From assembly GCA_902541215.1 (NCBI GenBank), contig CACBPV010000002.1, positions 5,775 to 69,774 on the forward strand: a stretch of 64,000 nucleotides of DNA, given 5' to 3'. Under the pieces are notes generated by a model that was given only the letters and a program-made list of their open reading frames with translations, was not told where the DNA came from and did not search any database. This document shows, piece after piece, positions 1 through 64,000 of the stretch. Numbering within the stretch: position 1 is the stretch's first letter; the number at the start of each line of letters is the position of its first letter. The stretch is from an uncultured Alphaproteobacteria bacterium. Its GTDB lineage: Bacteria; Pseudomonadota; Alphaproteobacteria; HIMB59; GCA-002718135. The position numbers were made by a program, and so were the translations under genes.

Positions 1-421
1 AACCTTCTGTGTCTCTTGGTTTTACAAAAGTAGTTTTAATGCCGAACTTAGGAAGTGTTAATCTAAATAAGTTTACAGTTCCACCGTAAAGCTGAGAAGA
101 AACAACCATGTGATCACCAGCGTTACAAAGGGTCATGATAGTTAAAAATATTGCACTCATTCCTGAGGCAGTTGCAAGAGCAGCTGTTCCTCCTTCAAGT
201 GCACAAACTCTTTCTTCTAGAACTTGTACTGTTGGGTTGGACATACGACTATAAATATGACCACCTCTTTCTAAATTAAAAAGTGCTGCCGCATGGTCAA
301 CATCATCAAACATATATGAAGTTGTTTGATAAATTGGTACTTGCCTTGAGCCAGCGTTTTTACTTGGTTGATAACCAGCATGTAGACTTAGTGTGTCAAA
401 TTTATAAGTTTTTGGATCCAT
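1..421 (-). CDS. metY: O-acetylhomoserine sulfhydrylase (PLP-dependent Cys/Met metabolism enzyme), N-terminal ~140 aa only; the C-terminal part lies outside the window
   Basis: Not in the ORF track because it runs off the window. My translation of the minus strand from ATG 421-419 gives MDPKTYKFDTLSLHAGYQPSKNAGSRQVPIYQTTSYMFDDVDHAAALFNLERGGHIYSRMSNPT..., the conserved N-terminus of OAH/OSH sulfhydrylases. The start codon abuts the stop codon (422-424) of the upstream gene. Confidence 0.8.
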   Translation of the reverse strand, partial: MDPKTYKFDTLSLHAGYQPSKNAGSRQVPIYQTTSYMFDDVDHAAALFNLERGGHIYSRMSNPTVQVLEERVCALEGGTAALATASGMSAIFLTIMTLCNAGDHMVVSSQLYGGTVNLFRLTLPKFGIKTTFVKPRDTEG

Positions 422-2053
422 TTATAACTCCTTTGCTTTTGTTCTTAATTCAAACTTTTGTATCTTCCCAGTTGATGTTTTTGGTAATTCACCAAAGATT
501 ACATGCTTTGGTCTTTTAAATCCAGCCATATTTTCTTTACAAAACTGAATTATATCCTCTTCTGTGGCATTTTTTCCAGGAGCTAGTTCTACAAAAGCAC
601 ATGGTGTTTCACCCCACTTTTCATCTGGCTTGGCAACTACTGCAACCAAGGAAACAGCTGGGTGTTTAGCAACAACATTTTCCACTTCCACAGATGAAAT
701 ATTTTCTCCTCCAGAGATTATGATATCTTTCGATCTATCTTTTATTTGAATATATCCATCAGGATAAACAACGGCTAAATCACCAGAGTGAAACCATCCA
801 TTATTCATGGATGTTTCAGTTGCCTCTTTATTTTTATAATATCCTTTCATTACTACATTACCTCGAATTAAAATCTCTCCCATACTTTCTCCATCCATCG
901 GAACTTTTTCATAGGTCTCTGGATTAGCAACACATACTTCTTCAGTATTTGGGTAACGAACACCTTGTCTTGCTTTAATATCAGCTTTTTCAGATTTTGA
1001 TTGTGATTCCCATTCTTCATTCCAAGCACACTGAAGAATATGACCGTATGTTTCGGTTAACCCATATACATGCATAACTTCAAAACCTAAGTTATCCATC
1101 TTTTCAAGAATTGCACTCGTTGGTGGAGCACCAGCAGTTAATACATATACTTTATGATTTATTTCTTTTTTATCTTTTTCATCAGCATTAGCAATTAAAC
1201 TTAAAACTATAGGAGCACCTCCAAAATGAGTTACTTTGTATTTATCTATTAAATTATAAATATCTTTTGCAACAATGTATCTGCAGCAAATAATCTTTGC
1301 ATGTATTAAAGCGGCTGTCCAAGGGTAGCCCCATCCGTTACAGTGGAACATTGGAACAGTATAAAGAAATGTTAATTTATTAGGCATGTTCCATGCGGTA
1401 ACACTTCCTGTAGACATTAAATATGATCCACGGTGGTGATACACAACACCTTTTGGTTTACCAGTTGTGCCTGATGTATAGCTTAGTGAGATTGCTTGCC
1501 ATTCATCTTCAGGAAAAGACCAATTATAATTGTCATCACCCGTTTGTAAAAATTCTTCATATGTCAATTCTCCAATTTGTTCACCCTCACCATCTTTAAA
1601 AACTGCCTGATCATCATGAATGTCAATAATAGGAATATTCTTCCCATATATTTGCAAAGCTTTTTTCATTGTAGGTGAAAATTGAGTATCAGTTATAAGA
1701 AGTTTTGCATCACTATGATCTAGAATATACGCAATTGTTTCTGCATCAAGTCTGGTATTGATCGTATTAATTACGCCGCCAGTCATTGGAATAGAATAAT
1801 GTGCTTCGAATAATTCTGGGGTATTTGCAGCTATGATTGAAACGGTACTGCCTTTTGTAATTCCTTTTTTTGCTAATGCACTAGCAAACTTGGTACATCG
1901 ATTATAGGTTTCAAGCCAAGTGTAACTTCTTTTTCCATAAACTAAAGAATCATAGTTTGGATAAATATCTTTCACGCGAGTTATAAAACTTAATGGTGAT
2001 AGTGGAACAAAATTGGCTGAATTTTTATCTAGGTTTATATCAAAATTACTCAT
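422..2053 (-). CDS. AMP-forming acyl-CoA synthetase (ANL superfamily, short/medium-chain type)
   Basis: 543 aa. Motifs SYTSGTTGKPKGV, YGLTET, GWFHSGD and PKTSTGKIQK are present. The N-terminal region (YTWLETYNRCTKFASAL) resembles AAE7/ACN1-like short-chain CoA ligases. The substrate cannot be read from the sequence. Confidence 0.85.
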   Translation of the reverse strand: MSNFDINLDKNSANFVPLSPLSFITRVKDIYPNYDSLVYGKRSYTWLETYNRCTKFASALAKKGITKGSTVSIIAANTPELFEAHYSIPMTGGVINTINTRLDAETIAYILDHSDAKLLITDTQFSPTMKKALQIYGKNIPIIDIHDDQAVFKDGEGEQIGELTYEEFLQTGDDNYNWSFPEDEWQAISLSYTSGTTGKPKGVVYHHRGSYLMSTGSVTAWNMPNKLTFLYTVPMFHCNGWGYPWTAALIHAKIICCRYIVAKDIYNLIDKYKVTHFGGAPIVLSLIANADEKDKKEINHKVYVLTAGAPPTSAILEKMDNLGFEVMHVYGLTETYGHILQCAWNEEWESQSKSEKADIKARQGVRYPNTEEVCVANPETYEKVPMDGESMGEILIRGNVVMKGYYKNKEATETSMNNGWFHSGDLAVVYPDGYIQIKDRSKDIIISGGENISSVEVENVVAKHPAVSLVAVVAKPDEKWGETPCAFVELAPGKNATEEDIIQFCKENMAGFKRPKHVIFGELPKTSTGKIQKFELRTKAKEL

Positions 2054-2091
2054 CTGTTTCCTAAAAGGATCAAATACTACAAGAAATTAAT

Positions 2092-4326
2092 TTAATTTAC
2101 TAATGGTTTTCCAGTTTCAAGTGTATGTTTTATTCGCTCTTGAGTTTTAGGCATCTGGATAAGTCTCATGAAAGCTTCTAATTCAAGATTATAAAGATCA
2201 TCTTCACTTAATTCATTATCAATTTTTGTATTTCCACCACTAAGCACAAAAGCAATTTGCTTACCTACTTCTAATCCGTGGTCTAAAATTTTATTATCAT
2301 TATAAAGTGCTTCAAGTTTTTCAAACATTTTATCTCTGACAGCACTACCGCCCAAATTGAATTTAGGTTGAGACGGTTTTTCATAGCCTCCCTCAATATT
2401 ATTTAATAAATCGATAGCCGTTGATAATTGTCTGTCTCTATTTATTACCACCTTATCCTTTTCTAAAAAGAATTGATTTGGCAGCGCTTCATTTGGTGAG
2501 GTAGCAGTAATAGCATAACCAATAAGATCAAAAACTTTCATAGACGCATGTTCAGAATTTTTTTTACCTTCTGGAGTTTGTAACCAACGCCAAAGCATTT
2601 CCTTACAACCCCCACCAGCAGGAATGAGTCCAACTAAAGATTCAACTAGTCCAAGAACAACATTTGTATGCGCAACGTTATAATCACAATGCAATACCAC
2701 TTCAAACCCACCGCCAATAGCAAGCCCTGATGGCGCAGCAATAAAAGGTTTATCAGCATATTTTATTGTTTTACACGTTTGTTGGAAATCAATTATAAAT
2801 TTTTCAATTTTAGACCATTCATTATTTTTAGCAAATTCCATGACATAATTTAAATTTACACCAGCAGAAAATTGCATTGCATCATTAATCACAATTGTGC
2901 TTTTATTATTTTGAGCAGCTTCTTTTAAAGCTAACATAGAGTCAGTATCTAAAGCGTTTGCCTTAGTAGTAAATTCAACAACCTGATATGATGAAGCATT
3001 TTTAATATTAGCAGAAGGGTTCTCAAAAGTTTTTTGTAAATTTAACGATCTTAAATTATCAATACTTGAATCTAAATATCCAGGTCTTTTATTAAATTCA
3101 AAAACTCCCTTTAGATCTTTAAAGAAGTTAATATCAGTATTTTGATCAATAAAATTTTTTGTATCAATATTTGAAAGCATTTCAAAAGGGCCAACAGTCC
3201 AATTAAAACCTAATCTGAGTGCATCATCTATGTCTATATATTTTGATGATACATCAGGGATTAAATATGCAGCATACCTAATTACTTTTGTCAGAATTGA
3301 TTTTGCATATTCACCGTATTTGTCTTTTCTTTGAATGATTTTATTTATGTCAATTTTATCTCCCATACCTAAATTAATTTTCTGACTTGGGTGATACTCG
3401 CCAGTTTCTAAATTAATAGCCTCAAGAATTTTTTTTCCATCAGATTTATTCATTCTATAAAAACCACCCTTACCTTTTCTTCCTGTATACCCAGTTTCAA
3501 TAAGTTTGCTGACCAATGGAATCTCTTGTGCAACCTCGTGGAAAGGATCTTCTTTTGGGAGTTCTTTGATAAAACTTTTTAAAACATCAGCCATCAAATC
3601 GATACCAATTAAATCGTATAGTCCAAAAATTCCAGTCTTTGGGATACCCATTGGTCTTCCAAATACTGCATCAGCCTCTTCAATTGATATCTTCATTTTA
3701 AAAGCTTCAGTCATAGCAACTTGCATTGCATAAACTCCAATTCTGTTTCCTATAAATCCTGGAGTGTCGTTACAAATAATTACACCTTTACCAAGTTTTT
3801 CATCACAAAATTGTTTTAATAAATTTATTTTTTCAAAGTCATTAACTTCTTCAGTTACTATCTCGAGCAATGCCATATAACGAACTGGGTTAAAAAAATG
3901 GGTAATGCAAAAATTTTTTTTCATTTCGTCTGACATATTTGCTGATAAAATTTTTAATGGAATTGTAGATGTATTAGATGAAATTATAGAATTGTTCTTT
4001 CTTTTAGTCTGAATTTTATCATAAATGTTGTGTTTAATATCTATTCTCTCAACAACAGCCTCCACAACCCAATCAGCTTCGGCAACTTCATTAAAGTCGT
4101 CCTCAATATTTCCAACCTTAATTAATTCTGCTTTGTTTTTTTCTACTAAAAGTGGGGGTCTTGATTTTTTAATTCCTTCTTTAGCGTTTTCTGTAATTTG
4201 GTTTCTAGATCCTTCTTTTGAAGGTAAGTCTAGAAGTGTTACATCAATACCAGCATTTGCTATTTGGGCTGCAATTCCACTTCCCATAGTGCCAGATCCT
4301 ATTACTACTACTTTTTTAATATTCAT
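2092..4326 (-). CDS. Bifunctional 3-hydroxyacyl-CoA dehydrogenase / enoyl-CoA hydratase (FadN-type domain order)
   Basis: 744 aa. It has an N-terminal Rossmann motif VVIGSGTMGSGIA with a 3-hydroxyacyl-CoA dehydrogenase core, and a C-terminal crotonase-fold region (GLAIGGGFEVVLHCD). The dehydrogenase comes first, as in Bacillus FadN, not as in E. coli FadB. Confidence 0.85.
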   Translation of the reverse strand: MNIKKVVVIGSGTMGSGIAAQIANAGIDVTLLDLPSKEGSRNQITENAKEGIKKSRPPLLVEKNKAELIKVGNIEDDFNEVAEADWVVEAVVERIDIKHNIYDKIQTKRKNNSIISSNTSTIPLKILSANMSDEMKKNFCITHFFNPVRYMALLEIVTEEVNDFEKINLLKQFCDEKLGKGVIICNDTPGFIGNRIGVYAMQVAMTEAFKMKISIEEADAVFGRPMGIPKTGIFGLYDLIGIDLMADVLKSFIKELPKEDPFHEVAQEIPLVSKLIETGYTGRKGKGGFYRMNKSDGKKILEAINLETGEYHPSQKINLGMGDKIDINKIIQRKDKYGEYAKSILTKVIRYAAYLIPDVSSKYIDIDDALRLGFNWTVGPFEMLSNIDTKNFIDQNTDINFFKDLKGVFEFNKRPGYLDSSIDNLRSLNLQKTFENPSANIKNASSYQVVEFTTKANALDTDSMLALKEAAQNNKSTIVINDAMQFSAGVNLNYVMEFAKNNEWSKIEKFIIDFQQTCKTIKYADKPFIAAPSGLAIGGGFEVVLHCDYNVAHTNVVLGLVESLVGLIPAGGGCKEMLWRWLQTPEGKKNSEHASMKVFDLIGYAITATSPNEALPNQFFLEKDKVVINRDRQLSTAIDLLNNIEGGYEKPSQPKFNLGGSAVRDKMFEKLEALYNDNKILDHGLEVGKQIAFVLSGGNTKIDNELSEDDLYNLELEAFMRLIQMPKTQERIKHTLETGKPLVN

Positions 4327-4430
4327 GTGAGTTCTATAAAGCTGAGCTTATATAAGAAAAATTTGCCGTATGAAAATAATTTAAGCATAAGAGTGGAAAT
4401 TAATATAAATATCTCTTATAGGCGCGCAAA

Positions 4431-5813
4431 ATGAAAAAAAATCCTTCAAGAAATGTCCATTTTTCAAAAGGACCTAGTGAGATTTTAGATGCAATTAATT
4501 CGTCTATAGATATCGATCAACGTCTGTATAAAGAAGATATAACTGGGTCAATAGCGCATGCTAGAATGCTCGGTAAACAAAAAATAATAAATAAAAAAGA
4601 ACAAAGTGCAATAGTTTCTGGACTTAAAGCAATTGAAAGAGATATTGAAAAAAACAAGGTCGTATTTTCAAAAAAACTTGAAGATATTCATATGAACATT
4701 GAAAGTTTATTATTTAAGAAAATTGGAAAAATTGCAGGAAAGCTTCATACTGCAAGATCTAGAAATGATCAGGTAGTAACTGATTTAAAATTATGGATTA
4801 AAAAAGAATCTAAAATTTTAGATAGTGAACTAAAAAAATTTCAGAGAACTTTAATTAATATTGCAACAAAAAATACTGCAACAATTATGCCAGGTTACAC
4901 TCATTTACAGATTGCTCAACCAATAACATTAGCTCATCATGTTTTAGCTTACGTTGAAATGATTGGTAGAGACAGAACAAGACTTGAAGATTGTTTATAT
5001 CGTCTTAATGAAAACCCATTAGGTGCAGCTGCACTTGCAGGAACTTCTTTTCCTATTGATAGAAAATATACAACTAAAGAGTTGGGATTTAGAGAGCCAA
5101 CAAAAAATGCTATGGACACTGTCTCAGATAGAGACTTTGTAATAGAATTTTTATTTGTTCTATCACTAATTGCTGTTCATTTATCAAAAATAGCAGAGGA
5201 AATAGTACTTTGGTCAAATCAACAATTTAATTTTATCAATTTACCAGATGATCTTTCAACTGGTAGTTCAATTATGCCTCAGAAAAAAAATCCAGATGGT
5301 GCAGAGCTTGTTAGAGGAAAAACAAGTATTATCATTAGTAATCTAAATTCAATGCTTAATATTATTAAAGGGTTACCACTTTCTTATAGTAAGGACTTAC
5401 AAGACGATAAACAAATAACATTTAATTCATACGACAATGTTTCTTTGTGTATAAAAGTTATGAATGAAATTTTATCAAAATCTACATTCAACAAAACTAG
5501 AATGAAAGAGTTGATTGATAATTCAAATGCAACCGCTACCGATTTGGCTAATTGGTTGGTTCAAAAACTTAGATATTCATTTAGAGATGCTTATGTTGTT
5601 ACAGGAAAGATTGTTTCTTATTGTTCAAAACAAGATAGAAACATAGATTCATTATCTCTTGGAGAATTAAAAAAATTTGACAAAAATATAACAGCTGACG
5701 CAAAAAAAGTGCTATCAGCTTCTAACAGTGTTAAATCAAAATCAAGTTTTGGGGGTACAGCTCCTGAAATTACTAAAAAAATTATAAAACTTGTTATAAA
5801 AAAATACTTATGA
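4431..5813 (+). CDS. argH: Argininosuccinate lyase
   Basis: 460 aa with the fumarate-lyase signature GSSIMPQKKNPD. Length and overall pattern are typical of ArgH. Confidence 0.95.
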   Translation: MKKNPSRNVHFSKGPSEILDAINSSIDIDQRLYKEDITGSIAHARMLGKQKIINKKEQSAIVSGLKAIERDIEKNKVVFSKKLEDIHMNIESLLFKKIGKIAGKLHTARSRNDQVVTDLKLWIKKESKILDSELKKFQRTLINIATKNTATIMPGYTHLQIAQPITLAHHVLAYVEMIGRDRTRLEDCLYRLNENPLGAAALAGTSFPIDRKYTTKELGFREPTKNAMDTVSDRDFVIEFLFVLSLIAVHLSKIAEEIVLWSNQQFNFINLPDDLSTGSSIMPQKKNPDGAELVRGKTSIIISNLNSMLNIIKGLPLSYSKDLQDDKQITFNSYDNVSLCIKVMNEILSKSTFNKTRMKELIDNSNATATDLANWLVQKLRYSFRDAYVVTGKIVSYCSKQDRNIDSLSLGELKKFDKNITADAKKVLSASNSVKSKSSFGGTAPEITKKIIKLVIKKYL

Positions 5814-5998
5814 TGAACAGATTAATATTATTATCATTTTTGTTGTTTACTTTTAGCTGTGGTAAAGTTGGTCCTTTAAGTTTGCCAGAAGATCAAGTAG
5901 ACAAATCCGTAATTACATATCCATGTGATGAAGCATGTTTAGAGAAATTAGAAGAAGAGAAAAAACGTCAACAATCCGTTATTATAAATACTGAATAA
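5810..5998 (+). CDS. Small lipoprotein, LptM/YifL-like
   Basis: 62 aa. It has a signal peptide with lipobox LFTFSC followed by GKVGPLSLPED, which matches the C-G-x-K-G-P-L-x-x-P pattern of YifL/LptM lipoproteins. The start overlaps the argH stop (ATGATGA). Confidence 0.6.
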   Translation: MMNRLILLSFLLFTFSCGKVGPLSLPEDQVDKSVITYPCDEACLEKLEEEKKRQQSVIINTE

Positions 5999-7240
5999 AT
6001 GCTCACTTATAAAAATAATGAACCGTATATTGAGGGTACTTCTTTATATGACTTAGTTAAAGTTTGTCAGACACCTTTTTATGTGTATTCACAACAAAAA
6101 ATTATAAATCAAGTAAATAAAACTAAAGAAATTTTAGGTAACAATATTTTTTATTCAATTAAGTCTAATTCAAATCAAGCTATTTTGAAATTAATGAACT
6201 CGTTAAATATTGGAGCAGATGTAGTGTCAGTTGGTGAATTAAAAAGGGCCTTAGACGCTGGTTTCGATGCAAATAAAATAATTTTTGAAGGTGTTGGAAA
6301 ATCTGAACAAGACTTACTCTATGCTATGCATAAGAATATACGTTTAATTAATACTGAATCTTTAGAAGAAATAAAACTTCTCGATAATTTAGCAAATGAA
6401 AAAAATAAAATCGTTGATATTGGTGTTAGACTTAATCCAGATGTTGATGGTGAGACTTTAAGTAAAATTTCAACAGGAAAAAAAACTGATAAGTTTGGTA
6501 TTGAATTTGAAAATTTAGATAAAATTATCAAATTAGTTAAAAGTTGTAAAAATTTAAATTTAATTGGTATTACTTGTCATATTGGAAGTCAAATTAGTAA
6601 AATTGAAGCATATAAAAATACATTTTCTCAAATGAAAATGGCTGCAGATAAATTTATTGAATCAGGTATTAATATCAAGCATGTAGATTTGGGTGGAGGT
6701 TTTCATGTTAAATATGAAGATTCTGATCCTGACTTTAATATTCAGATGGTAAAAGAAGAACTTGATAATTGTTTTACGCAAACAAACTATGAATTATCGT
6801 TTGAGCCTGGTCGGTATTTAATTGCTGAGGCTGGAGTTACAGTTACTTCTATTGTTACAATTAAAAATAATGGAGGTATAAATTATTTAATTGTTGATGC
6901 TGGTATGAATACATTGATACGTCCAGCCATGTATGGTGCACATCATGAAATATTAGCGATTGATGTAAAATCAGAGGAATTTATGGATTATGCTATTGCT
7001 GGTCCAATTTGTGAAAGTTCAGATGTTTTTTTAAAAAATATTAAATTGGCTAAACAAAAAATTGGTAATCTACTAGTTATAAAAAATACAGGAGCTTATG
7101 GAAAAGTAATGTCTTCAAATTATAACTCTAGGCCACTGCCCTCCGAAATTTTAGTAAACAATGATAGTTATGCAATTATTTATTCTCCAGAAAAAATTGA
7201 GAAAATAATTGAAGCTGATATTATTCCTAGCTGGTTGTAA
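5999..7240 (+). CDS. lysA: Diaminopimelate decarboxylase
   Basis: 413 aa. Group IV PLP decarboxylase motifs are present: YSIKSNSN (PLP lysine), DLGGGF, EPGRYL, CESSD. Confidence 0.95.
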   Translation: MLTYKNNEPYIEGTSLYDLVKVCQTPFYVYSQQKIINQVNKTKEILGNNIFYSIKSNSNQAILKLMNSLNIGADVVSVGELKRALDAGFDANKIIFEGVGKSEQDLLYAMHKNIRLINTESLEEIKLLDNLANEKNKIVDIGVRLNPDVDGETLSKISTGKKTDKFGIEFENLDKIIKLVKSCKNLNLIGITCHIGSQISKIEAYKNTFSQMKMAADKFIESGINIKHVDLGGGFHVKYEDSDPDFNIQMVKEELDNCFTQTNYELSFEPGRYLIAEAGVTVTSIVTIKNNGGINYLIVDAGMNTLIRPAMYGAHHEILAIDVKSEEFMDYAIAGPICESSDVFLKNIKLAKQKIGNLLVIKNTGAYGKVMSSNYNSRPLPSEILVNNDSYAIIYSPEKIEKIIEADIIPSWL

Positions 7241-7684
7241 CTAATTTAAAGTATTGTGTATAATTTTAGCTAAATCTGAAATTATCAAATTTAAATTAAA
7301 GAAAAATTCCCTAATATAGAAATCAATAATAATAAAAGTATTTACACCGTAAGATCGATAAATCCATATTGCTAAAATTGCAACTATAGCTAGAGCAATT
7401 ACTATAGTTGAATTAATAACACTTGGTTTTTCTTGTCTTACAACTGTACTTGGTAAATTTCTGACTGGACCTTTTTCTAATTTTTCTTTTTCTTTATTAT
7501 TTTTTAAATTTTTATCTAATTCTTCTTTTTTTGTAGATGGGACTGATGTTGTAATGTCAGTATCATCTAATTCTTGAAACCATTGATGATTACAATTTGC
7601 ACATTCAACCATTCTACCATTTGGTTTAAGATCTGCAGAATTGACTAAATACTTGAATTCACAATTAGAGCAAACAATGAACAT
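7241..7684 (-). CDS. MJ0042-type zinc-ribbon membrane protein, function unknown
   Basis: 147 aa. It has an N-terminal CxxC...CxxC ribbon (VCSNCEFKY...VECANCNHQW), a charged linker and one hydrophobic helix (STIVIALAIVAILAIWIY). Its stop codon abuts the lysA stop. Confidence 0.6.
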   Translation of the reverse strand: MFIVCSNCEFKYLVNSADLKPNGRMVECANCNHQWFQELDDTDITTSVPSTKKEELDKNLKNNKEKEKLEKGPVRNLPSTVVRQEKPSVINSTIVIALAIVAILAIWIYRSYGVNTFIIIDFYIREFFFNLNLIISDLAKIIHNTLN

Positions 7685-7734
7685 AAATTATATATAGATC
7701 AGTCAGGCTAGTATATAAAACAAAATCATTAAGT

Positions 7735-8442
7735 ATGTTAATTTTAAAAAGTATAATATTTTATATTTCCTTAGTTATATGGACTGTGTTGATGGGTATT
7801 GTGTGTTTACCTTTTCTCTTATTACCAAGTTATTTACTTAAATATCCAACCAAACTTTGGATACGTGTTATTTTCGTTTTTCTTAATCTTGTATGTAATA
7901 TTAAACATAAAATTGAGGGTTTAGAAAATATTCCAAATGAAAGTGTCTTAATTGCGTCTAAACATCAGTCCGCATTTGAGACACTCGCACTCTATTACTA
8001 TTTAAAAGATTGTTTTTTTGTCCATAAAAAAGAGCTTTTCTTTATACCAATTTTTGGCCAGTATTTATTCAAGTCTAATATGGTTGCGATTAATAGAGAT
8101 GGTGGAACAAAAGCTATGAGAGATATGTTACAAAAAGTTCAATCAAAATTATCTTTTGGGTCTTCAATTATTATTTTCCCCGAAGGAACAAGAAAGCTGC
8201 CTGGTAGTAAACCTGATTATAAGACAGGTTTTATTGGAATTTATAATCATACAAAAAGAAAAATCCTTCCTGTAGCTTTAAATTCAGGTTTATGTTGGCC
8301 AAAACAATCATGGGTATTAGAAAAAGGATTAATTACAATAAAATTTTTACCGACAATTGATGAAGGTTTAGATAAAAAAGTTTTATTAAACGAAGTTCAA
8401 AATAGAATAGAAACTGCTTCAAATTTATTATTGGATAACTAA
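7735..8442 (+). CDS. plsC: 1-acyl-sn-glycerol-3-phosphate acyltransferase
   Basis: 235 aa with an N-terminal TM segment, the acyltransferase HxxxxD/E block (KHQSAFET) and FPEGTR. Confidence 0.85.
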   Translation: MLILKSIIFYISLVIWTVLMGIVCLPFLLLPSYLLKYPTKLWIRVIFVFLNLVCNIKHKIEGLENIPNESVLIASKHQSAFETLALYYYLKDCFFVHKKELFFIPIFGQYLFKSNMVAINRDGGTKAMRDMLQKVQSKLSFGSSIIIFPEGTRKLPGSKPDYKTGFIGIYNHTKRKILPVALNSGLCWPKQSWVLEKGLITIKFLPTIDEGLDKKVLLNEVQNRIETASNLLLDN

Positions 8443-9350
8443 TTCTTTTCTGTGGGATCAAAAGTTCCTGCTTGACCAATCTCTTCAATAATTTTTCTAA
8501 TTTCTTTTGATTTTATAAATTTTTCTTCCAAATATTTTAAATCATTATTTCTTATTGCTTTTTGATAAGTAAGCAGATCTTCACTGAAACGACCAAGCAT
8601 TTCTAAAACGGCTTCTTTGTTTTTTTCATAAACATCACGCCACATTACTGGATCACTACCTGCCAATCTTGTGAAATCTCTAAAACCTGCAGCTGAATAC
8701 TTAATTACTTCATCTTTCATTTGAGATTCAAGCTCTGTTGCAGTTCCTACTACAGAATATGCAATGAGTTGTGGAATATGAGATGTCATAGCTAGTACTC
8801 TGTCATGACGTTTAGGTTCCATGATTTCTATATTCATTCCAAATGACTCCCAAATATCTGAAATTGATCTTGTTATCTCACTCTGAGTTTCTATTGGGGT
8901 CAAAATGCAATACCTATTCTCAAACAGCTTTGCGAAACCAAATTCTGGTCCACTTTTTTCTAATCCAGCAATAGGGTGGGCAGGAACAAATAAAATTTTT
9001 TTATTATTAATTGATTCTTTAAAATCTTCTATAACACTTACTTTTGTTGAACCAACATCTGTTACTAGTGTTGTTTCATTAACATAGCTATTCAATTGCT
9101 TAAATATGTCCCTATATGAACTCAAAGGCGTACAAATAAAAATAATATCAAATTGTTGATTATATTTATTTAAATCACTCTCTATTGCATCCACAAGATT
9201 TAAATTTTTTGAAACACTTATTACCTCACTTTCCTTATCAATAGCAAAAATTTTTTTTGATAATTGTTTTTCCTTCAGTGCCCTTGCTATGGATGATCCA
9301 ATTAATCCCATACCAATGACCAGAGCTGAATCATAAGTTATTTTAGACAT
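8439..9350 (-). CDS. tyrC: Prephenate/arogenate (cyclohexadienyl) dehydrogenase
   Basis: 303 aa with a Rossmann motif VIGMGLIGSSIA and the AHPIAG and TSHIPQL blocks of the TyrA family. It overlaps the upstream aminotransferase gene by 8 nt. Confidence 0.9.
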   Translation of the reverse strand: MSKITYDSALVIGMGLIGSSIARALKEKQLSKKIFAIDKESEVISVSKNLNLVDAIESDLNKYNQQFDIIFICTPLSSYRDIFKQLNSYVNETTLVTDVGSTKVSVIEDFKESINNKKILFVPAHPIAGLEKSGPEFGFAKLFENRYCILTPIETQSEITRSISDIWESFGMNIEIMEPKRHDRVLAMTSHIPQLIAYSVVGTATELESQMKDEVIKYSAAGFRDFTRLAGSDPVMWRDVYEKNKEAVLEMLGRFSEDLLTYQKAIRNNDLKYLEEKFIKSKEIRKIIEEIGQAGTFDPTEKN

Positions 9351-10692
9351 TAAATTTCTTCAAACTTTCAACTGTCAAACTCATTTCTTCTTTTGTACCA
9401 ATACTAATTCTCAAAAAATTGGGCAGATTATAACTATTTAAACGCCTTATAATAATTCCATCATTCATAAGATGATTACTAATTTTCTCAGCTTCTTCTT
9501 CTGAAGTTTCAATTAAAGTAAAATTACCTTCAGTTTGTCTGGTCTTAATATTTAGAAGTTTGAGCTCTTTTTCAAACCAATCTTTAATTTCAGAATTTAA
9601 TTTAACAGAGTTTTCAATATGTTCTTTATCTTCCAAAGCTTTAATTGCAAGAGACTGTGAAATCGTTGTCGTATTAAATGGAGGTTTTATTTTATTAATT
9701 ATATCAGCTATTTTTTGACTGGTATAACACCAGCCTACTCTTAAAGCTGCGAGTCCATATGTTTTTGAAAATGTTCTTGTTAAAATAATATTCTCATATT
9801 CGTCTGTTAAACTAAATCCTTTATCATAATCGTCTTTTTGCACATATTCGACATATGCCCCATCTATAACAACTATAATATTTTTAGAAATACTACTCAT
9901 TAATTTAACAAGTTGGTCTCTAGACAAATAAGTTCCGGTGGGATTATTAGGTGATGCAATATAAATAACTTTAGTAGCGTCATTTGTTTGATCTATGAGA
10001 TTTTCAATATTTAAATTGAAATTTTCATCTTCCTTAATTTTTTTTGGAACAGCACCAACTACTTTACTCACAATTGAATACATCTCAAAGCCGTGGTTTG
10101 CGTGAAGAATTTCATCACCATCTTGACAAAATGCTAAAGCTGCAAATAATAAAACTTCATCTGAGCCAGAGCCAAGAATAATTCTATTACTATCAATAGA
10201 AAAATTTTTAGCTATTGCTTCTCTTAATGATGATCCATCAATTTCAGGGTATCTGTGTAAATCATGATTAATATTTTTTATCTCTAACAATTCAATTGCT
10301 TTCGGTGAAGCACCATAGGGATTTTCATTCGAAGAAAGTTTGATAACTCTTTTATTGTTATTTAACTTTGCCTTACCGCCTTTATAAACATCAATATTTT
10401 CTATAGATCTTTTTGATTGAATATTTTCTTTAGTTAACTTTTGAAGTTTTTCAGAAGATTGAAAAATTTCTCTCCAAAGTCTAACAATAGTATCTTTCTG
10501 GTAAGATCCTGTAAATTTAGAGCTTAATCTGTCGAGAATTTTTTGTTCTCTATCTAGATCAACAACTGAATTATCTTTTTTGTGTTTTCCTATTTCTAAA
10601 ACAATTTTAGATCGATTAGATAATAAAGATAAAATTTCATCATCAATTTTATTAATTTTGCTTCTTAATTTGTCTAATTCTTTATTTTTCAT
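9343..10692 (-). CDS. Fusion protein: AroQ chorismate mutase domain + class-II (HisC-like) aminotransferase
   Basis: The N-terminal ~90 aa (LDKLRSKINKIDDEILSLLSNRSKIVLEIGKHKK...REQKILDRL) follow the AroQ chorismate mutase pattern. The remainder has the HisC-family blocks LSSNENPYG and TFSKTYGLAALRVGW (PLP lysine). I chose the MKNKELD start at 10692; the track ORF extends to 10734 (MIYLKIVCKETSKI), which looks non-native. Confidence 0.8.
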   Translation of the reverse strand: MKNKELDKLRSKINKIDDEILSLLSNRSKIVLEIGKHKKDNSVVDLDREQKILDRLSSKFTGSYQKDTIVRLWREIFQSSEKLQKLTKENIQSKRSIENIDVYKGGKAKLNNNKRVIKLSSNENPYGASPKAIELLEIKNINHDLHRYPEIDGSSLREAIAKNFSIDSNRIILGSGSDEVLLFAALAFCQDGDEILHANHGFEMYSIVSKVVGAVPKKIKEDENFNLNIENLIDQTNDATKVIYIASPNNPTGTYLSRDQLVKLMSSISKNIIVVIDGAYVEYVQKDDYDKGFSLTDEYENIILTRTFSKTYGLAALRVGWCYTSQKIADIINKIKPPFNTTTISQSLAIKALEDKEHIENSVKLNSEIKDWFEKELKLLNIKTRQTEGNFTLIETSEEEAEKISNHLMNDGIIIRRLNSYNLPNFLRISIGTKEEMSLTVESLKKFNV

Positions 10693-10805
10693 AATTTTGG
10701 ACGTTTCTTTACAAACTATCTTAAGATAAATCAAAATAAAGTAGTATTTAATTTAAAAAATAACGATTAATTGACTTAGACAGATATATAAATATAAGAC
10801 CGATT

Positions 10806-10856
10806 ATCACCGATTTGAGACAGCTTGCGGGTGGAGCAATAATCAGCTAAAGCGTT
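10806..10856 (+). promoter_or_regulatory. SAM-II / SAM-V class riboswitch candidate (H-type pseudoknot) in the metX leader
   Basis: The RNA reads ACCGAUUUGAGACAGCUUGCGGGUGGAGCAAUAAUCAGCUAAAGCG. GAUU (10812-10815) can pair with AAUC (10841-10844). GCUU (10823-10826) can pair with AAGC (10850-10853). The two helices cross, forming a pseudoknot. The CGAUUU / GCUUGC / GCUAAAGC blocks match my recollection of the alphaproteobacterial metA/metX SAM-II consensus. The element sits 48 nt upstream of the metX ATG. No covariance model was run. Confidence 0.65.
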
Positions 10857-10901
10857 TACACTCCTCCTTCATTCTTTCAAATAGTGTTAGACTAAAAAGA
10901 T

Positions 10902-12050
10902 ATGAAAACAAAATTTACTACTGACACAAAACTTGAAAGCGAAATAGCCTATTTCGAGAATATTAATCTAAAACTAGAATCAGGAGATATAATAGATAGT
11001 TTTAAACTAGCATTCAAAACATATGGCAAATTGAATACTGATAAAACAAATGCTATTCTTGTTTGCCATGCTTTAACTGGAGATCAATATGTTGCTGGGA
11101 ATAATCCCATTACTGGGAGAGAAGGTTGGTGGTCAAGAATGGTTGGACCTAATAAACCAATTGATACAAACAAATTTTTTGTAATTTGCTCAAATGTACT
11201 CGGCGGTTGTGCTGGTTCAACTGGTCCTAAAGAGTTGCAAAATGGAAGTGATGTTGCATATGGTGGTAATTTTCCTTCCGTAACAATAAAAGATATGGTG
11301 AAGGCTCAATCTTTATTGATTGAAAGTTTAAATATAGAGAAGTTATTTTCTGTCATTGGTGGTTCGATGGGAGCAATGCAAGCGCTTCAATGGGCAATCG
11401 ATTTTCCAGATAAAATTTTAAATATAATACATATTGCGGGCGCGTTAAAACATTCGGCTCAAAATATTGCATTTCATGAAGTTGGGCGACAGGCAATAAT
11501 GAGTGATCCTATTTGGAAAAATGGAAAGTATTTTGAAAATAATGAAGTACCAGAAAGAGGTCTATCAGTAGCAAGAATGATTGCACATATCACATATTTA
11601 TCCGAAAATGCGATGCATAGAAAATTTGGAAGAAAACTTCAATCAAGAGATATTATTTCTTTTGGATTTGATGCTGATTTTCAAGTTGAGAGTTATCTAA
11701 GATATCAAGGTAAATCATTTGTTGAAAGATTTGATGCAAATTCATATCTTTATTTAACAAGGGCTATGGATTATTTTGATCATGATGAAACATTTAGAAA
11801 AAATATTGAGTTTAGTCATAATCCAAATAACCATTTAAAATTTTTAATTGTTTCATTTACCTCGGATTGGTTATTCCCTACAATAGAAAGTAAAATGATT
11901 GTAAATCAATTAAATTCTCTATCAAGAGAAGTAAGCTTTCTAGAAATTGATACTGATAAAGGACATGATAGTTTTTTATTAGAGGAACCACAGTTAGATG
12001 ATGTAATAAAAGGTTTCTTAATAAACAACTTTGCAAAGATAGATGAATAA
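10902..12050 (+). CDS. metX: Homoserine O-acetyltransferase
   Basis: 382 aa alpha/beta hydrolase with LVCHALTGD and the nucleophile block GGSMGAMQALQW, typical of MetX. Confidence 0.95.
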   Translation: MKTKFTTDTKLESEIAYFENINLKLESGDIIDSFKLAFKTYGKLNTDKTNAILVCHALTGDQYVAGNNPITGREGWWSRMVGPNKPIDTNKFFVICSNVLGGCAGSTGPKELQNGSDVAYGGNFPSVTIKDMVKAQSLLIESLNIEKLFSVIGGSMGAMQALQWAIDFPDKILNIIHIAGALKHSAQNIAFHEVGRQAIMSDPIWKNGKYFENNEVPERGLSVARMIAHITYLSENAMHRKFGRKLQSRDIISFGFDADFQVESYLRYQGKSFVERFDANSYLYLTRAMDYFDHDETFRKNIEFSHNPNNHLKFLIVSFTSDWLFPTIESKMIVNQLNSLSREVSFLEIDTDKGHDSFLLEEPQLDDVIKGFLINNFAKIDE

Positions 12051-12744
12051 AATTAATAGCATAAGAAAAGATTGGTCTCTTATTGAAACACTTATCGCAC
12101 AAGATGGAAAAATCCTAGATATTGGATGTGGTGATGGCGGTCTTATGGAACAATTAGAAAATAATCGTAATGCGATAACTCATGGAATTGAATTAAATAG
12201 AGATCTAGCTGCAAATGCTATCGCAAGGGGTTTCAATGTTGTTCATGGAAATGCCGAATTGGATTTGTCCCAATATTCAAATAATAGTTTTGATTATGTA
12301 ATTTTAAGTCAAACTTTACAAGCAATGATGAAACCCAAAGATATTCTGTCTGAATTATTAAGAATAGGATCAAAAGCTATAGTTTCTTTTCCTAACTTTG
12401 GACATTGGAAAATAAGATTACAGCTTTTAATATCTGGAAAAATGCCAGTTACAGAAAGTTTACCTTATACATGGTATGACACACCTAACATTCATTTTTT
12501 TACAATTAAGGATTTTTTGAATTTGTGTAATGAAATGAATATTGTGATTGAAAAAAGTATTGGATTAACATCAAAAGGTAAGCAATTTGATATAAGTGAA
12601 TCAGTTACTGGAGTAAATTTTTTCACTCACGAAGCTATCTTTTTATTAAGTTATAAAAATTTTGAACCAATAAAAATTAAATCATCAAAAAAAGTTTTTG
12701 CAAAAAATTCTGTTATTGCAAATTTGTTATTAGATGAAAGTTGA
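12043..12744 (+). CDS. metW: Methionine biosynthesis protein MetW (SAM-methyltransferase fold)
   Basis: 233 aa with the ILDIGCGDGGLM motif. It overlaps the metX end by 8 nt, the canonical metXW arrangement. Confidence 0.9.
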   Translation: MNKINSIRKDWSLIETLIAQDGKILDIGCGDGGLMEQLENNRNAITHGIELNRDLAANAIARGFNVVHGNAELDLSQYSNNSFDYVILSQTLQAMMKPKDILSELLRIGSKAIVSFPNFGHWKIRLQLLISGKMPVTESLPYTWYDTPNIHFFTIKDFLNLCNEMNIVIEKSIGLTSKGKQFDISESVTGVNFFTHEAIFLLSYKNFEPIKIKSSKKVFAKNSVIANLLLDES

Positions 12745-13486
12745 AATTATAAATCAATTAAAAGATAACTACTCTTTTGTTTTATATAATGACACGCTTA
12801 GGAGCTGTGTTATAGATCCTGCTGATAGTAATCCTATATTAAATTTTGCTCGTGAAAACAATTTAACCATAGAAGATATATTTATTACACATCATCATAA
12901 AGATCACACATCTGGTGTAAAAGGAATACTTAATGCTTTTCCAGAAGTTAATATACACTCTCCAAGTGCTCAGATTGAAAATACAAGATTCGTTTTACGT
13001 GATGGAGATGAAGTCAACTCCTGCTTAAATACATTTAGAATAATAAAAACACCCGGGCATACATTAGATCATATAATTTACTATGATGAAAACAATGGTA
13101 TTTTATTTTGTGGTGATACACTGTTCAGACTTGGTTGTGGTCGTGTGTTTGAAGGAACATTAAATGAAATGTTTAACAGTTTACAAAAAATTAATGAATT
13201 TGATAAAAATACAATTATTTATTGTGGTCATGAATATACTTTAAACAATTTAAATTTTCTTGAAAAAATTCTTAAAAAAGAGGATGTTTATTTGATGGTT
13301 AGAAATAAAATTATAGATGATTTAAATAATAAAGGAAAATCTGTGCCTTTTTTATTAGAAGATGAACAACGCTATAACTTATTCCTGAATCAAAATTCAA
13401 AATTAGGTACTATAATTAAGAAAGAGCTAGGTTTTACAGACTATGAATTGTTTGCTTATTTGCGAAAAGCAAAGGATAGCTTTTAA
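12734..13486 (+). CDS. gloB: Hydroxyacylglutathione hydrolase (glyoxalase II, metallo-beta-lactamase fold)
   Basis: 250 aa with the THHHKDHTSG (HxHxDH) metal motif, a DNYSFVL N-terminus and a GHEYT block. It overlaps metW by 11 nt. Confidence 0.85.
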   Translation: MKVEIINQLKDNYSFVLYNDTLRSCVIDPADSNPILNFARENNLTIEDIFITHHHKDHTSGVKGILNAFPEVNIHSPSAQIENTRFVLRDGDEVNSCLNTFRIIKTPGHTLDHIIYYDENNGILFCGDTLFRLGCGRVFEGTLNEMFNSLQKINEFDKNTIIYCGHEYTLNNLNFLEKILKKEDVYLMVRNKIIDDLNNKGKSVPFLLEDEQRYNLFLNQNSKLGTIIKKELGFTDYELFAYLRKAKDSF

Positions 13487-13566
13487 GGAGTATATTTCCA
13501 GTATTTACGCCATATTTTTAATTTGACTATTCACATAGTTCACTATAAACCCCGCCATCAAAAGAT

Positions 13567-14088
13567 ATGTTAGCAATTTTCAAAACTGGTGGAAAGCAAT
13601 ACTCAGCAAGAGCTGGTCAGATACTTAAAGTAGAAAAACTTGAGGGATCCAAAGGTGATAAAGTGTCTATTACTGATGTATTAGCGATCAGTGATAAAAG
13701 CACAAATAGCTTAGGCGAGCCTTTACTAAAAGATGCTTCAATTGAAGCAAAAATTGTTGATCAAATCAGAGATAAAAAAATAATAGTTTTTAAAAAAAGA
13801 AAAAGACAAAATTACAGACTAACACAAGGTCATAGACAATATCTAACTGTATTAAGAATAGAATCAATTTCTTATGGTGGAAAAAAGTCAACTGCTGAAC
13901 CTGAAACAAAAAAAGTTAAAAAAACCGAAACTAAAGTTAGTAAAGAAAAAATTGAGTCTAAAGAGGTAAAAATTGCAAAAAAGAAGACAGTTACAAAAAA
14001 AGCAGTAAATAAAGCTTCACCTACTAAGAAAAAATCAGTAAAGAAAACTGTTAAAAAAAACGTTAAAACTAAAAAAGAAGATAAATAA
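13567..14088 (+). CDS. rplU: 50S ribosomal protein L21 with a lysine-rich C-terminal extension
   Basis: The N-terminal ~103 aa ([18 protein letters not shown]...[14 protein letters not shown]) are canonical L21. Residues ~104-173 form a K-rich low-complexity tail. Confidence 0.95.
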
Positions 14089-14345
14089 TGGCAACGAAAA
14101 AAGCAGGTGGTAGTTCTAGGAATGGAAGAGACTCGGCGGGTCGAAGACTTGGAGTTAAAAAATTTGGTGGTGAGAACGTAATAGCAGGAAACATTATTAT
14201 TAGGCAACGAGGCACAAAGTTTCATCCAGGTGATAATGTTGGCATAGGTAAAGATCACACAATATTTGCTACAATAAATGGAAAAGTAGCTTTTAAAAAA
14301 ACAAGAGTAAGAACTTTTGTATCAGTTGTTCCCACAGAACAATAA
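14088..14345 (+). CDS. rpmA: 50S ribosomal protein L27
   Basis: 85 aa, [29 protein letters not shown]... is canonical L27. The start overlaps the rplU stop by 1 nt (TAATG). Confidence 0.97.
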
Positions 14346-14359
14346 TCCCAATTAATTAA

Positions 14360-16453
<2,094 letters not shown>

Positions 16454-16457
<4 letters not shown>

Positions 16458-17707
16458 GTATTGAAAATAATATTATTGAATTAGGGAAAAGAGCAAAATA
16501 TGCCTCTCTAAATATGAAAGTCTGTAGCAGTGATCAAAAAAATCTTGCTTTAACAAAACTCACTAAAAATTTAGATAAAAATAGAAATAAAATTCTTGAA
16601 GCTAATAAAATAGATTTAGAAAATGGTGAAAAAAAATCTTTAGCTAAGCCTTTAATAAATAGACTTACATTAACTGAAAAATCTATTGATGGATTGATTA
16701 CATCAATTGAAGATATAATCGAAATACCAGATCCAATTGGAATTACATTAGAAAAATGGGAAAGACCTAATGGTTTGCAGTTTCGTAAAATTTCAACACC
16801 ACTTGGTGTATTAGGTGTGATTTATGAATCCAGACCGAACGTTACTGTTGATGCGTCTTGTCTTTCTATAAAATCTGGCAATTGTATAATTTTAAGAGGT
16901 GGTAGTGATAGTTTTCATTCCTCTAAGGAATTAGTAAATAATATTACAAATGCTTTCACAGAAGCTGGCCTTCCTGAACATTGTGTCCAAATGATTAATA
17001 CACCTGAAAGAGAAGCGGTTGATCATTTGCTAAGAATGAGAGATTATGTTGACGTAATTATTCCTAGAGGCGGCAAAGGTTTGATTGAAAAAATTAATTC
17101 AGCAAGCAAAATACCTGTTATCAAACATTTAGATGGTATATGTCATGTGTATGTAGATAAAGATGCTAATTTAAGCATTGCAGAAAAAGTAGTTTTTAAT
17201 AGCAAAATGAGACGTCCTGAAATTTGTGGTGCTGCAGAAACACTTTTAATTGATGAAAAAATTAAAGACGAAGCAATGAAAATATTAAAACCTCTAAAAG
17301 AAGTAAATTGTGAAATTAGAGGCGATGAGTATATTCAGTCTTTAGATAGTGATTTTAAAACGGCAAGTGAAGAAGATTGGTCATTAGAATATTTAGATAA
17401 AATTTTATCAGTAAAAATTGTTTCAGGAGTTGATGAAGCGGTTAAGCATATAAATGATTATTCTTCTGGACATACAGAAAGTATAATTACAGAAAGTGAA
17501 AAAACCTTTGAAAAATTTTATAATAAAATTGACAGCGCAATAATACTTAAAAATGCATCTACACAATTTGCGGATGGCGGTGAATTTGGTTTTGGTGCTG
17601 AGATAGGAATCTCAACAGACAAAATACATGTAAGAGGACCAGTGGGAACAAAACATTTAACTACATTTAAATATGTAGTTAATGGTAATGGCCAGGAAAG
17701 ACCTTAA
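16454..17707 (+). CDS. proA: Gamma-glutamyl phosphate reductase
   Basis: 417 aa with IIPRGG and the catalytic Cys block CGAAETLL. It overlaps proB by 4 nt. Confidence 0.95.
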
Positions 17708-18286
17708 TTGAAAAAGATTGGACTTCTGGGAGGGTCTTTTGATCCACCACATCGAGGGCATCTATTTATTTCAAATGAAGCTAAAAAAGTATTACAGCTA
17801 GATGAAATTTGGTGGCTAGTTACACCTCAAAACCCCTTGAAGATTTCAAAGCCCGCAACATACGAGGAGAGATTACAAAATTGTAAACAAATTACAAAAA
17901 ATTTTCCTATAAAAATATTAGAAGTAGAAAAAAAAATTAAATCTCAATACTCTTATCAAACAATTAAATTTCTAATTCAATATTATAAAAATATTAAATT
18001 TTTTTGGTTAATGGGTGCAGACAATTTAGTTAATTTCCACGAATGGGAAAAATGGCAATCAATTTTTCATATTATCTCTATTGTTATTTTTAGAAGACAT
18101 GGATATAATACGAATGCTTTGAAAAGTGTTGCGGCAAAAAAATTTATTCATAATAAATATATAGCTCAAGACATAGAACATGTTTCAAAAAAAATTCCTG
18201 CATGGACTTTGATACAAAATAAAGAAATTAAAATTTCATCATCTGAAATTAGAAATCAAAGGAATAAATTAAGAGGCAAATATTAA
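17708..18286 (+). CDS. nadD: Nicotinate-nucleotide adenylyltransferase
   Basis: 192 aa with GGSFDPPHRGH. It uses a TTG start immediately after the proA stop codon. Confidence 0.9.
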   Translation: MKKIGLLGGSFDPPHRGHLFISNEAKKVLQLDEIWWLVTPQNPLKISKPATYEERLQNCKQITKNFPIKILEVEKKIKSQYSYQTIKFLIQYYKNIKFFWLMGADNLVNFHEWEKWQSIFHIISIVIFRRHGYNTNALKSVAAKKFIHNKYIAQDIEHVSKKIPAWTLIQNKEIKISSSEIRNQRNKLRGKY

Positions 18287-18299
18287 TAAAATTACTTCA

Positions 18300-18635
18300 T
18301 TGACAGAAAATATTGTATCAATACTAACTGATGCAAAAGCTGAAGATATAAAAGTTATTGATTTATCTAATAAATCATCCGTTGCTGATGCCTTTGTGAT
18401 TGCTACCTGTAGGTCAACTAGACATTCAGATGCTACAGCAGACGAAATGGTAAAAAAATTAAAAAAAGCAGGGATAAAGTGTCCAAATCCTGAAGGAAGA
18501 CCTCAATGTGACTGGATAATTGTTGATGCAGGTGAGATTATTGTTCATTTGTTTCGACAAGAAATTAGAGAGTTATATGCATTAGAAAAATTATGGGAAG
18601 TAAGCTTTGATTCTTCACAAACTAAACTAGCTTAA
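18300..18635 (+). CDS. rsfS: Ribosomal silencing factor RsfS (iojap family)
   Basis: 111 aa. The iojap-like pattern (DAKAEDIKVIDL...DAFVIATCRSTRH...DWIIVDAGEIIVHLF) is present. It uses a TTG start. Confidence 0.9.
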   Translation: MTENIVSILTDAKAEDIKVIDLSNKSSVADAFVIATCRSTRHSDATADEMVKKLKKAGIKCPNPEGRPQCDWIIVDAGEIIVHLFRQEIRELYALEKLWEVSFDSSQTKLA

Positions 18636-18640
18636 AATAT

Positions 18641-19936
18641 ATGATAATTTCAAAAAAAGTTTTTTTAAAAGTAATAATACTGTTCACCCTCATTGCACTT
18701 CTTGCACCTAAAACATATGGATCTTCTTCAGATGAAGAAAAATATAAATATTTAGATCTATTTGGACAAGTATTTGACAGGGTAAGATCTTCCTATGTGG
18801 AAGAGGTTACTGATCAAGAATTAATTGAAAAAGCGATTGATGGAATGTTGTCAGGTTTAGACCCTCATTCTGGTTTTATGAATGAAGAAGTATTTCAAGA
18901 AATGCAAATGGATACAGAAGGTAAATTTGGTGGATTAGGTATTGAAATTACTATGGAAGAAGGTTTTGTGAAAGTCATTGCTCCGATAGAAGATACGCCG
19001 GCATATGATGCTGGAGTTCTTGCAGGTGATTATATTATTCAAATAGACGAAACACCTGTTTTTGGTCTAACTCTAAATGAAGCTGTTGAATTAATGAGAG
19101 GCAAAAAAGGTGAGCCAATAGTAATTACTATTTCAAGAGCAAATACTGAACCTTTTGAAATTGAAATTATCAGAGATTATATCAAAATTAGATCAGTTAA
19201 AAGTGAAGTGCTTAACAATATTGGATACTTAAGAATAACATCTTTTAATGAACAAACAGAAAGTGGTCTTCTAAATGCTATAAAAAAGATTGAACAAGAA
19301 AATAAAATAAAGGGTTACGTTTTAGATGTACGGTCAAACCCAGGCGGTCTTCTTACACAAGCAGTTAAGGTAACGGATATATTCTTGGAAAGAGGAGAAA
19401 TTGTTTCAACAAGAGGCAGAGATAAAAAAGACATAAGAAGATATCGTGCAAAAAAATCTGATAGAACTAATGGAAAACCACTTGTAGTAATTATTGATGG
19501 TGGTTCTGCATCAGCTTCTGAAATTGTCGCAGGTGCACTTCAAGATCATAAAAGAGCAATCATTATAGGCACACAATCTTTTGGAAAGGGTTCAGTTCAA
19601 ACAATAATTCCTTTTCAAGTTTCAAATAGTGATAATCTAACTGGTATAAGATTAACTACCGCCAGATATTATACTCCTTCAGGTGAATCGATCCAAGGTA
19701 AGGGGATCGTACCAGATATAATCATTGAACAAGGAGAATTTGAATCTTTTGATTATAAAAGATTTTCTGAATCAGATCTAAAAGACTCTCTTGATAAAAA
19801 TAATGAAGAAGATGTAGAAGAAAATGAAGATAATGAATTAAGTGAATTTGAAAAACGTTTAGAGATTGATTATCAACTTCGGAGAGCTTTTGATCTTGTG
19901 CAAGGTGTAAGTCTCTTTAATGAAACTCAAGAATAA
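18641..19936 (+). CDS. ctpA: Carboxy-terminal processing protease (S41, PDZ-containing)
   Basis: 431 aa with a signal/TM N-terminus, a PDZ region and the S41 blocks GGSASASEIVAGALQD and SFGKGSVQ. Confidence 0.92.
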   Translation: MIISKKVFLKVIILFTLIALLAPKTYGSSSDEEKYKYLDLFGQVFDRVRSSYVEEVTDQELIEKAIDGMLSGLDPHSGFMNEEVFQEMQMDTEGKFGGLGIEITMEEGFVKVIAPIEDTPAYDAGVLAGDYIIQIDETPVFGLTLNEAVELMRGKKGEPIVITISRANTEPFEIEIIRDYIKIRSVKSEVLNNIGYLRITSFNEQTESGLLNAIKKIEQENKIKGYVLDVRSNPGGLLTQAVKVTDIFLERGEIVSTRGRDKKDIRRYRAKKSDRTNGKPLVVIIDGGSASASEIVAGALQDHKRAIIIGTQSFGKGSVQTIIPFQVSNSDNLTGIRLTTARYYTPSGESIQGKGIVPDIIIEQGEFESFDYKRFSESDLKDSLDKNNEEDVEENEDNELSEFEKRLEIDYQLRRAFDLVQGVSLFNETQE

Positions 19937-19938
19937 TA

Positions 19939-20409
19939 ATGCAAAAAAAATATAGAAAATGTGTGGGAATGATGATTCTCAATGCAAGAAATCAAATTTT
20001 AGTTGGTCGAAGATTAGATCATCCAAGTGGATATTGGCAGATGCCTCAAGGTGGTATCGATGAAAATGAAAATCCTGAAGAAGCAGTTTGGAGAGAAATG
20101 ATGGAAGAGATTGGTACAAATAATGCATCTTTGATTACTTCATCTCAAGAATGGATCTCTTATGACATACCTACAGAAACACTAAAGACATTACCATGGG
20201 GTGATAAATACATAGGTCAAATTCAAAAGTGGTTTTTATTTCGTTTTACAGGAATTGATAACGATATAAATGTAGGAACAGAAAATCCCGAATTTAGTGA
20301 ATGGCAATGGGTGGATTATGATGAAATTAGCCAAAACGCAGTACCATTTAAAAAAAATGTTTATATAAAAATTCAAGAAGAATTTAGAAGTAATTTAGCT
20401 AATATATAA
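19939..20409 (+). CDS. rppH: RNA pyrophosphohydrolase (Nudix)
   Basis: 156 aa with the Nudix box GGIDENENPEEAVWREMMEEIG and an RppH-like N-terminus YRKCVGMMILN. Confidence 0.9.
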   Translation: MQKKYRKCVGMMILNARNQILVGRRLDHPSGYWQMPQGGIDENENPEEAVWREMMEEIGTNNASLITSSQEWISYDIPTETLKTLPWGDKYIGQIQKWFLFRFTGIDNDINVGTENPEFSEWQWVDYDEISQNAVPFKKNVYIKIQEEFRSNLANI

Positions 20410-20421
20410 TTTAAAAAGAAA

Positions 20422-20819
20422 TTAAATTTTATCGTAATAATTTACATTTATTGCTTCTAATTTTGCTTTAGCCACAGAAAGTTGTTCCTCTGTTTCCTTG
20501 CCTTCCTTATTTTCTAATTCTTGTATTTCTTTTTCTATTGATGTTTTTTCTAAAGAATTCACTTCAACAACACTTTCAGCAAGAACAATACATTTTTCAG
20601 GATTGATTTCTGCAAAACCACCAGAAACAAAAAAGGATTTAATTAAACTTTTATCTTCATTATATACCATTACTCTTCCTGGTCTAAGAGAGGACATTAC
20701 CTTGCTATGTCCTGGTAAAATGCCTAAGTCGCCATCTTTACCAGGGACAATTATAGTACCAACTTCATCGTTGAAAACAAGGTTTTCTGGAGAAACTAAA
20801 TCAAAAGAAATTGTTGCCA

Positions 20820-20820
<1 letters not shown>
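20422..20820 (-). CDS. atpC: F1 ATP synthase epsilon subunit
   Basis: 132 aa, canonical epsilon pattern. It shows 1-nt start/stop overlap with atpD. Confidence 0.95.
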
Positions 20821-23145
<2,325 letters not shown>

Positions 23146-23148
23146 AGA

Positions 23149-24684
23149 TTAGTTACTTGCAAACTTTCCAACCAAATCATCTAAGATTGATTTTAATTTA
23201 TCATCATTTTCTTTAGATAATTCTTTTTCATTGGCAATTGCATCTAATAAATCACTATGCTTAGTTCTAATCTCATTTAAAACTTCTGCTTCAAACTTGA
23301 CTACATCGCCTACTGCAACTTTATCAAGATATCCGCGCACACCTGCATAAATAGAAACAACTTGCTCTGAAACCGTTAGTGGTGAATACTGACCTTGTTT
23401 TAAGATTTCAACTAGTCTTGCGCCACGATCAAGTAATTGTTTCGTTGAAGCGTCTAAGTCTGATGCAAACTGTGCAAAAGCAGCCATCTCACGATATTGA
23501 GCTAATTCAAGTTTTACAGGACCAGCAATTTTTTTCATTGCTTTTGTTTGAGCTGCAGAACCAACACGACTTACGGAAAGACCAACGTTAATCGCAGGAC
23601 GAATACCAGCAAAAAATAAGTTTGTTTCTAAAAATATTTGTCCATCAGTAATGGAAATAACATTTGTTGGAATATAAGCAGATAAATCTCCTGCTTGAGT
23701 TTCAATAATTGGAAGGGCGGTCAAACTTCCACCGCCATGTTCATCACTCATTTTGGCAGCTCTTTCTAAAAGACGACTATGAATGTAAAATACATCTCCT
23801 GGATATGCTTCACGTCCTGGAGGTCTTCTTAATAATAGAGACATCTGTCTGTAAGCAACAGCTTGCTTTGATAAATCATCATAAACAATTAATGCATGCA
23901 TACCGTTATCTCTAAAATACTCACCCATTGTACAGCCAGTATAAGCAGATAAAAATTGCAAAGGTGCAGGCTCGGATGCAGTTGCAGATACAACAATTGT
24001 ATATTCCATTGCACCATTATCTTCTAGTGTTTTTACAATTTGAGCAACTGTTGATCTTTTCTGACCAATTGCGACATAGATACAATATAACTTTTCTTTT
24101 TCATTATCTGATTGATTTACAGATTTTTGATTTAATATTGTATCAATAGCAACAGCAGTTTTACCTGTTTGTCTGTCACCAATGATTAATTCACGTTGTC
24201 CTCTTCCAACTGGAACAAGAGCATCAAGTGCTTTAATACCTGTCTGCATAGGTTCAGATACACTTTGACGAGGAATAATACCTGGGGCTTTTAATTCAAT
24301 TCTTCTCTTTTCAGAAGATTGAATAGGACCTTTACCATCAATAGGATTGCCTAAACCATCAACAACACGTCCTAATAATTCTTTTCCAACAGGAACGTCA
24401 ACAATTTCCCCTGTACGTTTAACTGTATCACCTTCTTTAATTCCAGTATCATCACCGAAGATTGAAACACCAACGTTATCCATTTCAAGGTTGAGGGCCA
24501 TACCTTTAATGCCGCCTGGGAATTCTACCATTTCTCCAGCTTGTACTTGATCAAGACCATAAACACGTGCAATTCCGTCTCCAACACTTAGTACTGTTCC
24601 AACCTCAGCAACATCCGCTTTAGTTTCAAAATTAGCTATTTGGTCTTTAATTACAGAAGATATTTCTGCAGCTTTAATTTCCAT
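23149..24684 (-). CDS. atpA: F1 ATP synthase alpha subunit
   Basis: 511 aa with P-loop GDRQTGKTA. Confidence 0.98.
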
Positions 24685-25241
24685 TATGCCCCCTTCATTG
24701 CAATTTTAAGTTTATTAATTTTATTAGCTATAGATGTATCAATCATTTTGGAACCAACCTTAACAATTAAACCGCCAATAATGTCTTCATCAACATCAAA
24801 ATTTAAAGATAATTTTTCACCTAAAGATTTTTTAAGTTGATTTGTAATATTATTTTTTTCATCATCAGATAATATGTTTGCTGATGTTATGTCAGCAGTA
24901 ATATCACCTCTTTTTTCAGAGTTTATTTTTTTAAATTGTAAAATAATAGAACCGATATTTGAAATTCTTTTATTGTTATCAAGAACTTTTAAAAAAGTTG
25001 TTGTAAGATTATGTAAATTTGCTTTAGAAAATAATTTTAACAAAATATTAAGCTTCTCATCTGAATTTACTAATGGACTTTTAATTACTTGTCTCAATTC
25101 TGAACTTTCTTTCAATGCTTTTTGCACTAATTCAAAGTCATTTAGAATATCATCAATACATTTTTTTTCAGAAGCAAGATCATAGAGAGCTGCTCCGTAC
25201 CTTTCAGATATTAGGTCTCCAGACAATGTATTAGATGCCAT
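24684..25241 (-). CDS. atpH: F1 ATP synthase delta (OSCP) subunit
   Basis: 185 aa in the position and pattern of atpH at the head of atpHAGDC. It overlaps atpA by 1 nt. Confidence 0.9.
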
Positions 25242-25359
25242 AAATTAAATTCATAAGAAGTTTAGAAATAGGCTATTAACACATCAGAAAAAGCAGGTAA
25301 ACTGTCAGTTTGTGCGTCAAATGAGTTAAATTGAAGATATTTTTAAAATTGTGGGTAAA

Positions 25360-27315
25360 TTACATAAATGAATAGGGATCGACATCAATAATTAACTTTA
25401 CAGAAGAAGGTAATTTAGTCTTTTCGACAATTTTTTTTGTGAATTTATTCAGATTTTTTCTACTATTACTCTTCAATAATATTCTATATCTATATTGTCC
25501 TCTAAGCAGAAAAATTGGAGCTTCAACTGGACCGAGAATTTTAATATTTTTACTATTTTGATCTTGTTGAGCCAGTCTTGAAGCATGTTTAAGAACTAAA
25601 GCTTTTGTATGACTAGAAAGAATTATTGAAGTCATAAAACCAAAAGGAGGAATATTAAAATTCTTTCTTTCTTCTAAAGCTCTTTTAATAAAAGCTTCTC
25701 TTTCTCGAAGTTGAATCGACTTAATTATTTCTTGATCTGGAAAATATGTTTGAAGAAAAACTTTACCAATTTTTTTTCCTCTACCAGCTCTTCCTCCAAC
25801 TTGCTGAAGTAGGTTAAAAGTTTTTTCTATAGCTCTAGGATCACCACCAAATAAACCTGCGTCCGCATCAACAATTCCTACTAATGACAAATTTGGAAAA
25901 TCATATCCTTTTGCCATAATTTGTGTGGCTACAATTATATCTATATCTTTGTTGTTTATATCAGTAATAAATTTTTTAATTTTGTTTGGCGTGTTAACGT
26001 TGTCACTAGACATGATGGAAATATTTTTCCCAGGAAAGAATTCTTTTAGCTCCTCTGCAACTCTCTCAACACCAGGACCAATAAATTTTATACTATCTTT
26101 TTCATTACATTGAGGACAATCTAAATTTAATTTTTTTATAGTTCCGCATTGATGGCATAAGAAAACTTTTTTGTGTTGATGCATAACCATCCATGATGAA
26201 CATTGATCGCATTCATATCTGAACCCACAACTATTACACAAGGTTAATGGTGAGTATCCTCTACGATTTAAAAAAATAAGAGTTTGTTCTTTATTTTCTA
26301 AGCACTGAGAAATAGAATCTATAATTGATTGTGATATCCATTTATCTTTATCAAGTTTATTTTTATTTAAATCAATTATAGAAATTTCAGGTAATGGAGT
26401 TCCAGAAAATTGTTTTGATAAATAGACTTGATCATATTTTTTTATTTTAACATTATTTATTGTTTCTAAAGACGGTGTTGCCGAAGCTAATAATATAAAA
26501 TTTTTTTCAATTTTAGCTCTTACAACTGCAAGATCTCTTGCTTGGTAACGTATATTGTCCTCTTGTTTATAACTAGAGTCATGTTCTTCATCGACAACAA
26601 TTAATCCTAAGTTTGTAAAAGGAAGAAACAAACTTGAACGAGCACCAATAACAATGACTGGATCTCCTGCAAAACATTTATGCCAAATTTTTTGCCTATT
26701 TTTTTTTGTAATTTTAGAATGCCACAAACACACTTCCATTCCAAAACGCTTCTTTACTCTTGTTTCTAGTTGTGGTGTTAAACTAATTTCTGGAACCATT
26801 ATTAATATTTGTTTTTTTTCTTTTAAAAATTTATCTATTATTTCAAAATATACTTCAGTTTTACCAGAGCCTGTTACACCTTCTAATAAAACAGGTTTGT
26901 TTGATTTATTAAATGATTGGATGATTTCTTTAAATGAATCTGCTTGCTCTTCACTCAAGGTCACAAAAGAAGGTTCGGTGTTATTGAAACTATCTAATTT
27001 TTCTTTATCAAATTCAACTATATCATTGTTAATAAGGAATAATTTTAAAACTGCTCCTAGTGGAGCTAAAGTATAGCTTGCGATCCAATTTATAAAATCG
27101 ATTGAAGAATTCTGAAGGATAAGATCATTACAAATTTTTATAACCTCTTTAATTTCGTATCCAGGATTTTTAACATTCCTCTTCCAAATAATTCCAGCTT
27201 CTATTTTTTTTCCAAATGGAACTATGACTACTTGACCAATTTCAAGTTGCTCATTTGTTGAAGAATAAGTGAAAACTTTGTCAAAAGGTCTTGTTACTAC
27301 TACATCGTACAACAT
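25360..27315 (-). CDS. priA: Primosomal protein N' (replication restart helicase)
   Basis: Walker A GVTGSGKTEVY, DEEH box VVDEEHD and a Cys-rich zinc insertion (CNSCGF...CDQC...CHQCG...CPQC) are present. Start chosen at MLYDVVVTRPFDKVFTY (ATG 27315). The track ORF adds 20 aa and would leave only 3 nt before the divergent tal gene. Confidence 0.92.
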   Translation of the reverse strand: MLYDVVVTRPFDKVFTYSSTNEQLEIGQVVIVPFGKKIEAGIIWKRNVKNPGYEIKEVIKICNDLILQNSSIDFINWIASYTLAPLGAVLKLFLINNDIVEFDKEKLDSFNNTEPSFVTLSEEQADSFKEIIQSFNKSNKPVLLEGVTGSGKTEVYFEIIDKFLKEKKQILIMVPEISLTPQLETRVKKRFGMEVCLWHSKITKKNRQKIWHKCFAGDPVIVIGARSSLFLPFTNLGLIVVDEEHDSSYKQEDNIRYQARDLAVVRAKIEKNFILLASATPSLETINNVKIKKYDQVYLSKQFSGTPLPEISIIDLNKNKLDKDKWISQSIIDSISQCLENKEQTLIFLNRRGYSPLTLCNSCGFRYECDQCSSWMVMHQHKKVFLCHQCGTIKKLNLDCPQCNEKDSIKFIGPGVERVAEELKEFFPGKNISIMSSDNVNTPNKIKKFITDINNKDIDIIVATQIMAKGYDFPNLSLVGIVDADAGLFGGDPRAIEKTFNLLQQVGGRAGRGKKIGKVFLQTYFPDQEIIKSIQLREREAFIKRALEERKNFNIPPFGFMTSIILSSHTKALVLKHASRLAQQDQNSKNIKILGPVEAPIFLLRGQYRYRILLKSNSRKNLNKFTKKIVEKTKLPSSVKLIIDVDPYSFM

Positions 27316-27378
27316 TATATTTATGTATTTTTTATATGTTAACTTTCTAAATAACTTGTATATGGTATACAACAAACA

Positions 27379-28038
27379 ATGAAATTTTTTATAGACACTG
27401 CCGATATACCTCAGATCGAAGAGTTAATGCCTAGTGGATTAATAGACGGTGTTACGACAAACCCATCTCTGATTGCAAAAAGTGGTAAAGATATGGGAGA
27501 AACAATTAAAACAATTTGCTCAATAGTATCCGGTCCAGTAAGTGCAGAAGTGACAGCAACGGAATATGACAAAATGCTTGAAGAAGGTGAATACTTAGCA
27601 TCATTAGCTAAGAATGTTGCTGTAAAAGTTCCTCTTACACCTGCTGGTCTTCAAACATGCAAAGCTCTTAGAGAAAAAGATATCATGGTAAATGTAACGT
27701 TGTGTTTTAGTGCTGCTCAAGCATTACTAGCAGCTAAGGTTGGTGCAACATTTATTTCTCCATTTGTGGGAAGACTCGATGATATTGGTGAAAAAGGCAT
27801 GGATCTAATTTCAGATATAGTAATAATGTATGAAAATTATGGATTTGATACTGAAGTATTAGTTGCTTCAGTAAGAAATACTCAACATCTTATTGATGCA
27901 GCTGTGATTGGTGCCCATGTTTCAACTCTACCACCTAAAGTTATTCACGAATTATATAAACATCCTCTCACAGATAAAGGGCTGAAAGCATTTCTTGATG
28001 ATTGGGCAAAAACAGGACAGCAAATCTTGCCAAAATAA
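27379..28038 (+). CDS. tal: Transaldolase, short type 3B (Fsa/TalC family)
   Basis: 219 aa with [16 protein letters not shown] and the Schiff-base lysine block VAVKVPLT. Confidence 0.9.
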
Positions 28039-28043
28039 TCATC

Positions 28044-28706
28044 ATGGTACATGAAGATGAAATTAGTGAAAAACGAATAATAAATTTTTTAAAAAAAAAT
28101 AAAAACTTTTTTATTAAAAATTCAGAATTAGTTAATGAACTAAATTTTCCAACCGAAGATAATAGTTCTGATAAGGTTGTTGATTTAGAAGCTTATAGAT
28201 ATAAAAAAATATCGCAACAAAATATAGATCTACAAAATCAAATGACAAAAGTACTACTTGCAGGTAAAAGTCATTTAAATGCTCAAAAAAGAATTCTAAA
28301 ATCTACAATTAGAATTCTAAATGTAAAAAGTTTACAAAAATTAATAAGCTTAATTAAAAATGATCTTAAAACAATTTTAGGTTGTGATGAAATGAATTGT
28401 TTTGTAACAAATGAAAATATTAGAGCAGAAAACTTATCACAACTGGATATTAAAATTGCAAATAGTTATTTTAAAAACAAAATGGTTACAAATTTAAATC
28501 AAAATCCTAAAGGTTTACTTTTATTTTTTCCTAATAAATCAGCAACAATAAAATCATATATTCTATTAAAAGTTAAATTTCGTGAAGATTGTCTAATATT
28601 GGCTATGGGATCAAAAGATAAAAATAAATTCACAGTTGATATGCAAACTGATCTTGTTGAGTACTTAATTAAAATTATAGAAGTAAATTTATTAAGTATT
28701 AAATGA
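28044..28706 (+). CDS. DUF484 family protein (GAF-like), function unknown
   Basis: Start chosen at MVHEDEISEKRIINFLKKNKNFF (ATG 28044), which matches the DUF484 N-terminal pattern (x-x-FL-x-x-N-x-x-FF). The track ORF starts inside tal. Confidence 0.65.
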   Translation: MVHEDEISEKRIINFLKKNKNFFIKNSELVNELNFPTEDNSSDKVVDLEAYRYKKISQQNIDLQNQMTKVLLAGKSHLNAQKRILKSTIRILNVKSLQKLISLIKNDLKTILGCDEMNCFVTNENIRAENLSQLDIKIANSYFKNKMVTNLNQNPKGLLLFFPNKSATIKSYILLKVKFREDCLILAMGSKDKNKFTVDMQTDLVEYLIKIIEVNLLSIK

Positions 28707-28718
28707 AAGGAAAGTAAA

Positions 28719-28922
28719 ATGAAAGGTTATAGATTTATTACAGATGATGACACTATTGATTTTTGCCAAAGATTAACAGAGGCACTCTCTAATGGATGGA
28801 AATTACATGGTGAACCAAAAATGACTTTTGATCATAAAAGAAAAGTTATGAGGTGCGGTCAAGCAGTTGTAAAACAATCATCAAAAAAATACAAAAAAGG
28901 AATGGATCTAGCTAAAATTTAA
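28719..28922 (+). CDS. DUF1737 family small protein, function unknown
   Basis: 67 aa. MKGYRFITDDDTIDFCQRLTEALSNGWKLHGEP...CGQAVVK matches my recollection of the DUF1737 pattern. It is preceded by AAGGAAAG 6 nt upstream. Confidence 0.6.
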   Translation: MKGYRFITDDDTIDFCQRLTEALSNGWKLHGEPKMTFDHKRKVMRCGQAVVKQSSKKYKKGMDLAKI

Positions 28923-30316
28923 ATATGAATTGCTCTACCATCTACACTTAAAGCTGCTTCTTTTACTGCTTCACTAGTTGTCGGATGAGCATGACATACT
29001 CTAGCAATATCTTCTGCACTACCACCAAATTCTATTGTCGTAACAATTTCAGCGATCAACTGTCCGGCATCATGACCGATTATATGAGCGCCTAAAATTT
29101 CATCTGTTTGTTTATCAACCAGAATTTTAACAAATCCTTCTGATGCGGAGGTAGTTAAGGCACGGCCATTTGCCATAAAAGGAAATTTTCCAACTTTGAA
29201 GTCTTTCTTTTCTTGCTTGAGTTGTTCCTCTGTTTTTCCAACTGATGCTATCTCTGGGTTAGTATAAACAATCGCTGGTATAGCGTCGTAGTTAATATGA
29301 GGTTTTTGACCGTTTATAAATTCAACACAAGCCACTCCTTCTTCTTCAGCTTTATGTGCTAGCATTGGTCCTGGAACTACATCGCCAATTGCGTAGATTC
29401 CTTCAACAGAAGTTTGAAAATTATCTTTAATTTCAATGGATTTTTTTGCGGTTAATTTAATACCAATTTTTTCGAGACCCAGTCCCTCTGTGTTTGGTTT
29501 TCTTCCTACTGACATTAAAACTATTTCGTAGTTTTCTTTTATTTTCTTTTTATCTGATGTTTCCATCTCAACATCTACACCAGACTTACCAAGTTTTGCA
29601 GAACTAACTTTATGAGATAATTTAAATTCTAATCCTTGTTTAGTTAACATTTTCATAAACTCTTTTGCAATTTCACCATCCATAGTTGGAACAATTCTGT
29701 CAAGAGCTTCAACAACTGTTACCTTTGAGCCTAATCTACTCCATACTGATCCCATCTCTAGTCCAATATATCCACCACCAATAACTAGGAGTGATTTAGG
29801 TATTTTATATAGAGAAAGAGCACCTGTTGAAGATACTATTTGTTTTTCATCAACAGGAATATTTGGTATCTCAATCGAAGATGATCCTGTTGCGATAATA
29901 AAATTTTTAGCACTGGCAGTAATTTCATTTTTTCCATTTGTAATAGAAATAGTATTTTTATCTACAAACGAAGCCATGCCAGGAATATGCGTTATTTTAT
30001 TTTTCTTAAATAAAAAACCGATCCCTGTTGTAAGTTTTTTTACAATTTTAGTTTTGCGATCCATCAAAACATTTAGGTCTAAATCTATCTTTGATGTTTT
30101 TATGCCATGCTCTGCAGCATGATTTGAAATTTCAACAAATTTTTCAGATGAATTTAATAATGCTTTAGAAGGTATGCATCCAATGTTCAAACAAGTTCCA
30201 CCAAGTGATGGCTCTTTTTCTATACAAGCAACCTTCATTCCAAGTTGAGCCGCTCTGATTGCAGCTACATATCCGCCAGGTCCCGCGCCAATTACTATTA
30301 AATCAAAATCTTCCAT
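28919..30316 (-). CDS. lpdA: Dihydrolipoyl dehydrogenase (E3)
   Basis: 465 aa with the FAD motif GAGPGGYVAA and the redox disulfide GGTCLNIGCIPSK. Confidence 0.97.
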   Translation of the reverse strand: MEDFDLIVIGAGPGGYVAAIRAAQLGMKVACIEKEPSLGGTCLNIGCIPSKALLNSSEKFVEISNHAAEHGIKTSKIDLDLNVLMDRKTKIVKKLTTGIGFLFKKNKITHIPGMASFVDKNTISITNGKNEITASAKNFIIATGSSSIEIPNIPVDEKQIVSSTGALSLYKIPKSLLVIGGGYIGLEMGSVWSRLGSKVTVVEALDRIVPTMDGEIAKEFMKMLTKQGLEFKLSHKVSSAKLGKSGVDVEMETSDKKKIKENYEIVLMSVGRKPNTEGLGLEKIGIKLTAKKSIEIKDNFQTSVEGIYAIGDVVPGPMLAHKAEEEGVACVEFINGQKPHINYDAIPAIVYTNPEIASVGKTEEQLKQEKKDFKVGKFPFMANGRALTTSASEGFVKILVDKQTDEILGAHIIGHDAGQLIAEIVTTIEFGGSAEDIARVCHAHPTTSEAVKEAALSVDGRAIHI

Positions 30317-30317
30317 T

Positions 30318-31499
30318 TTATATTCCTAATACTAATTCAGATGGATCTTCTAGAAGTTCTTTCACTTTCACTAAAAATCCAACACTTTCTTTTCCATCAA
30401 TAATTCTATGATCATAACTTAATGCAACATACATCATTGGCCTAATTACTATTTCATCATTTACAACTACTGCTCTTTTTTGAATATTATGCATCCCTAA
30501 AATTCCAGATTGAGGTCTATTGATTATTGGGGTGCTGAGCATTGATCCGTAAACGCCACCATTTGAAATTGTAAAAGTTCCACCAGTCAAATCGTCCATG
30601 GTCAGCGTTCCATCTTTGGCTTTTGTACTAAGATCAATAATTTTAGTTTCTATTTCTCCAAAACTCAATTGATCGGCGTCTTTAAGTATTGGTACGACTA
30701 ATCCTTTTTCAGTTCCAACAGCTATACCTATATCAAAATGATTTTTATAAATTATATTTTCATCTTTAATTTCAGCATTCACAGCTGGATACTCTTGCAA
30801 ACTTTTTACTACCGCTTTTACAAAAAATGACATGAAACCTAATTTGACCTCATACCGACTTTGAAATTCTTGGTTTTTTGATTTTCTAATTTCCATAACT
30901 TTGGACATGTCAATTTCATTGAAAGTCGTAAGTATGGCTGCTGTATTTTGAGCTTCCTTTAAACGTTTAGATATTGTCTGTCTGATTTTAGACATTTTAA
31001 CAACTTCTTCTCTTTCACCTTTGTTAGTGGTTTTTTTATTTGAAAAAGAAAGATGAGAAACTACATCTTCTTTATTAATTCTTCCATCAGAACGGGATGA
31101 AGTGACATCTTCAAGTTTAATATTATTTTCTTCAGCAATTTTTCTTGCAGATGGTGAAGATTTGGCGGGCGAAGATTTTGTTTCAACCTTAACTGCTTTT
31201 ACTTCTTCTTTTATTTTTTCTTCTTTATTTTCAGTTTTTTTAGGACTTGGTGTTTTACTTTTTGATTCATTTAAGATTCCTAAAATACCACCAATTTCAA
31301 CGTCAGTACCTTCAGAAACTTTTATTTCTTTTAGAGAGCCTGCATGAGGTGCTGGTACTTCAACTGTAATTTTGTCTGTCTCAATTTCAACTAAAGGTTC
31401 ATCTGCTTCAAAATTATCGCCTATATTCTTAAGCCATTTTGAAACAGTTGCCTCCGTAATTGACTCTCCAAGTGTTGGAACTATTAATTCAGTGCTCAT
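30318..31499 (-). CDS. sucB: 2-oxoglutarate dehydrogenase E2, dihydrolipoamide succinyltransferase
   Basis: 393 aa with the lipoyl-lysine block [11 protein letters not shown] and the catalytic SYDHRIIDG. Confidence 0.96.
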
Positions 31500-31530
31500 T
31501 AATTAAATGCTTAATAACATTTACGTCAAT

Positions 31531-34434
31531 TTATTCAATTGGCAGATTAGTCTTTAATTTTGTTGAAATACCTGCCCAAGATTTGATAATTTTACTAATC
31601 GAGTCTTGAGTTGCCATTTTTAGAATAGTTTCTTGGTTACTTAAGTGTCTTTCTAAAGAACCAGCTGCAGGAGACGCGGCTGGACTTCTACCAACATAGA
31701 ATATTTTTTCTTGTTTAACTTTGGCTTCCTGCATAACACTTTCCAATCTACCTTTCACAAAACCCCAGGCACCCATATTTTTTGGCTCTTCTTGTGCCCA
31801 GATAATTTCAGCATCCGTATAATGTTTTAATTCATCTCTAAAGTTTTCATAAGGAAATGGATAAATCTGCTCTAATCTTATTATGGAGAGATTTTTAATT
31901 TTATTTTTTGCTATGTGATCTGCAAGTTCAAAATATATTTTACCAGAGCAAATGATTAATCTTTTATTTTTCCTTTTTTCTTTAACAGATAATTTATCAG
32001 TAAGAATTCTATGGAAAGTTGATCCATTAATATAATCCTCAATATTAGAAACATTAGATTTATGTCTAAGTGTAGATTTTGGTGTAAATATAATTAGAGG
32101 TTTCCTAAAGTTTCTATGTAGTTGCCTTCTTAAAACATGAAAATAATTTGCAGGACTTGTACAATTAACAATTTGCATATTATCTTCCGCACACATCTGT
32201 AAAAATCTTTCTAATCTTCCACTTGTATGCTCAGGACCTTGGCCCTCATGTCCGTGGGGAAGAAGCATCGTTAAACCAGACATTCTCAACCATTTTCTTT
32301 CTCCAGAGCTTATGAATTGATCAATCATAATTTGTGCACCATTTGCAAAATCACCAAACTGTGCTTCCCATATAACTAGTGTCTTAGGATCAACTTGTGA
32401 ATATCCATATTCAAAACCAAGAACACCAAACTCAGATAAAAAACTATCTATAATTTCAAAGTAACCTTGTTTGTTTTGAAAGTGTCTTAATGGAACAAAA
32501 CGATTTTCGTTTTCTTGATCGTATAGTACACCATGTCTATGACTAAATGTTCCTCTTCCAACATCTTGTCCAGATATTCGAACACCGTATCCCTCATCTA
32601 AAAGTGTCGCTAAAGCTAAACTTTCAGAAGTTGCCCAATCAATACCTTTTCCATTGATGACACTTGTTAATCGATCTCCATAAATTTTTTTGATTCTTCT
32701 ATGGGCATTAAAATCTGCAGGTATTTCATGAATTTTTTTAGCAACGTTAATTAATATTTTTTCTTTTACAGATGTTTTTCCTCTTCTTGCATCAAATGTT
32801 GCAGTAGATAAACCTGTCCAAGTTCCCTCTAACCAATCTACTTTATTTGGTTTATAATTTTTAGTTGATTCAAATTCTTTATCTAAAAAATTTTTAAAAG
32901 AATCTACAATGTCTCTAGATTCTTCTTCTGAAAGAGTATTGTTCTCAATTAATTTTTTTTCATATTTTTTTCTTGTAGTAATTTGTTTTTTGATAGCCTT
33001 ATACATTAGTGGCTGAGTAAAAGAAGGTTCATCAGCTTCGTTATGTCCTGATCTTCTGTAGCAAAACATATCTACAACAACATCGACTTTAAATTTATTT
33101 CTAAATTCCGTTGCAAGTCTACAAACATGAACTACTGCTTCTGGGTCATCGCCATTAACATGAAATATTGGTGCCTGAACCATTTTTGCAATTTCAGTAC
33201 AATAAGGTGCTGATCGTCCATATTGTGGCATGGTTGTAAAACCTATCTGATTGTTAATTACAAAGTGAATGGTACCACCTGTTTTAAACCCTCTTAATTG
33301 TGACATAGCAAATGTTTCGGCCACAACTCCTTGTCCAGCTATTGCTGCATCTCCATGTATTAATAAACCGATAACTTTATCTGTTGTTTTATCTTTAGCT
33401 AAAGTTTGTTTAGCTCTTACTTTTCCCGCCACAACTGGGTTAACTGCCTCTAAGTGTGATGGATTAGAAGTGAGCGATAAATGAATTTTCTTTTTTTCAA
33501 ATTCACGATCAGCAGAAACTCCTAAATGATATTTTACATCACCTGAACCTAGTACCTCATTTGGATCGTTTAAAGATCCTTGGAATTTTGATAATATTTT
33601 TTTGTAAGGCATTTCCAAAACACTTGATAGAAGTGTTAGTCTCCCTCGATGAGCTGTTCCAATAATAATATCTTCAATTCCAGACAAACATGCCTGTTTA
33701 ACAATTTGCTCTATCCCGGGTATCATCGCTTCACCACCTTCGATACCGTATCTCTTTGTACCTAAAAACTTTTTATCTAAAAACTGCTCAAATAGTTCTG
33801 ATTCAACTAATCTTTTATAAATTGCTTTTTTTCCTTCATTTGTAAAATTTGTTTTATTTCTTACTTCTTCAATTCTTTCTTGGACCCATTGTTTTTGATC
33901 AGCTTGTTGTATGTGTAAAAATTCAACACCAATTGAAGCAGAATAAGTTTCTTTTAATATTTTAATAATATTTTTTAATTTACTTTTTTCTATACCTAAA
34001 CTTCCATCAATGAATATTTCTTTTTCTAAATCTGATACATTAAAACCGTAGCTTTTATAATCTAATTCTTGAGGATACTCTCTTTCAGATATTCCTAAGG
34101 GATCAAGATCTGCAATTAAATGTCCGTTAATTCTAAACGCTCTAATTAATCTTAATGCTCTAATTGAATCTAAGGTTGATATTCTAAATTCCTCAGAATT
34201 GTAATTCGCATTTGATTTTATAACCTTAGTTATGTAATTTTTATCTATTATACTTGACGGACGTTCTTTCCATTCTGGTCCTCCAAAATCTTTAAGAACA
34301 GAATAGTCATCTTCATTCAAATTATTAAAAAAATCTTTCCAAGTTGTATCCACACTTTCAGGGTCATTTCTAAATTTAGAATATAGTTCGGCTACATATG
34401 GAGCATTAGCACTATTTAAGAAAGTATCATTCAT
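31531..34434 (-). CDS. sucA: 2-oxoglutarate dehydrogenase E1 component
   Basis: 967 aa. Length and conserved blocks (e.g. GQGPEHTSGRLERFLQ) are typical of SucA. Confidence 0.97.
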   Translation of the reverse strand: MNDTFLNSANAPYVAELYSKFRNDPESVDTTWKDFFNNLNEDDYSVLKDFGGPEWKERPSSIIDKNYITKVIKSNANYNSEEFRISTLDSIRALRLIRAFRINGHLIADLDPLGISEREYPQELDYKSYGFNVSDLEKEIFIDGSLGIEKSKLKNIIKILKETYSASIGVEFLHIQQADQKQWVQERIEEVRNKTNFTNEGKKAIYKRLVESELFEQFLDKKFLGTKRYGIEGGEAMIPGIEQIVKQACLSGIEDIIIGTAHRGRLTLLSSVLEMPYKKILSKFQGSLNDPNEVLGSGDVKYHLGVSADREFEKKKIHLSLTSNPSHLEAVNPVVAGKVRAKQTLAKDKTTDKVIGLLIHGDAAIAGQGVVAETFAMSQLRGFKTGGTIHFVINNQIGFTTMPQYGRSAPYCTEIAKMVQAPIFHVNGDDPEAVVHVCRLATEFRNKFKVDVVVDMFCYRRSGHNEADEPSFTQPLMYKAIKKQITTRKKYEKKLIENNTLSEEESRDIVDSFKNFLDKEFESTKNYKPNKVDWLEGTWTGLSTATFDARRGKTSVKEKILINVAKKIHEIPADFNAHRRIKKIYGDRLTSVINGKGIDWATSESLALATLLDEGYGVRISGQDVGRGTFSHRHGVLYDQENENRFVPLRHFQNKQGYFEIIDSFLSEFGVLGFEYGYSQVDPKTLVIWEAQFGDFANGAQIMIDQFISSGERKWLRMSGLTMLLPHGHEGQGPEHTSGRLERFLQMCAEDNMQIVNCTSPANYFHVLRRQLHRNFRKPLIIFTPKSTLRHKSNVSNIEDYINGSTFHRILTDKLSVKEKRKNKRLIICSGKIYFELADHIAKNKIKNLSIIRLEQIYPFPYENFRDELKHYTDAEIIWAQEEPKNMGAWGFVKGRLESVMQEAKVKQEKIFYVGRSPAASPAAGSLERHLSNQETILKMATQDSISKIIKSWAGISTKLKTNLPIE

Positions 34435-34485
34435 AGATTGCTATTAAACTAAAACCATTTCGCATAACAATCATACTAATGGAAA

Positions 34486-35370
34486 CTAATTATTCCCATT
34501 TTGCATTGCTAATTTCATAGTTTTTCCCAATGATGCCGGGGATTTTGACACCAAAACTCCTGCATTTTCTAAAGATTTAATTTTGGAATGAGCTGTACCT
34601 TTTGAGCCTGAAACGATAGCGCCTGCATGACCCATACGTTTTCCTTTAGGGGCAGATTGTCCAGCTATAAATGCTGAAACTGGTTTTTTTCTTTTTGAAT
34701 TTGAAATAAATTCTGCCGCATTTTCTTCCTCCTCGCCACCAATTTCACCTATCATTAATATTCCCTCAGTCTCATCGTCTTCTAAAAATAACTTTATACA
34801 ATCTACAAAATCCATACCATGTATTGGGTCTCCACCAATACCAACACATGTTGATTGACCTAATCCTACCTCTGTTGTTTGTGCAACAGCTTCATAAGTT
34901 AATGTTCCTGATCTACTTACTATACCTATTTTACCTTTTTTATGGATGAAACCAGGCATGATACCAATCTTGCATTCGGAAGGTGTTATTAAACCTGGGC
35001 AGTTTGGACCAATCAAATATGTTTTATTGTTAATAATTCTTTTTTTTATATCAATCATATCTAAGACCGGAATACCTTCTGTAATGCATACAATTAATTC
35101 AATGTTTGCATCTAAAGCTTCGTGGATTGCTTTAGCAGCAAACTTAGCAGGCACATAAATGACTGTTGCGTTTGCTTCAGTTTGTTTAACTGCATCAGCA
35201 ACGGTATTAAACACCGGTAAATTTAAATGGGTCTGCCCTCCTTTACCAGGCGTTACACCACCTACAAGGTTTGTACCATATGCTATAGCTTGTTCAGAAT
35301 GATATGTTCCTTGTGAACCGGTAAAGCCTTGGCAAATAAGTCTTGTATTTTTATTAACTAAAATTGACAC
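34486..35370 (-). CDS. sucD: Succinyl-CoA synthetase alpha subunit
   Basis: 294 aa with GFTGSQGT and the phosphohistidine block MGHAGAI. Confidence 0.97.
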
Positions 35371-36554
35371 TATTCTGATAACTCCACAGCTTTCTGAGCT
35401 GCATTTGAAAAATCATCAATTGAAATTAATCCTAATGATGAATTATTTATCATGTCTCTTCCCTCTTTAGAATTTGTTCCTTGAAAACGTACAACAACAG
35501 GAAGTTTAAAATCTAATTCTTTAATTGCATCAATGATGCCACTAGCAATCATATCACAATGGATGATTCCTCCAAAAATATTTATGAAGACAGATTTCAC
35601 ATTTTTATCTGATTGAATAATCTTGAAAGCTTTAATGGCTCTTTCTTTATTTGCTGTACCACCTAAATCTAAAAAATTGGCTGGCTCCATTCCAAATTGT
35701 TTAATAATATCCATAGTTGCCATAGCTAGCCCAGCTCCGTTAACCATACAGCCTATTTTTCCATCTAGTTTAATGTAAACCATATCGTTTTCAGAAGCTT
35801 CAAGTTCTAAATCATTTTCTTCTGAAGTATCTTTTAATTTTTCAATGTCAGCCTGTCTATAAAGAGCATTATCATCAATATTAATTTTAGCATCTAAAAT
35901 AATTAGTTTTTCATCTTTTGTCACAACAAGAGGATTAATTTCAATTAAAGAAGCATCTATTTCGACATAGGCCTTACATAAATTTGAAACAATTTCTTTA
36001 AATTGGTTAAACTCATTAATAGAAAAATTTAATTTATTTTGAAGACTATCACTAATTGTAAAATCTTCTAAGTTATCAAAATAAACATATTGAATTCTTT
36101 CTGGTGTTTTCTCAGCTACATCTTCTATGTCTACACCACCAGCATCAGATACCATCATCATTAATTTTGATTGATTCCTATCAAGAAGAATACTTAAATA
36201 ATATTCCCTATCAATTTCACATCCAGCTTCTAAATAAATTCTATTTACTAACTTGCCCTCATTGCCTGTTTGTTTTGTAATCAATATATTACCCATCATT
36301 CCTTTTGCAATTTTTTGTGCATCGTCAATTGATTCTGTTATTTGTACTCCACCTTTTGTATTAAATGGTTTTAAAAATTTCCCTTCTCCTCTTCCTCCAG
36401 CATGTATCTGTGATTTGATAACCCAAGGTGGTCCTTTTATATTTTGTAAATCTTTTTCTAAATCATCAACATTTTCAATATAACTTTTGCCTTCAAGTAT
36501 AGGTAGATTGTACTTTCTTAGTAGATCTTTAGCTTGGTATTCATGCAAATTCAT
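35370..36554 (-). CDS. sucC: Succinyl-CoA synthetase beta subunit
   Basis: 394 aa with an [13 protein letters not shown]-terminus and an ATP-grasp fold. It overlaps sucD by 1 nt. Confidence 0.97.
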
Positions 36555-36595
36555 TTTGATAAAAAGGTAATAGTTAGATTAGATGAAAAATACAA

Positions 36596-37558
<963 letters not shown>

Positions 37559-37576
37559 TTAAGTTTTATACTTTAA

Positions 37577-38365
37577 TTACAATTCTGTAACAATAGCCTT
37601 TTTAAGTCCAGCAATTTCTTTGGCTGGATTTAGACCTTTAGGACAAGACCTAGTACAATTCATTATTGAATGACATCTATAAAGTTTTAATGAATCATTT
37701 ATTGCTTTTAATCTCTCTTTTCTTTCTGAGTCTCTAGAGTCACTTACCCATCTTGCTGCTTGTAAAAGGACTGCAGGTCCTAGATATTCATCTCCATTCC
37801 ACCAATAACTTGGACAAGAAGTAGTGCAGCAAAAACATAATACACACTCCCATTTACCATCTAGTTTTTCTCTATCTTTTGGTGATTGTTTTTTTTCGTC
37901 TCCTGAGTTTTTTTCTTCATTTGTTTTTTTACGCTGCAACCAAGGTTTAATAGAAGCCAGTTGCTCATAAGCCTTACTAAGATCTGGAACTAAATCTTTT
38001 ACTACACGCATATGTGGAAGAGGGTAAATTTTTATTTCATTCTTTACATCAGACATACTTTTCAAACATGCTAATGTGTTAACACCATCAATATTCATAG
38101 CACAGGAACCACAAACTCCTTCTCTACAAGATCTTCTAAATGTTAAAGTTGGATCAATTTCGTTTTTTATTTTCATAAGTGCGTCTAATACCATTGGGCC
38201 ACACTTTTCTTGATCTATCTCATAATTATCTATCCTAGGATTTTTATCATCTTCGGGATCCCATCTGTATATTGCAAGTTTCTTTGGATCGTTTGCAGGT
38301 TCTTTGAGTTGGTGAGTTTTCCCTTTAGTTATTTTTGAATTTGCAGGAAGTGTAAACTGAGCCAT
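37577..38365 (-). CDS. sdhB: Succinate dehydrogenase iron-sulfur subunit
   Basis: 262 aa with Fe-S cysteine clusters [25 protein letters not shown] and [14 protein letters not shown]. Confidence 0.97.
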
Positions 38366-40158
38366 TAGTAAACTCTTCTTTTAGGTGGTATTGGTTGAAC
38401 ATGATTAGTTAGAGTATTCATATGAACACCTCTGGAACCCATACTCACATCTCCCTTATCGTTTAACCAGGCTAAAGAGTGAACTAACCAATTATTATCA
38501 TCTCTTTCTTTATAATCTTCTCTTGCATGTGCGCCTCTACTTTCAGTTCGATTTAACGCAGAATGAAGAGTAACTTTTGATTGTGCCATTAAATTGTGTA
38601 ACTCTAAAGCTTCTACCAAGTCCGTATTAAAGATTAATGATTTGTCTTTAATATCTATGTCATCCATTGAGCTCTCAACTTTTGAATATTCTTCAATACC
38701 TTTTGATATGAGTTCATGTGTTCTAAATACTGCGCATTTTTGCTGCATTATATGTTGCATGGAAGTTCGAAGTTCTCCAGTTGTAGAGTTTCCTTTGCTG
38801 TTTCTGATCTTATCAAATCGCTCAATAATATTATCTGTTTTTGATTTACTAATTTCAATTTTTTTAGAATTTGGTTTTACTTTTTCTTTACATGTTAGAC
38901 TAGCTGCTTTGCCAAAAACAACAAGATCGATCAATGAATTTGTTCCTAATCTATTAGCACCGTGTACAGAAACACATGAAGCTTCACCAACAGCCATTAA
39001 ACCTTCACATACATTATCTGGATTTTCATTTGTTGGCCTTAGAACTTCTGTTCTATAATTTGTGGGTATACCACCCATATTATAATGAACCGTTGGGAGA
39101 ACTGGTATTGGATCTTTAGTAAGATCAACTCCAGCAAATATTTTTGCAGTTTCTGAAATACCAGGCAATCTTTTATGTAATGTATCAGCATTAATGTGCT
39201 CAAGATGAAGGAGCACATGATCAGCATTTTCTCCACAACCTCTATTTTCACTAATTTCAATTGTCATTGCACGGCTTACTACATCCCTTGATGCTAGATC
39301 TTTTGCATTTGGAGCATATCTTTCCATAAATCTTTCACCATCACTATTAGTTAAATATCCACCTTCTCCTCTTGCTCCCTCAGTAATTAACACTCCTGCA
39401 CCGTAAACTCCTGTTGGATGGAACTGAATAAATTCCATATCAGAAAGAGGTAGGTTTTGTCTTAAAGCCATTGCACTACCGTCACCAGTACAAATGTGAG
39501 CACTCGTGGATGAGAAGTAAGCTCTTCCATATCCACCAGTAGCTAGAATTGTTTGATGAGATAAAAATCGATGGACTGATCCATCCTCTAAGCACCATGC
39601 TACCACACCAATGCAATTACCTTGATCATCAGAAATTAAATCTAAAACAAAATATTCAATATAAAATTCTACATTATTTTTAAGTGATTGCTGATAAAGT
39701 GTATGGAGTAAAGCATGTCCCGTTCTATCAGCTGCTGCACAAGCTCTCATCGCAGGAGCTCCTTCACCATTATTAGTTAAGTGTCCACCAAAAGGTCTTT
39801 GATAGATCTTGCCATCATCTGTTCTACTAAAAGGCATGCCATATTCTTCAAGTTCAATTACTGCTTCAGGGGCTTTAGAACATAAGTACTCAATTGCATC
39901 TTGATCACCAAGCCAGTCGGAACCTTTAACTGTATCATACATGTGCCACTTCCAATTATCTTCACCCATATTTCCTAAAGCTGCTCCAATTCCACCTTGT
40001 GCTGCAACAGTATGACTTCTTGTCGGAAACACTTTTGATATACAGGCTGTTTTTAATCCAGCTTCAGCACATCCAAGCGTAGCTCTTAGTCCTGATCCTC
40101 CAGCTCCAACAACTACAACGTCATAATGGTGATCAATAATTTTGTATGAATTAGTCAT
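38365..40158 (-). CDS. sdhA: Succinate dehydrogenase flavoprotein subunit
   Basis: 597 aa with [12 protein letters not shown] and the covalent-FAD histidine block [10 protein letters not shown]. Confidence 0.98.
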
Positions 40159-40488
40159 CTAAAAAACCATTCTCACTAAGTTAACAGTAATTAAAATCAT
40201 GATAAAATATATAAGATAATTTATTGATACTTTAATGAATTTGGCTGTCTTTTTCGATGTGACATAATCTTCAATAATTGTTTGCAGTCCTAATTTTGAA
40301 TGCAGAAGCATAGATTGCATCATCACAAAAAATAAGAATGCATTAAAATAGGATTTAAAAAAAATTTCTATTTCAGAATAAGTCATCTTTGATAATGATA
40401 ATGCAGAATATATAAACCAAAACGTCAATGGTATTAAAATTGAAGCAGTAATTCTTTGGGTTAACCATTTAAAAGCATAATTTTTCAT
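40159..40488 (-). CDS. sdhD: Succinate dehydrogenase membrane anchor subunit
   Basis: 109 aa, three hydrophobic helices, located between sdhC and sdhA. Confidence 0.85.
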   Translation of the reverse strand: MKNYAFKWLTQRITASILIPLTFWFIYSALSLSKMTYSEIEIFFKSYFNAFLFFVMMQSMLLHSKLGLQTIIEDYVTSKKTAKFIKVSINYLIYFIMILITVNLVRMVF

Positions 40489-40865
40489 GCGAAGTACCAG
40501 ACAACTAAACTAGAAATTAAAGTTAAACATATAACAGCATAACTAGATTTATATACTTGAGATAATTCCATTCCAATACCGAATGACCAATATAATTTTC
40601 TACATCCATTAAATAAATGGTAAAAAATACCGACAGTCCAAATCATTAGAACTAGTTTAAACAAAATACTCTTAGAAAGAGTTTCAAAATAAATATAAAA
40701 TTCAGGACCAAAACTAATTAAAAAAAACCAAATTGAAATTAATAGTGCACCCACACTTAATCCTATTCCAGATATCCTATGAAAAATCGAAAATACTGCT
40801 GTAAGTACTCTTTTGTGAATAGATAGGTGAGGTGATAATGGTCTATTATCAGTCATTTTTTTCAT
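40485..40865 (-). CDS. sdhC: Succinate dehydrogenase cytochrome b556 subunit
   Basis: 126 aa with the RPLSPHLSIHK N-terminal block typical of SdhC. An alternative start at M4 (40856) is possible. It overlaps sdhD by 4 nt. Confidence 0.88.
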   Translation of the reverse strand: MKKMTDNRPLSPHLSIHKRVLTAVFSIFHRISGIGLSVGALLISIWFFLISFGPEFYIYFETLSKSILFKLVLMIWTVGIFYHLFNGCRKLYWSFGIGMELSQVYKSSYAVICLTLISSLVVWYFA

Positions 40866-41057
40866 TTTTTTTATATTTCATAAGTAAGTATTTTTCTTCA
40901 AATTTCAAAATATTAATGGTTTAGTTATTTTTTCTTACTATCACGGAAGTTTGTAAAATGTTGATAAAAAGTGCTAAATTTTATGAAAATCATCCAAATT
41001 TAATGGCAAATTTAACTAAAAATCTTGAATTTTAAATAGATAGATATTACTCTTAAT

Positions 41058-41197
41058 AAGCCGGATAATACTCGTTTCTTAGCTTCGGAGGAACGCCAAG
41101 AATTTTTAATTATCTTACCCGCCGTTTGATAATTAGTTGAGTTTCTTATTCTAGAGAGGTGTCTGCCAAGGTACAAACTAGTTTTAGAGTCCGGCCT
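41058..41197. ncRNA. Candidate structured RNA of unknown class (GC-rich island in the sdhC-upstream spacer)
   Basis: My hand count gives 57 G/C in the 140 nt at 41061-41200 (~41%), against visibly under 20% in the adjoining 190 nt. Every frame contains stop codons. GCCGGA (41060-41065) pairs with UCCGGC (41190-41195). A central 9-bp hairpin forms between 41106-41114 and 41128-41136, with a C-rich 13-nt loop UUACCCGCCGUUU. A further 9-bp helix (41148-41156 with 41182-41190) has three G-U pairs that are only valid on the + strand. The strand and class remain unresolved. Confidence 0.4.
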
Positions 41198-42185
41198 ACT
41201 TTAAATTTTTATTAAAAAATTCTTCCAACTTTTTAGAATATACTTTCGGATATTTGAACATAGCATCTACATGATAAGAGTTTTCAACTAGCCAAAACTC
41301 AGCGTTAATTTTATTTTGACTTGTATAATCTTTAAAAAAATTAAAGTGTCTTGTTAAGATTCTTGTATCAGAGTCGCCATGAGTAAAAAAATAATATTGG
41401 TTCTTTGATAATTTTTTAGCTGGAGATAATTCTCTTGGATCAGTTCCAGTTAAGATTCTTCCAGCTAAACTTACTACTGGCCCAAATTCTATAGTAAGAC
41501 CATATCTTGCTATTTCATCTTTTAAGATCATATTAAATTCAGCAAGTGAACTATCTGCCCACACTGCACGTATTTCCGGTTCTGCATATGCTGCAAAAAT
41601 AGAGGTGCTTGCACCAAGAGATATTCCATGTAATCCAATGCTATTAGACTTGAAACCAATTTTTTTTAAAAAATCAAATGCTCCAAGAATATCATTATAT
41701 GACTTTAAGCCTAAATCATCATAACTGCTTACAGTATCACTTTGGCCGTAGTTTCTTAAATCTATCGTAAGAACATTAAATTTTTTATTAACTAAAAAAC
41801 TTGCAATAAGATTGGCTTCAGACTTACATTTACCATTTGGGCTTATACCGTGTGTTACAATTATAATTGGTCTATTTGGAAAATAATTAAACAGCCATCC
41901 ATTAATCTTAATGTCTAGGTCACGAGATTGAAAGTATACATCTTGCCATTCATCTAAATAATAATCCTTAAAGTTAAAATTTTCTCTTACTTTTTTTCGT
42001 GCAAGAATTGAGTATTCATGTGAATCAACTGTTGTACTCCATGAATTAGGAAGGGATCCTTCGTGTAAACCACAAGTTGGATCTATTTTTAAAATTTGGT
42101 AAGCAACATAAAAACCTGCAGTAAAATAAACTGCTATTAATAAAACTACTGTGCTTACTGAAAATCTAATTATGTATTTCATCAA
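41196..42185 (-). CDS. Membrane-anchored alpha/beta-fold hydrolase, substrate unknown
   Basis: 329 aa with an N-terminal TM helix, the nucleophile elbow HGISLGAS, and a later THGDSD and HVDAM (candidate Asp/His). Confidence 0.75.
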   Translation of the reverse strand: MMKYIIRFSVSTVVLLIAVYFTAGFYVAYQILKIDPTCGLHEGSLPNSWSTTVDSHEYSILARKKVRENFNFKDYYLDEWQDVYFQSRDLDIKINGWLFNYFPNRPIIIVTHGISPNGKCKSEANLIASFLVNKKFNVLTIDLRNYGQSDTVSSYDDLGLKSYNDILGAFDFLKKIGFKSNSIGLHGISLGASTSIFAAYAEPEIRAVWADSSLAEFNMILKDEIARYGLTIEFGPVVSLAGRILTGTDPRELSPAKKLSKNQYYFFTHGDSDTRILTRHFNFFKDYTSQNKINAEFWLVENSYHVDAMFKYPKVYSKKLEEFFNKNLK

Positions 42186-43216
42186 TCTGGTTTTACTATA
42201 GTCATTTCATATAATCTGCTAGCAGTTCTTTTAAATTCCTCTGCTAGAGTATTTATATTATTTAATGAATTTATAGGTTTTGTCGCTAAAATTACTATTG
42301 AACAATTATTTTCATATAACATATCAATTAATCCAATAAATCTTCTGCACGAATCTTTTTTCTGATTATCAAATTCAGGAACATTTTTTAAAAATACCAA
42401 CTTAAATTTATCTGCAATATTCTTATAATCTTCATTACCAAAATTTACTTCACAAAGATTTTCAAAATCTATCATCATTAGATTTGATGTACATTTATCA
42501 AACTCTAGTTCACGACTTTTAGATTTTATTTTTACAGTTGTTAGATGGGAGGGATCAACAAAGCGATTAAATAATTTTTCAAATTCATTTGACGTTTCAG
42601 TTGTTATAGGTGTGAAATATGTCTTTGATTGATTTAACGTTTGTCGGCGAAAATCTGTTTTAATACTAATATCATAGAGAAAAAAATTTTTTTTAATTAA
42701 ATCAATAAATGGTAGAAAATCATTTCTCTGTAAACCATCTTTATATAAATTATCTGGATTAAAATTTGACGACAATAATATAAATATTTTATATTTAGAA
42801 AAATAAATAAATATTTTTTTTATTATTAATGCGTCAACAATATTAAAAATATGTAATTCATCAATAAATATTATTTTGTAATCTCTACTTAAATTCTTTA
42901 CATAGTTTTCAATAGCAAGTTCTTTATTTTCTGATTTTTTAACTTGTTCATGGATTTCATTCATCAAGTTATTAAAATGAATTTTTTTTCCAATCTTGGT
43001 ATTTTGATAAAATAAATTTAATAAAAATGTTTTTCCTGTGCCAACTTGACCATAAAGATAAATTCCTTCAAAAATTTTATCCTTAAAAAATAACTTTGTT
43101 TTACTAAAAGATGACCATACATTATCTGCTTGTTTTAAGAATTCAATTTGATCTTTATTTTTTTTAATAAAATTATTTTCAACAAAACTATTGTATTGAT
43201 CAATAACATTAAACAT
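42182..43216 (-). CDS. zapE: AFG1-like ATPase (ZapE family)
   Basis: 344 aa with Walker A GQVGTGKTFL and Walker B IFIDELH. It shows a 4-nt ATGA overlap with the hydrolase gene. Confidence 0.85.
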   Translation of the reverse strand: MFNVIDQYNSFVENNFIKKNKDQIEFLKQADNVWSSFSKTKLFFKDKIFEGIYLYGQVGTGKTFLLNLFYQNTKIGKKIHFNNLMNEIHEQVKKSENKELAIENYVKNLSRDYKIIFIDELHIFNIVDALIIKKIFIYFSKYKIFILLSSNFNPDNLYKDGLQRNDFLPFIDLIKKNFFLYDISIKTDFRRQTLNQSKTYFTPITTETSNEFEKLFNRFVDPSHLTTVKIKSKSRELEFDKCTSNLMMIDFENLCEVNFGNEDYKNIADKFKLVFLKNVPEFDNQKKDSCRRFIGLIDMLYENNCSIVILATKPINSLNNINTLAEEFKRTASRLYEMTIVKPD

Positions 43217-43341
43217 TATTTTTTACCTAAATACTGTTCAAGTTGTTTTAAAGTTTCTAGTTCACCACTGCTGATGCTTTTATCTTCTTTTTTCTTTATT
43301 AATCGTTTATATTCCTTTATTAGAAAATTAAGACTCTCCAT
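43216..43341 (-). CDS. Candidate 41-aa small protein (charged, helical), not in the ORF track
   Basis: My translation is MESLNFLIKEYKRLIKKKEDKSISSGELETLKQLEQYLGKK. The ORF fills the gap between the MFS stop (43353) and the zapE start. Its TAA overlaps the zapE ATG (TAATG). No homology could be checked. Confidence 0.4.
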   Translation of the reverse strand: MESLNFLIKEYKRLIKKKEDKSISSGELETLKQLEQYLGKK

Positions 43342-43352
43342 TATTTGTTTAT

Positions 43353-44543
43353 TCATGTTTTATAAATTATAGGTAAAATTGATGATATAACAATCATTAT
43401 GGAGCTAATTAAAAATATAACTGATATTCCATAACCCCAATCAATAATATAACCAAAAACAACAGGCGATAAGGCGCTCGCAAAAACTCCAACTGCATGC
43501 AGTAAAGCTTTGGCAGTTCCAATACTTTTCACTCCATATATTTCTGCCCAGAGTGATCCCATAAAAGGTGCTGATAAACCTAAATTAAATCCAAATAAAG
43601 ACATGTAAAGTACGAATGACCAATAATTATTAAAGAAAAAAAGAATGGTGATACAAACTAACAAAGGTAATAGTACAAAAGGTATTGCTTTCTTTGTATT
43701 TATCTTATCTATTAAGGGCCCTCCTATTAATAATCCTAAAATAGAAAATAATCCAAAATATATATAACCGTTCCCTAGCATTTCCATTGTCCACCCTTTA
43801 ACATCAAAAATATAAATCTGATGAAACATTAACCCTGTACCAATGAATGGAAAGGATGCAGCCAATGGAAAATAGATAAAAAAAACTCGGTCTTTTAAAA
43901 TTTCTGTAATGGTCCAGCTTTTATATGTTTTCTCATTATATATATTTTTTTTAAGGGCAGCATCTCTACTTTTTTGATTATGAAGAATAAAATATATTAT
44001 TGGAATTAAGATCAAAAGAGTCAAAGTTGTTAAAAACCAAAGAGTTTTAAAATTATAGTATGAGTCCAGATTAACGACAATCTTTGGTAAAAACATTATG
44101 CCTAACATTCCTCCAAGTGTTGCAACTGATATTGCTTTACCTCTATCAATTAAAAAATATCTTGCCATTGAAGTTGAACCGGCATGTGTCATAGCCCCCT
44201 GCCCAAAAAAACGTAATAAAAATAAAATAAGAAAAAGATGAAAAATATTATCGAAAATAAAATAAAAACCAATGCAAGCAAAAGCTAGACCAAAAATAAT
44301 ACCTACGGAATATAATCTTAAATCAATTTTATCTATTAATCTTGCAAAGTTTATAAATAAAAATGAACTTACAAGTGTTGCTATGGCATAAACTAATCCA
44401 AACTCACCATCTGTTATTTTATATAGATTTCGAATATCATCATTAAATAATGCAATATAAAAAGTCTGTCCAAAACTTGCAAAGAATACCATAGCAAATC
44501 CGTATACTAAGAGATTAGGATCATTTAAAAAAAATTTTTTCAT
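43353..44543 (-). CDS. MFS transporter, substrate unknown
   Basis: 396 aa with about 12 hydrophobic segments and an MFS-like loop pattern. Confidence 0.8.
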   Translation of the reverse strand: MKKFFLNDPNLLVYGFAMVFFASFGQTFYIALFNDDIRNLYKITDGEFGLVYAIATLVSSFLFINFARLIDKIDLRLYSVGIIFGLAFACIGFYFIFDNIFHLFLILFLLRFFGQGAMTHAGSTSMARYFLIDRGKAISVATLGGMLGIMFLPKIVVNLDSYYNFKTLWFLTTLTLLILIPIIYFILHNQKSRDAALKKNIYNEKTYKSWTITEILKDRVFFIYFPLAASFPFIGTGLMFHQIYIFDVKGWTMEMLGNGYIYFGLFSILGLLIGGPLIDKINTKKAIPFVLLPLLVCITILFFFNNYWSFVLYMSLFGFNLGLSAPFMGSLWAEIYGVKSIGTAKALLHAVGVFASALSPVVFGYIIDWGYGISVIFLISSIMIVISSILPIIYKT

Positions 44544-44549
44544 TATGGT

Positions 44550-45221
44550 TTAAAGCAATTCTTTAATACTATTTAAAAGTTTTACCATTTTACTTTTATC
44601 TATTCTTCCTGTGTTAACATTTCGTGGGCTTGGATGATAACTACCAACTAAAATTTTTTTATCAGGTAAAATATTCATAGATCCATGAGAAAAAATAAAA
44701 TCTTTATTTCGTATTTCATATTTTTGCTTATAATAATTTACACAGGCGTCATGACCAATTTTACCAAGGGCAACAATGACTTTTATTTTTTTTAAGAAAG
44801 CAATTTCTTGATTGAAAAAATTAAAACATGTTTTCAATTCTTTTGAAGTAGGTTTATCTTCTGGGGGTACACATTTAAGAGCAGTAGTTAAGTACATATT
44901 TTGAAGTTCCAAACCGTCACCCATATCTACTGAATCTGGTTGGTTTGCAAATCCAGTTTTATATAGGCAGGAAAATAAAAAATCTGCAGATTTGTCCCCT
45001 GTAAAAACTCGACCTGTTCTATTTCCTCCATGCGCTGCTGGTGCAAGACCTACCATTAATAATTTAGCTTTTTCATCTCCATAGCCAGTAATGGGCTTGC
45101 CCCAATAACTTTGATTAATATATTGTTTTCTTTTTTCCTTAGCAATTTTTTCACGGAAGTTAACTAAGCGTTCACACTTTCTGCAATGAATGATAGATTT
45201 GTTTAAATTACTTAATGTCAT
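44550..45221 (-). CDS. Uracil-DNA glycosylase, family 4/5 type (Fe-S)
   Basis: 223 aa with an N-terminal CRKCERL, motif A-like GLAPAAHGGNRTGRVFTGD and motif B GSYHPSPRN. Confidence 0.85.
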   Translation of the reverse strand: MTLSNLNKSIIHCRKCERLVNFREKIAKEKRKQYINQSYWGKPITGYGDEKAKLLMVGLAPAAHGGNRTGRVFTGDKSADFLFSCLYKTGFANQPDSVDMGDGLELQNMYLTTALKCVPPEDKPTSKELKTCFNFFNQEIAFLKKIKVIVALGKIGHDACVNYYKQKYEIRNKDFIFSHGSMNILPDKKILVGSYHPSPRNVNTGRIDKSKMVKLLNSIKELL

Positions 45222-45815
45222 TTGGAAAATATATATTTATATTACAGCTCTGTGATTAATGAAAGAGCTAAAGCTATTCTGGAATTTTGTTTCACCAAAA
45301 CTCCACTTGAACAATGGTTTAAAAAGGATGATGAATTTGATAATATTTTAAAAAGTACTTTTATGGATGATTACATTAAAGCCATTAATAATGATTATGA
45401 TAATTGGAAAAATGATGCTGAAGAATGTGTAGCTTTGATTATATTACTTGATCAATTATCAAGAAATTTTTTCAGAAATAATTCAAAAGCTTTTGACCAG
45501 GATACTAAGTGTGTTTTAATTGTTAAAGAAGCAATAAGTAAAAATTATTTAGATAACCTAGACATTGATAAAATACATTTTTTATTACTTCCATTTATTC
45601 ATAGTGAAGATATCACGGATCATGAACTTGGTCATAAATTAGTCGATAAATATTTAAATTATCATCCAGAATATAATAATATTAAAAAAGCTTGGGATGA
45701 TCATAGCGTGGCAATTAAAAAATTTGGAAGGTATCCGCATAGAAATAAAATATTAAATAGAAAATCAACAAATGAAGAAGAGTTATTTTTAACACAACCA
45801 AATAGTTCTTGGTAA
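45222..45815 (+). CDS. DUF924 family protein
   Basis: 197 aa. The DUF924-like pattern (ILEFCF...WFKKDDEFDNILKSTF...LIILLDQLSRNFFR...HRNKILNR) is present. The start is uncertain: TTG at 45222 abuts the UDG start codon, and an in-frame GTG at 45252 is the alternative. Confidence 0.75.
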   Translation: MENIYLYYSSVINERAKAILEFCFTKTPLEQWFKKDDEFDNILKSTFMDDYIKAINNDYDNWKNDAEECVALIILLDQLSRNFFRNNSKAFDQDTKCVLIVKEAISKNYLDNLDIDKIHFLLLPFIHSEDITDHELGHKLVDKYLNYHPEYNNIKKAWDDHSVAIKKFGRYPHRNKILNRKSTNEEELFLTQPNSSW

Positions 45816-45824
45816 GATAAAGAT

Positions 45825-46757
45825 ATGCTTTTAGAGAGAGATTTTTCAGATATTTTAAAACAACTTGAGTTTAAAAAAGGAAAAATTAAAGCTATTCTTG
45901 ATACAGACACCTACAATGAAATTGATGATCAATTTGCTTTAGTGCAAATGTTGTTTTCAAAAGAAAAAATAGAAGTGCAAAGTATAAATGCTGCTCCTTT
46001 TTCAATGAATAATCGTTCAGATAATCCAAAGAAGGGAATGGAGCTCAGTTATGATGAAATCTTTCGGTTGTTAGAAAAAATAAATTTTAAAAAAAATGAT
46101 TTTGTTTTTAAAGGATCAACAAAATATGTAGGTTTTGAAAAAAAACCTATTAATTCACCTGCAGCAGATAATATCATAGAAAGTGCTTTAAAATGTACTG
46201 AAGAAGATCCTCTATACGTAATAGCCATCGGCGCTATTTCTAATGTTGCCTCGGCATTATTGAAAGAGCCAGAAATTATTAAAAAAATTGTTGTAGTTTG
46301 GTTGGGGGGTAATGCAATTTATTGGCCACAAAATTCAGAGTTTAATCTAAAGCAAGATATTGGAGGTGCTCAAGTTTTATTTGATTGCGGTGTCTCACTA
46401 GTGATGGTTCCTTGCAAGGGCGTAACTTCACATCTTATTTCTACAGTTCCAGAAATCGAAAAATATATAGAGCCTCATGGTAAAATTGGTAAATTTCTTG
46501 CAATGCGATTTAAAGAGTACAATAATATACATAAAGGTTGGTCAAAAGAAATTTGGGACATGGCAGCTGTTGGTTATGTTTTAAACGAAGATTGGGCTCC
46601 AACTAATATAATACCTTCTCCAATTTTATTAAATGATATGCGTTGGAGTTCAGACAAAAACAGACATCCAATAAAAATAGTTTACGAAATCAAAAGGGAT
46701 GCAATTTTAAAAGATTTTATTAAAAAATTAGAAAACTTTATCAGTTCTTCCCATTAA
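45825..46757 (+). CDS. Nucleoside hydrolase family protein (IU-NH fold)
   Basis: 310 aa. The N-terminal aspartate cluster DTDTYNEIDDQFAL matches the DxDxxxDD calcium/ribose-binding motif. Confidence 0.75.
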   Translation: MLLERDFSDILKQLEFKKGKIKAILDTDTYNEIDDQFALVQMLFSKEKIEVQSINAAPFSMNNRSDNPKKGMELSYDEIFRLLEKINFKKNDFVFKGSTKYVGFEKKPINSPAADNIIESALKCTEEDPLYVIAIGAISNVASALLKEPEIIKKIVVVWLGGNAIYWPQNSEFNLKQDIGGAQVLFDCGVSLVMVPCKGVTSHLISTVPEIEKYIEPHGKIGKFLAMRFKEYNNIHKGWSKEIWDMAAVGYVLNEDWAPTNIIPSPILLNDMRWSSDKNRHPIKIVYEIKRDAILKDFIKKLENFISSSH

Positions 46758-47510
46758 ATAATAAGACACTAAACCTAACCATTCGTGAGATCCTTGCTGA
46801 AAAGAATTTAGATTAGATAATAAATTAAGATTAGGAATTAATTTAAATTCTTTAATATTTTTAAAGTCTACTGCATATGGAATTAAATTCCAGTCATTTT
46901 TGTCTGCTATAAGTAATGCTCTTTTCATATGCGAGGCAGATGTTATCAATAACCAATTTTCATTTATTTTTGGATTAGCGATTTTTTTTGAATATATTAT
47001 ATTTTCATAGGTGTTTCTTGAATTATCTTCAAAAATTATCTTATCAATTTCTATTCCTATTTTTTTGTAAAAAGATTTTGCAACTTTTGCATGATCAAAA
47101 TCAGGTCTATTTAAAATCCCTGATCCACCACTAAAAATTACTTTAGCCTTATCAAATTTTTTAATAATAAAAACAGATTCAACCAATCTTTCTGAAGAAC
47201 CATTTAAACTGATTTGATCATATTCATTATAAAGTAGAGGGTTTGTTGCACCTCCCAAAATAAGGATGCCATCGACTTGGTCTGGAGGTTTTATGTATGA
47301 GTGATATTCTTTTTCAATATTATAAATTAGATAACTTCCAATAGGCAAAAAAGAGATAAGTGCGATAAATACAAAATTAATCAGAAAAATAATTAAACTT
47401 AATCCCCTTAATTTAACAAAATATAAAAATATTGAAAGCAAAGTAACAAAAATAAAAATATTAAAAGGATTTAATATTAACCAAAGAATTTTAGATAGGT
47501 AAAATGACAT
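46728..47510 (-). CDS. DUF218 (YdcF/ElyC/SanA-like) membrane protein
   Basis: 260 aa with two N-terminal TM helices, then ILILGGA and LITSASHMKRAL blocks typical of DUF218. Confidence 0.75.
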   Translation of the reverse strand: MSFYLSKILWLILNPFNIFIFVTLLSIFLYFVKLRGLSLIIFLINFVFIALISFLPIGSYLIYNIEKEYHSYIKPPDQVDGILILGGATNPLLYNEYDQISLNGSSERLVESVFIIKKFDKAKVIFSGGSGILNRPDFDHAKVAKSFYKKIGIEIDKIIFEDNSRNTYENIIYSKKIANPKINENWLLITSASHMKRALLIADKNDWNLIPYAVDFKNIKEFKLIPNLNLLSNLNSFQQGSHEWLGLVSYYLMGRTDKVF

Positions 47511-47558
47511 AATATTTTATAGCTTTAGTTTATACTATATAACATTTGATAAATAAAA

Positions 47559-47633
47559 GGTCTCGTGGTGAAATGGATATCACACGTGTCTTCGGAACAT
47601 GTATTTGGGGTTCGAGTCCCTACGAGACCGCCA
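47559..47633 (+). tRNA. tRNA-Arg, anticodon UCG, CCA encoded
   Basis: Hand-folded cloverleaf. The acceptor stem is GGUCUCG/CGAGACC. The D stem is GUGA/UCAC. The anticodon stem is CGUGU/ACAUG with loop CUUCGGA (anticodon UCG). The T arm is UGGGG-UUCGAGU-CCCUA, followed by discriminator G and CCA. Confidence 0.9.
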
Positions 47634-47634
47634 A

Positions 47635-48678
47635 TTAAATAGTTATTTTTTCTGAGTATTTTGAAATTACTAACTCTGCAATTTGAACAGCATTAAGTGC
47701 TGCTCCTTTGCGCAAATTATCTGACACTACCCATAAATTCAAACCATTATCAATTGATTGATCATTTCTAATTCTACTAATATAAACTTTATCTTCTCCT
47801 GCAATTTCAACAGGGGTCACATAACCCTCATCTTTTCGGTGATCAATTACTGAAATACCTTCAGATTTAGATAATATTTCTTTAGCTTCTTTTTCATCTA
47901 ATGGTGAATCAAACTCTAGATTTACAGCTTCTGAATGGCCAATAAACACAGCTGTTCTAACGCAAGTTGCTGAAACATTAATTCCCTCATCTAAAATTTT
48001 TTTTGTTTCATCAATCATTTTTTGCTCCTCTTCTGTATTACCATTTTCTAAAAAAGCTCCAATGTGAGGAATGGCATTGAAAGCAATTTGTTTTGTAAAC
48101 TTTTCTTTTTTTAATTCTTGGTTAGCATAAACATTTTGAGTCTGATTAAATAATTCATCCATACCTGTTTTCCCTGCTCCAGAAACAGCTTGATAAGTTG
48201 ATACAACAACTCTGTTTATAATTGCTTTTTCATGAAGTGGTTTTAATGCTACAACCATTTGTATTGTTGAGCAGTTAGGATTTGAAATAATATTAGTTCT
48301 GTTTTCATCATCAAAAAATTCATCAAGTGCATTAGCGTTTACTTCAGGAACGATTAAAGGAATATTTTGTTGCATTCGAAAATGAGAGGTATTGTCTATA
48401 ACAATACATCCTGCTTTAGCTGCTTTTGGTGCATATTCTGCAGAAATTTTGCCTCCGGGTGAAAATAAACCGATGTGAGCTTTTGAAAAATCAAATTCTG
48501 ATAAGTCTTCTACAACAATTTCTTTATCTTTAAACTCTACTTTTTTGCCTTTTGATTTTGATGACGCGAGTAAATATAAATTGTCTATTGGAAAATCCCT
48601 TTGCTCTAATATTTGAACTATTTCTGTTCCTACCGCACCTGTTGCTCCTGCTACTGCTATATTGTATTTTTGAGTCAT
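47635..48678 (-). CDS. asd: Aspartate-semialdehyde dehydrogenase
   Basis: 347 aa with AGATGAVG and the active-site Cys block NPNCSTIQ. Confidence 0.96.
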   Translation of the reverse strand: MTQKYNIAVAGATGAVGTEIVQILEQRDFPIDNLYLLASSKSKGKKVEFKDKEIVVEDLSEFDFSKAHIGLFSPGGKISAEYAPKAAKAGCIVIDNTSHFRMQQNIPLIVPEVNANALDEFFDDENRTNIISNPNCSTIQMVVALKPLHEKAIINRVVVSTYQAVSGAGKTGMDELFNQTQNVYANQELKKEKFTKQIAFNAIPHIGAFLENGNTEEEQKMIDETKKILDEGINVSATCVRTAVFIGHSEAVNLEFDSPLDEKEAKEILSKSEGISVIDHRKDEGYVTPVEIAGEDKVYISRIRNDQSIDNGLNLWVVSDNLRKGAALNAVQIAELVISKYSEKITI

Positions 48679-49791
48679 TTAATTGCCAGATAGAATTTTT
48701 AATTCTTCAATAACAGCATTTCCCATTTCTTGAGTAGAAATAATTTTTTCTGCTCCTTCTTTAATATCAGCTGTTCTTAGACCTTTTAGTAATACATTCT
48801 GTACAGCTTTCTCAACCATTTGACTATCTTCTTGCATATCAAAACTATATTTCAACATCATAGCAAAGCTCATGATCATTGCTAGAGGATTTGCTTTAGA
48901 TTGGCCAGCTATATCTGGTGCACTACCATGAACTGGTTCATACATTGCTGCTCTAGTTCCATTTTCTTTAACTGGTCCAAGAGCTGCTGAAGGAAGCATT
49001 CCTAAAGATCCTGTTAGCATAGCAGCAGTATCACTTAAAAGATCACCAAATAAGTTATCTGTAAGTATGACATCAAATTGTTTTGGATAACGAACTAACT
49101 GCATTGCACAATTATCTGCAAGCATGTGTTCTAAATTAACATCAGAATATTCCTTTTTATGTAAATCTGTTACGGTTTGTTTCCAAAATAAACCTGTTTC
49201 CATTACATTTGATTTTTCTACTGATGTAACTTTATTATTACGCAACTTTGCTAAATCAAATGCCACTCGCGAAACTCTATTAACTTCTGATGTGGTATAC
49301 AGTTGAGTATCAACTGCCTTACTTTCAGTCTCACTAATTTTTGATATACCTCTTGGTTGACCAAAATATACACCACTTGTTAACTCTCTTATTATCAAAA
49401 TATCTAATCCTTTAACAAGATCAGATTTTAAAGATGATGAATCTGAAAGAGCATCTAAAACAACCGCTGGTCTTAGATTAGCAAAGAGATCAAGGTCTTT
49501 TCTTAATCTTAATAGGGCTGCTTCAGGTCTTTTATCTCTTTCTACGTTATCCCATTTAGCACCTCCTACCGCACCAAATAATACTGCATCACAATCCATA
49601 GCTACTTGCATTGTTTCATCACTTATAGAATTACCTTCTTTATCGTATGCCGTACCCCCAACTAATCTTTCAGAAATATCAAAAGATAAAGATTTAGTTT
49701 TTTCCATCCAATCAATTATTTTTAATACCTCAGCCATAACTTCATTGCCAATTCCATCACCAGGTAAAATTAAAATTTTTTTATTACTCAT
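48679..49791 (-). CDS. leuB: 3-isopropylmalate dehydrogenase
   Basis: 370 aa with [10 protein letters not shown] and NLFGDLLSD. Confidence 0.96.
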
Positions 49792-49797
49792 TTTTGG

Positions 49798-50400
49798 CTA
49801 CACGATCCAAGGTTGGACACTGTGTATTTTTTCTTCGTGAACATCAATTTTTTTATTTTTTTTGAGCGTCAAACCAATATCATCCAAACCCTCTAGCAAA
49901 CATTTTTTTCGAAATGCATCAATTTCAAATTCAATTGTTTTATCATTTTGATAAGTGATTTTTTGATTTTCTAAATCAACTGAAACATCATTTTTATTTT
50001 TTGCTTCGTTCATTAATATATCTACCTTTTGTTGATCTAACTTAATTGGCAGTATTCCATTTTTAAAACAATTGTTATAGAAAATATCTGCGAAGCTTGG
50101 AGCAATTATTGACTTAAAGCCAAAATCTAAAAGTGACCATGGTGCATGCTCTCTACTTGATCCACAACCAAAATTTGCCCCAGCAATTAAAATTTTTGAA
50201 GTTTTATAAGGGTCCCAGTTAAGAACAAAATCATTCTTTATGTTACCTTGAATATCGTATCTTAATTCATGAAATAAGTTTTTACCTAAACCAGATCTCT
50301 TTATTGTTTTCAAAAATTGTTTTGGAATAATCATATCGGTATCGACATTAATCATTGGTAGTGGTGCAGGGATACCAATTATTGTTTTAAATGATTCCAT
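49798..50400 (-). CDS. leuD: 3-isopropylmalate dehydratase small subunit
   Basis: 200 aa with GANFGCGSSREHA. Confidence 0.95.
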   Translation of the reverse strand: MESFKTIIGIPAPLPMINVDTDMIIPKQFLKTIKRSGLGKNLFHELRYDIQGNIKNDFVLNWDPYKTSKILIAGANFGCGSSREHAPWSLLDFGFKSIIAPSFADIFYNNCFKNGILPIKLDQQKVDILMNEAKNKNDVSVDLENQKITYQNDKTIEFEIDAFRKKCLLEGLDDIGLTLKKNKKIDVHEEKIHSVQPWIV

Positions 50401-51804
50401 TTATAAATCCTCTGCTGTTGTAAAAGAACCTTTGATTGCAGAGGCAGCAGCTATTGCAGGACTAACAAGATGTGTTCTACCTTCTCTACCTTGTCTACCT
50501 TCAAAATTTCTATTTGATGTTGATGCACATCTTTCTTGCGGTTTTAATTGATCTGGATTCATAGCTAAACACATGGAGCAACCTGGCTCTCTCCAATCAA
50601 ATCCTGCTTCAATAAAAATTTTATCTAAACCTTCTTCTTCAGCTTGTTTTTTAACTAGACCTGAACCAGGAACAATCATTGAGTCTACAGAAACTTTTTT
50701 GCCCTCTACAACTTTGGCAACTTCTCTTAAATCCTCAATTCTTCCATTAGTGCAAGAGCCAATAAATACTTTATCAATTTTAATTTTTTGTATTTCTTGT
50801 TTGGGTTCTAAACCCATATATTCAAGAGAACGTTCCATAGCCCTCTTTCTATTCGGATTACTCTCTTCTTGTGGGTTTGGTACTATACCATCTATAGCAA
50901 CAACGTCTTGTGGGCTTGTGCCCCAAGTAATTTGTGGTGAAATATCTTCAGCATTAATTAAAATTTCTTCATCATATTTTGCGCCCTCATCAGATGGAAG
51001 AGATTTCCAAAATTCTACCGCTTTATTCCAATTATCTCCTGATGGAGCGTACGGTCTACCTTTAATATATTCAAAAGTTTTTTCGTCAGGAGCGATTAAA
51101 CCAGCTCTAGCACCTGCTTCAATACTCATATTGCAGATTGTCATTCTTCCTTCCATAGAAAGAGAGGAAATTGCATTACCAGCATATTCAATAACATAAC
51201 CAGTTCCGCCAGCCGTTCCTATTTTTCCTATTATATGAAGAATAATATCTTTTGCTGTAACACCTAAGTTTAACTTACCTTCAACAGAAATTCGCATATT
51301 CTTTGCAGGTTTTTGAATTAAGGTCTGAGTAGCTAATACATGCTCAACTTCACTTGTGCCGATACCAAAAGCTAATGCACCAAATGCTCCGTGTGTTGCT
51401 GTATGACTATCACCACAAACTATTGTCATACCTGGCTGAGTAATGCCTTGTTCTGGTCCAACTATATGAACTATACCTTGTCTGCTATCTAATAATGGAA
51501 AAAGTGTAACATCAAAATCTTTGCAATTTTTTTCTAGTGTTTCAACCTGAATTCTACTTTCTTTATTTTCTATACCTTTAGATCTATCTGAGGTTGGAAC
51601 ATTGTGATCAGCTACAGCAAAAGTACTTTCGGGTCTTCTAACTTTACGATTATTATTTCTTAAACCTTCAAATGCTTGAGGGCTCGTAACTTCATGAACA
51701 AGGTGTCTATCAATATATATAAGACAAGTTCCATCTTCTTGTCTATCAACAAGATGATGTTCCCAAATTTTATCAAAAAGAGTTTTAGGATTATTTATTG
51801 TCAT
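50401..51804 (-). CDS. leuC: 3-isopropylmalate dehydratase large subunit
   Basis: 467 aa with aconitase-family Fe-S ligand blocks CGDSHT, GSCTNGR and GCSMCLAMN. Confidence 0.97.
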
Positions 51805-52396
51805 CCGATTTATTTTCGGCTGCTTTTTCCTCTTCTTTACTAGATTCCTCTGCAGCTGCTGCTTTAGATTCTTCTGCTGGTTTGGCTTCTGCCTCTTCTA
51901 CTTTTGTCTCTGCTTGTTTTGCTTCTACCTCTTCAGCTTTTGGTTCCTCTGCAGCATTTGTATCTGTATCCGTAGTTTTTGTTTCTTCTACCGGAGTAGC
52001 TTCCTCTATATATTCATATTGATCAGCTTCATCACCCCTATCTTTATCTGCGATCCTTGCTGCCTTTCCAGATAATTCTCTTAGATAATATAGCTTTGCT
52101 CTTCTTACATCACCTTTTCTAACAACTTCAATTTTTTCTACTAATGGACTGAACAAAGGGAATACCCTTTCAACACCCTCTCCATGAGATATTTTTCTCA
52201 CAGTAAAGTTAGAGTTTACTGAATTATTTTTTCTTGCAATACAAATACCTTCAAATGCTTGAAGTCTCGACTTACTTCCCTCTGTAATTCTTACAGTAAC
52301 TTTTAGAGTATCACCTGGACGAAAAGCAGGAACTCTTTTTTTTGAAGTTAACTTTTCAATCTGTTGTTTTTCAAATGTCTCTAATAAATTACTCAT
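51791..52396 (-). CDS. rplS: 50S ribosomal protein L19 with a long acidic C-terminal extension
   Basis: The first ~116 aa are canonical L19 ([28 protein letters not shown]...). They are followed by an ~85-aa E/A/K/T-rich tail. The 3' end overlaps the leuC start by 14 nt. Confidence 0.93.
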
Positions 52397-52397
52397 T

Positions 52398-53096
52398 TTA
52401 TATTTCCTTTTTATAAATATCTGGTCTTAATTCTTTAGTTTTTTCAACCGATTTTTCTTTTCTCCATTTATCAATTTTTTCATGATGACCTGATGTTAAA
52501 ACATCTGGAACTTCATGTTTATTTCCTTGAATATCTTCCCAGGTTTGTGGTCTGGTATAATGAGGATATTCAAGCAGATTATTAGAAAAAGATTCTTCTA
52601 ATAAACTTTGTGGGTGCCCTAATACTCCAGGAATGAGACGAATACAACCTTCAACTAACACCTGGGCAGCAATCTCACCACCAGAAAGGACATAATCACC
52701 GATACTTATTTCTTGAAAATCAAGAATTTCTATAGCTCTTTGGTCAACCCCTTCAAATCTACCGCATAAAATAAGCATTTCATCATGTTGTGATAGATTA
52801 TTAAGTTTGGCTTGAGATAATTTCTGACCTGACGGTGTCAGGAAAATTTTGCAGTAATTATTGGTTTTGAAAGTGATTGAGTTTAATGCTTTTTCAATCA
52901 CATCTGGACGAATAACCATTCCAGGGCCTCCCCCAAAAGGTTCATCATCAACACTTCCTCTTTTGTCAATTCCAAAATTATGTAGATTGACTATCTCGAG
53001 AGAAAATTTTTTATTGTTTAATGCATTTCCGATTACAGAATATCCTAGTGAACCAGGGAACATCTCAGGATAACAAGTTAAAATTACTACTCTCAT
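52398..53096 (-). CDS. trmD: tRNA (guanine37-N1)-methyltransferase
   Basis: 232 aa with conserved TrmD blocks ([19 protein letters not shown]). Confidence 0.95.
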
Positions 53097-53098
53097 TT

Positions 53099-53605
53099 TT
53101 AATCAAGAATACCAGGAATTGGATCGGCTATAATTTCTTTTTTATTAATATTAACTGATAAAATATTTGTTTTATCAAAAGGTATAAGAATAAGTTTGGT
53201 ATTATATTTGACTTCTAATAAATCACCTGCCCCAAAATTTTGAACACTTAAAACTTTTCCAATAATAGTATTGTCTTTCAAGAAAATCATGCATTCGATT
53301 AAGTCGTTTATGAAGAACTCATTATCTTTTGTTTTTGGAAAAAATTTCTTATTTGAAAAAATTTTTTGACCTTTAAGCTTTAAAACATCTTCTCTAGAAA
53401 AGTATTTTTCAACTTGAACGACACACTTATTATTTTTGAATAAAATATTTTTAAAATTCCAAGCAACTGAACCATCAAAATTATAATATTTTTTTAAATT
53501 TTTAAAAACTTCAAAAGAGGTAGTCATCATATTAACTTTTATTTCACCTTTTAATCCTAAAGGAGATCCAAACTGACCAACAAGAATAATATCTTTATTA
53601 CTCAA
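53099..53605 (-). CDS. rimM: 16S rRNA processing protein RimM
   Basis: 168 aa with the GSPLGLKGEIKV N-terminal block, located between rpsP and trmD. Confidence 0.9.
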   Translation of the reverse strand: MSNKDIILVGQFGSPLGLKGEIKVNMMTTSFEVFKNLKKYYNFDGSVAWNFKNILFKNNKCVVQVEKYFSREDVLKLKGQKIFSNKKFFPKTKDNEFFINDLIECMIFLKDNTIIGKVLSVQNFGAGDLLEVKYNTKLILIPFDKTNILSVNINKKEIIADPIPGILD

Positions 53606-53619
53606 AGCAAAAATTTATT

Positions 53620-54075
53620 TTATTCTTTTTTAGCTTCTGCTTCTTCTGCTTTTGGTTCTTCAGCAGGTTGTGCATCTTCATCTGGCTTAGCTTCTGCTTC
53701 TTCTGCTTTTGGTTCTTCTGCTGCAGCTTTCGCAGTTTCTTCTTTTTCTTTAGCAGCTGCTAAACGTTCCTGTGCTTTTTTCTTAGGTAGATGTTTTTTT
53801 GTTTTTTCAGTAATAACTGGTTTTTCCATCACACCAAGATTACTAAGAAAAATAGAAATTCTATCTGATGGTTTTGCTCCTTTTGCAATCCATTCCTTAG
53901 CTTTGTCTAAATCCATTTTAACTCTATCAGCGCTATCCTTTGGAAGCATTGGATTATAAGTTCCAATTTGATCTATAAATTTTCCATCTCTAGCTCTTCT
54001 AGAATCAGCAACTACTATTCTATAAAATGGTCTTTTCTTTGCGCCACCTCTTGATAATCTTATTCTTACCGGCAT
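53620..54075 (-). CDS. rpsP: 30S ribosomal protein S16 with an acidic repeat-containing C-terminal extension
   Basis: The N-terminal ~85 aa are canonical S16 ([26 protein letters not shown]...). The tail contains [11 protein letters not shown] twice. Confidence 0.95.
53630..53718 (-). repeat. Perfect 31-32-nt direct repeat (period 57 nt) inside the rpsP tail-coding region
   Basis: On the + strand, tagcttctgcttcttctgcttttggttcttc occurs at 53631-53661 and again at 53688-53718, with one extra matching t before each copy. A copy with 28 of 32 nt identical lies in the rplS tail at 51921-51952. Confidence 0.9.
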
Positions 54076-54087
54076 TTTATTTCCTTT

Positions 54088-55452
54088 CTAATTTATGTTT
54101 GGAGGAAGATTTCCTTGTAATTTTTGCATTAAATCACTGGGAATTCCTCCTTTGCCCATTGATTTCATTCTCTTCATCATTTTTTGTGATTGGAGAAACT
54201 GTTTTAATAACCTATTAACGTCTTGAACTTTTGTTCCAGATCCTTTTGAAATTCTAATTTTACGTGAAGCCTTTATAATATCTGGATCAGCCCTTTCTTT
54301 TTTTGTCATTGAACTGATTATAGCTATTTGTTTATCAATCATTGAATTAGAAATTTTATTTTCTGCCATTAACTTCTGTGCCTTTGAAACACCTGGCATC
54401 ATAGAAAGTAAACCGGAGACTCCACCCATTTTACCCATTTGCTTTAATTGATTGGCAAAATCTTCAAGATCAAATTTTCCTTTAGCGATCTTTTTTGCCA
54501 TATCTTCCATTTCTTCTTTATCAATATTTTCAGCAGCCTTTTCGACAAGAGATACAATATCTCCCATACCTAAAATTCTTTGTGCAATTCTTTCAGGATG
54601 GAAAGGTTCAAAATTTTCTACTTTTTCACCTAGTCCTATAAATTTTATAGGAGAGTTTGTTATCGATTTAATTGATAGTGCTGCACCACCTCTGCTATCA
54701 CCATCTATTCGAGTTAAAATTGATCCAGTAATATTTATTGCATCACTAAAACTTTTAGCTACATTTGCAGCATCTTGTCCTGTTAGAGCATCTGCTACTA
54801 ATAATGTTTCGTCAGGTTTAAACTTATTTTCAATTTCTATTAATTCACTCATTAACTTTTTATCTACAACTTGTCGTCCAGCAGTATCTAAAATAAGAAT
54901 ATCAAATAAATTTTTTTGAGCATAGTCTATGGAATCATCAACAATCTTACTAGCTGAGGATAGACTGTGATTAAAGAAATCTGAGCCAGTTTCTTCAGCT
55001 AATACTTTTAATTGATGTTGTGCTGCTGGTCGATAAATGTCTGCTGATGCTAGTAAAATTTTTTTCTTTGAAGACTTCTTTAACAAATAGGAAAGTTTGG
55101 CAATGGAAGTTGTTTTCCCAGATCCCTGTAATCCACAAAACAATATTTTAGTTAATTGAGAAGAAGATAAATTTAGAGATTTATTTTCTGATCCAAGAAT
55201 TTTTACAAGTTCATCTTGCACAAGCTTTATGATCATTTGATCTGGCTTAACAGATTTGAGAATTTCTTTTCCTAAAATGTTTGACTTGATAGAATTTATA
55301 AATTCTTTTACTACAACTAAGGAAACATCTGCTTCTAACAGAGCAATTCTAATTTCACGTAATGTAACTTCAAGATCTGTTTCTGATATAACAGCCTTAC
55401 CGCGAATACTTTGAACAATTTTTTCAAATTTTGTGTTCAGTGTATCAAACAT
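54088..55452 (-). CDS. ffh: Signal recognition particle protein Ffh
   Basis: Start chosen at MFDTLNTKFEKIVQSIRGK (ATG 55452), which matches the universal Ffh N-terminus and is preceded by GGAG 4 nt upstream. The track ORF adds 20 aa. It has GLQGSGKTT, DTAGR and a Met-rich M domain. Confidence 0.95.
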   Translation of the reverse strand: MFDTLNTKFEKIVQSIRGKAVISETDLEVTLREIRIALLEADVSLVVVKEFINSIKSNILGKEILKSVKPDQMIIKLVQDELVKILGSENKSLNLSSSQLTKILFCGLQGSGKTTSIAKLSYLLKKSSKKKILLASADIYRPAAQHQLKVLAEETGSDFFNHSLSSASKIVDDSIDYAQKNLFDILILDTAGRQVVDKKLMSELIEIENKFKPDETLLVADALTGQDAANVAKSFSDAINITGSILTRIDGDSRGGAALSIKSITNSPIKFIGLGEKVENFEPFHPERIAQRILGMGDIVSLVEKAAENIDKEEMEDMAKKIAKGKFDLEDFANQLKQMGKMGGVSGLLSMMPGVSKAQKLMAENKISNSMIDKQIAIISSMTKKERADPDIIKASRKIRISKGSGTKVQDVNRLLKQFLQSQKMMKRMKSMGKGGIPSDLMQKLQGNLPPNIN

Positions 55453-55473
55453 AAATCTCCAATAGCCATTTAA

Positions 55474-55502
55474 CTCCAGGGCACGAAACTCGTGGGCTAG
55501 AG
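55474..55502 (-). promoter_or_regulatory. Stem-loop in the ffh 5' leader
   Basis: The minus-strand RNA reads CUCUAG-CC-CACGA-GUU-UCGUG-CC-CUGGAG. That is 6 bp (one G-U) plus 5 bp, around a symmetric CC/CC internal loop. On the + strand the G-U becomes a C-A mismatch, which favours the ffh-sense strand. It ends 14 nt upstream of the GGAG. Confidence 0.45.
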
Positions 55503-55649
55503 TACCTATCACAATTGTAACAAGCTAAATTCGTTTACAAATATAGGATTTATTTGTGACCCTCTATTAGCTGAATAATTGAAAGTCAAGTATTCTTAAA
55601 TTTCCCATATTTACTGAGATTTATCGATAAATTAGGTTATAAAACAAAT

Positions 55650-56468
55650 ATGCAAAAAGTAGACTTTATAAAGATGCATGGACTTGGGAACGATTTTGTT
55701 ATCATAGATAAAAGGTCTAACAATATCCCAATTACTGAAGATATTATTAAAAGACTGAGTGACAGAAGAACTGGGGCAGGGTGTGATCAATTAATCACAA
55801 TTAATAATACAAGTAATCAAATTGCTGATGCTGAAATTGAAATTTTTAATCCTGGTGGTGATAGAGCTGAAGCTTGTGGTAATGGAACACGCTGCGTGGC
55901 AAAAATACTATTTGAAGAAGATTCAGATAAAGAAATTTTAAAAATTCAATCTGATGCAGGTATATTAGAATCAAAAAAAATAGATAATAATATAAGTGTC
56001 AACATGGGTTCAATAAGAAATACTTGGGATAAAATTCCTTTAAGTAAAGAAGTCGATACAATGAATATACCAATTTCAATTGATGGATATAGTAATGGCG
56101 TTGCTGTTAATGTAGGTAATCCACATGTAGTTTTTTTTGGAAAATTGATCAAAGATACAGATCTTGAAAGTATAGGTCCTAGAATAGAAAATCATGAGCT
56201 CTTTCCAAAAAAAACTAATGTTGAAATAGTTGAAGTTATTAATTCAAATTTAATTCTAATGAGGGTTTGGGAACGTGGAGTTGGAATTACGTTAGCTTGT
56301 GGTAGTGGTGCCTGTGCCGCTGTATATGCGGCGTGGAAAAAAGGATTGATTGAAAATAACGCCGAAGTGAAACTTGAAAAAGGATCACTGCATATAAATA
56401 TAGTTAATGATGAAGCTATTATGACAGGGCCTGCAGAAATAAGTTATCGGGGTAGTTTAGAAATATAA
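55650..56468 (+). CDS. dapF: Diaminopimelate epimerase
   Basis: 272 aa with HGLGNDFV and the two catalytic Cys blocks ACGNGTRC and ACGSGACA. Confidence 0.96.
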   Translation: MQKVDFIKMHGLGNDFVIIDKRSNNIPITEDIIKRLSDRRTGAGCDQLITINNTSNQIADAEIEIFNPGGDRAEACGNGTRCVAKILFEEDSDKEILKIQSDAGILESKKIDNNISVNMGSIRNTWDKIPLSKEVDTMNIPISIDGYSNGVAVNVGNPHVVFFGKLIKDTDLESIGPRIENHELFPKKTNVEIVEVINSNLILMRVWERGVGITLACGSGACAAVYAAWKKGLIENNAEVKLEKGSLHINIVNDEAIMTGPAEISYRGSLEI

Positions 56469-56471
56469 TTT

Positions 56472-57731
56472 ATGAAAAATAAAAACTACGTAGTCAATCT
56501 GGGTTGTAGATTAAATATTTATGAAGGTGAAATTATTAAAAACCATCTTAAAACAAATAATTTAAATAATGTTACAGTCATAAACTCATGTGCAGTAACT
56601 GAAGAAGCTGAGAAAAAAGTTTCTTATGAAATTAGAAAGGCAAAAAAAAAATTTCCTAATAATAAAATAGTAGTTACAGGATGTGCAGCTCAAATTAATC
56701 CATTAAAATATAAAGATTTAAAAGAAGTAGACTCGGTAATTGGGAACACAGAAAAATTAGAAACATTAAAGTGGAAAAATATCGATCAGTCTAAAAGTTT
56801 TAAAGTAGGTAATATATTAGAAGAAAGTAAAACAGTACCTAATTCAATTGAAAAATTTGAAGGAAAATCAAGAGCTTATATTGAAATACAACAGGGTTGT
56901 AACCATCGCTGTACTTTTTGTATCATTCCATTTGGCAGAGGCAATAATAGAAGTGTACCTGCTGGAGAAATAGTAAATAAAATAAAAAAAATTGTTAGCA
57001 ATGGATATAATGAAGTAGTCTTAACAGGAGTAGATATAACTGATTATGGAAAAGATCTTCCTGCAAAACCTACTTTTTCTAACTTAATTAAAAGAATTCT
57101 AAATTTAGTACCTGAATTAAAACAACTGCGTTTGTCTTCAATTGACTGCGCTGAAATAGACAAAGATTTTTGGGATGTTTTAAAGGACAAAAGATTGATG
57201 CCTCATTTTCATATAAGTTTGCAGTCTGGAAACAATTTAATTTTGAAAAGAATGAAAAGAAGACATTCAAGGGAAATGGCAATTAATTTTTGTAAAAAAG
57301 TTTTATCCATTAGGAAAGATGCAACATTTGGTGCTGATATAATTGCCGGTTTTCCAACAGAGACAGAAACAATGTTTCAAGATTCAATTAAACTAGTTGA
57401 TGAGTGTAATTTAACTCATCTTCATATTTTTCCATATTCACCAAGAGAAAAAACTCCTGCATCTAGAATGCCTCAAGTTCAAAAAAATATTATCAAAGAT
57501 AGAGCAAGAAGACTTAGAGAAAAAGGTATGGAAAAATTAAAACAACATTTAAAAAAAAATATTGGAAAGAAGGAACAAATTTTAATTGAAAGTAGAAAAG
57601 AAAATTTTTCACTTGGAAAAGATCAGCATTTTTTAAAAGTAAAACTTGAAGAAGAGTTTAAAGAGGGAAATTTAATTTCATGTGTATACACAGGCGTAGA
57701 AAATGATACGTTATTAGCAAGAATAGCATGA
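56472..57731 (+). CDS. mtaB: tRNA methylthiotransferase, MtaB-like (radical SAM)
   Basis: 419 aa with an N-terminal UPF0004 domain (VNLGCRLNIYEGE), the radical-SAM motif GCNHRCTFCIIP and a C-terminal TRAM-like region. Confidence 0.88.
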   Translation: MKNKNYVVNLGCRLNIYEGEIIKNHLKTNNLNNVTVINSCAVTEEAEKKVSYEIRKAKKKFPNNKIVVTGCAAQINPLKYKDLKEVDSVIGNTEKLETLKWKNIDQSKSFKVGNILEESKTVPNSIEKFEGKSRAYIEIQQGCNHRCTFCIIPFGRGNNRSVPAGEIVNKIKKIVSNGYNEVVLTGVDITDYGKDLPAKPTFSNLIKRILNLVPELKQLRLSSIDCAEIDKDFWDVLKDKRLMPHFHISLQSGNNLILKRMKRRHSREMAINFCKKVLSIRKDATFGADIIAGFPTETETMFQDSIKLVDECNLTHLHIFPYSPREKTPASRMPQVQKNIIKDRARRLREKGMEKLKQHLKKNIGKKEQILIESRKENFSLGKDQHFLKVKLEEEFKEGNLISCVYTGVENDTLLARIA

Positions 57732-58648
57732 GTTTGTTCTCAATATTTAAAGATAAGTTAAGTAAAACTTCAAATATACTTTCTTTTAATATTGTAGAGA
57801 TTTTAAAAAACAAAAAAATAGACGATTTAACTTTAGAAGAATTAGAAAATGTTCTTATATCATCTGATATTAGTTTGGATGTTGTAAATCAGCTAATAGA
57901 TTCAATAAAAAAAATAAAAATTTCAAATAATGATGGAATAAAAAATGTACTAGAAATCTTAGCCCAAAATATAGAAAGTATATTACTTCCAAGAGAACAT
58001 GTTCTGATAAATGAAAAAAATGATGAAAAAAAAATATTAATTTTTGTTGGGGTAAACGGAAGTGGAAAGACAACCACTATTGGTAAAATTGCAAATAAAA
58101 TTTTATCAAATAAAAAAATTCTGATTGCGGGTTGTGATACATTTAGGGCAGCAGCTGTTGAGCAGTTAGAAAATTGGGCGAAAAAAAACAATAATGGTTT
58201 TATTGCTGGAAAAAGTAATCAAGATCCAGCAAGCGTAGCGTATCAGGCAACTGAAGAATTTGGAAAAGAAAATTATGATTTTTTACTTATAGATACTGCT
58301 GGAAGATTATCAAATAATACTAATCTCGTTAATCAGCTAATTAAATTGAAGAATGTTATCTCAAAAGTTAATTCCTCTTTTAATATTGAAACTGTGTTAG
58401 TTTTAGATGGAACGAATGGTTCGAACATGATTAAGCAAGTCGAAATCTTTGGAAATGAACTTAATGTATCAAGTCTTATAATAACTAAATTGGATGGAAC
58501 AGCAAAAGGCGGAGCATTAATTTCAATTGCAAATAAATTTGAAATCCCTATAAGTTATGTTGGTCTTGGAGAAAGTATTGAGGACCTTGTAACCTTTAAT
58601 TCTCAAAACTTTGCTAGGTCTATTTTAAATCTAGAAGAACAAAAATGA
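57728..58648 (+). CDS. ftsY: SRP receptor FtsY (NG domain, essentially no acidic A domain)
   Basis: 306 aa with GVNGSGKTTT, DTAGR and TKLDGTAKGG. It overlaps mtaB by 4 nt. Confidence 0.95.
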   Translation: MSLFSIFKDKLSKTSNILSFNIVEILKNKKIDDLTLEELENVLISSDISLDVVNQLIDSIKKIKISNNDGIKNVLEILAQNIESILLPREHVLINEKNDEKKILIFVGVNGSGKTTTIGKIANKILSNKKILIAGCDTFRAAAVEQLENWAKKNNNGFIAGKSNQDPASVAYQATEEFGKENYDFLLIDTAGRLSNNTNLVNQLIKLKNVISKVNSSFNIETVLVLDGTNGSNMIKQVEIFGNELNVSSLIITKLDGTAKGGALISIANKFEIPISYVGLGESIEDLVTFNSQNFARSILNLEEQK

Positions 58649-59184
58649 AGTCAGTTTATAAATTATTAATTGATATAGGACCGCTTGCAGTATTCTTTAT
58701 TTTTTATACAAGAAGTGGTCTTCAAGAAGCAATACTTCCTCTTATGATTGCAACTGTAATTTCAGTAATAATTTCATATATACTTGAGAAAAAAATACCA
58801 ATTATGCCAACTCTTGGGGCTGCGATTGTATTAATATTTGGAGGTCTAACAATTTATTTTGACAATGAAATTTTTATTAAAATGAAACCAACAATAATAA
58901 ATATGGTATTTGCATTAATTTTATATGGAGGGGTGATTGTTAAAAAACCTCTTTTAAAGTATCTTTTAGGTGCTGCACTTAAACTAGAAGAAGATGGATG
59001 GAGAATATTAACTCAAAGGTGGATTGCTTTTTTTGTTGCACTTGCTGTTTTAAATGAAATTGTTTGGAGAACACAAAGTACTGATGTTTGGGTAAATTTT
59101 AAAGTTTTTGGTATCTTGCCAATTACGTTTATTTTTACGATGACACAATTCCCTTTAATTAAAAAATATCAAATTGAAGATTAA
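58645..59184 (+). CDS. yciB: Intracellular septation protein A (YciB/IspZ)
   Basis: 179 aa with five hydrophobic helices and an N-terminus (LLIDIGPLAVFFIFY) typical of YciB. It overlaps ftsY by 4 nt. Confidence 0.85.
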   Translation: MKSVYKLLIDIGPLAVFFIFYTRSGLQEAILPLMIATVISVIISYILEKKIPIMPTLGAAIVLIFGGLTIYFDNEIFIKMKPTIINMVFALILYGGVIVKKPLLKYLLGAALKLEEDGWRILTQRWIAFFVALAVLNEIVWRTQSTDVWVNFKVFGILPITFIFTMTQFPLIKKYQIED

Positions 59185-59185
59185 G

Positions 59186-60382
59186 TTAAAAATTGTTTTC
59201 TCTTAATGCTATAAATCCTGGTGATTTATTTCCCTCAAGCCACTCTAAAAATGCACCACCAGCTGTAGATAAATATTTAAATGCATCATTGGCTTTAGCT
59301 TTTTTTATTGCTGCAAGTGTATCTCCTCCTCCTGCTAGAGCATCTAATTGAGATTTACTTGAATAATTTTGTATAATATTTGCAACTGAAATTGTACTTT
59401 TATCAAATGGACTATACTCAAATGCGCCTAAAGGGCCATTCCATAAAATTGATTTTGATTTTAATATTTCATCTGAAATTAGTTTTGTTGTTTGTTCACC
59501 AACATCTAATATCATTTGGTCATTTGGAATATTATTGATTGAATAAGTCTTAACATTTAATCTATCTTCTATTGTTTTTGAGCAAACAGCATCAATTGGT
59601 AAAAGTATTTTGCAATTTTTTGATTCTGCTTTTGTTTGTATTTTTTTTGATAGTTCAATAAAATCATTTTCTACCAGAGAAGATCCAACGTTATAATTAT
59701 TTGATAGCAAAAAGGTATTAGCCATTGCACCACCAATTACCAGAGAATCAAAAATCTCAACTAAATTTTCTAAAACTTTTATTTTTGTTGAGACCTTTGA
59801 ACCACCTATTATTGCTAGATTTGGTTTGTTTGAATTTTCTAAAAATTTACCTAAATTTTCAATTTCTTTTGAAAAACTTAATCCTGCGTAAGAAGGTAAG
59901 TATTTAGAAATACCTGTTATAGATGCATGATTACGATGAGATGCAGAAAAGGCGTCATTAATATATATTTCAAAACTAGAAGCTAATAATTTTGAAAAAT
60001 TAAGATCATTTTTTTCTTCTTCAGAATTAAAACGTATATTTTCTAATAGACAAATTTCCCCCCATTCCATTTTAGCAATTTTTGTCTCAATAATTTTTTT
60101 TTCATAGTTAGCTAAAAAATGAATTGTGTTTAGATTTAAAAATTTTTTTAATTCTGAGCATAAAAACTCAATAGAAAATTTTTTATTGACTTCACCTTTA
60201 GGTCGACCAAAATGAGCAACTAAGAATACCTTATTTTTATTGTTAATTAGTTTTTCTAGTGTTGGTAAAATAGCAACAATTCTTGAATGATCTGTAATTG
60301 CCCCTTCTAAAACTGGAACATTTAAATCAACTCGAACAATTATTTTTTTATTTGTACAGTTTAGATCTCTTAATTGTTTCAT
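59186..60382 (-). CDS. pgk: Phosphoglycerate kinase
   Basis: 398 aa with RVDLNVP and GGGDT blocks. Confidence 0.96.
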   Translation of the reverse strand: MKQLRDLNCTNKKIIVRVDLNVPVLEGAITDHSRIVAILPTLEKLINNKNKVFLVAHFGRPKGEVNKKFSIEFLCSELKKFLNLNTIHFLANYEKKIIETKIAKMEWGEICLLENIRFNSEEEKNDLNFSKLLASSFEIYINDAFSASHRNHASITGISKYLPSYAGLSFSKEIENLGKFLENSNKPNLAIIGGSKVSTKIKVLENLVEIFDSLVIGGAMANTFLLSNNYNVGSSLVENDFIELSKKIQTKAESKNCKILLPIDAVCSKTIEDRLNVKTYSINNIPNDQMILDVGEQTTKLISDEILKSKSILWNGPLGAFEYSPFDKSTISVANIIQNYSSKSQLDALAGGGDTLAAIKKAKANDAFKYLSTAGGAFLEWLEGNKSPGFIALRENNF

Positions 60383-60520
60383 TTCTATTCACATGTATAT
60401 AAAAAAAATGCTGGAAATCATTGATTTTTTTTAAAAATTTGCAGTTTTATCTTTTTTAATACATATATTTAGTATATTAAACCTTTTTTAAGCTACTAAA
60501 TGTAGTAATGGAGATTAATA

Positions 60521-60991
60521 ATGCCTTGGGATGATAATAATGTAGCAAAACTTAGAGATTTGTGGGACCAAGGTCTACCTACAGCACAAATTGGTAAATT
60601 ACTAGGCTTCACAAAAAACGCAGTTGTTGGAAAGGCTCATAGAATTGGACTCGAAAGAAGACCATCACCTATAAGAAGAACAGCTGTTAAGCCTGATCGA
60701 AAGAAAGCTAGATCACCAGTAATGCCAAAATTAAATTTTGAAAGCACTAAGGAGCCAGAGAATGTTTCTACAGAGCCTGCTGTTTTCCAACCGTTAGTTA
60801 AAAATTTATTCAACACGGCTCCAAAGAGAGGTTGTGAATGGCCTGAGGGTCATCCTGATGAAGCTGACTTTCGTTTTTGTGGTAAAGATAGATTTGAAGA
60901 TAAACCTTATTGCTTAGATCATTGTGCTGTTGCATATGTTGTCCCTGAAAAAGAAGAAAATGAAAAGACAGAATTAAATAATACGATTTAA
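60521..60991 (+). CDS. gcrA: GcrA-family cell-cycle regulator
   Basis: 156 aa. MPWDDNNVAKLRDLWDQGLPTAQIGKLLGFTKNAVVGKAHRIGL plus the C-terminal CEWPEGHP...FRFCG...KPYCLDHCAVAY block follow the GcrA pattern. GGAG lies 9 nt upstream of the ATG. Confidence 0.9.
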   Translation: MPWDDNNVAKLRDLWDQGLPTAQIGKLLGFTKNAVVGKAHRIGLERRPSPIRRTAVKPDRKKARSPVMPKLNFESTKEPENVSTEPAVFQPLVKNLFNTAPKRGCEWPEGHPDEADFRFCGKDRFEDKPYCLDHCAVAYVVPEKEENEKTELNNTI

Positions 60992-61041
60992 TAACAATAA
61001 AAATTCTAGAAATAAATAATCAACCTGTTATCTATTAAAAA

Positions 61042-62295
61042 ATGAAAGATAAGAGAGTTAACTCTGTATTTACTCCTATTCTAATTGGAGGAAGTTTAAT
61101 TCTTTTAATAAGTTTTGCAGTCCGTTCAACGTTTGGTCTATTCCAAATACCTATTGCGTCTGATTTTTTATGGAACCGTTCAGAATTTTCTCTTGCCATT
61201 GCCATTCAAAATTTAGCTTGGGGTATAGGCACTCCACTATTTAGTGCTTTTGCCGAAAAATATGGTGACAGAAAAGCAATAGGGCTAGGTTTAATTCTTT
61301 ATGCAATTGGAATATTCATAAGTAGTACTGCAACAACTCCAGAAGCTCATCAAACTTTGAACTTATTAATTGGTTTTGGGATAGCTGGTAGCGGGTTTGG
61401 TCCAATTTTAGCTGTAGTCGGAAGAGCTACATCTCAAGAAAAAAGGTCTTTAGCACTAGGTATTACAACTGCTGCAGGATCAGCGGGTCAAGTAATTGGT
61501 CCACCGCTGGCTTCTATTCTATTATCTTTTTTACCTTGGTCTTCAGTGTTTGAAATCTTTTCAATTATATTATTAATAACACTGATTCTTGTTCCAATTT
61601 TAAAAACAGAATTATCAAATACTAATATTAATAATGAAAATGAAAAAATTACTGATGCCGTATTTGTTGCATTAAAAGACCCAACGTATTCAATGTTGTT
61701 CTTTGGTTTTTTTTCTTGCGGCTTTCAGTTAGCATTTATCACCGCACATTTTCCTGCATTTATTGTTGAATCTAGTAGTCCAATTATAGAAGGAAGCTTA
61801 ATAAGCTTAGTCTGTAATTCTGTAGAAGGTTTAGGGGCATTATCTATGGCTCTTATAGGATTATTTAACATAATTGGTTGTTTGATTGCTGGAGCCTTAG
61901 GAAAAGGACACTACAAGAAATATCTTTTATCTTTAATTTATACTGGAAGAACTGTTGCAGCAATTTTATTTATTTTACTTCCTATTACACCAACTTCTAT
62001 TGCTTTATTTTCAATAGTTATGGGTGCTTTATGGTTAGCAACAGTTCCTTTAACTTCAGGAATTATAGGACATATTTATGGATTAAAATTTATGGGTACA
62101 TTGTATGGTATTGTATTTTTTTCTCATCAGCTAGGATCTTTTGTAGGTGTTTGGTTAGGTGGTCTATTTTATGATATATATGGAAGTTATGATATTGTAT
62201 GGTGGGTTGGTATAGGAGTTGGTGCCTTTTCTGCAATAATCCATTTACCAATTAGAGAAAAACCATTATCTAATACAAATATACAAACTGCGTAA
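61042..62295 (+). CDS. MFS transporter, substrate unknown
   Basis: 417 aa with about 12 TM segments in an MFS_1-like arrangement. Confidence 0.8.
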   Translation: MKDKRVNSVFTPILIGGSLILLISFAVRSTFGLFQIPIASDFLWNRSEFSLAIAIQNLAWGIGTPLFSAFAEKYGDRKAIGLGLILYAIGIFISSTATTPEAHQTLNLLIGFGIAGSGFGPILAVVGRATSQEKRSLALGITTAAGSAGQVIGPPLASILLSFLPWSSVFEIFSIILLITLILVPILKTELSNTNINNENEKITDAVFVALKDPTYSMLFFGFFSCGFQLAFITAHFPAFIVESSSPIIEGSLISLVCNSVEGLGALSMALIGLFNIIGCLIAGALGKGHYKKYLLSLIYTGRTVAAILFILLPITPTSIALFSIVMGALWLATVPLTSGIIGHIYGLKFMGTLYGIVFFSHQLGSFVGVWLGGLFYDIYGSYDIVWWVGIGVGAFSAIIHLPIREKPLSNTNIQTA

Positions 62296-62299
62296 TTTT

Positions 62300-62422
62300 A
62301 TGGATGAAAAAAAGATTATACGAAACTTAATTATAGTAATTTTTTTCTTAGTTATTATTTATTCATTAGCTAGAGTTGGCGTAGGTTTAGATCTTAGCTT
62401 TGGACCTTATTTAAAACAATAG
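62300..62422 (+). CDS. Candidate 40-aa single-pass membrane peptide, not in the ORF track
   Basis: My translation is MDEKKIIRNLIIVIFFLVIIYSLARVGVGLDLSFGPYLKQ. It has a charged N-terminus and one clear TM helix. It starts 4 nt after the MFS stop and fills the gap before the convergent aminopeptidase gene. Confidence 0.4.
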   Translation: MDEKKIIRNLIIVIFFLVIIYSLARVGVGLDLSFGPYLKQ

Positions 62423-62427
62423 TAGAA

Positions 62428-63666
62428 TTAACTACACCATTCTCCTTGTTTAAATATAGGCGTTAAAACTCCATCTTTATCAACACCGTCTACATCTATT
62501 TTGCCTGAGCCAATCATCCAATCTATGTGTATCATGCTTGAGTTACCACCTCTTTCAGTGATTTCTTCTTTTGATAAGTCTTTTTTGGATTTAAAACATT
62601 TTGAGTAACATTGTCCTAAAGCAATATGAGAAGCAGCATTTTCATCAAATAGAGTGTTATAAAAAGTTATTCCTAATTGTGAAATAGGTGAACTATTAGG
62701 AACTAAGGCTACTTCACCAAGTCTTCTTGAACCTTCATCTGAATCAAGAACTTTTAATAAAACATCTTGTCCTTTAGAAGATTTTGCATCAACAATTTTA
62801 CCATCTTCAAAGCGAACATTAATATCTTCAATTAGCGTTCCTTGATAAGATAGAGGTTTGGTCGAGCAGACCTCACCACTTACTCGAGCAGCGTGTGGAG
62901 TTGTGAATACTTCTTCAGATGGAATGTTTGGATTACAAATAACACCATTTTGGGCTTCAGAAGCTCCGCCCATCCACTCATGATCATCAGCTAACCCTAC
63001 TGTTAAAGATGTTCCTGGACCAGAATATTTTAAAGAATGAAAATTTTTAGCGTTTAACCAATCTGTTTTATTTCTTAGGTTTTTATTATGCTTATCCCAT
63101 TCACTTACAGGATCGTCATTGCTAACTCTTGATGCATGAAATATTGCGTCTCCTAATTTTTTAACTGCTTCATTATCATTTAGGTCTGGGAAGACTCTTT
63201 TCGCCCACGCTTTTCCTGGCCACGAAATTATATTCCAGTTAATTTTAAATTCAGTAATTCTCTCTCTTGCTGGTTTGTATGCAACGGCATTAGCTTTATT
63301 TGCACGCGAAACTTTATCGGGATCAATTTCAGATAATAGCATGGGATCATCACCAGCAATAGCCATTCTAGCTGTGTTATTATCAAAAGCTTCACCCATT
63401 CCATTGTAAAGCCAGTTTGCTGCAACATTAAAAGATTCATCATTGCCATACTTAAATCGAGATAGTGTAATATCAGAATCATTGAAGAGTGGTGTCACAA
63501 GTCCTGCGCCTTCTTTATAAGCATATTCAGCTATTTTTCTAACTAAAGGTAAAGACTCTAACGGTGCTGTGATTAAAAGGTTTTGGCCTTTTTGAAGTGC
63601 TACTCCTCTTTTAATGGATAGATATGCAAGTTTATCAATTTTTTTTGAATCTACATCGTAAAACAT
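62428..63666 (-). CDS. Aminopeptidase, M29 (AmpS/PepS) family
   Basis: 412 aa. The overall pattern of thermophilic-metalloprotease M29 aminopeptidases is present (EEVFTTP, ASHIALG blocks). Confidence 0.85.
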   Translation of the reverse strand: MFYDVDSKKIDKLAYLSIKRGVALQKGQNLLITAPLESLPLVRKIAEYAYKEGAGLVTPLFNDSDITLSRFKYGNDESFNVAANWLYNGMGEAFDNNTARMAIAGDDPMLLSEIDPDKVSRANKANAVAYKPARERITEFKINWNIISWPGKAWAKRVFPDLNDNEAVKKLGDAIFHASRVSNDDPVSEWDKHNKNLRNKTDWLNAKNFHSLKYSGPGTSLTVGLADDHEWMGGASEAQNGVICNPNIPSEEVFTTPHAARVSGEVCSTKPLSYQGTLIEDINVRFEDGKIVDAKSSKGQDVLLKVLDSDEGSRRLGEVALVPNSSPISQLGITFYNTLFDENAASHIALGQCYSKCFKSKKDLSKEEITERGGNSSMIHIDWMIGSGKIDVDGVDKDGVLTPIFKQGEWCS

Positions 63667-63802
63667 TAATGATATAATTAGTTTTTAAATTCTAAAAAGT
63701 CTAGAGATTTAATTTTAAAATTTATCTATAATCTTTCCACAAACTCTTGTTTTTTTGCAGATATAAAAATATCAAATCTAAGCAAAAATAGTAAACTGAA
63801 TT

Positions 63803-64000
63803 ATGGATTATGAACTTTTAGATAAAATTAATTTTCCATCTGACTTAAGAGAATTTAAAAAGAAACATCTAAAGCAAATCTCAGAAGAATTAAGAGCTAA
63901 AACAATTGAGACTGTTTCAAAGACTGGTGGTCATCTAGGTGCTGGGTTAGGAGTTGTTGAATTAACTGTAGCAATCCACTATGTCTTTAACACTCCACAT
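63803..64000 (+). CDS. dxs: 1-deoxy-D-xylulose-5-phosphate synthase, N-terminal 66 aa; continues beyond the window
   Basis: My translation is [66 protein letters not shown]. The [17 protein letters not shown] block is the hallmark Dxs N-terminus. Confidence 0.9.

Follow-up and report, generated by a model that had tools for sequence, protein, structure and literature searches.

The genomes of SAR11 bacteria are streamlined and encode very few transcription factors, and these bacteria are thought to be heavily reliant on RNA-based regulation. The locus studied here raises the question of what is encoded in the 330 nt (40866-41195) that separate sdhC, the first gene of the sdhCDAB string, from a hydrolase gene. 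In the window, by which we mean the entire stretch of 64,000 nt analysed, this spacer is the largest gap, as had been proposed, the runner-up in a crude ORF map being 280 nt long. The original prediction placed in it an unannotated structured RNA on the + strand, with a terminal stem and a U-rich tail. This proposal is borne out by conservation, covariation, the balance of G-U and A-C pairs, a promoter signal, a U-tract and the absence of any Rfam match, and we consider it highly probable that an independently transcribed structured RNA is encoded there on the + strand; its 5' and 3' ends and its expression are inferred from sequence, without transcript data.

Results

A GC-rich island that is neither coding nor catalogued

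The island (41060-41195) sits between an AT-rich spacer and the stop codon of the hydrolase gene, divergent to sdhC and convergent to the hydrolase gene (Table 1). The coordinates and composition originally given for it proved exact, the count of 57 G/C in 41061-41200 (40.7%) being reproduced, and the sdhC-proximal part of the spacer is AT-rich as described, with 18.8% G+C in 40866-41057; the entire window has 30.9%. The statement that every reading frame is closed by stops was wrong: a 54-aa TTG ORF (41012-41176) is open across the island on the - strand. Pfam gave no match for this ORF, and it is judged non-coding since 67 of 114 homologues lack an open - strand frame. On the + strand, 92 of the 114 lack one.

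When the whole window was scanned at the gathering threshold with the 4227 covariance models of Rfam 15, the only match was a tRNA (47559-47630), and Rfam gave no match on 20 further loci. At E <= 10, the region 40850-41300 gave only weak matches, to eukaryotic snoRNA and snRNA models and to two models of bacterial sRNAs, with E >= 0.2 and scores that fell far short of the gathering threshold. ARAGORN detected no tRNA or tmRNA gene in 40800-41400. An earlier comparison with SRP RNA, tmRNA, 6S and RNase P cores had found no convincing match, and the scan with all Rfam models left the element without a family. The RNA is not listed in two dedicated surveys of SAR11 non-coding RNAs (PMC2704228, PMC6429828), and no description of an RNA beside sdhC in SAR11 was found in the literature. 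It is undescribed, in that no catalogued RNA family matches it.

Table 1. Features of the sdhC-hydrolase spacer and its surroundings (window coordinates; RNA, helices and transcription signals are predicted).
Feature	Coordinates	Strand	Remarks
sdhC	40485..40865	-	first gene of sdhCDAB string; Pfam Sdh_cyt, E = 3e-24
T-rich TTGAA block, then A-rich TAYACTTA block	40879..40912	-	conserved across lineages, 45-75 nt upstream of sdhC ATG
Degenerate DnaA-box-like motif TTATCAACA	40959..40967	-	between the two promoters
-35 element TTGAAT	41025..41030	+	promoter of RNA gene, sequence signal
-10 element TACTCT	41048..41053	+	17 nt after -35
Structured RNA	41060..41195	+	P1 first to last base; 136 nt here
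P1 5' strand GCCGGAU	41060..41066	+	pairs with 41189-41195
P5 5' strand ACUCG	41070..41074	+	pairs with UGAGU 41138-41142
P2 hairpin	41076..41102	+	UUCUU 41076-80 with AAGAA 41098-102; GC 41082-83 with GC 41095-96
P2 loop UUCGGAGGAAC	41084-94	+	invariant; Shine-Dalgarno-like GGAGGAA
P3 hairpin	41108..41134	+	AAUUAUC 41108-14 with GAUAAUU 41128-34
P3 loop UUACCCGCCGUUU	41115-27	+	contains invariant CCCGCCG
P5 3' strand UGAGU	41138..41142	+	pairs with ACUCG 41070-41074
P4 arm	41151..41181	+	CUAG 41151-54 with CUAG 41178-81; internal loop AGAG
P4 arm, upper	41159-41174	+	GUGUCU 41159-64 with AGGUAC 41169-74; invariant tandem G-U/U-G
P4 tetraloop GCCA	41165-68	+	
P1 3' strand GUCCGGC	41189..41195	+	pairs with 41060-41066
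U-rich tail CUACUUUAAAUUUUUAUU	41196..41213	+	overlaps hydrolase stop codon on other strand
alpha/beta-hydrolase gene	41196..42185	-	convergent downstream; Pfam Abhydrolase_1, Peptidase_S9

The island is present at every related locus with upstream DNA

Using nhmmer, we found the island at 74 of 77 sdhC loci, the three others being without upstream DNA, and it is single copy at each locus that has such DNA (n=74). A covariance model gave one match per locus, with 90-167 bits (150 bits in the window), and detected the RNA in more than 80 metagenome contigs as well. Distinct versions number 114; their length is mostly 132-145 nt, and 167-186 nt in one clade. SdhC identity among the loci bearing the RNA falls to 37%. 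The blocks UUCGGAGGAACG, CCCGCCG and GUGUCUGCCAAGGU are invariant, three stretches of 7-14 nt remaining unchanged although SdhC identity drops to 37-45%. A second sequence set was fetched with a pattern demanding these three blocks; their invariance is unbiased solely in the 75 sequences found by synteny. The SdhC protein search reached close relatives only (at least 71% identity), non-SAR11 alphaproteobacteria being out of its reach. Within this scope, the predicted RNA is conserved across deep SAR11-type lineages. No copy was present in the viral contigs searched, so that the RNA is not a phage element. The three-block pattern also had 27 non-marine matches, which were discarded as chance occurrences: they are GC-rich, mostly coding, and fail the covariance model.

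Covariation supports a branched fold

Six helices are supported (P1, P5, P2/P2b, P3 and P4a/P4b), and the body of the RNA is predicted to be made of two stacked three-way junctions, one connecting P1 to P5 and the P4 arm, the other connecting P5 to P2 and P3. The fold passes the covariation test on homologues: among 100 distinct sequences, compensatory (two-sided) changes were found at 27 of 43 pairs, and 88.0% of the cells pair, versus 35-45% when partners are slid. The covariation score was 0.262, versus 0.146 after shuffling and 0.03-0.07 after sliding; none of 500 shuffles reached this score, nor any of five structure measures. These counts come from alignments that had been fitted to the model, and are biased towards it. 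RNAalifold independently recovered P1, P2, P3 and P4, including both P4 helices.

The folding energy of the window sequence did not pass the comparison with shuffled controls, the single-sequence z-score being -1.55 on the + strand (not significant) and -3.10 on the - strand. That the element is real is argued from conservation and covariation, both far beyond chance, and not from single-sequence folding energy. With extra pairs allowed, the supported fold has an energy of -35.2 kcal/mol in the window sequence, the unconstrained minimum being -37.0. Taken alone, the single-sequence z-score would suggest the wrong strand.

Two of the helices had been recognised at the outset, and both are present and covary in homologues. 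For the closing stem, P1, compensatory changes convert C-G to U-A at position 2 and G-C to A-U at position 4, and the inner extensions of the stem covary as well (UUGU/ACAG, UAA/UUA, UACU/GGUA, UAUAAA/UUUAUA). For the hairpin proposed at 41106-14/41128-36, which is P3, two-sided changes affect all 10 modelled pairs, one position showing C-G, A-U and U-A, and the top mutual-information pairs fall in this helix. A further 9-bp helix (41148-56 with 41182-90) did not survive: it can be drawn here, but across 100 homologues only 40% of its cells pair, a level that does not exceed that of the shuffled or slid controls, and we rejected it as not conserved. The conserved pairing in this region is instead the P4 arm, in which CUAG/CUAG encloses GUGUCU/AGGUAC (Table 1). 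P4a pairs in 98% of cells (variants CUGG/CUAG, CUAG/CUGG, UUAG/CUAA) and P4b in 100%, the latter invariant except for U-A to U-G.

P5 and P2 are real helices that were absent from the original prediction. P5, with two-sided changes at 5 of 5 pairs, occurs as ACUC/GAGU, ACUUA/UGAGU, AACCUU/GAGGUU (L100) and AAAUAAUAU/AUAUUAUUU (L082). In P2, 94.5% of cells pair, the one-sided changes being always U-A to U-G, and the loop is unchanged in 75 of 75 synteny-found sequences. The GGAGGAA of this loop is also the window's usual ribosome-binding sequence. Direct repeats noted in the island do exist, but the first GCCAAG copy varies in homologues (GCCUAG, GCCGAG, GCCAGG). Overall, junction nucleotides are variable and the tips invariant, the latter comprising GGAGGAA in P2, CCCGCCG in P3 and the entire upper P4 hairpin, GUGUCU-GCCA-AGGUAC. 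A mutual-information scan detected no tertiary pairs beyond lineage correlation.

Strand, promoter and 3' end of the RNA gene

At paired positions, G-U cells outnumber A-C cells by 617 to 42, an excess which indicates that the RNA is encoded by the + strand. The gene is predicted to have its own sigma-70-type promoter, TTGAA(T/A)-N17-TAnTnT, recognised by sequence signal only. Of 108 distinct upstream regions, 81 have TTGAA(T/A) beginning 35-36 nt ahead of the start of P1, and most of the remaining ones have one-base variants of it at the same place. The -10 hexamer appears as TAATTT, TACTCT, TAGTTT or TAATCT, and ends 6-7 nt before P1. Transcription is predicted to start around 41059-41061, no 5' end having been mapped.

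The element was said to overlap the hydrolase stop codon at its 3' edge and to be followed by a U-rich run on the + strand, which is correct (Table 1). Among 122 distinct homologues, 76 have at least 6 U in the first 8 bases past P1, typically UUUUUUAU; the clade to which the window belongs has a weaker, interrupted tract (CUACUUUA). We infer, without transcript data, that the RNA probably ends or terminates in this tail. With about 120 nt inside it, the G+C-rich P1 would be an unusual intrinsic terminator, and a scan for simple hairpin terminators was negative on both strands; processing may instead generate the 3' end.

sdhC is the constant neighbour

All neighbouring genes of the RNA are on the - strand, and no + strand gene follows it in the window or in diverse loci. 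In all genome loci sdhC is divergent, its ATG lying 205-255 nt from the RNA 5' end, and the metagenome contigs that were found via the RNA alone and extend at least 265 nt upstream all carry divergent sdhC likewise. This linkage persists where the downstream gene differs: depending on the lineage, the convergent gene is the hydrolase, ZapE, a UDG-like gene, or nothing. The RNA is kept in L056 and L064, where the hydrolase gene has decayed, in L095, L145 and L154, which lack that gene, and in L162, where another has taken its place; judged from these loci, the hydrolase gene is not an obligate partner of the RNA. The fixed adjacency to sdhC could reflect inherited synteny and not functional coupling.

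The spacer of about 200 nt between the RNA gene and sdhC holds the signals of both promoters; by inference, the two conserved blocks nearest to sdhC (Table 1) are probably the sdhC promoter. At the place homologous to the DnaA-box-like motif of the window, other lineages have a tandem motif, TATCCACAG.CTTATNCACAT; the spacer tandem motif was also recorded as TATCCACA/TTATNCACA. A replication origin, suggested by these motifs, was rejected: the region shows neither a GC-skew turn nor a gene-orientation change, and the spacer lacks an exact DnaA box.

Discussion

With only slightly better than even confidence, we explain the locus as an independent + strand structured-RNA gene, acting in trans through its shape and tied to sdhCDAB. 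Our preferred guess is that the RNA is stable and acts in trans, binding a protein or depending on its tertiary fold, and that it shares a control region with sdhCDAB; no partner, ligand or target has been identified. The part of this explanation that concerns the mode of action, protein binding or tertiary structure coupled to sdh, is tentative and falls short of even confidence. The RNA would act through its folded shape, most likely by binding a protein or by means of loop-loop tertiary contacts. A candidate contact joins CGGAGG of the P2 loop to CCGCCG of the P3 loop, which are complementary save for a central A-G; as both loops are invariant, covariation is uninformative on this point. 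Action as a linear antisense seed is probably not to be expected, the invariant paired region, with its two G-U pairs, making antisense seed pairing insufficient as an explanation. The original suggestion of a trans-acting sRNA antisense to neither neighbour fits the data.

Expression would probably be in step with sdhCDAB through the common divergent control region, as for micF and ompC. In the enterobacterial pairs micF-ompC, gcvB-gcvA and oxyS-oxyR, an sRNA gene with its own promoter likewise stands back to back with a protein gene, the two sharing some 200 nt of control sequence, with the RNA antisense to neither neighbour. These RNAs are, however, loosely structured, Hfq-dependent antisense regulators conserved at family or order level, whereas the present one has a compact six-helix fold, invariant stems as well as loops, and very deep conservation, and neither a target nor a shared regulator has been identified for it. 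The comparison is one of functional analogy only.

Housekeeping RNAs offer a second comparison. 6S RNA, SRP 4.5S RNA and bacterial Y RNA are likewise of similar size, closed by a terminal stem and near-universal in their clade, with absolutely conserved blocks both paired and unpaired. None of them matches the present RNA in sequence or structure (Rfam), and the 6S rod and the SRP hairpin are unlike its branched two-junction fold. In SAR11 the SRP RNA gene sits between pheA and dnaX (PMC2704228). In contrast with protein-binding housekeeping RNAs, no partner protein gene adjoins the present RNA.

The RNA could alternatively be a base-pairing sRNA whose loops CCCGCCG (P3), GGAGGAA (P2) and GCCA (P4) seed on mRNAs or other RNA; joint regulation with sdhCDAB would then let it adjust other pathways. 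We consider this rather unlikely. Such an sRNA would be in keeping with a gene that stands alone, has its own promoter and ends in a U-tail, as well as with invariant loops of 7-11 nt, the typical seed length, and a divergent placement beside a metabolic operon, like that of micF beside ompC; moreover, C-rich loops serve as seeds in known alphaproteobacterial sRNAs. However, seed pairing leaves unexplained why the P4b stem with its tandem G-U is also invariant, and the conservation is much deeper than usual for such sRNAs. Complements of the P3 and P2 loops number 16 in the 64-kb window, versus 13.5 expected, and none of them, apart from the gene itself, has fewer than two mismatches, targets elsewhere not being excluded. 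The few other GGCGGG sites fall within coding regions, and the enrichment of TTCCTCC in the window is due to GGAGGAA being the usual ribosome-binding site. Predicted duplexes with the sdhC leader were no better than those with shuffled targets (z -1.2 to +1.8).

Less probable still is an orphan riboswitch-like aptamer, in which a ligand would stabilise P1 so that P1 and the U-tract terminate transcription; without ligand, read-through would be antisense to the convergent gene, or the activity of the divergent sdhC promoter would be altered. Three-way junctions, two adjacent hairpins with complementary loops and a U-tract directly after P1 are what such an element might show; the association with a central-metabolism operon is strict, and SAR11 is known to rely on riboswitches (PMC2704228). 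The resemblance is closest to the purine riboswitch class, which also has a closing helix, side-by-side P2 and P3 with complementary loops (here CGGAGG/CCGCCG) and high conservation. Purine riboswitches, however, stand in the 5' UTR of a same-strand gene, while the present junction bases vary and there is an extra P1/P4 junction. More generally, the RNA does not lie where a riboswitch or leader is expected, in a 5' UTR on the strand of the regulated gene, the RNA being on the + strand and sdhC opposite. No same-strand gene lies downstream in any lineage examined, the convergent gene is not conserved, and variable junctions with invariant loop tips are the reverse of most aptamers. The alignments contain no conserved alternative anti-terminator pairing, and the pairing that the P3 loop could form with the 3' side of P1 breaks in lineages where P1 reads GUCGGA. 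The Rfam riboswitch models do not match the RNA. The same is true of the Rfam sucA, sucA-II and sucC motifs, likewise conserved structures of unknown function at TCA-cycle genes; those are same-strand 5' leaders of beta- and gammaproteobacteria, whereas the present RNA is a separate divergent gene by sdhC in alphaproteobacteria.

Two readings are scarcely tenable. In the first, the element would belong to the - strand, either serving the MFS-zapE-hydrolase operon as a terminator or 3'-UTR structure, or acting as a far-upstream leader or riboswitch of sdhCDAB. Both versions have counterparts among the original suggestions, and they could draw on the - strand neighbours, on the better folding z-score of that strand in the window and on the fixed distance to sdhC. 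They are contradicted by the pair counts, since the 617 G-U cells would become C-A mismatches, versus 42 of the reverse kind, and by the conserved promoter and U-tract, both on the + strand. In addition, the - strand pairing UUCUUGGC/GCUAAGAA fails in other lineages, which have UUCUAGGC with GCAAAGAA, the element persists despite decay or absence of the hydrolase gene, and a separate, conserved block resembling an sdhC promoter stands between the element and that gene's start. The second is a SAR11 6S RNA that streamlining of the genome has shortened and that has diverged too far for the Rfam model to recognise. It hardly fares better: 6S, the one common housekeeping RNA without a report from SAR11, is missing from both surveys (PMC2704228 Table 1; PMC6429828), and the size range of 130-190 nt, the paired ends, the strong-looking promoter and the universal presence would suit it, but covariation backs a branched fold in which P5 bridges the would-be open central bubble, the flanking stems are just 7-12 and 7-10 bp, and RF00013 had no match even at E <= 10 over a 451-nt region.

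Returning to a shape-dependent RNA gene tied to sdhCDAB, it is possible, although doubtful, that it represents an unrecognised RNA class confined to SAR11 and allied AT-rich marine alphaproteobacteria and as conserved as a housekeeping RNA, an RNP or a metabolite sensor linking succinate dehydrogenase expression, and with it the TCA cycle and respiration, to the state of the cell in organisms where protein regulators are very few. The RNA is found at every SAR11-type locus examined with upstream DNA, yet is absent from Rfam and from two SAR11 surveys. Its conservation equals that of housekeeping RNA cores, and it is always tied to sdhC, which heads the succinate dehydrogenase operon. The alignment of 114 distinct sequences and the structure suffice as the seed of a new RNA family and for designing Northern probes, in-line probing constructs and pull-down baits. 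If the RNA regulates or senses something connected with the TCA cycle or respiration, it would have a bearing on the respiration of a large share of marine carbon.

Conservation of the island beside sdhC

With the SdhC protein as query, 77 loci were gathered from one-genome-per-species contigs (SdhC identity 54-99%), among them Pelagibacteraceae SAGs, HIMB59-type genomes and one MarineAlpha5 MAG. The GC-rich island was matched by nhmmer in 74 of these loci, in constant orientation and 180-220 nt upstream of sdhC; in the other three, the contigs begin inside or just ahead of sdhC. Read in RNA sense, three blocks, UUCGGAGGAACG, CCCGCCG and GUGUCUGCCAAGGU, are invariant amid variable flanking sequence, so that this non-coding island is better conserved than the adjacent membrane protein.

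Metagenome contigs were scanned with the pattern GGAGGAACG-N15-45-BCCCGCCG-N25-55-TGCCAAGG, and at least 120 stretches matched. Of the first 80, 27 were chance matches, GC-rich, mostly non-marine, mostly coding, and failing the covariance model presented below. The remaining stretches among those listed are true homologues, on contigs of 23-33% G+C. A conserved, coding-looking and GC-rich stretch in peat and soil contigs (L078, L084, L087, L098, L099, L107 and similar) was rejected as unrelated to the RNA; it fits the pattern by chance (GGGAGGAACGTGACAGCACCCGCGCACTCCCCGCCG...TGCCAAGG), showing that the three blocks by themselves are unspecific in GC-rich DNA. Genome loci and the metagenome matches listed amount to at least 161 loci and at least 114 distinct RNAs. 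No copy was found in the viral contigs searched. A contig assigned to an uncultured Flavobacteriaceae MAG (L053, CAYTIE010000056.1) carries the RNA in an sdhC locus of SAR11 type; the contig is probably a binning contaminant.

Most homologues are 132-145 nt long. In one deep clade (L054, L083, L122, L159, L185, L103, L111) the RNA reaches 167-186 nt, with an insertion of about 24-40 nt, including a small hairpin UCAU-UUU-AUGA, between the 5' strand of P1 and P5; a first covariance model cut P1 short in these sequences.

Features of the sdhC spacer, its neighbours and the RNA (window coordinates)
Feature	Position	Strand	Remarks
sdhC	40485-40865	-	followed by sdhD, sdhA
Spacer	330 nt		between hydrolase and sdhC
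T-rich TTGAA block, then A-rich TAYACTTA block	45-75 nt before sdhC ATG		conserved
Tandem DnaA-box-like motif (C/T)TATCCACAG(A/G)(C/T)TTATNCACAT	between RNA and sdhC promoters		most lineages
-35 element TTGAAT	41025-41030	+	promoter-like, upstream of P1
-10 element TACTCT	41048-41053	+	17-nt spacer after -35
P1 (closing stem)	41060-41066 / 41189-41195	+	up to 12 bp in other clades; many compensatory variants
P5	41070-41074 / 41138-41142	+	variants ACUC/GAGU, AACCUU/GAGGUU, AAAUAAUAU/AUAUUAUUU
P2	41076-41080 / 41098-41102	+
P2b	41082-41083 / 41095-41096	+	encloses loop UUCGGAGGAAC
P3	41108-41114 / 41128-41134	+	loop UUACCCGCCGUUU
P4a	41151-41154 / 41178-41181	+
P4b	41159-41164 / 41169-41174	+	tetraloop GCCA; tandem G-U/U-G invariant
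Alpha/beta hydrolase	41196-42185	-
AFG1/ZapE ATPase	42182-43216	-
MFS transporter	43353-44543	-

Structure and strand of the RNA

A covariance model, built from 24 diverse sequences on a structure derived by hand, finds exactly one copy per locus (90-167 bits) and no second copy in the window. When 100 distinct sequences were aligned to it, standard pairs occupied 88.0% of cells, against 35-45% with partners slid by 1-3 columns. Changes on both sides were found in 27 of the 43 pairs, and none of 500 column shuffles attained the observed value on any of five measures. This alignment was fitted to the model, and P5 is still partly misaligned, which pushes its score down, not up. RNAalifold independently finds P1, P2, P2b, P3, P4a and P4b. 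In the window, the supported fold (extra pairs allowed) has an energy of -35.2 kcal/mol, the unconstrained minimum being -37.0. The original prediction of an unannotated structured RNA is thus borne out by a real, conserved and covarying element. Its closing stem and hairpin at 41106-41136 are both present in the window sequence, and its G/C count and coordinates were exact on recount: 57 of 140 nt (40.7%) at 41061-41200, versus 18.8% in the remaining spacer and 30.9% in the window. Its second 9-bp helix lacks conservation: pairs fill 40% of cells, no better than in controls.

Many substitutions preserve pairing on the + strand only, among them GAUCGUC/GAUGGUU in P3 of locus L035, CUAG/CUGG in P4a, UUUCUU/GAGAGA in P2 and GGAUUGU/ACAGUCC in P1. 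At the paired positions of 114 distinct sequences we counted 617 G-U cells against 42 A-C, counts that the minus strand would swap. It follows that the RNA gene points away from sdhC and towards the hydrolase gene, all genes neighbouring the island being on the minus strand. Folding z-scores favour the opposite strand (-1.55 for +, -3.10 for minus), an indication that single-sequence energies tell little in an AT-rich genome. Two proposed origins, a 3'-UTR of the hydrolase operon and a leader of sdh, are contradicted by the + orientation and excluded.

All reading frames had also been thought closed by stops, yet a 54-aa ORF with a TTG start (41012-41176, minus strand) spans the island. It is ruled out as a gene, since the minus strand has no open frame in 67 of the 114 distinct homologues and no match was found in Pfam. 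It might be wrongly annotated as a hypothetical protein, a possible reason why surveys of intergenic regions overlooked the RNA.

Transcription signals and genomic setting

In 81 of the 108 distinct upstream regions, TTGAA(T/A) begins 35-36 nt ahead of P1's first base; most other regions have a variant that differs by one base. At the -10 position, lineages have TAATTT, TACTCT, TAGTTT or TAATCT. The placement of these conserved elements puts the predicted start at the first base of P1. On the 3' side, 76 of 122 homologues have U at 6 or more of the 8 bases following P1; in the clade to which the window belongs, overlap with the stop codon of the hydrolase gene interrupts the tract. Promoter and U-tract remain sequence signals, without transcript data.

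Among the matches listed, RNA-retrieved contigs with at least 265 nt upstream have a divergent sdhC. In nearly all of them its ATG and the RNA 5' end are 205-255 nt apart; the few shorter distances are parsing outliers. SdhC identity drops to 37% among these listed contigs. The downstream neighbour varies, the hydrolase being commonest: ZapE abuts the RNA directly, without hydrolase, in L095, L145 and L154; L162 has a UDG-like gene (4440-5129) in place of the hydrolase; and the hydrolase is frameshifted or decayed in one HIMB59-type and one MarineAlpha5 locus (L064, 1139-2126; L056, 1752-2131). RNA and sdhC spacing are unaltered in all six loci. The constant partner of the RNA is hence sdhC, or the shared spacer.

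The TTGAA and TAYACTTA blocks are presumably the sdhC promoter. The tandem DnaA-box-like motif, also written TATCCACAG.CTTATNCACAT, is found in most other lineages (at about 2385-2410 in L052, and at the corresponding site in most non-Ia loci); the window has just a degenerate TTATCAACA at 40959-40967 (minus strand). No turn of GC skew was seen around the spacer, and a replication origin was rejected on this ground. The motif may be bound by DnaA, or by some other factor that regulates sdhCDAB or the RNA.

As predicted, this spacer is the longest non-coding stretch on a crude ORF map of the window. Other unusually long spacers on that map (14089-14368, 280 nt; 28707-28918, 212 nt; 5814-5998, 185 nt) gave no Rfam match at gathering score.

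Comparison with known RNAs

The Rfam scan suggested with the original prediction matched no known family (Rfam 15, gathering score, window and 20 other loci), with nothing credible at E <= 10, and ARAGORN found nothing in the island region. 6S RNA is a rod with a bubble; here the covariation-supported fold is branched and incompatible with it, because P5 crosses the region that would have to form the bubble, and the stems on either side of it are short. UGCCAAGG in the invariant P4b hairpin (41159-41174) matches part of the tRNA-Gly(GCC) anticodon arm, and is complementary to a conserved CCUUGGCA near the 23S rRNA 5' end; the likeness may well be coincidence, and the loop has 6 nt, not 7.

The spacer is absent from Table 1 of the P. 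ubique (SAR11) intergenic survey (PMC2704228), and no motif in the supplementary table of the HIMB5 survey (PMC6429828) is flanked by sdhC or succinate dehydrogenase; 6S RNA is absent from both lists. A full-text literature search retrieved no paper on an sdhC-adjacent RNA in SAR11. So far as these sources go, the RNA is undescribed.

Possible mode of action

The upper P4 stem is invariant although base-paired and holding two G-U pairs, and none of the three blocks changes between lineages with SdhC proteins of only about 40% identity. This pattern, which differs from that of fast-evolving antisense sRNAs, agrees with a protein reading the RNA's shape and sequence, or with the RNA making tertiary contacts internally. 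Between CGGAGG of the P2 loop and CCGCCG of the P3 loop, only a central A-G breaks the complementarity; a contact between these neighbouring loops is plausible, and untestable by covariation. We tentatively favour a trans-acting RNA, protein-binding or tertiary-structured, that would be co-expressed with sdhCDAB, its mode of action being inferred. That the loops instead serve as seeds of a base-pairing sRNA appears less likely; no targets were found, but the sequence open to search came to only 64 kb. Ribosome-binding sites in this genome usually read GGAGGAA too, which makes the P2 tip a Shine-Dalgarno look-alike, without a start codon after it. A stand-alone ligand sensor, with P1 and the U-tract as switchable terminator, is improbable; no same-strand gene lies downstream, and the junctions are variable.

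In the absence of transcript data, these comparisons show the island to be a gene in its own right. It specifies a compact RNA, its ends sealed and its three tips invariant, and is permanently partnered with sdhC. This is a new structured small RNA family of SAR11-type bacteria. Its general kind, the stand-alone bacterial small RNA, is familiar; its unusually deep conservation and its obligate link to sdhC set it apart.
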